From the NCBI RefSeq assembly GCF_009914755.1, contig NC_060929.1: DNA of 64,000 bases; one strand, given 5' to 3'. The notes under the pieces are model-generated. The model did not search any database. It saw only the letters and a list, made by a program, of their open reading frames with translations, and was not told the origin of the DNA. Within the stretch, counting starts at the first letter, position 1. Each line of letters opens with the position of its first letter. Made by a program: the position numbers and the translations under genes. Origin of the DNA: the human T2T-CHM13v2.0 reference genome, Homo sapiens. This document shows positions 1 to 64,000 of this stretch, piece after piece.

Positions 1-82
1 TTGGGATGTTCCAGATACAACAGTAAACTTGGGCTACTCCATCAAGAGCCTAGCAGTCTAAGTTATTCCTGCTGTGGAAAAA

Positions 83-2112
83 TAGGAAGATTTTTGTGAA
101 GCTTAATCTTCAGGGCCCTTTACTTTCTTGACCCTGGGAGGTCTCAGGGAGATGTTCATGTGATGATTTGCAAATTTTCAAATTAATTTATTTTAACTGC
201 AAACAATTAAGACTATCATCCCTTTCCACTCCAACTTCCTCTCCATCATACTTTCCTATGTATTTGGTGATACGGAAGCGGCTATGGGCATTTTGAGATC
301 CAGCTGAGGAAAAGTTGAGATGTAAATTCACTTAACATGGGTTTACTGTGGCTTCCAGAGACTTCTGTATATACATATGTTTTTGTGCATTGCTAATGAT
401 CCTGGTGCAGGAATGGCTGCCAGGAATGACAGAATGATGGTTCATCTGCAGGAAAGTACAAATCCAAAGGTTTTATTTTGGTTTAAGTATAAGAGTAGTG
501 GAGAAATTAGGTTTGAAAATTCAGAGCTAGAAACTAGTCAATGGAAAAATTTCTAATTATCAGACATGTAGAATTGTAATAAGAAGAACTAATTCTCATC
601 AATGACTAATCAAAGCTGAAGTGTTCTGTCATAAACATACTCAATAATACAGCATATACAATTATAAATGAACATTTTTATGGACTAGGGCAAAAAAGAA
701 TTCATGAAAATCTCTGTATTTTTAAGGTGCAAACTTGAAGCAGTACTACAAAAAATACATATAACTGTATGTGAAGTAATAGGTTTTTATAAATTCCAAT
801 GTATTAGGTCAAATCCTCCACGATGCACTGTCCTGATGAAAACCAGAGGTTCCAGATGAAATGACAAGAAAAACCGCTACTAATACAACAAAAACACCCT
901 GAAGAGACAAGTGTTTCTATGACCAATTTCCTACACATAATTTGTTCAATACATGTTGATATGGGAGGGGGGCAGGGAAGTGCTGGGTAGAGAAGGGCGG
1001 GTCCTTGGCTAGGACTCCACCCCCGGGCCTGTACCCACGGACTTAGGTGAGGACAGGCATTTCTGTTTTCGTGCTCAAATGTTGCATTTTCCAAGACCAC
1101 CCTGGCCTGCCACGTCCCCATTCTGTGCCTATAAAACCCCTGAGACCCTAGCAGGCAGAGTCACAAGCAGCTGGACATCGAGAGGAACACACCAGTGAAA
1201 GAGCACACTGACAGGCACCGGCAGATGCCAGGAGGCCACTGACCAGCGGAATGATACAGAATTTGGCTCGGGATGGTCAGAGGAGAACGTGGCTGCTGGG
1301 TGGCCTGACTCCAGGGGAAAGCCACCTTCCCACTCCATCCCGCTTCTGGCCTCCCCATCCACCTCGCCAAGAGCTACTACCACTCAATAAAAACCCTTGT
1401 ACTCACTCTCCAAGCCCATGTGTGATCTGATTTTTCCAGTACACTAAGGCAAGAACCCAGGATATGTAAAGCCCTCTGTCCTTGTGGTAAGGCAGAGGGT
1501 CTAATTGAGCTGACAAACACAAGCCACCTACAGACAGCTAAACTGAAAAAGCACACTGTAACACACACCCACTGGGGCCTCAGGAGCTGTAAACACTCAA
1601 CCTCAGACACTGCTGTACGGTCAGATCCCCACCACCTGCTCTTCTGCACATGCCCCGCTAGAAGTTTGAGCAGCGGGGCACCGAAGAAGCAAGCCACAGC
1701 CCCATCGCACACTCTGTGAGGGGGATAAGGGAACTTTTCCCGTTTCAATGTTATGTACTTAGGTAGCCCATTACGTTGTATGTAATGAACAATTCTAAAA
1801 TATGTTTTTCCCCTCTTTTGTATTTTTTAGCTTCAAATTACTTTTATTTTTTTCTCAAAATTATTGAGCATTCCAAAATTCAAATCCATCAGAAATAAAG
1901 TAACCTGATAGAAGTCAAAAACATAAACGAAAAGAAAATATTTGTGATATTCATTAGCTGTTTTTATTGTAGTTTGTTGTAATTTCTTTTATCATTCTAA
2001 ATAAATATTTGTTTTCAGATTTAATTTTCTACTTGTAATGTTATATTCTTTTTCTTTTAGAGGGTCCTGCCAAATTAAGTTTTAGGCCACACAAAACCTG
2101 GATCTGCCATTG
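83..2112 (-). mobile_element. hAT-Tip100 DNA transposon fossil (Zaphod/MER115-like), split by a solo LTR
   Basis: Reverse complement of ~1930-2112 reads CAATGGCAGATCCAGGTTTTGTGTGGCC...GACCCTCTAAAAGAAAAAGAATA..., like the recalled MER115/Zaphod end. ~85-118 (GATTTTTGTGAAGCTTAATCTTCAGGGCCC) resembles the other end. Boundaries approximate. Confidence 0.6.
957..1747 (+). mobile_element. Solo LTR, LTR1 family (class I ERV)
   Basis: TG...CA termini (TGATATGGGAGG...CCCGTTTCA), exact 4-bp TSD ATGT at 953-956 and 1748-1751, TATAAAA near 1130, AATAAA near 1386, GC-rich relative to flanks. Confidence 0.85.
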
Positions 2113-2989
2113 AATGAAACCAACTCCCAAAACAACCTCCTACTGGAACCTAAAATGATGCTTCCAAGATATATCAAAACAAAATTGGGGCTAAATGGCC
2201 TCCTTTTGGTTTTGCCTTCTATAAAGGATGTATCAAAGTTATGATTCTTCTTCTTCAATATCTTGGGGAGTATTTAGTGAAATATTTCCTTCTGTTTTTA
2301 TTTATAACTTCTCTCTGTTTACCCCAAACGTCCCCATCTTGTATTCAGACACATTGAACCAATTACAATATTGTACTCAAAATTGCTCCTCCCTTTGGCC
2401 AGTTATTTAGTTTTGTGAATCTGATTCTCTCTTCCGTTAGGATAGAATATGGGTGATATTCAGCTAGTATGAACCATTATGATCATGCAGTTGATTAACT
2501 ATAGAAACAATCTTAGTGGATTGCAAATAGCTGCTGTCCTAACACCTTGAGTGGCTCCTCCCACCTCTCCAGTCAATCTGGCCCTTCTTTTTATAAATGT
2601 ATGCATTCCCCTAACCTCTGACCTCAAAACCTTTCTGGTAATGTTTTACTCAGCTAGTCAGCTTTTGCTTTACAAAATTTTGTATTGGCATTGCTGGAAA
2701 TTCTCATGGAATCCTTAGTCTTTTCTAGAAATCTGACTCACTTTATTTTCCTCTAAGATAATTTATTTTTTCTGCCTATATAACTAGCATATATTGTCCT
2801 TGCCCTTGTTCTTCACAATTTGTAATAAAGCACTTTTCCATTCCATCTGAGACCCAAAGTGTTCTTCCCCAAGATCTATATTATATGGCCATATTCTAAT
2901 CTTACAATCATCTTTCTTCTGGAAAGACTATGGTTCTGATTTATAGAATTAACTAATTTGCTCATGTCTCTTTACCTTCTTTCCTGACT

Positions 2990-3435
2990 AACTATCCTGA
3001 AACACATTTGCCAATTGGCTATCCACCAACATTTAAACCTCCCCTGGCAGAGAATTGTATTATTGCTGGGCAATATTTCCCATCCCTTTTTGCATCTCAG
3101 TGAGGCTGTATGGTTACTTCTTGTCAATGTAATATCAACAGGAGTGGTAAGTATGACTTCTGGGACAACTGGCATAAGGTACACCTTCTCCATGATCTTT
3201 TACCTCCTTTCACTAGCTGAATCAGAAAACTCTGAGGTCCTTACTGACCTCTTACTGATGGTAGAGTCACCCCATGGAAGGAGCCTTGCTCTCTGAACCA
3301 TTACGTAGAGGAAAAACTCATGCCTACCTGAAATACCTGCAATGGATTGTTACAAGGAGGAAAAGTAAATTTCTATTGTGTTAAGCCCTGAAATGTAAGA
3401 GTTTACTTGTAATAGCTACTAACTTTATCTAAATT
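2990..3435 (+). mobile_element. Old MaLR LTR (MLT1H/I/J-like)
   Basis: 3' motif ...AAATTTCTATTGTGTTAAGCCCTGAAAT...TTACTTGTAATAGC and internal GATGGTAGAG...GGAAGGAGCCT, typical of old MLT1. Highly diverged, boundaries approximate. Confidence 0.55.
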
Positions 3436-6400
3436 CATTGTTGAGGCTTTTCTAACTTTTACCTTTTGTTCTAGCCAATATTTGGGCAGGTTTCATTAAC
3501 AGTCGTGTGTCATGGATGCTGGACATAATTACCTCAACAGCCTTACATCTAGTCCTAGACAATTTTCATCTCTTATTTGGAGACCTTTATTCTATTTTAT
3601 CTTATTTCAAGCTATATTTCCAATGTCAGATTATTTTAAGGATAGAAGGACTTGACATTTCAAATATCGATGACCAATCAAGTCCTTTCTGCTTTTAATT
3701 TTTTATTTCGTCACCTGTTTCACTTATTCTTCAAGGGATGGCTGCCATCAATGATCCCATACCAGGAGAGTGATTTTTTTACCATATTAAAACACCTTCA
3801 AACCACAGTAGTAACAACAGACTTAATTTTCATTAAGAGCCAAAGAGAGTCTCTCCCTTGCCTTTAGTAATTTGAATATTTGGCAGTAACTCAGCTGTTT
3901 AGATATTCAGCATAGCCCTTTTTCTTCTAATGGTTATAGGAAGCTATGATTAATGCCCCAAAGGTATTAACACTACACTTTTTCCTTTCTGCAAACCAGT
4001 CCAATCCAGATATGTGAGACAGAAGAGGACTGCCTGGACAGGTTAATCACCAAAAAGATTACCTTCACCTACATAAGTCATAGAGCAAAGTGTAATACTG
4101 GCTTCATCTCTCAGGCATGGCCATGTTCCAATACCTTACTCTTGGAAATCTGGCCTCACCATTTGATATCAAACTTGGTGTACAGGTGGTGCTAATGGAA
4201 TTTTCCTATCAGCCAACTGTGCCTTTAAGGGAGACAGGATTGATGTGAGATCTTACAAGCTTTCATTATCATCCAGTGCTTGTGTCACATAGCTGCCCTT
4301 CCCTACTTCTCAGCCCTCCAAAAGGCACAATGTCTTCCATCAGGCAAAAGTGACACCACAACATTCATTATAGGAAGTAAGAGACATTCATCACTGGAAT
4401 ATTTTAGCAAATGAATCACAACAGACTGATAGCATAACTCATGTTCTAAGGCCAAGAACAAGAATTGCATAGTTTATTTTAAGACAGCAGAAGAGTAAAA
4501 AACAGATTGAAAAACATATGATACCCTCTCCAGCTCAGAGCTCTACAAACAGCAGTGGCGTTTGCAAAGTTCTATGTATCTTCTCAAATGTGGTTTCAGT
4601 TTTAATGTGTGTTGACATCTTTGTGTGCAGAACTAACTGGAGGAACAACAGTTTGTGCTTTTTTTCCCTTCTTGCTACAAGGGTGAGAACAGGGAAAGAA
4701 CCAAACGATCTGTGTTTACTTTGAGCAGCCATACACCATGCATGGACACTAAGGTATGGTTTTCCTTCAATTATTCCAAATTAGTATAATGAAAACATGC
4801 TTATCCCTCGAGCCATTAGATGCGTATAATGCAGAAGAGATGCAGTAATGGAGTTGCCTTATATGCTCCTCTGAAGCAGAAGCAAGTGAAAGAGACAAGT
4901 AAGATGATTAGAAAAACTTTGACTTTCTAAAACAAATAAGCAGTAAATGAACTGATTGAGTGCAAAACTTCACAGAACCACACAAAGAACTGGAGCTTCA
5001 AACTGTAACTTTAAAAATAGTAGGGTGAAAAATTAAGGGGCTCTAACATGAAACAAATTTAGGAAGAAAGAGAAAGCAACAGCATGCCAAGAACTATACT
5101 GATTAGGAAGTAGGCAATTTAATTTCTTCAGGAGAGTAAATCTCCAACATGAATTAATTTGCTTCACGCTGAGTCCTGCTGGTTTTTCTTCTTCCCTCAA
5201 TCACTGTTTATTTCACAAAATCAGCACTCACCTATCTTCTTTGATTATTTAATTTCAGGAGGATTTTCCTTTCACAAAACAGTTAGCACAGTTAAACCCG
5301 GCTCTCCATGTAATGTGTAAACATATTACAATGCCCTCCCTAAGTGTGAGGATTATTTATTTCCTCTTGGAGACAACATTGTTTCAATGCTCTACTTCCC
5401 CTCCAGTACAATCTCTCAGTGACAATCCTGAATCTACTTCCCACTGTGTGCATCTTTCATTGACATTTACCAAATGCACAGGCTCTGATACAAAATCAGG
5501 AATGCAGTATTCAAACCATGACATAAACTCCTATTTTTAAAGGAGAGGTGGGTCATGGGCTATGGCTGATGGAACTAGTAAATAATGCACAAAATGGCAT
5601 TTTAAAATGAAAACTGGTATGGATTTCTTCATTACTAACATCTCTATGGATGTCTAAGCTCTTCTGAGTTTTCATTGTATGCATATGGGTCAGCATAAAA
5701 ATGAAGGTTTATTAGGATTCAAGGCCATGACATTTTAAAAAATGAGGCTGGTATCTCAATGGATATCTCTGGGCAGAATATTTAAATAAAGATAATTTGA
5801 AATGTGGTACAAACATTTTGAAATAAACAACTAAAGATCCTCTAAAAACGGCCACATTGTTTTTCGCTTTGCTTCAAGGACAAGCATGATGCATATAACC
5901 TTTTCCTTTTATCTTTCTTTCAGCTTCTTACTGCTTCTGATTAGTGACCTCAATTGAGACTCATTGCTCATTGCAAAGACTGCTAATGGATTGTTTGAGC
6001 CTGAATGTGTTAGGATGGAATATTTCTTCTTCTCAGATTCAAGGCCAGTTTTTTTCCACCCCAAGTCCATTCTACCCAGAGTTCTAGATGATGATGGTCA
6101 GGTTATTCAAGATAATGATTATGTTTTCTAGATGATTTAAAATGAAGTTCAACTTTTATTATCTTCCCTATAATGATATTTGTAGTCTTTATGTTCAATA
6201 ACAAGCTGTCAGGCTGCCTCAGTTTAAGCCAAGGCATTTTCTTATCAAAACCCATCACAGAAAAAGATACAATCATGAAACCACAGATTCTTGTAGCTCT
6301 TCACAGTAAACTTTAACTATGAATAACCTCTTGGATTATTAGCCGATTGTGATTACATTTATATTATTTGCTCACATGCTTTGTCACTTTAGAGCCCTGA

Positions 6401-7149
6401 AAACCCTGTTCATTGTTGCTAGGAGATGGGTGGCTATGGCAACAGTGTGGGTCAGAGCCAGATGGAATGCCTAAAGCATAATCAGGTTTAGGCTTTTTTT
6501 TGATCTCCAAATGACTCCATGGCAGTCCTGAGCACGGAAGCCCCAAATCACTGCCTCTTCAGCTTGTTTCAAAAGGTATGCCACATGGTTTCTCCTCACA
6601 CATCAGCTCTCCCCATTAACAAGTGTCTTTCTGGTGCTTAACTAGACACCAAGAGTTGTCTGAAAAAGAAAAAAGCTGGATAACAAGGGGGATTATCACT
6701 ATTTAACTGTGTTTTCATACTGTTATTAATTTAGTTCAGATCTAGTGCCATATGCTTCTCTTCATCATTCCACTGAACTCCTAGTGACTTTCATGGAAGT
6801 TCCACACAAAGAATGAGGGCGACATATGGTTCTAATAGTGGTTTGTTCATTCCTCTAAGATTGATGGGTATTTTAAAGACATTAATCATTATATTTAAGA
6901 CACCCTTTAATTTCTTCAGAAGGCCGGATCTTCACTGATTTATAGGAGTCCTTACCACACAGCCATACCTATTTTGCTTTTCTTTTAAAACTTGGCATCA
7001 AGAGAAAAATATTGACATGTTCCTCTTATAATAAAGTAAAAATGTAACAAATTAAAGTTATAAATAATGGTAGGAATTTATCTATTATTCTAAAAATAAC
7101 TTGTTTATTGGACCACAAAAGTCCTAAGCAATTTATTCATCATTTTCAT

Positions 7150-8290
7150 TGTGTCTTTCTTCCTCAAGAAATTCCCCCTCTTACCTACAACAAATCCACA
7201 CTCTGGGCCTCGTCTTCTTCCACCTGGACCCCATCAATCCAGCCAGCATAATTTATTCCCCTATACAAATCTTTCCTCTGATCAGATCAGAAGAATTATC
7301 TCATTACCTCTCCCTTCCTAGTCTCACCCCTTGCAACTATTCCCTCACACAGATTATCTCTATTTCTGTATCTTTGCTCCTGCCATGTCCTAAAATGCCT
7401 TTTTCCATCTTGAATACTCATATTTGTTCAAATATTTATCAGGTACCCTCTAGGTACCTGGCCCCTGTGCTAGGTGCTAGTATCTAAAAAGAGCATAATG
7501 AGAGCTCCACACTATCTAACAAGGGTAACGGGATTCATAAAATTTAACAATGGATGTTGTTTTTGAAGTCACTTCTTTACTACATGCAAGACTCATTTAG
7601 ACACTATTCCTTATTTAGTGCTCATAATAACCCTATGTCGTTATTATCATTCACAACCAACAGATGAAGGTACTCAGGCTCAAGAGTGTAAAGGATTTGC
7701 CCAAGGTCAAAGGGCCCAGTAGCAGCAAAATGAGATTGGAACCGAGGTCTGTCTTACTTCAAAAATGATACCAATTACTCCATTGTTGATGAGATATTTC
7801 AATAATGTAAATGTGTATTATTCCAGGCTAGAAGCCACTAAGGGAGACAGTGATCAGCTCCATTTGGGAGGGTCAGGGAGGAGTTCCTAGGGACAAGGAT
7901 GAAGTTAACTTATAAATAAGGAGTTTGACAGTGAACATAGTAGAAAAAGGACGTTTTAGGACAGGAGATAAATGATAAACTTAGAACTTAAAGCCCTTTT
8001 TAGCTTCTTTTGATATCAATCCTCTCCGTTCTCCCATTTTCCTTTCTCAAAGTGCAAGTCAATACCTACCACTTCCATAATGCTGCTAATCTGCGTGTTA
8101 ACCCTTGTTCATCTCTTTCTCTTCTAAACCCTGATGCCACTTGTTTTGCAGCAGCTCCTTACACCTTTATCAGATACTGTCTTGTGCTGCTCTCAGTTTT
8201 CCGGACCATACAAACGTGGAGGGCAACGGTCACACCTTTGATCTATTTTGTATCTTCCAAAGCTGTGTCAGAAACATAGTAGATGATCCA
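7150..8290. mobile_element. Cluster of L2 fragments with a MIR (~7560-7770, minus)
   Basis: L2-tail-like TTCAAATATTTATCAGG...TGTGCTAGGTGCT at ~7425-7480; MIR core ACAGATGAAGGTACTCAGGCTCAAG...TTGCCCAAGGTCA at ~7660-7710. Confidence 0.55.
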
Positions 8291-9544
8291 TGCATGCCAC
8301 TTCTTGGCCATAACTCTTCACATCTGTGTTTGGCTTTATAGTTTGTAAATTCTTTCATTTATGTAGTCTTCTTAGATCCTCAAGATAACTCAGTGAAGTA
8401 TGCTTGCTTGCTGTTTTTAATCTCAACTTAACAGATTTAAGGAAATGGTAATTGAATAGGTAATTGCAAAACCCAGGGTCACCCAGGTGATAAATGATAC
8501 ATCCAGGAAAAGAATGTGTTCTCTCCCCTATGCAAATGATTGATAGGTGGATTGACTTCCATGCTTTAGCAGATGTGTCAAATTTCACATCCGCATTAAC
8601 ACTTCTAATCCTGTAACGTAATTCTGTCTTTTTATAGATGTCAAACTGGTTTTATCTCAGAAAAGGGAACTGCAAAATACTTTACTTATGCTATCAAACC
8701 ATTTTGATAGTTGAACCTTGAGCAAAAAAACAGATTTTTGAAATTGTGTGTAGAGTAGCATAGTGGCTAGTCTCATTCACATGAGATTCCTGGAAGAACC
8801 AGATTAACAAGCTTCGTACTGACTGTAAACAGCAGGTGAGTATTTCTCAGCCATCTGCTGACTTATCCAGTTGAGAGCCCTTGAGAAAGTCACTAACATG
8901 ATCATGAATGGCATGAATGGTCCTGTGCATTAATCAAAGACTGCAGAGAAGTAACCAAATTAGGCTCTCCCTACTGAAAGCTGGGTGCACTGCCAAAGCC
9001 CAGAGGGAGGGTACAATATAGGATAAAATGTCTCCTTTATTCAATGCAAAACTTGCTTTTCCTAAAACGAAAATGACTCTCAGCTAGTGGCCCTAAGACT
9101 ATCCACTAGCTGTAGTGTGTGTTCACAAACACACTTCCTGAGTGAAGGCAGGAGTCCTAAGTAAGACCTTTACAGGGTCTTCTTGGCAAAACACTGTTTT
9201 ATACCATTAGAAGTGAAACCTGAAATTTCCTTGACATCTTTAAATAGTAAGCCAGCAGGTAAACATGTTATAAAGCATTCCCTGAGTCTCAGAGGGCTTC
9301 TTGGATCTTCCATCTAGCCTTCTCTTCTGCCCCTGACCCAGAGACAATTCTCCAACACTGACCACTGGGACAGAATTCAAAGGAGGTATATAAGTTCCAC
9401 TTACTGGTGATTTTGTTTAGCAGTGTGTCTGCATTTAACACTTTCTGCCCCCATTCCCTTCCTTCTCTGTTCACATTATTCTGCACCTGCTGTTCTATCT
9501 AGCCAATATATCAATTTCAGAGGAGGAATTTGTTGTGGACATTC

Positions 9545-9841
9545 TTTTTTTTTTTTTTTTTAGACTGAGTCTCACACTGTCACCCGGGCTGGAGTGCAGT
9601 AGTGTGATCTTGGTTCACTGCAACCACCGCCTCCCAGGTTCAAGCAATTCTTCTGCCTCAGCTTCCTGAGTAGCTGGGATTACAGGAGCCAGCCACCACA
9701 CCCAGGTAATTTTTTGTATTTTTAGTAGAGATGGGGTTTCACTATGTTGACCAGGCTGGTCTCGAACTCCTGACCTCGTGATTCACCTGCTTCGGCCTCC
9801 CAAAGTGCTGGGATTACAGGCGTGAGCCACCATGCCCAGCC
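9545..9841 (-). mobile_element. Alu (AluS, Sg-like)
   Basis: PolyT followed by a full reverse-strand Alu dimer; CCAGGCTGGTCTCGAACTCCTGACCTCGTGA signature. No clear TSD. Confidence 0.95.
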
Positions 9842-10600
9842 CAGGCCTTTTGTTTTAATCTCCCTACAGCCCCCTCTCCAGAATCTTGGTGCACTACTTT
9901 ATGTATAATATATGTTTATAATATTACATAAATAATATTCACTAAAGGTAAGACTGTATTTAATTGAGGGGAAAGAAAAATAAAATTAATTAAAATTGGT
10001 TTTTAAAAGTATGAAAAATATCCAAACTCACTAGTAGACGACAAAAAAAGTCGTCTTCTTTTATAGTAGACAAAAAAGTTATATACAACTTTTCCCCTAC
10101 ATACTTGGCAAAGATTTTTAAATTTCTTTTTTCCTTCTTTTTAAATTTATTTTTTATTTTGTAATGTGACTTCTCAGTAGTACATGCAAGAGTACCATGA
10201 CCCAGGACTGCAAAAGTCACTTTATAAGTAAATTGCCAGAAGTTATTCAATCTTGATCAAATTCTTAACGGCATGCTCTTCTTGGTTTCATCACCAGATA
10301 CCTGCCCCAGAAATCTCACATCTTATCCTGGACTTTGTCACAACAGCTTTCTAATTTTCACCTGTTCCAGTCTCTTTTGATTCTGGTGGTGATTTATTCC
10401 TCTCTACTGGAGTTCTCAGCCATCTAGTCCATACAAACTGCACCAAAACACAAGAGAGATCAGAGCCCCGCTTTGTACATGGCCCGCTCCCCCGTCCATT
10501 CCAGTTTCCTGCCCTCTACTGGCCATGACGGTCATCACAGTGCCCTCCTCATTCCTAACTTTTAAATACACTTGAGACCGCCTGATTAATCTTGCACTAA

Positions 10601-10640
10601 GAAAAACAAAACAAAACAAACAAAAAACAAAAACAAAACA
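10601..10640 (+). repeat. Imperfect (AAAAC)n microsatellite
   Basis: gaaaaacaaaacaaaacaaacaaaaaacaaaaacaaaaca. Confidence 0.85.
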
Positions 10641-11328
10641 CTCACATACAATGTTTTTAATGCTTGAAAAGTACCGGAACAATTATTTTTTCAACCAATG
10701 TAACCCAGGTGTGGGATATTTTGGGGATGGGGGTGGCAGGGAGAGGAGGGGTGAAAATCCTCCTGTATCCGCAAATAAGTTATTGGCAGAAAGGCATTAA
10801 CGTGACTTACAAAGACTTCAATTAGTTCTCAAAATACCTCTTTCTTACACTGCCTTCTCTGCAATTTTTTTTCAATGAAGAATACATTGTGTTCTTCCTT
10901 GGAAGGCCACGGAAGCAAGAAATGAGATGAAAGCCGCACACGTAGTGTGCATCCATGTTACCTTGGAAATTATTGAATGTGCTTCTCCCCGAGTTTCCTT
11001 TCCTTTGAGTTTCAAGTTGTTATAAATGTTACTTTCCATAGACTACTAAGGATCTCTTTAAAGTGACCTGTCCATTTTCAAATCATCAAACCTATTTTTT
11101 AAAGATGGCAGGAATATTTTGTCACAGCATTTAAAAATACATCTTAATAGAACTATTACAGTAGCGTGCATGGCTGAGTTTTCTAAATTGCATTCTGCAA
11201 GTCTCATTTTTATTTATGTCAAATTGAAAATACAAATTGTAAATACAAATGAAACTTCTGTGGTCTGAATGTTTGTGTCTTTCCAACACTCTTAAGTTGA
11301 AATTCTAACCCCCAAAAAAACTTACCAC

Positions 11329-12228
11329 GGGAGGAGACAAGATGGCCGAATAGGAACAGCTCCGGTCTACAGCTCCCAGCGTGAGCGACGCAGAAGACTG
11401 GTGATTTCTGCATTTCCATCTGAGGTACCGGGTTCATCTCACTAGGGAGTGCCAGACAGTGGGCGCAGGTCAGTGCGTGCGCGCACCATGCGCGAGTCGA
11501 AGCAGGGCGAGGCATTGCCTCACTCGGGAAGCGCAAGGGGTCAGGGAGTTCCCTTTCCGAGTCAAAGAAAGGGGTGATGGACGGCACCTGGAAAGTCGGG
11601 TCACTCCCACCCGAATACTGCGCTTTTCTGATGGGCTTAAAAAACGGCGCACCACGAGATTATATCCTACACCTGGCTCGGAGGGTCCTACACCCACGGA
11701 GTCTCGCTGATTGCTAGCACAGCAGTCTGAGATCAAACTGCAAGCGGCAGCTAGGCTGGGGGAGGGGCGCCCGCCATTGCCCAGGCTTGCTTAGGTAAAC
11801 AAAGCAGCAGGGAAGCTCCAACTGGGTGGAGCCCACCACAGCTCAAGGAGGCCTGCCTGCCTCTGTAGGCTCCACCTCTGGGGGCAGGGCACAGACAAAC
11901 AAAAAGCAGTAACCTCTACAGACTTAAATGTCCCTGTCTGACAGCTTTGAAGAGAGCAGTGGTTCTCCCAGCACGCAGCTGGAGATCTGAGAACCTGCAG
12001 ACTGCCTCCTCAAGTGGGTCCCTGACCCCTGACCCCTGAGCAGCCTAACTGGGAGGCACCCCCCAGCAGGGGCACACTGACACCTCACACGGCAGGGTAT
12101 TCCAACAGACCTGCAGCTGAGGGTCATGTCTGTTAGAAGGAAAATTAACAAACAGAAAGGACATCCACACCAAAAACCCATTTGTACATCACCATCATCA
12201 AAGACCAAAAGTAGATAAAACCACAAAG
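11329..12228 (+). promoter_or_regulatory. L1 5'UTR with sense and antisense promoters; intact YY1 motif; many CpGs retained
   Basis: CAAGATGGCCG at 11338-11348; locally CpG-rich; lacks the ~129-bp segment present in the L1PA4 copy. Confidence 0.85.
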
Positions 12229-13244
12229 ATGGGGAAAAAACAGAACAGAAAAACTGGAAACTCTAGAAAGCAGAGCGCCTCTCCTCCTCCAAAGGAACGC
12301 AGTTCCTCACCAGCAACGGAACAAAGCTGGATGGAGAATGACTTTGACGAGCTGAGAGAAGAAGGCTTCAGACGATCAAATTACTCTGAGCTACGGGAGG
12401 ACATTCAAACCAAAGGCAAAGAAGTTGAAAACTTTGAAAAAAATTTAGAAGAATGTACAACTAGAATAACCAATACAGAGAAGTGCTTAAAGGAGCTGAT
12501 GGAGCTGAAAACCAAGGCTTGAGAACTACGTGAAGAATGCAGAAGCCTCAGGAGCCGATGCGATCAACTGGAAGAAAGGGTATCAGCGATGGAAGATGAA
12601 ATGAATGAAATGAAGAGAGAAGGGAAGTTTAGAGAAAAAAGAATAAAAGAAATGAGCAAAGCCTCCAAGAAATATGGGACTATGTGAAAAGACCAAATCT
12701 ACGTCTGATTGGTGTACCTGAAAGTGATGGGGAGAATGGAACCAAGTTGGAAAACACTCTGCAGGATATTATCCAGGAGAACTTCCCCAATCTAGCAAGG
12801 CAGGCCAACGTTCAGATTCAGGAAATACAGAGAACGCCACAAAGTTACTCCTTGAGAAGAGCAACTCCAAGACACATAATTGTCAGATTCACCAAAGTTG
12901 AAATGAAGGAAAAAATGTTAAGGGCAGCCAGAGAGAAAGGTCGGGTTACCCTCAAAGGGAAGTGCATCAGACTAACAGCGGTTCTCTCGGCAGAAACCCT
13001 ACAAGCCAGAAGAGAGTGAGGGCCAATATTCAACATTCTTAAAGACAAGAATTTTCAACCCAGAATTTCATATCCAGCCAAACTAAGCTTCATAAGCGAA
13101 GGAAAAATACAATCCTTTACAGACAAGCAAATGCTGAGAGATTTTGTCACCACCAGGCCTGCCCTAAAAGAGCTCCTGAAGGAAGCACTAAACATGGAAA
13201 GGAACAACTGGTACCAGCCACTGCAAAATCATGCCAAAATGTAA
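12229..13244 (+). pseudogene. ORF1: L1 ORF1p pseudogene
   Basis: Begins MGKKQNRKTGNS; TGA at 12520-12522 (CGA>TGA), 1-nt deletion in an A run near 12645, TGA at 13017-13019; normal stop TAA at 13242-13244. Confidence 0.95.
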
Positions 13245-13280
13245 AGACCATCAAGACTAGGAAGAAACTGCATCAACTAA

Positions 13281-17141
<3,861 letters not shown>

Positions 17142-18949
17142 ACAATGAGATCACATGGACACAGGAAGGGGAATATCACACTCTGGGGACTGTTGTGGGG
17201 TGGGGGGATGGGGGAGGGATAGCATTGGGAGATATACCTAATGCTAGATGACGAGTTAGTGGGTGCAGTGCACCAGCATGGCACATGTATACATATGTAA
17301 CTAACCTGCACAAAGTGCACATGTACCCTAAAACTTAAAGTATAATAAAAAAAAAAAAAGAAATTCTAACCCCCAATGTGATGGGTATTAGAAGGTGGGG
17401 ATTTAGCGAATTATTGTCCTTATAAAAAGAAAGCCCAGAGAGATCCCTTGCCCCTTTCACCATGTGAGGACACAGTGAGAAGGCACCATCTGTGGACCAG
17501 AAAGCTCTCCCTCACCAGACAGTGAATCTGCAAACACCTTCAGTTTGGACATCTCAGCATCCACAACAATGAGTAATGAATTTCTTTGTTTATAAACTAC
17601 CCTAGTCTGTGGTAATTTGTTATAGCAGCTCAAATGGACTAAGATAGAACCCTTAAAAACCCAACTATCACATTACATACTTGTTACAAATTGTTTCCCC
17701 ACTGCCATCATATACAAAGACAGATTAAGCTCTGAGTAAATTTCTGTAACCTTTCATTTTCCTATCCAATCACTGTTCACGATAATTATAAGCAAAGGGG
17801 ATTACCTAAAGGCAGATAACCAGAGGGAAAATAAGCAAACCAAAAAGAGTGTATAATCTTCATATTAGATTGAATAATTTACAGTTAACAATATATTTTA
17901 TATTGTGTTTGTAGGTTAACGTTTTTATCTGATAAAATACAGTCCACTCTAAAATAGATAGCTACAGAAGATACATTTTTAAATTAGTAAGATTTATTAC
18001 TATTATTCACATTGATTTAGTGTAACTTAATGATTTAGGAGAAAAAATCACTTTATATTTTAAATTTTTTTGAAAATATTATACAAAATGGTCTTCATAG
18101 CACAAAAATGAGGTTTCAAATTGGTTTTGGTTCATAAAGATGGCTCAATTTTTACAAGTGGGTGTGTTTGTTGACCTGAACAAGAATTGGTTTTGATTCC
18201 CTTCACTATAGTTCTCAGGCATTTTTACTTTTGAGAATTCCAAGATGGTCTATGTATTTTCTTAGAAAATGAGGTTGGCAAATAAGTCACTAACTCAGTT
18301 TGTACACTGCAAATTGATAGAAAAGTAACAGTTTCTATTTATCACCTAATTTCCTCTTTAGTTTTCAATAAAATGAAAAAGTGAGCAGATTCATTCAGCA
18401 AAAGATTAAAATACATTCCCAAGTAGACCTACAGGAAAATCTAATTTATAGAAAATACAACATTAGCCTCTTTAATTCTTAAAAGACTAGCCATAATTTC
18501 AAGTAGTCAGTTCACTGATGCATACACATTTTTGGCTCAGGATATATGATTACTCACCTCATATGATTGTGTGGCTTGACTTTGGCTGGCTTACTTTCAA
18601 TCGTTGCAGAAACATTAATATCCAGAAGTTAGTTGGAGAGTAACATATGCCAACTAGGTATGAGGTAGTTTGTCAATAATCTTGTAACTTTCCACAATAT
18701 AACCTCACCATCCTTTTATATTGACAGTTTTTGATTACAGAAATGAATTGAAATTTTTTTCTGAAGGCAATTCATCTTGGTTCTGCATACTAAAAACCAG
18801 CAAGGTAATGCGGTGCAAAGTTACATGCCACCTCATGATTAAAGGAGTTTAATTCAAAATGTCCAAAGCAAACTTTTAATAGCACAAACAAAATCATATG
18901 TTCAAATGTCATGGACTTTGACAACTTTTCTCTCCACCGTGCCAAGATA

Positions 18950-19150
18950 ATGGACTTTGAAGCCACAGAGACATGGCTCCATCATTTGCTAACTGTGGGA
19001 TCTTTGTGAAACTTAACCTCCAGAACTTCATTTCCTTACTGGTAAAGTGGGGTGAAGGGTTCACAGAATTACTGGCAACTGTAAAATGAGCTAAAGAGAT
19101 GAGGGGAGACCTGAACCATTGCATGGCATATATGGACGCCCAGTAAATGT
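18950..19150 (+). mobile_element. MIR
   Basis: CTCCATCATTTGCTAACTGTG...ACTTAACCTC...CATTTCCTTACTGGTAAAGTGGGG core. Boundaries approximate. Confidence 0.6.
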
Positions 19151-20854
19151 CAATTTCACTTTCCTTATCTCCAAAATACTTTAGTAATATGCCTTTAATT
19201 GTAATTTTGACCTTGCATTTTACATAAACCCCTAAGTCTGAGGTACTTTTACAATTTGGATACCAATCTTTCCAATAAAGTTGACTGCTATCTCTTCTGT
19301 GTAATTTCAACAGCAACAGAAAGTCCCCCTGACTTTAAAAGCATTTCTGTTTGCTCTGCTCATGCCTGAAGCTTCTTTTACCAAGAATAAAGGCATTTAT
19401 TCTATAATTATAGATAAACTAAAAATATAAATTCCCTGTAGAGAGATAACACCATGACTTAAATTCACACCAGCTTTTAGAGGACTGATAACAGAGAGTT
19501 TTCTTTGATTAATTGGGGGAGAGCAGAGGTGAACATGCAGGAGAAGTGCAATGTGGTAACCTGGGCCGGAAGAGAGTCCACAGAGGGAGGAAAATGATCT
19601 CAAAATAAGGACAAAGTCAAAGACAATTTTCAACAACCACACAAGTTTTTTCTCCAGACCAGACCCTGCAAAAGGAGATATGATTGACATCACAATGGCT
19701 TTTTCAGAAAACAACTTTTTGTCTAATAGTGGTAGAGAATCCAGTTTAAATTACAGGTGTACATTACTGATCAGACCAAGGCATTTATATGATTGGAGAT
19801 GGTAACACTAGACATATGTCCACAGTGGGATAGACTCTGCTCACAGGCGCTGCTGGTAGGTAGAGCGGTGTGTGTCTTTAACATTCACTTGGTGTTATCA
19901 CTTGATGTTTCCAGACCTGATTTCCCCATGGTTTGAGGAATAAATAAACTATTGAGAGTAATTTAAAGAGAAGCCACAGAAAGTATTAAGTATCAAGGTT
20001 TTCAAACCAATTGGTGTTTCTAACCCCTTACCCTATGGAATGGCTAGGGGTTCCACTGGATGCTCTAAAATTATTCTGGACACACCAAGCAGTCAACAAC
20101 AACAACAAAGAAACAAAGGGAGGAAGAGTTTTTTTCTGTTTTCAGCCCAACATCAATGGCTCTTTGTGTCATGCTTCAGCCCAAGACACATAACCCGCTG
20201 CTTTTGTCAGGTCCATAGCCTAGTGGGAAAATATCAGGTGATTTAAGCAAATTCTGAAAGCACCAAACTGTCAGACTTGAGTATTTATGGTCTTTGATTG
20301 CAAACTTACAAAGAACAGAGACCATGTATATATTCTGAACCAGCATCCTATGCATATACAGGGATTATTAAACGATAATATTTTATTGTAGAAGGCATTT
20401 AAATGTCCTCTCTGACTGTCAGGCTAAGGTACTTAAACTGTAATGCACATTTTGTCTTCATTCTGAAGTCAGTGCCTTCCTGGTGGTAAAATATTCTTCC
20501 TCATACCTCCCTCACTGAAGTTAATAAAACCTTAGTCGTCCTTTAGAACGAGGCTAAATACAATTTCGTCTTAAAGCATTTCTCTGGTTATTCTGGGCAA
20601 CACTTAAACTTCTTTTATAATTAAAGACAGTATGATGAGCTAGTACTTTACATTCTCATTTTTTTCCCTTGTGTTAGTCTTGATTTTAGAACCTTTTCCT
20701 CAGCTGTGTTGTCAGTTCACACGGTGAGGACCATGCCTTATCATTCTGATACCAAGCCCATTTCCATTTATTCTTATCTCATGGTATATGATTTTTTAAA
20801 GTAATTTGATTAATTGAAATTTTGTTAGATTATTAAAATCCACATGTCACCATT

Positions 20855-21228
20855 TGTTAGAGACACAATATTGTGTCGCCCCAAAATTCATATTTTGAAA
20901 CTCTAACCCCCCAGTGTGACTACATTCGGAGACAGGGCCTGTGAGGAGCTAGGAAAAGTTAAATGAAGTTGTAAGGGTGAGACCCTTATCTGATAGGACT
21001 GATGTCCTTATAAACGGAAAAAACACTGGAGCACTTCCTCTTCACCATATGCGCGAAGGTGGCCATCTGCAAGTCAGAAAGAGAACCCTCACCAGAAACA
21101 GACCCTGTTGATCCTTGATGTGGGAACTTTTAGCCTTCAGAACTGTCAGAAAATAAATTTCTGTTTTTTAAGCTACTTAGACTCTAGTCTATGATATTTT
21201 GTTATGGTAGCCTAAGCCTACTAATACA
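20855..21228 (+). mobile_element. MLT1A-like MaLR solo LTR
   Basis: TTGTGTCGCCCCAAAATTCATATTTTGAAACTCTAACCCCC...AGAAAATAAATTTCTG...CTAATACA. Confidence 0.8.
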
Positions 21229-22629
21229 TCACTAAAATCTTAAAAAAAAAAACGCCTGATTCAAGGAAGCAATATGCAAATCCAATAGACATGTTTTCAA
21301 TTTAGAGAACGAACTGTGTTCACAGCCATAAGAAGTCCATTTTTTGTTTTAATAGTGCAAAGAAATAAAACATTTGCACAATTCTAGTGGAAACTTTTGC
21401 CTTGCACTTTCGGCAATGTAGTGGCAATCTTAGAAAAAGACCATAAAAAGAACTAAATAAATTCCTTATAAATTTAGAATGAAAAACGAAGTCAAAATAA
21501 ATATTTTAAAAACAAAACCACTAATTTTAAAGTAATAAAAATCACTACATAATAGTTGCTTTGCTTAAAAACAACTTTATAGTAAAGCTCCTGTAAGCAG
21601 TGCCTCTCAGATGCTGGCATTAATCAACAAAGTCTAAGATTGCATTGGAGCCCCTAGCTTAACAGTTTTTGGCCACCAATAGGGGGCAGCAAGGCACACC
21701 AGATCCCTCAGTGACACTTGAGGGAGGCTTGCCAGGTTAGCTAGGAAGTGTCTAGGAGGCATGGCAACATCAGATATGCAGAAAAAGAAATCCATACATC
21801 AGATAAGGCACTAGTAGGAGGAGATAGTGAGAATACACAGATCAAAATTTCATTCACGCCAATGGAAAGCATGGAGTGGAACTGAGATGTTTATGCTTCT
21901 AGAAATCGTATGTGTCAGCATCTCTTAATTCTACTAAATCTGACAAAATCATCCATAATGTTTAGAATTCTTCTGTCCTGATTTCTCATAGTTAAAACTA
22001 AGTGCTTTTTCTTTTTCTTCTACTCAATTCCTTTAAGCCTGCATGGAAAGTAGCTCCACAACATCTTAAAGAGTACATTGGCCTATAATAAAGGGTAGGT
22101 TGACTGTTTTTCTCCCCAGAAAAGAGAAGAATTTTCAGTATTCCATAATTGCAGAAAAATACTTTGGTCCAAAAGTAGACTAGTCTTGCCTATCAGAATG
22201 TGCCCAGAGAGCTAGGTCCTGAAAGCAATTAAACCTAGTTCTAAAAGATCTTGAGCATAAGAAAATTGGAACTGTTTGTTTAATTCCTTACTAGATATTA
22301 CATTGACATGCCTTTAGAGTTACTATGCATTTGATAAATATAGGAAAAGACAGTAAATATTTTGCTGATTAGTCAAAAATATATGGGCTGATAGATTGAT
22401 TTCCTCACTTCAGCCACAAAGTAAAGAACTTCCAGCCTTCCCAATTTATAGAGCAAATTTTAGAATGTTTCTGTGCAGAATGTTTTACAGAGAGTGATAA
22501 CGAAAAGGAGCTCAGAGCTTATTTTCTGTAGGATGTATGTACAGCTCTGACTCAGACCTAAGTATGGAATAGAACACTCCTTGCTCTTTCTCCACTGAGC
22601 AAAGTCCAAATGTTGATCATGTTAGAAGA

Positions 22630-23025
22630 ATCAACTTCTTCTAACGCAGGTGGGCACCATCCAATCTAATCTGTTGAGAATGAGAATTAACAAATTGGCA
22701 GAGGAAAGGCAAATGTGCTCTCTCTCCTTAAACTGGGACATTCATTTTCTCCTGCCCTCAGACATCAGTGCGCCTGGTTTTTGGATCTTCAAACTCAAAC
22801 TGGGACTTATGCCATTGGCTCACCTGGTTCTGAGGCCTCTGGTTTTGGACCAGACCTATACCACTGGCTTTCTTGTCCTCCAGCTTACAGACAAGACAGC
22901 AGATTCTGGAACTTAGCCTCCATACTTGTGTGAGCCAATTCCTCGTAATAAATCTTTGTCTATCTGTTTGTATATCTACGTACCTATCCCATTATTTGTT
23001 TCTCTGGAGAACCCTGAATAATACA
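22630..23025 (+). mobile_element. MLT2-family (ERV-L) LTR, 5' part missing
   Basis: GGTGGGCACCATCCAATC...TTCTCCTGCCCTCAGACATCAG...GTGAGCCAATTCC...TGTTTCTCTGGAGAACCCTGAATAATACA. Confidence 0.8.
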
Positions 23026-23073
23026 AATATGCTACCTTTTCTGATTTCTTTTTTCTTTTTTTTTTTTTTTTTT

Positions 23074-23213
23074 GGTAGAAGGAAGGGCTTTATTCAGCTG
23101 GGAACATCAGTAAGCTACTGCCTTAAAATCCGAGCTCCCCGAGTGCACAATTTCTGTCCCTTTTAAGGGCTCACAACACTAAAGATTTCACATGAAAGGG
23201 TCGTGATTGATTT
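23074..23213 (-). mobile_element. 3'-transduced fragment of an LTR2-family (HERV-E/Harlequin) LTR, U3 end plus R
   Basis: Non-L1 sequence between the L1 (AAT)n tail (23214-23230) and the final polyA, inside the TSDs. Minus strand reads AAATCAATCACGACCC...GAGCCCTTAAAAGGGACAG...CTCGGGGAGCTCGG...GAATAAAGCCCTTCCTTCTACC; AATAAA at 23089-23094. Confidence 0.85.
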
Positions 23214-23430
23214 ATTATTATTATTATTATACTTAAAGTTTTAGGGTACATGTGCACAACATGCAGATTTGTTATATATGTATACATGTGCCATGTTGAT
23301 GTGCTGCACCCATTAACTGGTCATTTAGCATTAGGTATATCTCCTAATGCTATCCCTCCCCCCTCCCCCCACCCCACAACAGTCCCCGTTGTGTGATGTT
23401 CCCCTTCCTGTGTCCATGTGTTCTCATTGT

Positions 23431-27246
<3,816 letters not shown>

Positions 27247-27309
27247 TATGATGTTAGCTGGTGATTTTGCTTGTTAGTTGATGCAGTTTCTTCCTAGCCT
27301 TGATGGTCT

Positions 27310-28647
<1,338 letters not shown>

Positions 28648-29671
28648 CTTTGTGGTTTTATCTACCTTTGGTCTTTGATGACAGTGATGTACAGATGGGT
28701 TTTTGGTGTGGATGTCCTTTCTGTTTGTTAGTTTTCCTGCTAACAGACAGGACCCTCAGCTGCAGGTCTGTTGGAGTTTTCTGGAGGTCCACTCCAGACC
28801 CTATTTGCCTGGGTATCAGCAGCAGTGGCTGCAGGACAGCAGATATTGGTGAACCGCAAATGCTGCCGTCTGATCGTTCGTCTGGAAGATTTGTCTCAGA
28901 GGAGTACCCGGCCGTGTGAGGTGTCAGTCTCCCCTACTGGGGGGTGCCTCCCAGTTAGACTACTCAGGGGTTAGGAACCCACTTGAGGAGAGAGTCTGCC
29001 CGTTCTCAGATCTCAAGCTGCGTGCTGGGAGAACCACTATTCTCTTCAAAGCTGTCAGACAGGGACATTTAAGTCTGCAGAGGTTATTGCTGTCTTTTGT
29101 TTGTCTGTGCCCTGCCCCTAGAGGTGGAGCCTACAGAGGCAGGCAGGCCTCCTTGAGCTGTGGTGGGCTCCACCCAGTTTGAGCTTCCAGGCCTCTTTGT
29201 TTACCTGCTTAAGCCTGGGCAATGGCGGGCGCCCCTCCCCCAGCCTTGCTGCAGCCTTGCAGTTTGATCTCAAACTCCTGTGCTAGCAGTGAGCGAGGCT
29301 CTGTGGGTGTAGGACCCTCCGAGCCAGGTGAAGGATATAAGCTCCTGATGTGCCGTGTGTTAAACCTGTTGGAAGAGCACAGTATTAGGGTGGGAGTGAC
29401 CCGATTTTCCAGGTGCCTTCTGTCACCCCTTTCTTTGACTAGGAAAGGGAATTCCCTGACCCCATGTGCTTCCCGGGTGAGGTGATGCCTCGCTCTGCTT
29501 TGGCTCATGCATGGTGTGCTGCACCCACTGTCCTGCACCCACTGTCGGGCACTCCCCAGTGAGATGAACCCGGTACCTCAGTTGGAAATGCAGAAATCAC
29601 CCGTCTTCTGTGTCGCTCACGCTGGGAGCTGTAGACTGGAGCTCTTCCTATTTGGCCATCTTGGCTCCACC
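28648..29671 (-). promoter_or_regulatory. L1PA4-type 5'UTR including the ~129-bp segment (~28775-28903) associated with ZNF93 binding
   Basis: Compared with the 5'UTR at 11329-12228 there is an extra block GTTTTCTGGAGGTCCACTCCAGACC...GTCTCAGAGG between GTCTGTTGGA and TACCC.GCCGTGTGAGG. Confidence 0.8.
29222..29485 (+). CDS. ORF0: L1 antisense ORF0, open frame of 87 aa (expression unknown)
   Basis: MAGAPPPALLQPCSLISNSCASSERGSVGVGPSEPG... matches primate ORF0; ATG start; GT donor dinucleotides retained at 29328 and 29413. Confidence 0.6.
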   Translation: MAGAPPPALLQPCSLISNSCASSERGSVGVGPSEPGEGYKLLMCRVLNLLEEHSIRVGVTRFSRCLLSPLSLTRKGNSLTPCASRVR

Positions 29672-32600
29672 ACCTTTTCTGATTTCTGACCATCTTAAGT
29701 CTCAGGAACATGAGCAAACTCTTCTGTTGGGATTAAGAAAAAAGATTTCCCTTCAAGACTTGATTTTAGCCTACAGTGAATTTTTATGACCAAGTTATTA
29801 ACCCCTGAAAAATGGGATATATAATGGAAACACTGATAGATTCTTAATGTTAGCTGTGCTGGCAGGCACCTATATATTAGCCTTAATAGTGTCAAATTGT
29901 GAAACTAAAGTGATTGAAAACCTACTAACTTACACTTAAGGAATCCCTGCTTCAATAGGTTTTGATATCTCCCTCATTTGAATGATTTTTCAGGCTGTTT
30001 TAAAGACTAGTGTCCTGTATTTGTGAGAATGAGAGTTACAATACTATAGGATTTTGTGAACATCATAAACTTAGAACAGCATATTCATTCCTGAATGGCT
30101 CAAGACTCAGTGCTTTTTTTTCCTATGTAGGAAATTTACCTGCATAAAAATCTTGAGTTATCCAGCCATAAATTCTATAGCCTGAAGTCTTTCTTCTTTA
30201 CCTCCCATTTTTATGCATTTTATTCATTTTTCTATTGGCTCATTGAACAGCTGAAGGGGATAACAATGTAATTTCATGAACAGTGACCAAAAAGAGAAGA
30301 AAATATCCTTGACTTGGGCAGATAAGTGGGCTCTTCACACTGTAATATTACAGCTTGAACCCAGACTTTCACTGGCTTGATCTCATTACATAAGCTATTC
30401 CCTGCAACTGTCTTCTGCTATGGCTTCTTCATGTGACCTGACAGCCCATATACAGATGTAGCAGTAAATACACGCTGCCAATGCTAAACAAAAAAATTCC
30501 CTATCGTCATGTTTATCAGGATAAATGTGTTGCCAGATGCATTCTTCCTGAGTTGATATTAACAGAGCATGGCAAATGTCATCTCTTCTTCCTCAAGGGG
30601 TTCTTCTGAAGCCCTCATTTGGCATTTGAAAACATTGAACATGGTTGGATAGACCCAGATGCATTCTCTAACAGAACTTATAGAAACATGGAGAATAGCT
30701 TCATCCTATCAAGTATTATATTATTTTAAGGCTATTCGGACATGAGGTAGAAAAATCAAAATACTTTCACCCTGAACCAACTGTTATACACAGCACAACA
30801 AGAAAAAACAAATTGGTCATTACAGAAAATTTGGAAATCCCCTGCTTAAGGGCCTTGGGGACATGGGAAGCCATTTGTCACTGATTGTTGTGTTTTTCAA
30901 GAACAATTAGAGCAAAATCATATAAACATCATGGATTGAGAAATATAATGCTGGTCCTTATTTCAGATGTATGTGTTTAAAAATCACACACAACAGATAT
31001 AGAAAATAGCAATAGTACCAGGATGCAAGAAGTATGTTTATGCAGCTCCATTACAAATACTATCCTAAACAGAATTTGCATGGATGGAGTTTTCCCATAT
31101 CCTTTATAAGCTACTAGGAACAATGCAAGAATTTCAAGTAACCACCCAGCTTTCCATTTTCCATCACTGAAATGCTTTACTCTTTGCATATAAACTTCTA
31201 GCTGTGGCTGACGGCTGTAAGCCCATTATATTTCAACTGTCATCTGGCAGCGGAGATTCAATCCATTGCTTCAATCACAGTGGCCTGTCTTCTCTAGCTC
31301 TGGGAATTACACTAAAGTGCATGATTTAAATGTCTTCACTGTCAAATTATTGTTGTTTAGTTCATCAAGATAGATTTTTAAAACTCATGGGAAAAATATG
31401 CCCTAAAAAGTATTGTTTTGTTATAGGAAAGAAAAGTATTTCAAAATCAACAGTTGCTCAAAGGTCTCAAATTAGTTTTATTCATAATGCTAGGGTTTCC
31501 TAAATGTGAGGTAACAGAATAATAATTACCAAATAAGCCAAATGCTTAATGTGTAAAAGGCCCACTTCAAATATTTTGGTAGGAAAACATAGTGTTTTGA
31601 ATAATTGGAAGTTTATCAACTCTTTGCCTGTTAGTTCATTGCCCTCCCAAGATCATTTCTCATTCATTTTGTACTACATTTGTTGGGCAAGTGCTCTGCA
31701 CCAGACATTGTGCAAGGCAGTGGGAACAAGATAAACAAGACAGAGTCTCTGCCTTCTAGGAACTAGTAAAAGTAAGAGAACAGGCTTTGATTTATGACAC
31801 TGTAAGTCATTATTTCTTTGTCACAAAAAGAAAACACAGCTACCTGACAGTGGAGAACCAGGAAAAAACATGGTAGCCAACTTTGTACAATCATGCCAGG
31901 TTTCTTTTAGGTTTCCCTACGCACCACAGCATACACCACCAGAGGATGCCTACAGTTGCTCTCAACCTTTTATTTACCCAGATATGCCTGAGGGGTGTGA
32001 CAAACTTCCATCAGTAATTGCAACTCATTTTGGCAGTAACTTTCAAGGCAGGCAAGTGTGCAGAAATGGGTAATGGGAAAGTATCAGAGGACATAGAAAA
32101 CTCTGTGTTTGGGAAAGGCCCAGAGCTGGTTTATATTGCGCCCTTCATTTCCCTTAAGAACCACTAAGAGGTCTACCATGCAGAATTAAGCTGTGCAAGT
32201 GGGACGAGTTTCCATGTGTGCCCTGTATAATTAAGAAAGGTGATTAAGAAGCTAACTATGAAGCATAAGTATAAATTGATCCACTTACCCTCTCCACTCC
32301 AGGGAACCCATGCTTTCTATTTGAGAAAAGCAGATTCCCTCTTATCTCCTCATATGACTCTTCTACCTAAGTTTTTTGGCTCTAATATTTTCCTGGGCTT
32401 TACTAAGAACAATGCAGACAATTTTCAGATTTGGGATTTGGAAATTCTTATTCCACTTCTGGAAGCACTCCCGCAGAATATCTGACAAAGCCCAGAAGTT
32501 TACATAAGCCAGATCTCTAGGGCTAGTGAGAGAATAAGACTCACCTAGACATAACTACAAAATGGAAGCTCAAATACATCTGAGTAGACATATAGATGAA

Positions 32601-32841
32601 GGACTGAAAAAGGTATAGAAGAAGGGGCTGAAGCTATCATAAGTTACTGCATTTAGTTATTAAATTCTCATCTCCCCATTGGGTTGTAGATACAAAAGCA
32701 AGGAGAAAAAGAAAGGAGGAATAGAGTGAATTAAAAGCTTCCACAAAGGTTGTTGGTTAATAAAAGGGCATTAGGGCTCATTCAGTCGTCTCACTGAGGT
32801 GCTCCACTGCATCCTTGTGCAGCATTCTTCCTTTCTAATAA

Positions 32842-33519
<678 letters not shown>

Positions 33520-33903
33520 TGAAGGCCAAGACAAAAGAGCGAATTTGCTATGGCCCGTCAGGGTGGCAAGTCCACTTTCACTTTAATGCTCTATAAACCG
33601 TGTCTTGGAAACGAGCGGCAGCGATCTCAACTCTGCACAGACACACTCCACTGGTTGTGGACCCACTTTTGGATTCAATTTAATCACAGGCACCACATCC
33701 TAAGCTACGGTGAGTTGCCGTTTACATTAGGTTTGAGCTGACCACTCCTACCAGGGCACACCTTGCCTGGTCATCCAGGCAAGGGCAGCAGGCCCTCTAT
33801 CCATGATGGGATGCCCCTGAACAGAGTGCGCCAAAGGGGAAAGTGAAGTCCAAATTCCTCAGGGACGCCTCACGAATCTTGTAGTCCCTTACCTAAACCT
33901 AAC

Positions 33904-35400
33904 ATGGGTTCAATTCATTCTTCAATTCATTCCTACTCACCCTTGGGTTGCATTCTTAAAAAATGTTCTTATTCTGACCCACAGACTCTCAAAAAGAAGT
34001 GTATAATTTTCATTTGTATTCAGAGGTGCCTTATGTTCTGGTCTTTTGGGCTTTATCTCAAAACCCAAAGTTACATAAAAATTGTAGTGTATGCTTCCAA
34101 GGAACTTCCTCTCTCCCCGATTCCGATGTCTTAAATCATCCTTCCTTTTACCTGTCACAGTCTCCTCAGCGGGCTCCTGCTTCACCTACACCCTCTCCAT
34201 CTGCTCCATCATCCCCCAATCAACTTCCCTGTCCAGTTGCTTTACCCCCCTCACATATTCACACAGGAGTCACATATGCCACTAGTCGTACAGAGTCCTC
34301 AGAAAATCCCAAAAATGTTTTGCCTCTCCTCAAGGTGGCAAATGGGCATTTGGGAACAATTCGAGTTCATATCCATTTTCCAATGTCTGATATTTTGCAA
34401 ATTCAATCCAAACTGGGTTCTTTTGGCCAGGGTCCCTCTAAGATCATTCAAGAATTTTGGGCTTTAACTATTGCCTTCAATTTAACTTGGCAAGACATAT
34501 TCATAGTATTAATTACTTGCTGTTCCCATGAAGAAAAATCATGCACATGGTCTTTAGCTTGAGCTTGGGCAGACAAAGCTCATGCTTGTAATCCCAGTGA
34601 TAATAGAGCTGGGGCAGAAGCTGTGCTTGACACAGAACCCAATTGGCAATACCAGGCCGCCAATGCCTACCCAGAGGCAGGAGCAGACAAGATCAAATAA
34701 ACTTGCTTGTTGGAAGAAGTGAAAAAGGCTGTAACAAAATCTGTTAATTTTTCGAAATTATGAGAAGTCACCCAGGAGCCATCTGATAATCCTGCCCTTT
34801 TCAAACCCAGACTGGTGGAGGTCATCCATAAATACACAGATTTAGACCCTGAAAGCCCTGAAGGCCAATCCACTCTGGCCATACATTTTATAAGTCAGGC
34901 TTCCCCAGATATTAGACAAAAAAACCCCAAATTAGAGCAAGGCCCACAAACTCCCTTTTCTACTTTATTAAATATGGCCTTTAAGGTTTTCCATAACCTG
35001 GAAGAAACATCAAAAATTTAAAAAGCTCAATGGGAGGAGGAAAAATGCCGTCACCAGCTAATTACATGGCAACAGCATTGGAACATTCTTTTTTGTTAGC
35101 TAGTAACCCCAAGGCTAGACCACATAATACTAACAGAACAAGGGTCTGTCATCACTGCAGAAATCCAGGACACTGGAGTAGAGAATGTCCCAAATCTACA
35201 GGTTACAAGCTGCCCCAGGGACCCTGTCCTCATTGCAAACAAGAGGATTGTTTGAAGAGTGAGTGTCCCTCTCTCCCTCATGGCGGGGGAGGGGTTGGGG
35301 CACCACTTCTTTCTGGGCTGTCGCAGCCACCACCTTGTCAACCTACCCAACAAGGGGGTCCTGCAGAATGAGGGCAAGGGTGAGGGCAAGGGCAAGGACA
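33904..35400 (+). pseudogene. gag: Gammaretrovirus-like gag relic (MA, CA, NC)
   Basis: MA start MGS...SPLGCILK; CA RVHIHFPMSDILQI..LGSF..LTWQD and KYTDLDPESPEG..HFISQASPDIR; zinc knuckle CHHCRNPGHWSREC plus a degenerate second knuckle; many stops and frameshifts. Confidence 0.88.
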
Positions 35401-35519
35401 AACACCTCTATCCCTGGATTTTGATTAAGCCTCTGAAAGTCATCCTCTAGATGAGTGATGGGGCTTTGAGGCCATCTAGGCTCCTGTCTTTTCCATCTGT
35501 ATAGATGAGCCTTTATAGA

Positions 35520-35800
35520 TGAGGTAAATCTGATTGTGGCTTAACAAGAGATAATGTTCTTTATAGATACAGGGTTCAGTTTTAAATGTTTATTATGGCC
35601 CAATGTGCCAGTCCTCCATTTTCCTCACCGGTATTGATGGAAAACCTCAATGAGGCTGTTTCACACCACTGCTCCCTTGGGAAATGGACAGTTATTCCTT
35701 TACCCACTTCTTTTAGTCCTGCCAAGCTGTCCTGTTCCATTATTAGGTCATGACTTACTCACAAAATTACAAGCTAAATTACAGCTAAGGCCTCACCTTC
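35520..35800 (+). pseudogene. pro: Retroviral protease relic
   Basis: TTCTTTATAGATACAGGG encodes FFIDTG (catalytic DTG); TGTCCTGTTCCATTATTAGGTCATGACTTACTC encodes CPVPLLGHDLL (GRD-like motif). Confidence 0.75.
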
Positions 35801-35811
35801 TAGCCGTATAA

Positions 35812-36066
<255 letters not shown>

Positions 36067-36069
36067 GCC

Positions 36070-36400
36070 ATATAAATTTTCAAACAAGCCAAATGGCTGC
36101 ACACACTTTCCCAAAGTAACCAAGACAGGACCAAAACTTTTACTGATTGGTTTCCAAAAATCACTTGGCTTCTCCCATTCCTTGGGTCTTTGTTCCTTGT
36201 TATTCTTCTTTTAATATTCAGTCCCTGTCTTTTTAACACCCTCATTAGATTTATATCTTCCAGATTACAAAGATGCCACCTACAGATGGCTATGCAATCC
36301 CAATACCATCCTGCAACGGCAACTTCCACTTACATGGAGCCTCTTGATGGAATCCGGTCTCCCCTCCATGAATGGGGTTTCAAAATCCTTCATTCCCTTT
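36070..36400 (+). pseudogene. env: env TM C-terminal relic (membrane anchor and cytoplasmic tail)
   Basis: ...WLLPFLGSLFLVILLLIFSPCLFNTLIRFISSRLQ..., a gammaretroviral TM anchor with a PC-x-x-N motif. Confidence 0.8.
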
Positions 36401-36600
36401 ACGACAGAGAGCAAGAAGGGAAAAATACAACCTGTCCCTTCAATATCCCCTTTCAGAAGGAAGTAGCCAGACAAACTCAATGCCCCTCTTAATTGCGGGT
36501 GTTTTCTCTTTCTTGAGAACCCAATAGGCAGCAGGTAGACATGGGCATGGTGGGGTATAAAGGGTCAAAGATTTGACCAAAATATTTGTCAGGGGCAAAA

Positions 36601-36926
36601 TGAGGAGAGCAAAAATGACCTGGTAACCATTGAACAGTCCCTGGCGACAAAAACTCTTTCTCTGAGGAATTTAGAAGGGAGCAAAGACCACTTCATTGGC
36701 ATCTGGTTTCAGGCCTCTTTCAACTTTTATAAGTAACTAACATTTCTATACATCTCTGGAATGCCATGCTGAAACTCATTTTACAACCGTTAAGCTCCCA
36801 GCTTAAGGTGGATAAGTACCCTTAAGGAAAAATCCACGGCGGCACATTCAGTCCTCTCACTGAGGTGCCCCACTGCACTCTTCTGCAGCCTTCTTCCTTT
36901 CTAATAAACTTTCCCTTTCCAAACCT
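36601..36926 (+). promoter_or_regulatory. 3' LTR U3-R with decayed TATA (GATAAGTA, 36811-36818) and AATAAA (36903-36908)
   Basis: Follows purine tract AGGGGCAAAA (36591-36600) and is truncated ~18 nt after AATAAA. Confidence 0.75.
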
Positions 36927-37892
36927 AATAATAATAATAAAAGGGTATTGAAGAGATGAATTTTGTTCCCTTCCCCTCTCCATTTTTCACAGTGGAGCTA
37001 CATGGAGGGCTGACCGTTTCAGTCATTCTTAATATTTTGAGTTCCCATTGTCTACACAATGACAGCCAATCAACCAGACTATTCAATGGGGGCCAGGGGC
37101 ATGGGAGTCCAAGCCCTGAACCCTGTGTGCCTGCTCTGGTCACATCTCTGCCCTATGTCCATCTGCATCTGGCAAAGCCCAACTTCTGACACCATGTACC
37201 CCCCTCACCACCCGTGCCCATGCTGCTTTCTGCCTCCATGCTTTTGCTTTTGCTGTTCCATCTGATGGTAGCACCTTCTTCGTGCTCCTTGGCCTGGCTG
37301 TTTCCTACTTACTCATCAAGGCTAACTACGTGTCATCTTTTCTAGGAAGCACCCCTGTGTTTCCAGGCTGGTTTAAGGCCTCCTTCTTTATTTACCACAG
37401 CACCCCAGATACACCTGTGTTTTACCTCTTACCGTATTCATATTAAAATTATCTGTTTGTGCGTTTGTTTCTTCCTCTAGATTTTAAGCTCTTCAAGGCT
37501 AATGAGGTGAGTACAATGCCTAGGACATAATAGACTTCAAATAAGTTTTGTTTGTTTACTAACGTGAAAAGCAAATATTGAGGGAAAATTTTGTTTTAAT
37601 ATCTGGGAAAGACTTGTGGGTAAGATCATGTTGAACATAATAATGATATTCTACAGATTTACATTTCTAGACATCACAAAAGTACAAAACCAAATATCAA
37701 AACTGGATTCCCAAACTTGTACCCCTCACACCCATGTCTGTTGTCATAAGGAGGAGTGGCGTGAACGAGAGATTGAGAGAAGCTCTGGAGACTGCCCACT
37801 GACATCCCTGCTCCACCAATGCTAACTGAATAGCCCTGAGCAAGTTACTGAGCCACTTTTGCCTCAATTCTTTATTAAAATGGGGGCAATAA

Positions 37893-38220
<328 letters not shown>

Positions 38221-38349
38221 TAAAATGGGGCAATAATTGAGATATTCTGGAGTTTAAACAAGACAATACATGTAAAACACTCATTAAAGCTTACTACTAT
38301 CACTATCGCTGCCTTTACTTTTTCTTACCACATTGTTTTCTCTGCATTA

Positions 38350-38580
38350 TTTTCACCCATTGTAGCAACCATCTATTGAGCGTTAAAGCACACTGCATAA
38401 ATGACTACTAACCCTCATAACCCTGTAATAGAGGTGTTGTTAGCTGACACTTTATAGATGATGCCATTGGAGCTCAAAGAGATTAAGTATATTCCCCATA
38501 GTCACACCACTAATAATTGATGGAGCCAGGAAATAAACTCAAAGGTGGCCAGTTCCAAGTCCAGTTCTTTTTCACAACAC
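38350..38580 (-). mobile_element. MIR
   Basis: CCTCATAACCCTGTAA...TTTATAGATGATG...GCTCAAAGAGATTAAGTA...GTCACAC. Confidence 0.6.
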
Positions 38581-39761
38581 ACACCAAGATGCTTTCCAGC
38601 TCCCTAGAAAAAATAAAATTGTACGTGTTTTATAAGTTCTATGTTCTCCTAAAATGTGGCTGTATTATTTCAACCAATCTAGAAAATTCTCCTACCCAAA
38701 TCAACACTTCTCTAACTTCCTAAAGCTTATAGCCATTAAGGAGGCAATAACATACTTAGCTCCACAATAAGAAATGAAAAGAAAAAACAGCAACTATTCC
38801 TAGGAAGTAACATATGAGTGTTCATACGAAAATGTTAATGACAAATATGAAGTTCTTTCAAGAGAGCAACTTTAATAGAAAGCATCAAAGGAAAAAAGGA
38901 AATTTACAAAGTTATTTTACTGCTAAAGACATAAAAGTGACAGGCATTTTAAAAATACCAAAACAATTGTTTTCATCTCCTTTTTGTTTCTTTTGGATTA
39001 TTTCTAACGATTTGCTGAAAGCTATGAAAGGAAGTATGCTCAACAGCACACACAGCCATTCATTCCAACTTCTGTATGTCTTATCAGGGGATTCACAACT
39101 CATAAAGCCCAACCAAGATTTCAGCCTAAGGGTCCCTGACTTGTTGTCAATTACAGATTTTGCAGCAGATACCAATATGGGGAAAGGAAGGTTTAAAAAA
39201 TATAAAGGAGGCCAATTCAAGCTGTTTCCATAGTTCATAATCTTACTACCTTTGTTACAGACTCTTTTCCTCCTAATTTTAAATGCCCCAGACTTTTCTA
39301 CATGATCCTCAGGTTAAGAACTAATGACCTGAAATAAATAATATGTACTTCCCATAACCTTTAACAATCATTTCTTTATGATCTGAAATGCAGGATAAAG
39401 TTTTCTCTAACCAAAGCTTTCTTGACCACATGTAATGTTCTGTTGAGGCTAAAGAAAGGGAGTATAGCATTGGACTTTGGGGATTATATGAATATTGGTT
39501 GTCTTGAAAATGTGAGAGATGCCTGAGGGTTTCCTCTGTTACATATGATGGAATCCATTTCCTCTCACCATGATACTCTCCCTTTCTCTCCTACTTCAGC
39601 CCCAGACTCAGACCGCACCTGCTACAGTACCACCATCCATAAGGGATCCGTAACTTACTCTTCTGCACTTGTCCACTCACTATGAATTCTAAGATAAAGC
39701 TCTATTTATTCATTTATTTCATTGGACAAACTGGGCTCATATGCCATTAGAAATTGCTGCA

Positions 39762-40093
39762 GGCCAGACGCGGTGGCTCATGCCTGTAATTTCACTTTGG
39801 AAGGTCAAGGCAGGCAGGTAACTTGAGGTCAGGAGTTCGAGACCAGCCTGGCCAAAATGGTGAAACCCCATCTCTACTAAAAATACAAAAATTAGCCAGG
39901 CATGGTGGCAGGCACCTGTAATCCCAGCTACTCAGGAGGCTGAGTCAAGAGAATCATTTGAATCCAGGAGGCGGAGGTTGCAGCGAGCCGGGATCCCACC
40001 ACTGCACTCCAGCCTGGGTGACAGTGTGAGAGTCCATCTCAAAACAAAACAAAACAAGACAAAACAAAACAAAACAAAAAAGAAAAAGAAAAA
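39762..40093 (+). mobile_element. Alu (AluSx-like) with (AAAAC)n tail
   Basis: Full dimer; TSD AGAAATTGCTG(CA/TG) at 39749-39761 and 40094-40106. Confidence 0.93.
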
Positions 40094-41679
40094 AGAAATT
40101 GCTGTGAACTTCTTTCCATATGCTCTTCCTTAGAGATTTCAAAGCTATATAGATTGAGAAACTTCTTATCCTTTAAGCTTGTCATGGTGCTTGTTTACTG
40201 ATCACCACTGAGGGTTATAGCAAAGCTACTGATTCCAAATATAAGACTTTTCACAGGGCACTGCTACCTATCCTTAATTTGACTACCAAAAACTGTGTAT
40301 CAATTCACAGTAACTGCATGTCAGGCTGTTGAAAAAAGAATGCTAATCATATGGTGACTCTGGTTGCAGCACAATTTTGCAATCTTGAAATCATAATAAA
40401 TAGGGTTGTTCCACTTGTGTTAAGTATTTGTGGCTTTGCTCTGAACCAAAATACAGATGGGCAGGAATGGCAGAAACAATGCAGCCATTTAGTAAGTGAA
40501 AAGGCATAAAAGCGTGTGCTAGAATTTTGCATTTTTCTTGTGAAGAACATTTAGATAAAGCATTTACAATGTCACAAAAATAATGCCCCCAATATTTTTA
40601 AAATCACAGTTTAGAAAGCTATAGTAGCCTGTCAATGAAAGAAGTAATGAGCAGATGTTTTCCTTATTTCCAAATATATTTAGAATTCTGAGGGAAAGCC
40701 ACAAAGAGCATTTTTATTATGCACCTGTCATGGTCAACATCTGGCAGCAGCTCTTGCCAATACATCAGTCTCATGAGTTGGTGTCTCCTTCTAGCACACA
40801 GAGAGACTGTAAATAAACCCACAGTGCAAAGCACTCCTTTCCTTTTTTGTTTTTTTTCTTTCTTTTCTTTTTTGTTTTGATTTTTCAATAGCAAGAAAGA
40901 AGCAGCACAGCAAAACCCAGAAAATGTATATTTGTACCATGTATAGACTACATAGTATCTGTGCCTCTTAAAGAAGAAATGCAAATGCAATTAGAGGCCA
41001 TAGAATGAGAGGATTTAAAATATTTTTAAGAGAAAATGAGTTGTCTAGGATCTTCCAATCTTTCAGTCATTCTTTAATTTAACAAGTAATTTTTACTAGC
41101 TACTAGAAGTACATAGTGTGATAAGACCTATAGCCACACAAATAAAATATGCACAATCCTTGCTCTCATACAAAACAGTGCATGCATTTAAAGAGCTGTT
41201 ATAAAAGTCTGTAAATGAGAGGTCAAGACCTGCTGCTGATCTTATTTATGAGACTTTCACTTCCTTAAACTGGGAGGAACATTTTCAGGTCCCAACACAG
41301 GAAATAAGGAAAACCTTTCTACTCATCATTCCATGGAAAGAGAGATAGATCAAATTCCCTTACAAAGAGCGTTGTTATCATCTAACGCTTTTGTTATTTT
41401 TGGAATTTGGATAGGTGGGTCACTGACTGAAGAGCAGAAGTTTGTTTTTGTGAGATAAAAAAATATTTTGTTGGCACACTTGTTATACTGGATTTCCTTG
41501 CACAGCAGAGATATTAAGCCACTTTTTCTCGATTATCCAAAATCTGATTTGAAATTTCAAGTAAGTAAAGAGACTAGAATCACTTCAATCAATCATGCTC
41601 CCACTTGGGGGAATTTATTTGCACACACCTATGAATACACACACATACACGCACAATTTCTAAATAGCAATTCAGGATG

Positions 41680-42220
41680 TGTATTAGGACTTAATTTCAA
41701 GTGAAGAAGCTCAGTTTGAACTAACTTGGGCAGAAATAGAGACATCATTAACTCACAAAGGAGAGGACAATGGTAGCTGTAACAAGGGGCTCATATACCA
41801 TCTTTTGCTCTCTCATCGCTTCTTCTTTCTGTATGTTGTCTATCACTTAGTTTCTCCTAGGGCAAGTTCCATGCTGTTGAATACTTAAATGTTGGCAGCT
41901 GGCTCTGGGTTCAGATCAACCTAGATTTACCACCAGAAGGAAGAAATTCTATTTTACCATTCTTGATTCTCTCTTGTCCCAACCTTAGTTTAAAACCTCC
42001 CCCAAATGGACAATTCATGTATTTGCCTCTGCCTCATTACTAAAGTCAGGGAGGAAGTGCCACCTAGGAATAAGGGAAGCTCCAATTTAGACCACATGGT
42101 GATAGCTATAGTGGGACTCAGAAGGGTGAGAGTGAGAGAGAGTTTTTCAAAGGTAGGAAGAGGTGGTCCTCCAAAGATAGAGATGTTACACAGACAAGAT
42201 AATAAATGTCCTCAGATGTG
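41680..42220 (-). mobile_element. Old MaLR LTR (MLT1K/L-like)
   Basis: TGTATTAGGAC...TTCAAGTGA...AACTAACTTGGGCAGAAA..., resembling the reverse of an old MLT1 3' end. Very diverged. Confidence 0.4.
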
Positions 42221-43639
42221 GCTTTGATACCTTAAAATATTTAATGCTATTGTGTTGTTTTTATCAGAGCTTTATAGTTTCTTTGTACAGTATATCTTCA
42301 TTTGTCATTAATAAAGGAGTTCTGATTTTCTTTTACTCTGCTGTTTTAGCACAAAGTAGATTATTTAATTGTAATTGGAAATAGTGGAACCTCATCAGGG
42401 TTATTATTAGATACTTTGTATTTTATAACATTTTATGTATGCTTATTTTATCCTGAATAACAATGTTAAAATACATTTCACATTCTTAGCTATCATAGTG
42501 ATAGTTGTGTAATTACTAAAAAAAAGTGTGCTAATTAAAAACAACATATTAGAGATTTGGGGCATTTCTAGCACAGCCTATTTCTTTAAACATTTACAGT
42601 GAACCTGGATAAGAAAATGTGTTTCTAATAAATTTAGACAGACCTCTTCTTATCATGCAATTTCTTTCTGTATTGTTACAATCAAAACGTCTTGCTCAAA
42701 CTGCACCTACTACCATGATTTAGGGGGAAAAACTTACTTATAGATCATTTTAGCTTTCTAAGTGGCAATTCTTATTCAAATTTGAATTAGAATTGACTCA
42801 AGTGGGTGAAAATCAGTCCCATTACTTTCTTTTCTACAATGCAGTTCACTCCTGTTTTTTAATACCATGAAGTATTCATTGCTTATTTTCTTCACTTTTA
42901 TTTCAAGTGGACTCATACACGTAACTTCGAATTTCCCAGATCTACTATTTTTAATTTCATAAAGTCTTGATTAGGTTTTTAAATTTGAGCTTTGTAGCAT
43001 AAAAATCTACAAGTGGATCAGATAGCTGAATTAATTAAGATTGATTGTCTGATTCAACAATAAAAACAGAAGCCAGATAAAGTGTTGGTGGTTGGGCCAA
43101 GCAAATAAAAAATAATCAAATTACCTAGTAGCTGGAAAAAAACCCTCGAATTTTGAAAGACTGAAGACTCATGACATAACAAACTCCCATGTAGGGCAAG
43201 AGCATCTATTAAAATGTACTACAGTGTGTTCTTTTGGGGACCAATAAGATATAATATGCCTGCTAGGAAGATCTGGGAGACATGCAATCGCAAATAATAA
43301 ACTGAAACCTACTACACATTTTGTGGGGATTGTAGGACATTCCAGCATAACTGCAGTGCTTGTGGGTCTCAGAATCATGTATAGCAGAGTTTTCATGAAA
43401 ACTTCATTAACTGTTTCATAAAATCCAATGTGCATACTACTGGTGGTCATGAGATAATTTTACATGGCACACAAAATATTTTTCTTCTAACATATCTACT
43501 TTATTGTAAACATTAAAATTGTGTATTAAAAAATAACATGTCATGCCCACATTTTAATTGATATTTTGTTAAGATTAAAATTGAAGTAGATATTTAAGGC
43601 TAAAAAGATATCAATTTGAAGAAAAATATTTGATAGTCA

Positions 43640-44140
43640 TTCTACAAGTATTAAGAAGATGGTCAGCACTGGCTTCTTTGAGAAGGTGAGATTTGAGCAG
43701 ATTTGGAGAAGTTGAGAGAGAACAAAGTAGGTATCTGGGAAGAGTAGTCCACGTAGAGGGAAGAATTAGGGCAGAAGTCCCAGGCAGGAATGCCTGTGTG
43801 TGGAAGGAACAATAAGGTGGCCAGAGTAGCAGAGAAAAGAAAGAAAGAGGCCAGAGAGAGTATAGGGAACCAGATCATGTAGGGCCTTCTAAGTGGATGA
43901 CCATACAACTCATCAAACAATCTGCAACACTTATTAGAATAACACAGGACACATTTAATAATTACACCAAAACAGCATGCATAAACCAGGGCTGTCCCTG
44001 AAAACTGGAACACAGGGTCACTCTATCTATAGGACAATGTAGGGACTGTAGCTTTTACTCTGAGTAAAATGGAGAGTCATTGCAGATCTTTTAAAGGATC
44101 ATCCTTGCTGCTACGATGAGCATAGACTGTAGTAGAGCTC
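43640..44140 (-). mobile_element. L2 fragment containing a MER94-like hAT-Blackjack MITE (~43893-44025)
   Basis: L2 motifs GAGAAGGTGAGATTTGAGCAGA and CAGATCATGTAGGGCCTT...GCTTTTACTCTGAGTAAAATGGAGAG, interrupted by ...TGACCATA...TTAATAATTACACC...GGTCACTCTA. Confidence 0.65.
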
Positions 44141-44885
44141 TACTACAGACAGAAGGTGATAGTACAGGTGACATGAGCAAGTGACCAAGTCTAGAAAGTG
44201 CTGTTCTAACACATGTGACACTATTAATCCTCTCAATTCAGGATAATTCTGTCAGGTTCTGAGAAGAGGTGATACCAGGACAAGTCTAAAGAATTTGTTC
44301 CACATCCAAGAAATTGCTGCTCACCTTTTACAGCACTGGACCAGGTTATAGAAACATAAAATTTGAGACCATACACCTGAACTCAAGAAATTCTGCTGGG
44401 GAGGTCATTTAAGTGACAGATAACAAGCATCCAGTGATTATGATCTGGCAATACCACCATGTTGCTGGAGTGATTCTCCTCCTGAAGTTAGGGGAGAAGG
44501 GAGAAGACATTCTGGGAAGACACTGTCAGTTTATCTATTTCAAAGCCATATCCCATTTCATTTCTCCCTTCTAAAGGTTCTGATAAACTGCCCAAAAGAG
44601 TGAGTCTAGTTTGAAAGCTTAAAAAAGCTTCCTAGGTGATTCTAATATTAACCTGTAGAATGAGAACCACTCAACATAGTGACAGCAAATTGAATTATCA
44701 GATACTCTTTGTTTTATATTTGTGTTTTTTATCTTGGAATTAAAAACCCATATGAGATTACACTTCACTGTGAGGCACTAAATATAGAAAAACTGGGTAG
44801 AGAATAGGCAAGGAAAATTGGTTGAGTAAAATTTTCAATTGTATAAGAAAATGCAGCCACATATATATATAGAGAGAGAGAAAGA

Positions 44886-45505
44886 TGTTATAGCCTAAAT
44901 GTGTCCAAAAAATTCATGTGTTGGTACCTTAAACCCCAGTGCAACAGTGTTGGGAGGCGAGGCCTAATGGGAAGTGTTTAGGTCATGAGGGCAAACTCTT
45001 CATGAATGGGCTAATTCTGCACCACCATCCCCTGGCACAGTGCCTTACAAAATGGGGTTTGAACTGAGTCCTACTACCTCAGCGGACATTCCTCCTTCCC
45101 AACTTGTTCAGGTTCCTAGACCAGTAAGCCTCCATTACCTCTTCCCGCTCCATCTCTAAAGAGGGTGGAAGCAGCCCTCCGGGAGGATTCATTCACTCCC
45201 TCTCTCCTTGTTATTTATTTTCCTGCTGTATATATCACCTTTGTTGACAACAGATTATTTTTTATTTTTTAGAAAAAGGGCTTGCAGGAGTGGGTTTGCT
45301 CTTTTGCCATGTGAGGAAATAGCATTGTCCCCTTTTGCCTTCCTCCTTCTGCCATATGAGGATGCAGCAAGAAGGCCCTCATCAGATGCTAGTGCCTTGG
45401 TCTTAAACTTCCCAGCATCCAGAACTGTGAGAAATACATTTTCATTCTTTATAAATGTCTTCATCTGTGGTATTCTGTTATAGCAGCAAAAAATGAGCTA
45501 AGACA
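44886..45505 (+). mobile_element. MST-family MaLR solo LTR (MSTC/D-like) with ~250-bp foreign insert
   Basis: TGTTATAG...GGTCATGAGGG...CATGAATGGGCTAAT, then the insert, then AAAAGGGCTTG...GCAGCAAGAAGGCCCTCATCAGATGC...CTAAGACA. Confidence 0.75.
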
Positions 45506-45534
45506 AGAAACACAGACAGATAGGGATGTATAGA

Positions 45535-45928
45535 TGAATTAGTCTACTGAGACTACCATAACAAGATACCATAGATGGGGTGGCCTAAACAACAGACATT
45601 TATTTTCTCACAGTTCTGGAACCTAGAAGTCCTAGATCAAGATACCACCGGGTTGGTTTCTGGTGGAAGGTTCTCTTTCTTGCTTACAGACATCTGACTT
45701 CTTGCTGTGTCCTCACAGAGCCTCTTCTTCGTGCACAAGTGAAAAGAGAGAGAGCTCTCTGGTGTCTCTTTCTCTTCTTATAAGGTCACCAGTCCTATCG
45801 GATTAAGGCCCCACCCTCACGACCTCATTTAAATTTAATTACTTTGATAAAGTTCCTATCTCTACATTCACATTGGGGGTTAGGACTCCAACATATAAAT
45901 TTTGGGGAACACAATTCTGTTCCTAAAA
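45535..45928 (-). mobile_element. MLT1A/B-like MaLR solo LTR
   Basis: CCATAACAAGATACCATAGA...TTCTCACAGTTCTGG...CTTATAAGG...GGGGGTTAGG...GGAACACAATTC. Confidence 0.8.
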
Positions 45929-47687
45929 ACATGTCTATACGTCTACATATATAAATATATATATATAATTTATATTTACATCTATCTACCTTTCCATATA
46001 GATATTGAATTTACTGAATTGCTGGTACAGGTGATCCAGTAGTCAAATAAATGTTTTCAATTGTTAGGTCTAAGCTAATTGTTGCAGCTCTTCTGATAGG
46101 CAGCAGGCCTGTCACTCTTAAGACAGAATTGATTTCACTTTGGTTGTATTTAATTAACCTGGACCCAGAAAAAATAAATCTTTTGTGTGTGTTTGTCCAA
46201 GAGCTAATTTTGGGAGAAGAGCTCTGACTCAGAATGGCTTCCAAATGATACATAGCCTGGGTGTACCTCAGAAGGGAGATTCAAGCAAAATCCTCATCTG
46301 TCTCAGAGGCCTTACCAGTTCTGGACAAGTGTGTGATGTCTAACAGATCCACCAGTAGTAATTCTTGAAAAGGTAAATGCCCCTCTCCTAACCTTTCTCT
46401 AGCACAAGGAGATAGTTTCAGTGGTCTCTGTCTCAGTCACCAAACCCTCTTCCTGATTACTGTGCTGGATGATGGTACAGCTCATCACCTTTTCCCCAAT
46501 TTGTGTCTTAGCTCCCAGATTAATTAGTTTACCTTTCACTAGAATGAACTGAAATTTCCACCTTTATACTCTTACTTTAAATTGATCTAAACCCTTTTTC
46601 ATTTTACATGCTATACCTCTTTATTTCTTCCAAGTGAATCTTACAAATTGAGTATCATTTGCATACTTGAATGAAGAGTTTCAGCGTCTCTCTTTGTAGC
46701 TCTTCTGTCTCATAGAAAACAACGATTCTAAAATGTGTTCATGATAAATCATCCTTTGAAATGAATTCAGAGAATTTTGGGGTTGAAAGGTGCATTAAAT
46801 GTAGAGTATAAACTCTTCATTTACAGACAAGGAAACTGTGGTCGATAGATCCATGGTCTGCTCAGAATTATCCAGTTAATCAATGTCAGAGCAAAAACTG
46901 GAACTCAGGGAACTTAACTCCAAGTCAAAACAATATTATACTAAGAAACAATTATACTGAAATTATTTAGGAGGCAATTATTCACTTCTTGTATTAGAAA
47001 TCTAGAGATTTATGTTCCATTCCCATTAATATATTACCCTGAGAAATAATACTTTTACATGTTTCTTTATTTGTAAAGTGAAAGAAATAGTCTTCTTAGA
47101 CACCTAAAAGGCATATAAAGATTCACAGTACAAATATTGTGAACCAGTGATAGTTACAAATGGTATTCTGTGATTTTTTTTGGTATGCATCTCCCAAGAG
47201 AGACTCAACAGACACAAACTTTATATTATACATTTGTAAAATGGAATGCACTGTCAAACAAATAGAAAAGTCATTCAGACAAATAGTAATGCAGGACATA
47301 CTAATAGATGATATCCTGGCCAAAAAAGCCAATTTATAAGTAAATGCTTATAGAAATTGAGGTATCAGTGGATTTAAGTCTCTAATTTTGTGATCTGATT
47401 ATTGTAAATGAGTAACATGAAAATAGTGATGATAATATGGAGATGGAAATAACAAATACTTATATGGTACAACATGACAGGTACCATTTCAAGCATTTTA
47501 CACTTATTAGGCCCTCAGAAAAGTCATATGATACAGGTACCAGATATCGTTATTGGCCTTTTTTTTTTTTAACTTTTTCTATAAAAGGCTTGGGGGTGAT
47601 AGAGGGCAAGTTGAATTTTATGAGATCAATGAAAAAGAGAAAGGCTAAGAGGAGTAGCCTTAAAGAGGAAGCCTATCTTTGGTATAT

Positions 47688-48170
47688 GTAAGAGTAGGGA
47701 CTCTTGGCCACGTGGGAACAAAACCCAGCTCAAACTGACTTAATAAAAATGGAAATTTGTTGGCTTATATAATCCAAAACCTGGATCCAGGGGCTCAAAT
47801 TATGTCTTCAGCACTTGGTCTCTCTCCATCTTATGGGTCTATTTTTCTCTATGATAGTTTCATTCATGCCAGCTCTTCTTAGAGGTTTAAAGAGAGTCAA
47901 CCACAGGCTTCGATTGTGTCACTTTAGCAATTCCACCAACTACAGAATTTTTTTATTCCTATCATCAAAATACTATTATCCTGTTGGAGTCTCACTGGAG
48001 CAAACTGTATCTCTTGCCAATCACTGTGGCCACGGACCTTGAATATAATTCAATAGAACTGGATCACATGCCTAAATCCTAACACTAGCCCTCCTCCAAA
48101 GAAAAATCAGTTTCTGCTATTAATGAAGAGAGAATAACACTACAAAGCAAAAGCCAAAGTTGCCCACCAC
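47688..48170 (-). mobile_element. Old MaLR LTR (MLT1K/L-like)
   Basis: GGACTCTTGG...AAAACCCAGCTCAAACTGACTT...CTGGATCCAGGGGCTCAAAT. Confidence 0.55.
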
Positions 48171-48593
48171 AGCATAGAAAGAGGTGTATAAATAAGCAGA
48201 ATGAGATAGAAATTATAAAATATGAGTGAGGGGAGATCAGGTCAAAATGTTAGGTTAGGAGGTGCAGAAAGCATGTAAGAGGAAAAAGGAAAAATTGCAG
48301 TATTGTATAAAGGGTGTTCTTGCCATGACAGATGTTAAAAAGTCATAGTGAGGTTTAAGAGAAATGTTATGACTTTTATCCTGAATTGGGCTTTGCACTG
48401 ATTCCTGGCTCTATGGAAAGTAAAACGCTACATTCTATTGGCTTCTGCATTAAATAAGCTAATAGAATGTAGCCTGCACTCCCAAATTCAACCCAAAGCA
48501 ACTACCAAACCATCTGTGAAATATACTGTTAGGCAGTAACTGATTCACGAAAAAGACAGATTCATAACCAACTATAATTCAAAATAGAACATG

Positions 48594-48890
48594 AGCCAGG
48601 CACAGTGGTCAACACATGTAATCCTAGAACTTTGAGAGGCTAAAGTGGGAAGATCACTTGAGCCCAGGACCTCGAGACCAGCCTAAGCAACATAGTGGGA
48701 CGTTGTCTATACAAAAAATCAAAAAATTAGCCAGGCATAGTAGTGTGCACCTATAGTCCCAGCTACTCTGTGGGCTAACCCAGGAGGATGGTTTGAATAC
48801 AGGAGTTAGAGGCTGCAGTGAGCCATGTTCCCACCAAGGCACTACAGCCTGAGTGACAGAGCATGACCTTGTCTCAAAAAAAAAAAAAAA
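48594..48890 (+). mobile_element. AluJ
   Basis: TTGAGCCCAGGA, GAGGATGGTTTGA and GAGGCTGCAGTGAGCCATG J-type signatures; A tail; strongly diverged. Confidence 0.9.
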
Positions 48891-48899
48891 GGTCATGTT

Positions 48900-49600
48900 A
48901 AGTACAGTAACAGAAACACTGATGCAGTTCCAAGGTCAGGGAGGGAGGGATTTGGACAGGTAGTTAAGAAGGAACAGAAAGTCACAGAGGAAGTCTTCAT
49001 GGAAGAAGTGGCATCTGAACTAGGCCTTGATGGATGGGGATCATCTTGACAGGAGAGATCATGGGGACGGTGTTTATGGTAAAAGAACAAAGACAAAGAG
49101 GATAAAATTGGTGAATAACAGATTCAGAGTAGGATGCTTGAAAGAATTATAAAAGATGAGGCTGCAAATGTAGTTGGTGAATCTCTATGGATGACATGCG
49201 GGGGATTTCCAATTCTTCAGGTAAAGAGGAACAATTGAAGAAGACCTTCAAGCTTCTGCAGAGGTCATGATCAGAGTTATCCTATAGAAAGAATATTTTG
49301 GCAGTAGTGTGAAAGATAGATTGGAAGAAATAAGCAAGAAGCAAAGACTCTCACTGGGAGTTTAGGACAAAACTCTGAGTATGATAGAAGTGGAAACAAA
49401 GAAAGTAATAAAGGAAAGAAATGAGAAACTGGAAGCAGGAAACATTTTGGAGATATAATTCCTAGCACTTGTCAATAATTGGTTGTGAGAATTGAGAAAC
49501 AGATAACATTCTTGGGACTGGGTACTTAGGAGAATGATTATGCCATTGATGAAGCAGAAGGGGGTCAGGTTTGTAGGTGGGTGCCTGTTTTGTGTGTATT
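48900..49600 (-). mobile_element. L2 fragment
   Basis: GTCACAGAGGAAGTCTTCATGGAAGAAGTGGCATCTGAACTAGGCCTTGA and downstream L2-like purine-rich sequence. Confidence 0.55.
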
Positions 49601-49790
49601 AGTGGAAAGTGACATGGCTAAAGGATGAGTTAAGACCCCACTTACAGCACAGATGAAGTAAGTGGATGATGGGAAATTACTGTGGGAGGAAGTTGAAAAA
49701 GATAACTTTCTGCAAGGTATAAACGTTAGGATACAATTTACAGAATATTTAGACTTTAAAAAATGTTATTTATATTTTCTAGTTACTAAC

Positions 49791-50149
49791 TGATATGGTT
49801 TGGCTGTGTCCCCACCCAAATCTCATATTGAATTATAGCTCCCACAATTCCCAGGTGTTGTGGGAATGACCCAGTGGGATGTAGTTGAATCATGGGGGCA
49901 GGTCTTCCCCATGCTGTTTTTGTAATAATGAATCAGTCTCATGACATTGGATGGTTTTATAAAGGGGAGTTTCCCTGCACAAGTTCTCTTATCTTGTCTG
50001 CCACCATGTAAGACATGACTTTCACCTTCTGCCATGATTGTGAGGCCTCCCCAGCCATGTGGAACTATAAGTCCATTAAACCTCTTTCTTTTGTAAATTG
50101 CCCAGTCTTGGATATGTCTTCATCAGCAGCATGAAAATGGACTAATACA
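49791..50149 (+). mobile_element. THE1 (THE1B/C-like) solo LTR
   Basis: TGATATGGTTTGGCTGTGTCCCCACCCAAATCTCAT...CCATTAAACCTCTT...GGACTAATACA; TAAC on both flanks. Confidence 0.92.
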
Positions 50150-50229
50150 TAACTCTGTATTAGACTCAAACAAAATGAAAGTTCAAAAAATACCAACTAA
50201 ATCTGTCTTTATTTCCCTAACTGTATCTT

Positions 50230-50392
50230 TTTTTTTTTTTAATTTAACTCTTATTTTAAGTTCAGGGGTACGGGTGCAGGTTTGTTGTATAGGTAAACTT
50301 GTGTCATGGGGGTTTGTTGTACAGATTATTTCATCGCCCATTATGTTCTTCACAGTAATTAGATTAACCCTAATACCCATTATTTATTTTTC
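50230..50392 (-). mobile_element. Short 5'-truncated L1 3' end (L1PA13-like) with internal 31-bp templated segment
   Basis: PolyT then TTATTTTAAGTTCAGGGGTAC..GTGCAGGTTTGTT...ACAGATTATTTCATC; probable TSD CTG(T/C)ATCTT at 50221-50229 and 50393-50401. Confidence 0.8.
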
Positions 50393-51199
50393 CTGCATCT
50401 TCTTAATAGTCTTGGACCTTTGCAATTTAGAACTACTGCTTTTTTCACGTTAAATAAGCCTAAGCTTTTAGAACCAATTTTTAAATCTGTACAAAGTTTA
50501 GTTCATTTTCTGTCATTTCTAGAAAACTGATTCTTGACTCGTGCCATCTCTTTCTTTTCTCTAAAGGCATTGGAGAAGTAAATATTTGGTGAATATGTCC
50601 TTATCATTCAACACAAGCTCTCTACTGTGGTTTTAAAACACTCTGCCATTTCTTTCATCTTAAAACTAGCCAGGGGAGAGGAAGAAGTTGGAAGTGATCA
50701 CTAGAAATTGAACATCATTTTTTGAAAAATGTCAAGCACTTGTTTTGAGTGAGACTCTGACTGGACAGATAAAGGAAGCAAACAACCTGGAAGTGGCATC
50801 CTTAAGGGATGATTTCAGTGTTTATAATGCCCTAGCTAATCTATTTCTTGTGGCCTCTGTATTCTCAAATCAGGAATATTCCTTGAAGAACTTATCGCAG
50901 AGTTAACATGATAAACAGCAGGCACTGAATTGAGAATACATCAGGGAGCCTGAAATGACTCCAGGTTAACTATCAAAGCGAGGAATCCTCATTAAAACTA
51001 TAACTTCCTTCCTCTAATTCAAGATCTTGGGGTATTAACTGAAGACTCAGTGAATGTGTGCACAACAGCAAAGACAAATCAACCAAGAAAGGGACAAAGA
51101 GATCTGGGGCTAAGGGAAAAGATGGATAAAGGGTCAGAGAAAGATGAACATTGGCCTTAAAGATAAAGCAGTCACATTGAAGAAGAAGTAATTATTCCA

Positions 51200-51700
51200 C
51201 ACATAGCAGACTATGCTGATCGTTGTCCCAATTGCCTCTTCCTTCTTTATTATTGTTCATGAAGCTCTGATTTTTCCAGGTATCCACTCCTTCTCATATG
51301 ACTGACAGTTATATCTTAAGTTTACGAATGTCAAAAAAAATCCCATTATGTTCTTCACAGTAATTAGATTAAGATGAATATATGATATGATTCTGGCCAA
51401 TTAGGTGAGGAGAAATCTGGTGAGTAGCTTCTGGGTGAAGTTTCCTTGGTGTTAAGAAGAGGAGACACAAAGGGACATCTATTATCCCCCATATTCTTTT
51501 AGATGGTGTCTAGTCTGTATATGATGGGCAGCATCATTTCACTACCATTAGGGGTGCCAGTCAAGAACAAAGTGAAATGGCAGAAAAGAAATGAGGGACG
51601 CCTGTGTTTTTGAAGATTTCATTTAATTACTGAATCAACCAATCTTGAGGCCACCTGTTATAATGATTATAATTTACTTTAAAACACTTCAACATATACA
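51200..51700 (+). mobile_element. Old MaLR LTR (MLT1G/H-like)
   Basis: ATTCTGGCCAATTAG...GCTTCTGGG...TTTCCT...AATGGCAGA...CTGAATCAACCAA motifs. Boundaries approximate. Confidence 0.55.
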
Positions 51701-52450
51701 CTGTGATATTATGTGCACTTAGCTTGGCATGAGCTGTCACCCAGAGGCTGTAAGCATTCTACTCAAATATTCCCTGTCCAGTAGTGGTTAACGAACACAG
51801 GAGTAGCCTGCTGGCATTCTCATCAAGAAGTCAATACTCCAGAAAAGCTATTACAAGCACTTCTGTTATGTGTATCTTGCTCAATAACTTCCATTTTGCT
51901 AATTAGCATACTAAATGTCAGAAAAGGGCTTTTAGTGATAAAAATAGCAGCCTGTTGACTACCATGATGAATGTTAAAATCGGGCTCTCACTGGTAAAAT
52001 TAAAGGTATTCAACTTGTGTGAATTAGTTAAATTATTTTATAGTCACCCCTACTCTTGCATGAATAGAGAATAAGAATCTATCAGGTCAAAAACTTGTAC
52101 TCCTTGGGATTTTGCCCCAGGCTAAATTCCTAAACATGCTAGTCTCTAGCCATGGGATTTAGAATTCTGATTGCCTGAGATCAGCTGTAAAGATGGCAGG
52201 ATCCTGCTTCGGGAATCTTGGCAATTGCTTTCACCAGTTCACCAGTTATCTCTGCAATTTATGTTGTAGTTTGAGGACCATATGTTATACGAAAGGCTTT
52301 TTACTCAATCAAATGTGTGGTAGAAGAAAAAGGCATAGAATGGGAAATCATGAGATAAAGTCTGAGACCCAACCCTGTAACAGCTTTGGATACATAATTC
52401 AACCTCTCTAAGGCTTGAGTGGCAGCCAAAGTAGCATAATAAAAAAGTGT

Positions 52451-52833
<383 letters not shown>

Positions 52834-53048
52834 CTATAAAATGGGTTAATACCCACTTAGAGCATTGTTATGAGGATTAAATGAGATATGCCATGTTCAA
52901 CTCTTAGCACAATACCTGGCAGGATAAATACTAAATAAATATAGTCATTATAATCTCCAAGATAAGAGGATCAGTCTAAATGGTCACTGCACCCCTCGAA
53001 CAATAGTGGAGAAAAGTCTTCTAAATTCAGTGCGAATCCTTGTGTTAG

Positions 53049-53117
53049 GCCATTCGCTCCTTTATTTATATAGTCAATGCCATTTGATGCCATTCACTTC
53101 TTTATTTATATAGTCAA
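53049..53117 (+). repeat. 29-bp direct repeat with 11-bp spacer
   Basis: GCCATTC(G/A)CT(C/T)CTTTATTTATATAGTCAA at 53049-53077 and 53089-53117. Confidence 0.9.
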
Positions 53118-55746
53118 GCATTTATTGAGTGCCCACTGTAAATGAAACACTGTAGATACACAGTAGGATATCTCTGAGAAACTCTCTGTCTTTTGGAGCA
53201 ACCAGGAATACCCAATTTTCTCAAAAACTGAAATTTCTGTCCACCTCAGTCATCCCCAACTATTATAATAGTTCTTTCTCAAAATATGTCTTTGATAGAA
53301 ATTTGTGTTCCGTGTTATACAAATCCACGTTCCAATATTGAGCCCTTCACTCAACATGGAGATTAACTTGTGTCCCTTTGCCAGTGGTGAGGGAACAATA
53401 GCTATGACGAATGAACAGTTTTGCAGAGAATTTAAGGAACAGGGATGCTTGGCAATGACAAGGGCTTTAGTGTTATTGCCCACAATCATGGTAGCTTGTG
53501 ACCTAAAACAGCGCATCAGGGAGACCTCCAGTACTGAAGAAATAAAGTGCCAAAAAAGAGGATCTGAAAAAAGCAACTCCTTTAAAATTAGTAAGTTTTT
53601 TTCCTCACTTCTCCATAGGGGCTCAGTTTAAATTTTTCTCCTTAGCCAACAAAGCCAATATTTTTCCCTGTAATCATAAAACACTGCTAATAAATTGATC
53701 TCTTTTATCAAATGCATTATGCTACATGTGAGAGCACAGTGAGTTTGGCAACCCCAACACAGTCCCCATGTGTTTGGAACCCACTGTATTGTACACACTT
53801 GAAACACCATCTGCAGGCAGTCTTTTCCTCTCCAACTTGTCAGGGTGAGCGGCAGGAGAGATTCATGAGTTGAGATGCATCGTTAACTGTCAGCGACTCT
53901 GCCAGTGCAAAGGAAACATCTGTATCAGCCAAACCTGTTGAAGATTAAACAGTTAACTGAGTCTAAACACATATGCAAGTGAGAATACCAATGGCCCTAA
54001 AACAAAACCTGTGCATCGAAAACGCTTGATTGATGTTTCTATATCTTAGCATTCACTGCAAGCGCTGGGGTCATTTGAGGGTAGTTTAAATCTGTGGCTG
54101 CATTTCAGAGATGATTTTTAGTTCTTTAGATTGTTGATGTCAAAGATCAGTGTGGGAGGCAACTAGAATCAGTGAGCCTTGTCCTTGTCTTGAACTTTCT
54201 TCACCTTTCTCCATGGAGAGGAAACAATGAATTTTCTCAGCAGGGACTGTATTTTGAAATCTTCCCTGGAAATAATCACTAAGGAAAAAAATGTTTCTGG
54301 TAGGATGTTTCATGAATCACAAGTAAGTTTTTTTTAAAAAAATCAAAATCTTTTACTTCTACAAAAATTAGAACAGGTTGTTCCTCTCAGTGAAGTTTCT
54401 GAATTTAGGTTTGTTGGAAAGGAAGGTTGAAAAATTCTGAAGAGAAGTTATATGCATATCCAGGACAAATTGAATAGGTGGAATGGTAGCCAGCCCAGTG
54501 AATCTCCGGAACATGGTCTGTGTGGGCTTAGCCATGATGTATGCTAGGGAAATGGGGTCAGGGAGGGGATTACAGGGAGGACTATGGCTTATGGCTCAAA
54601 GAGTGACCAATGCTCTAAACTATGACTGCCAAAGTATTAGGGTCTAGCAAGACCAGAATTAACACTAGAACAAATGGCATGAAGGACAGGAGTTTCTAGG
54701 CTGTGGGTGACAATTCTGGTTAAAGAGGAAGATCTGGGCCAGTAACCATAGGTGCAAGAAGCCAGAACTTTAAGATAATCAAGACATTTAGGCTTCAAAT
54801 AAATGAGCTGGTGTTAGGGCTGTATTCCAGGTGGGTATCTACAGAGGAAACAGAACATCCAATAGGCTGAGCATATCACTATGTGGGTTTAGAAGAAAGC
54901 TGCATATGGCGATCAGGTGGACACTAAAGAGCTCATGGCAGGCACCCCCAACTTATAGTAGTAAGATAAATTCTAAACCTCACTTGTGGGAAGCAGAAAT
55001 ATTCAAATATCTGTGTGTGTATGTGTGTGTATAAACACACATACATGCACACATTCAGGCTTAGCCAATATTGGCCCAAGAACTAAGTGGTTTGAAGCTG
55101 TCTGCAGCCTTCAGTGAATGCTGAACAAGATATGGAAAGGCAAAAACTGGCATGTGGCAAAACTGTGTCCTGAATCTCTCCACATCCACAAGCATATCGC
55201 CCTTGGCTTAGGTTTTTATCTCCTCATTCTCAGTATTTGACCACCACCCTACAAGTCAAAATGGATTCCATATTTTAATTTGAGAGTCTTGACTGCATCT
55301 GCACACACATCTACTAAGACTGTCCTTATAAGGTTCTCCATCTTCCCAATCCCAGATGTTAGCTCATAATTATATTAACCTCACCCTAAGCATGAATATA
55401 CCCTAAGAATGAATATAAGCACTGATTACAGTAATACACAGCCACTGAACTAACATAATTATCAGTAAATTGCAATAAATTGGAGTGAGGTCTTTCTTTA
55501 AGATGTCATAATCAACATTTTCTTCCTAAGCAATTAGAAAAAAATAGAAAAATCTGGAGATAAAAACAATTGATTGAATAACATTTCCATGAGTCATGTC
55601 ATACCTCTAAAAATGACTCATAATAATAAGCTTCGAGCTCTAGAAATGTTCATCTGTTTAGCAACTGCTGGATAAACATCTGGAATGAGGTCAATTCTCT
55701 GTAAGTATGTCACTCCTGTGCCACATGATGTGTTGATGATTTAATG

Positions 55747-55932
55747 CAAGCTTGTTTCACCCGCGGCCCAACACAGATTCATAAGCTTTCTTAAAACAGT
55801 ATGAGTTCCTTTGCTTTTTTTTTTTTTTCTAGCTCATCAGCTATCATTAGTGCTAGTGTATTTGATATGTGGCCCAAGATAATTCTTCTTCTAACGTAGC
55901 CCAGGGAAGCCAGGGAAGATTGGACACCCATG
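55747..55932 (+). mobile_element. MER30 (hAT-Charlie MITE), internally shortened
   Basis: CAAGCTTGT...CCCGCGGCCCAACACA...AGCTCATCAGCTATC...GGCCCAAGA...GATTGGACACCCATG. Confidence 0.85.
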
Positions 55933-56549
55933 ATAATGTGTTTAACAGGGTATGTAGTAAGAAAAATACTTATTGGTCTTAGCCTGTAGTTCTTTCACAA
56001 CTATTCATAAAAAGCAGAATACGGTGATCCTAAAACCTCATTCAAGAGAGACTATATTGATTATATATTCATGAGGAGAGGAGAAGGGAAGGAAGTTGCA
56101 AAAAAGGAAGGTATAGGAAAAAGGTTTTGCTGGGTTTAGGGAAATAGCAGATATTGCACCCAGGGTAGCTGCCAGGACCTGAAAAATGATTTAGAATCTT
56201 CCTCATCCCCTCCCACTACTGCCACCCCTGCAAAAGCTGAAAACTAAGCTGAGACTGACAATCTCAATCACAAATCGCATGCACAAGCAGAGGCGGCAAA
56301 GAGCCAAGCACCCACGGAGACTTGGTTAGTGAAGGTCTCCTCATTGACCGATGGTGGGGAGAAAAAGTGGAGAATATTTTCTGTCCTCTTCTGGTCTGCT
56401 TCAAATCCTCTCACTTTAGCATGCGCTGAAGGCAAAGGAGTCACATTCATTTCAATGAATTAATTTCTAGCTAGCCCTGAAGAATGCGGGGTTTACATAA
56501 GATATGGTTTTGAAAAATGAAAGATCGTACCATTTTTTTCATCCCAGTT

Positions 56550-57235
56550 GTGAAAATTTATACCCAGTGCCCATGTTACAACCGAGAATATTGTTCAAAT
56601 TTTTGTTTGTAAGAGGAAAGGAAAGGACATGAATACAGCTCCCTAATAGACAGTAGAAAAGGGTTTGGAGCAAAAGAAGAATTAGAAAATAGTGGAATGG
56701 CTCCTTCATGGTGCCCTGGTAACTTTGCACATATCCGCACAAACCACACAGGCAAAGACTTGAACCACAACCTATACAAGTCTTGGCAGGAGACATTGAG
56801 ATCCTCCCAGAACATGGGAGGATGGGAGACTGGTGAGGTGCTACTTTGAGGAAATCTCCCAATCTCCTTTCTATTTCCTCTAGGAAACTGATAGTTTCTC
56901 TCATTGCCTTTGGGGTTTTAATGATATAGAAGGATTTTCATCCCTCCCCCCTCCAGGTATAGAGGCAAACTATAAAACTGCCCAGCTGTAGTCTAGAATC
57001 ATCTGCCCAGCAATGGACATTGTTGCATTATCATTGCAGTCCCTAGACTCCTTTGATTTCAGTGTTGTCCTTTTTGGCCTGTGGAAAAGGACCCAGTAGA
57101 TAGCACCTTCAGTTATTCTTCCTTTTGCTGTCTACGTAAGTAATAAACTCTCTAAACCTAAAATTGAATAGTATATTTACCCGTCAAATCACTCGGGTTG
57201 TGGCCTCGGCCTTGTCTTGTCTTGTGAGCTTGGCA
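56550..57235 (+). mobile_element. Probable old ERVL-class LTR (MER54/MER74/LTR53-like)
   Basis: TATAAAA near 56971, TAAGTAATAAAC near 57140, end GGCCTTGTCTTGTCTTGTGAGCTTGGCA. 5' boundary uncertain. Confidence 0.45.
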
Positions 57236-59404
57236 GGAGGAAAAAGGTAGAAAGGACTTCCAATGTTTAGAAAAGAAGAAGAATGGAAAGCTATGCATGA
57301 AAATTCATTGTTCTTCTTTTCAGATGTTAAGGTAAATGTAGTAAAGGAAATGGTCTTTGTTTTTAACTCCCACAGTGTCTACAAGCCCGAAATACATGAG
57401 CCACCTCTCTCTAAGTAAACATTATAGTGTGTTACCTCAAGTCAGCTAATGTGGGCAGTCATACCTGAGCAATGGATTGACTGCAAATAAATGGGACTAA
57501 AGGATACAATGCCCTAATAGAAGCACACTTAGTGTTCTGCCTATTTTAATTTTTTAAATTATTGGCATTTCTATTTTAACGTTGAATGTAATGAGATAAA
57601 GGTAGATTTTATTAATAGGAAAGTTGCTTTTGCTTTCTTATTTCTATATTCCACTCGAAGTAATGAAAGTTGAGATAATGACAGGAGAAGATGTTAAACC
57701 AGGGCAAAATAGAAGTTTCTAAAACTGTGCTTTTCCCCTGCTGGCATAAACAGAGCCAACACTCAAGAAAATGCCTTGGATTCATTTTTAGTATTCTCTC
57801 TACAGAAAACACTAAACCATGGAGCAGGCACAATAACGGTGAAAGGGTAGAAGTAAAATTACAAGCTATTAATATCTACAGAACTCTTATCATGTGGCAG
57901 ACCTTATGTTACATGCTGTTTAGTTTTGTAGATGGCAGAGGCTTAAAGGAGAAAACTAGGAATTTGGAAAGAGAGAAAGAGAGACCCTAAAGTACACATA
58001 CACACACATACATTCACATATGTAAACGTAAATTTTAGCATTTAACTTATCTCAAAGAATGAGATGTGAGAGTATTAATACATTTAAGAAAATAACTTAG
58101 ATAACATTGCCAATTAAAGAACACGTTAAGTTTGCTTCCATAAAATATCTCTTTAAAAAGAAAAACTATACGTGTGCTTCCTTTCCATAGGAAATGTTAT
58201 TTTCTCTTGAGAAGCCCAGTCCCACTGCTTTCTTATATTGACTATGAATGAGAGTGGACTTGTTTTACACTTTTATTATTCCTTTAGAAAAATTAAGTTG
58301 TTATCATCACCCAGTAAGTGTTTGTAGCAAGTTCACATTAGCCTGTACTGAGAAACTAGCCAAGAGTCAACCCCAACAGTGATGGATGTATGTTATTATG
58401 AAGTAAATGGGAGCAAAAGGAAATAGGGCAGAAGAAAGCTTATACACATGATTTTTTTTTTTTTTTTTTTACTCTGCCTCTGGCAGCTACCCTCAATTTA
58501 AATGCTCTGACATGGAGATAAGGGATAAAAATAGCACATCTGCTATTAAATTGTAAGGAAATTCACTTAGTTTTAAATCAAATGTCTTAGAAAAAGAAGA
58601 ATATTTAATCACTTATTCATTCACCAACAAATATGTATTGATCCACAGTTATACAACAAGCTCAGCCAAGTCGAAAATCTAGGAACTGCTCCTGAGCTAG
58701 GGTTACTCACAACAGTTCTAAAGCCATAAAAAGTACCCTAAGAAATTAGAAAATTTCCCTAGAAAGCTGTACTCTTCACTCTTAAATCCAGTGAATGTTT
58801 AAGAAAATGACTGTGGCTCTAGAAGAAAAACCCCATTTGTTAGTTTTTTAATGGAATTTCCACCATTTTCCATTTGTCATTAGGTGAAGGAAAGGCAACT
58901 TAACTCATTACCGAGTCCGCTGTTTGGAACACTTAAGTATTCTTAAATAGGACAAAGGACACATGACAGAGAGAGAACATTTCTGTTCCAAAGGATTGCT
59001 AAGCATACTTTTGGTGATACTCCAGATTTCAGAAGAGAAAGGAATGTACAGTTCTAAAATTTATTAACAATAAAAGTTTAACAACAAAGGTCGTTGTAAT
59101 TTATGAGTCATTGTTTAGGTATCAGTCACTGTGGAAAAAGTGCTTTGCTTAATAGTTCTGACTCTTGTAGAAACAGGTAACGGTATCTCCTTGGCTCTGC
59201 ACAATATGGCATAGCACATTTTTACTAGGAGTCTAGATTTATCTATACCTTTATTGAGACTTTATAACAGCATGATGAAGATATATAAAACCAGAATTAT
59301 CTTACACATGTGGCTAAAGAAATGCAGGCTGAAGAAGATGTCACCTACATATTTGGCAAAAGAATCACTCAAATATAAATCATCATCAAATCAACCAACT
59401 AGAG

Positions 59405-59570
59405 CAGTGATTCTTGACCAAGGGTAATTTTGCTCCCAGGCGGGCATTTGGCAATATCTGGAGAGACTTTTAATTATCACAACTGGCTTAGTACTTCTGA
59501 TACCTTGTTGGTAAAGGTTACTGATGCTGCTGAACATTTTACTATACACAGTACATTCCCCAACAACTGG
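59405..59570 (+). mobile_element. MER20 (hAT-Charlie)
   Basis: CAGTGATTCTT...ATTTTGC...GGGCATTTGGCAATATCTGGAGA...GATGCTGCTGAACAT. Confidence 0.75.
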
Positions 59571-59823
59571 CCCTGCTATGGTTTGGAAACTTTCAAAAGA
59601 AAAGAAAGACGTGTTCCTGCCACCAAGGAGTTAATTGCCCTCACCTGTGCTATATATTATAGTGCACTCATGTGAGAAAAAAAGCTAAAACTGCCAGTAA
59701 CATTCAATTAAAGGAGTTTCTGGGCTGCTAGTTAGTAAGATGATAATAATTATTAAAACCTCCAACGTAGCATGATTATATCACAAACTGAGATTATTAA
59801 AGATTTGACTCAAGCTTGACACT

Positions 59824-60225
59824 TCTCTTAGTCTAATCTGGCTGCTGTAACAAAATACCTTACACTGGGTAACTTATAAGTGGTAGAAATTTCTTTTTCA
59901 CAGCTCTGGAGGCTGGAAAGTCCAAGATCAAAGCAACAGCAAATTCTGTGTCTAGTGAAGGCTCACACTCTGCTTCATAGATGGTGCCTTGTTGCTGTGT
60001 TTCCACATGGCAAAAGAGGCCAACATTGTGTCCTCACATAGCAGAAGGAGCAGGAGGGGCAAGTAAGCTCCCTCAGGCCCCTGCATGAGAGCATTAATTC
60101 CATTCATAAGAGTGGAGCCCTCATGACCTCATCATCTCCCAAATGCCTCTCCTCTCTATAATGTTAAGAGAGGATTAAATTCTAACATATGAATGTTGGA
60201 AGGATACCAACATTCAGGCGATAGC
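59824..60225 (-). mobile_element. MaLR solo LTR (MLT1A1/MST-like)
   Basis: CTTAGTC...GCTGCTGTAACAAAATACC...GGAGGCTGGAAAGTCCAAGATCAA...GGAGCCCTCATGACCT...AACATTCAG. Confidence 0.8.
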
Positions 60226-61974
60226 CACTCATGATAAGATCCTTTTCTTTGTTTAAAATCCAGGGCCCTTTTTTCCCCTTGACAATATTGAGGAGAGGTG
60301 ACATCTTGAATTGGACCTGGTAGATTTGAAAACACACATGCACACACCTGGAACTATATTGCTTAAATACTATACTTCTGTCCTCCTTATGACACCTCAT
60401 TTTAGAATGTTATATACATTTTAGTTCTCTAACTTCAGCATTTTACAACTGAGAAGTAATGAGATAATTTGTATTCTTTCTTTTTTATTATTTAGAAGTA
60501 GAGGGGAAAATCATAATTCCATTTTATTTTTAATTTTGAAGATTCCCAAACAATATGAAAGCAATTTCTTAAGGTTACTTAAAAAAACCATAAAAAGGGG
60601 ACTCTATTGTCCTTTGAATATTGGTATCCTCAACTTGGAGAGACTGTATGATTCTTCATGTTATTCCTTAGAAAGGAATCCACTACCATTTGAAAGGAAT
60701 CCACCACATTTGAATGTTAAGCCAAGGATCAAATTTGTTTCTGAACTGCAATTAAGGATTAAATATGAGGTAGTGCCAGACATCATATTTTATTTTTGTT
60801 CTGGGTAAGCTATTTGATATAATCTTAGAGATTAAGAAAGATAGGAATCATTTTATGTATACCAGAAATTGAAGATATAGTAAGAAGATATAAAATATTA
60901 ATAACTTGTTACAAAAATATGATTGCTTTAATCATCTTTTCAGATACCAGAATTTGCAAATTGCATACATATTTAACAAACCTTTAAACAAATATTTAGC
61001 CAATATGAACAAATACTTGCTAAAAAGGATTATCATTTTTTGCTAAGTCTGTTAAATGATCCAGCTAACTAAATGACTAATTTTTCAGGATATTTATATA
61101 TGTGAAATCTAGCATATAACACACGCAGTACAGTACATTAATTCTCTAAAGTATCTCCATAGGTCAGTGCAATAATAATAAACCCCAGTCATGCATTATA
61201 AAGGTGGAATGCTGATGTGACTTTCCTGTTACTCTAAACTGCATGACTTTTACCCCAAAAATATTTAATGATTTACATTTCAAAGATAAATTATCAACAC
61301 AGAGATTATGCTTCTCAGTGTTGGGAAATGTGAGATAACAATAAGCAATGGTCAGAAGACCATGTTGCTCTGCCTATATTATGTTATAGACATGAAAATA
61401 AACCCTAGGATTTAAAGAGAAATTCAAACAGCTTTATAGCAATTGTATCTATGTCTCCTTTTAGTTCTAGTTTATTGTTTTTCACAAGACCCTGTTTACG
61501 AGACATTCTGAAAGCTTTTGCTGTAGAGTGCCTTTTGTCTCCTTGATCTAGTAACATGAAAAGTGAATGATAGGGAGGGGGAGAAGAAATGCCATTTATT
61601 CAAGATATAAAAGGTCTTGCTCCAACAAATTACATAATTTATGATTTTTGAAACTAATTCCAGTACTAAAGAAATCCTTCAGGGACTCATAGAAAAAGAA
61701 AATGCCTGGTTGCTTAACTTGGCAGCATTTATCACAAACCCAAGGTTCTGATAATAATAGGTGAAAATTTTTTAATTCTACAAAGGGAGAAAAATAACTT
61801 AAACTTCCTTTAACATAGCCCCCAAAACATTAGTATGAAGCAAAGTAAAAAAAAAAAATACTAACACATCTTAATATCATGAAAATTAAGTAGATTTTAA
61901 AATCACAGCACATAATTGTATGTATGTTACATTATTTTAACATGCATTTTATGGTAATAATCACCAGTTAATCG

Positions 61975-63850
61975 ACGTTCCTTCCACAAACATTTATTGA
62001 ACACCTACTATGTGCCAGACAAATTGCTAGCCTAGGAAAGCTTCCTGTGCCCTCCATGGCTCTAACCTAGAACTTTTCACATCTTACAGGAATGATTAGC
62101 TCTCTTATCTGTTTTCTCCACCAGACATATTCCTTGAAGGTAGAATCACTGTCAGCAGAGTCCTTGCCAGGAACGACTTTCCAGTGAAGGAGACAATGGA
62201 AATTTGGACAACATTTTGAAAACCACTAACAGTAACAACGTGTTAATAATAATTAAAACATTAAGATGAAGAAGACAAAGAAGGAGAAATATGAAGGGAT
62301 TGCTAATTGCTGGTGTTCTGCATTTGTTTTCTTATTTAATCCTCATCATAACCTTATGAGGTGGGTAACAATTTGGACCCTGTTTTACAAATTAATAGGT
62401 CATAATGCAAAGGTATTAGGTAACTTGATCAAAGTCACCCTAGAAACAGAATTGAGTGGTTAGAGAGAGGCAGAGGAGAGAGAATTGTGTTCCAGGCAGG
62501 AGAATGAAGGCATGAGCCAATCACACATACCTTCCAGCCATTTGGGAGGGCTGGACCAGCATTATTAGTTCAAGCAGAGCATGATAGGCTATGGCTCAGG
62601 ATTGCCATTAATACCATCCACATATGTGGTTATTGAGGATTTACCATGTAATTGAGACAGGATTGTGATCATCACTTTGTAAGAATTACTTTATTTTTTT
62701 CTCACCACAACCCTGAGAGAGACTTATTATTTTTATTTTGATTTTATGGATGAAAGAACTATTTTAGACAAGCTAAGTAACTTGCCCAAGGTGAGAAAGT
62801 TAATAATTCAAGTGAGGTCTGGCCAATTCCAAAGTCCATGATCTAAACCCACCTCTGTTACCTGACCACTTCAGAATGAGGCTGAAGACATAGTTAAGGC
62901 CAAAGTATGAAGAGCCTAACAGGCTAACCCCAAAAGTAGGAATTTTATTCTAAAATCTATTTGGAAGCACAAAGAAAATGTAGGCAGGGTAATAGCACAG
63001 TTATACTTAGAATAATAATCATTTTAACAATGCTTTGAAGACGGAGTTGAAGGGAAGTGATACTACAGGCAGTAGACTAGTTAGGAGACTATTATAATAA
63101 ATCTGGTAAAAATATTTGCTGTGCTAGTGACAGTGGGAATGTTTAGGAGGTAAAATGATGACAAAAAGATAACAGGAAATGCCTAAATGATGACTACAAT
63201 AAAGGAGAATTCCTCGGGTTACTCTTGTGCCTCTGAGTTGAGTAACTAGTTGGATGATCATGCTATTCATTTATACAGGAGACATAAAATTTGGAGATTG
63301 AATTTTGAGCATGCGAGAGGTGTCTGGGGCATGTTCATCACAAGGTTATTTGGATATGTATATTTGGATCTTAGAAACCGGGGGATTGGGTTGTGGACAT
63401 AGATTTAAGAGTCCTTGACTTATAGGTAGTGGTCAGATGCTTGAACATACATCATAAGGACAACAAAGAAGAAGATGGAGTAGAATAATTAAAGAATACC
63501 GAAGGAAGAGTAGCATGAAAACTGCCAAAGGAGGAAATAGTTTCATGAAAGAGTGGTTGAAGTGTCTAATTCTACAGGACCGATTAAGTAGGATGAAGAG
63601 GGGAAGTACACAATCATTTGATAACTAGGGGGCTATTTGCTTGATGGAACTTGCCCCAAGCTAAGAGCTGTGGAAAGAAAAACTGGAGACATGGAGTAAA
63701 ACCTCTTCTTTTAAGAATCTTGGCTATAAAGGAAATTCTATAGAAGTAGGGGCAATGTAGGATAAAGGGAAGATATTTTATAAGATGAGAGATCTGTAAA
63801 TATGTGTATGCACTAAGGGTAACTTAAAAACTCTCAATACAAAGAGATTT
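61975..63850 (-). mobile_element. L2 fragments with interspersed MIRs (~62330-62460, ~62640-62860)
   Basis: ACAAACATTTATTGAACACCTACTATGTGCCAG (L2 tail); ACTAGTTAGGAGACTATT and TAGATTTAAGAGTC (L2 body); GCTAAGTAACTTGCCCAAGGT (MIR). Confidence 0.6.
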
Positions 63851-64000
63851 AAGATGGAGAGGGAAGGTTGCTAATGCAGGGGGTTGGCAATCATGGGGTC
63901 CAGAAAAAAGGTGGAGAAATTAGAAAGAGCTGAAAACCCTGAAAAGAAGAAGCTTTACATTAAATGTGGATAAGTCACACCACAGGCAACTTGACTGAAC

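What the first reader, a model, noticed from the sequence alone, without database searches (positions are those of the whole stretch)
23050..23230. L1 3' transduction of an ERV LTR fragment that supplied the polyA signal
Seen on the minus strand: L1 3'UTR, (AAT)n old tail, 140 bp of non-L1 sequence with AATAAA (23094-23089), 15 nt, new polyA, TSD. The whole block lies inside the 16-bp TSD pair. The 140 bp match my recollection of the LTR2 family (HERV-E/Harlequin) U3-R region, including the TATA-like CCCTTAAAAGGG. Inference: the parent L1PA4 sat in sense orientation inside an LTR2-type LTR, read through its own weak signal and terminated at the viral polyA site. This tags a specific ancient source element and moves LTR core-promoter sequence without retroviral integration.
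Basis: partly seen in the sequence, partly recalled or inferred. Interest (0 to 1): 0.8.

Follow-up and report, generated by a model that had tools for sequence, protein, structure and literature searches.

The report
L1 carrying an HERV-E LTR2B tail piece
An old, broken full-length L1 retrotransposon carries about 137 bases of an endogenous-retrovirus LTR between its own end and its poly(A) tail, most likely an ordinary case of L1 copying its downstream flank.

Summary
A minus-strand full-length L1 (29671 to about 23211; ORFs broken; Alu nested at 27526-27831) ends in (TAA)6-A. It is followed by 136-139 bp of non-L1 DNA (23213-23075) containing AATAAA (23094-23089), then a 24-nt A-rich tail. 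An exact 16-bp target-site duplication (29687-29672 and 23049-23034) encloses the whole unit.

The extra DNA is positions 300-438 of a 482-bp HERV-E LTR. I place it in subgroup LTR2B using two published anchors. It stops where the other copies examined continue into 44 bp of U5, which is the LTR's poly(A) site. No other part of that LTR occurs in the 64-kb window.

The best reading is a classical L1 3' transduction from a source L1 that sat in sense orientation inside an LTR2B (about 0.8).

- Four pattern scans of this genome (three for the 3' junction, one for the 5' junction) found no source or sibling.
- "L1PA4" could not be tested here.
- The "TATA-like/core promoter" claim is doubtful, because a review's boundary ranges put that motif inside R.
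- About 10% of reference L1s carry transductions, so this is a routine instance.

In passing, two SVA-like elements elsewhere also end at the same LTR2B poly(A) site.

The parts
29672..29687 (-). 5' copy of the 16-bp target-site duplication (AGAAATCAGAAAAGGT)
   Evidence: identical to 23049-23034, and these are the only two copies in the window.
23211..29671 (-). Full-length L1 (L1PA-type, ORFs broken). About 6.46 kb including a nested Alu, about 6.15 kb without it.
   Evidence: Pfam Transposase_22 (27888-28145), Tnp_22_dsRBD (27641-27952), Exo_endo_phos (26785-27273) and RVT_1 (25022-25372), in separate broken frames listed; the 5' 822 nt align end to end with full-length relatives at 91-92%; the 3' 300 nt are 88-94% identical to 20 relatives.
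27526..27831 (+). Alu nested in the L1 ORF1 region, antisense to the L1, with an A25 tail
   Evidence: two Metazoa_SRP-like halves at 27526-27640 and 27660-27808 (E about 1e-11, below the gathering score). A-run at 27807-27831. The name 'Alu' is from recall.
23211..23230 (-). L1 3' terminus, A(TAA)6A, including the L1's own AATAAA (23216-23211). This is the 'old tail'; there is no pure poly(A).
   Evidence: The commonest form among 20 relatives has 4 TAA units. Four of the 20 have 6-12 units, and three of those four are followed by at most 4 A's before the flank.
23075..23213 (-). HERV-E LTR2B fragment, LTR positions 300-438 of 482 (end of U3 plus R up to the poly(A) site). The first 3 nt (AAA) are shared with the L1 end.
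   Evidence: (96.4% over 139 nt). The LTR2B label comes combined with PMC4379568 and PMC1950553.
23089..23094 (-). AATAAA of the LTR, which served as the poly(A) signal of the mobilised RNA
   Evidence: It corresponds to LTR positions 419-424, and the tail starts 15 nt downstream.
23050..23073 (-). New poly(A) tail (A18 G A5). It is preceded by a single C at 23074, where the other LTR copies have A.
23034..23049 (-). 3' copy of the 16-bp target-site duplication

Best explanation
This is a classical L1 3' transduction.

The proposed sequence of events is as follows. A full-length source L1 sat in sense orientation inside an HERV-E LTR2B, between LTR positions 299 and 300, and had an (AAT)n-type tail. 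Transcription from the L1 ran past the L1's own AATAAA. It continued through 136-139 nt of the LTR and was cleaved and polyadenylated at the LTR's own R/U5 poly(A) site, 15-17 nt after the LTR AATAAA. That RNA was then inserted here by target-primed reverse transcription, producing one A-rich tail and one 16-bp TSD around the whole unit. The copy later decayed: its ORFs broke and an Alu inserted into it.

Shown directly: the anatomy, the LTR2B identity, the exact end at the LTR poly(A) site, and the absence of the rest of the LTR locally.

Inferred: the existence and position of the source element, and read-through as the way the two parts were joined.
For: - One exact 16-bp TSD encloses L1, fragment and tail.
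- The fragment is collinear with LTR positions 300-438 and stops at the poly(A) site. All 15 distinct other copies inspected (17 loci, of which two pairs were the same place) continue there into a 44-nt GT-rich U5 ending in ...CTGCTACA, and continue upstream into U3.
- No other part of the LTR (positions 1-299 or 439-482) occurs anywhere in the 64-kb window. Only matches of 22 nt or less with E >= 0.8 were found. The piece therefore arrived with the L1 rather than being a resident LTR that the L1 split.
- Only AAA separates the (TAA)6 run from the LTR piece. That is too short for the A-rich TSD that a second insertion into an L1 tail would leave.
- An (AAT)n tail with almost no poly(A) occurs in 3 of 20 related full-length L1s, so such a source tail is plausible.
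- The LTR site CTC/AAAT loosely resembles the L1 endonuclease target TT/AAAA. This motif is recalled, so the point is weak.
- The same LTR2B poly(A) site terminates 3' extensions of two SVA-like elements elsewhere in the genome. This shows it works as a terminator for read-through RNAs that L1 then mobilises.
- Prior: about 10% of reference L1 insertions carry 3' transductions (PMC4862182, Background passage).
Against: - No source or sibling was found. Junction pattern AWAAATCAATCACGACCC hit only this locus at 0 mismatches. At up to 1 mismatch it gave 5 other hits: two ordinary LTRs and three unrelated sequences.
- The 28-nt junction pattern at up to 2 mismatches hit only this locus and one ordinary LTR.
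- The pattern for LTR joined to the L1 5' end gave 0 hits, but it needed 25 exact bases, so its sensitivity is low.
- None of the 20 closest full-length relatives by 5' UTR carries the piece.
- There is no long internal poly(A) between the L1 and the transduced piece. Such a tract is a usual hallmark of transductions.
- A control junction search for one SVA-like case also failed to find its source. These scans are therefore not a sensitive test, and the negative result weighs little either way.
- Outgroup genomes could not be examined.
Confidence: 0.8

Rival explanations
1. Template-switch chimera. L1 reverse transcriptase began on a polyadenylated RNA ending in an LTR2B R region, either an HERV-E transcript or a host RNA terminated in an LTR2B. 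After 136-139 nt it jumped to the 3' end of an L1 RNA, using the AAA microhomology, and copied that RNA to its 5' end.
For: - It gives the same final anatomy: one TSD and one tail.
- There is a 3-nt microhomology at the junction and no internal poly(A).
- No genomic source with the junction was found.
- L1 chimeras with other RNAs are documented (10.1101/2025.02.02.635956, abstract read; PMC4476161, search listing only).
Against: - In the described chimeras (U6/L1 and similar) the L1 is the 3' partner that primes first and the other RNA is the 5' partner. This is from recall and the abstract of 10.1101/2025.02.02.635956. Here the order is reversed.
- It would need trans use of a non-L1 RNA followed by full 6-kb synthesis, which should be far rarer than read-through.
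- A jump onto a polyadenylated L1 RNA should usually retain some poly(A) at the junction.
- An (AAT)n tail without poly(A) is a feature of genomic copies. That fits a genomic read-through template better.
Confidence: 0.1
2. Two separate events. The L1 inserted first with its own tail. Later a 5'-truncated retrocopy of an LTR2B-terminated RNA inserted into that tail.
For: A-rich L1 tails are preferred L1 endonuclease targets (recalled). The 3' tail is interrupted (A18 G A5), which could be read as a new tail plus an old remnant.
Against: - A nested insertion should leave an A-rich TSD of roughly 7-20 nt on both sides of the fragment. Upstream there are only 3 A's, and these also align to the LTR.
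- It also requires the hit to land at the very first bases of the old tail.
Confidence: 0.05
3. The L1 inserted into an LTR2B that was already resident at this locus, and the fragment is what is left of it.
For: None beyond adjacency.
Against: - The rest of the LTR is absent from the whole window.
- The fragment is followed by poly(A) rather than U5.
- The 16-bp TSD lies outside the fragment, and the 5' flank of the L1 is not LTR.
Confidence: 0.01

Closest known systems
L1 3' transduction (read-through of the weak L1 poly(A) signal, first shown experimentally by Moran and colleagues in 1999 and surveyed in the reference genome in 2000; recalled, not read here). Frequency statement taken from PMC4862182.
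   Same: L1 end, then non-L1 flank, then a new AATAAA and tail, all inside one TSD pair.
   Different: The transduced flank is itself a repeat (an LTR2B R region), so it cannot be mapped to a unique source. The internal 'old tail' is an (AAT)n run without poly(A). No source was found in this genome.
HERV-E LTR2B long terminal repeat
   Same: The fragment is 94-98% identical to LTR2B copies over positions 300-438, including the AATAAA and the cleavage region.
   Different: Only 139 of 482 nt are present. Positions 1-299 (most or all of U3) and U5 are missing. The piece was delivered by L1 machinery rather than by retroviral integration, so there are no LTR ends and no 4-6-bp integration duplication.
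SVA 3' transductions
   Same: Two SVA-like elements, at G000:C1:108.71 Mb and G000:C9:89.11 Mb, carry LTR2B pieces (positions 349-440 and 1-440). These end in poly(A) at the same LTR position.
   Different: The carrier there is a non-autonomous VNTR element rather than an L1. They are independent events with different junctions.
L1 chimeric retrocopies made by template switching (U6/L1 type)
   Same: Two unrelated RNAs are joined in one insertion with one TSD.
   Different: In the known type L1 is the 3' partner. Here L1 is the full-length 5' partner.

Membership tests
L1 3' transduction | A complete L1 3' end is followed directly by non-L1 sequence | tested here: met
   The L1 homology to 20 relatives ends at the (TAA)n-A run. 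The following 136-139 nt match an LTR instead.
L1 3' transduction | The extra segment ends with its own poly(A) signal and a poly(A) tail | tested here: met
   AATAAA at 23094-23089, then 15 nt, then A18GA5.
L1 3' transduction | A single target-site duplication flanks L1 plus extra segment | tested here: met
   exact 16-mer at 29687-29672 and 23049-23034, with only 2 copies in the window.
L1 3' transduction | A source locus where an L1 is followed by the same sequence, continuing past the poly(A) site | tested here: inconclusive
   Searches found none in this genome. The scans tolerate only 0-2 mismatches. A control search for an SVA-like case also failed. The source may be lost or never fixed.
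L1 3' transduction | The empty orthologous site lacks both the L1 and the extra segment | not testable with these tools
   No other primate genome is held.
HERV-E LTR2B | Close similarity to LTR2B rather than LTR2 or LTR2C (subgroups are 75-83% alike per PMC4379568) | tested here: met
   - The fragment is 95.0% and 96.2% identical to the two LTRs of locus L052.
- The L052 LTRs have a 481-nt 5' LTR and a 5221-nt start-to-start spacing, matching the entry 'HERV-E.UBE2D2, LTR2B' in Table 1 of PMC4379568.
- The published LTR2B-consensus primers of PMC1950553 match a sister copy at positions 1 and 412-441 with 0 mismatches after in-silico C-to-T conversion.
- LTR length is 482 nt against a 483-nt consensus.
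- A copy of another subgroup matches at only 78%.
HERV-E LTR2B | Proviruses with this LTR use a primer-binding site complementary to tRNA-Glu | tested here: met
   - an 18-nt site lies 4 nt after the LTR in L018.
- its complement (one Y) has 165 genomic matches against 9 for the control. Four of these lie at the expected distance after LTR hits.
- 3 of 3 loci fetched for that motif are tRNA-Glu genes, with the motif at their 3' end.
L1PA4 subfamily | Diagnostic substitutions of the subfamily consensus | not testable with these tools
   No repeat library is available here. The only relevant data are a length of about 6.15 kb without the Alu and 88-94% identity to relatives. These are compatible with a middle-aged L1PA.
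Template-switch L1 chimera (U6/L1 type) | L1 is the 3' partner, 5'-truncated at the junction, and the other RNA is the 5' partner | tested here: not met
   here L1 is the full-length 5' partner and the LTR-derived RNA is the 3' partner.

The most novel reading that the evidence does not exclude
The junction was made at the RNA/cDNA level, not by read-through. L1 reverse transcriptase primed on an HERV-E/LTR2B-terminated transcript and switched onto the 3' end of an L1 RNA. That would give a 'reverse-order' L1/ERV chimera, which is why no genomic source exists.
Probability: 0.1. Interest if true: 0.35.

Novelty: new member of a known kind. Interest (0 to 1): 0.12.

Why it matters
It matters little. 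This is a clean, well-bounded example of how L1 read-through spreads short pieces of other repeats, here the R region and poly(A) signal of an HERV-E LTR2B. It also shows that ERV poly(A) sites act as terminators for read-through from L1 and SVA-like elements. For annotation, the point is that this 139-nt 'LTR2B' hit is not a solo-LTR remnant but part of the L1 insertion. Nothing suggests present function: most or all of U3 is missing, the L1 is dead, and the unit lies antisense in an intron of a predicted lncRNA.

Tried and rejected
- **Source or sibling search.** I ran four pattern scans of the window's own genome and a 120-nt junction query (40 of 1286 candidates scored). Only this locus spans the junction. 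The other hits were ordinary LTRs or unrelated sequence.\n- **Source search by L1 body similarity.** The best 5' UTR relatives are only 91-92% identical (40 of 6431 candidates scored). I fetched the 3' ends of 20 of them, and none has the LTR piece. This approach cannot single out a parent at this age.\n- **Control for the junction method.** I used an SVA-like element that sits on LTR2B position 349. I did not open those papers, and I consulted no supplementary tables.

Full report
**What is in the sequence**

All positions here are read on the minus strand. An L1 3' UTR ends at 23230-23211 in A(TAA)6A. Next come TCAATCACG... and 137 nt of non-L1 sequence, running to 23074. This stretch contains AATAAA at 23094-23089, with 15 nt after it. 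The tail is A18-G-A5 (23073-23050). It is followed by AGAAATCAGAAAAGGT at 23049-23034.

The same 16-mer lies at 29687-29672, directly against the L1 5' end at 29671. The two copies are identical and are the only two in the 64-kb window.

**The carrier is a dead full-length L1**

Broken minus-strand frames between 23431 and 28145 match Pfam families:
- Transposase_22 (1.7e-40)
- Tnp_22_dsRBD
- Exo_endo_phos (4.4e-13)
- RVT_1 (8.9e-14)

A plus-strand element with two SRP-RNA-like halves and an A25 tail (27526-27831) is nested in the ORF1 region. I call it an Alu from recall. Without it the L1 is about 6.15 kb.

Its first 822 nt align end to end with other full-length copies at 91-92% identity (40 of 6431 candidates scored). 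Its last 300 nt are 88-94% identical to 20 of those relatives. I could not test the label L1PA4, because no repeat library is available here. The numbers fit a middle-aged primate L1.

**The extra piece is HERV-E LTR2B, positions 300-438 of 482**

A 140-nt query found 1218 first-look candidates in the window's own genome. Forty were scored, and the 39 non-self hits were 96-98% identical.

I inspected 17 fetched loci, which represent 15 distinct places. In all of them the homology continues upstream (...GCTTGCTC before AAATCAATCACG). It also continues downstream of ...CTTCTAC into a 44-nt GT-rich stretch ending ...CTGCTACA, after which the flanks differ.

Aligning one copy against 17 loci gave an element of 482 nt:
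- Thirteen alignments run from about position 1 to 482.
- Two start later.
- Two run on into proviral interior.

Against that copy, the window holds only positions 300-438, at 23213-23075 (96.4%, E 1.6e-62). Nothing else from the LTR is present beyond chance matches of 22 nt or less.

The family name rests on tests rather than recall:
- **Primer-binding site.** The copy in L018 is followed, after 4 nt, by an 18-nt site. Its complement occurs 165 times in the genome against 9 for the control. Four of these lie at the expected distance after LTR hits. All 3 loci I fetched for that motif are tRNA-Glu genes with the motif at their 3' end. This is the criterion behind the letter E (PMC4379568, Introduction passage).
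- **A published LTR2B locus.** Locus L052 has two such LTRs. The first is 481 nt, and their starts are 5221 nt apart. This matches exactly the entry 'HERV-E.UBE2D2, LTR2B' in Table 1 of PMC4379568 (passage read). The fragment is 95.0% and 96.2% identical to these two LTRs.
- **Published primers.** The LTR2B-consensus bisulfite primers printed in PMC1950553 (passage read) fit the L018 LTR at positions 1 and 412-441, with no mismatch after C-to-T conversion.
- **Length and subgroup separation.** The review gives the LTR2B consensus as 483 nt and the three subgroups as 75-83% alike. A copy of another subgroup matches the fragment at only 78%.

**Where the piece ends**

The tail begins at LTR position 438-440, which is 15-17 nt after AATAAA (LTR 419-424). 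This is where the other copies go on into U5. The review places the poly(A)-signal-defined R/U5 boundary of the three consensus LTRs at positions 399-435, which fits.

Scanning the genome for the R end followed by A's found two further loci. Both have a GC-rich 37-49-nt VNTR, a roughly 490-nt unique part ending in AATAAA, and an A-rich old tail. This is the SVA architecture; the name is from recall and from the abstract of PMC12593883. Each is then followed by LTR2B sequence that stops at the same place before poly(A):
- One carries LTR2B positions 349-440.
- The other carries a 48-nt flank plus LTR2B positions 1-440.

So this LTR poly(A) site has terminated read-through RNAs that L1 machinery then inserted, on at least three independent occasions.

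**Mechanism**

The simplest account is a 3' transduction. A source L1 lay in sense orientation inside an LTR2B, between positions 299 and 300. Its RNA ran past the L1's own AATAAA (23216-23211) and ended at the LTR's site. That RNA was then inserted here.

The anatomy rules out two alternatives:
- A resident LTR split by the L1 is excluded because the rest of the LTR is absent, the fragment is followed by poly(A) rather than U5, and the TSD lies outside the fragment.
- A later insertion into the L1 tail is unlikely because only three A's lie upstream of the fragment, and these also align to the LTR.

The lack of an internal poly(A) tract is unusual for a transduction but not a problem here. 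Among 20 related full-length L1s, four have 6-12 TAA units (the commonest number is 4). Three of those four abut their flank with at most four further A's.

**What argues against, or remains open**

I found no source and no sibling:
- The 18-nt junction pattern hit only this locus at 0 mismatches.
- At up to 1 mismatch it gave five other hits, two ordinary LTRs and three unrelated sequences.
- The 28-nt pattern at up to 2 mismatches hit only this locus and one ordinary LTR.
- A pattern for LTR joined to the L1 5' end gave nothing, though it needs 25 exact bases.
- A 120-nt junction query matched in full only here.

These scans are not very sensitive. A control search for the source of one SVA-like case also failed. 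For the other SVA-like case I found only a 94.7%-identical flank-plus-LTR locus with no SVA upstream.

A template-switch chimera gives the same end product and cannot be excluded. In that scenario reverse transcription starts on an LTR2B-terminated RNA and jumps onto L1 RNA. I rate it at about 0.1, for two reasons: it reverses the partner order of known L1 chimeras, and it needs a rarer chain of events. Outgroup genomes, which would settle whether the L1 and the fragment arrived together, are not available here.

**The promoter claim**

CCCTTAAAAGGG lies at LTR positions 344-355. The review states that the transcription start defines the U3/R boundary at positions 298-337 across the three consensus LTRs. 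By that account the motif is inside R, and the transduced piece carries at most about 38 nt of U3 and none of the upstream U3. I could not find a mapped start site for LTR2B in the passages I read. The claim that core-promoter sequence was moved is therefore untested and doubtful.

**Comparison and verdict**

This is an ordinary member of a well-known class. About 10% of L1 and SVA insertions in the reference carry 3' transductions (PMC4862182, Background passage). Roughly a quarter of somatic insertions in one cancer study do (PMC13009371, abstract start in the search listing only).

Two literature searches listed nothing on this locus (listings only). I did not open those papers or any supplements, so catalogues of reference transductions in supplementary tables may well include it.

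Interest is low. The value of the check is mainly for annotation: the 139-nt LTR2B hit belongs to the L1 insertion and is not a solo-LTR remnant.

Noticed in passing
L053 (G000:C1:108708494-108711518), about 1380-1535: An SVA-like element (GC-rich VNTR, a roughly 490-nt unique part ending in AATAAA, and a patterned A-rich tail) is followed by LTR2B positions 349-440 and A16. This looks like a 3' transduction from a source sitting inside an LTR2B. A junction search found no source in this genome.
   Followed up: partly
L055 (G000:C9:89111703-89114727), about 1030-1545; L059 (G000:C19:20297393-20300472): A second SVA-like element carries a 48-nt flank plus LTR2B positions 1-440 and then an A-rich tail. 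A chr19 locus holds the same flank plus a whole LTR2B including U5 (94.7% over 475 nt), but with no VNTR element directly upstream. Several partial copies of the flank lie at C19:19.96-20.91 Mb, suggesting a duplicated region.
   Followed up: partly
window 27526-27831 (+): An Alu-like SINE with an A25 tail is nested antisense in the ORF1 region of the L1. Rfam also reports sub-threshold mir-1268 and mir-3135 matches inside it, which are Alu-derived look-alikes.
   Followed up: no
G000:C1:160.55-160.73 Mb: The tRNA-Glu 3'-end motif recurs about every 7.4 kb across some 25 units, indicating a tandem tRNA gene array. One unit was confirmed as tRNA-Glu(CTC) by ARAGORN.
   Followed up: partly
L042, L045, L048 (3' ends of related full-length L1s): Some L1s of this group end in (TAA)7-12 with almost no poly(A) before the flank. 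In this lineage the terminal TAA repeat, rather than poly(A), often forms the tail.
   Followed up: no
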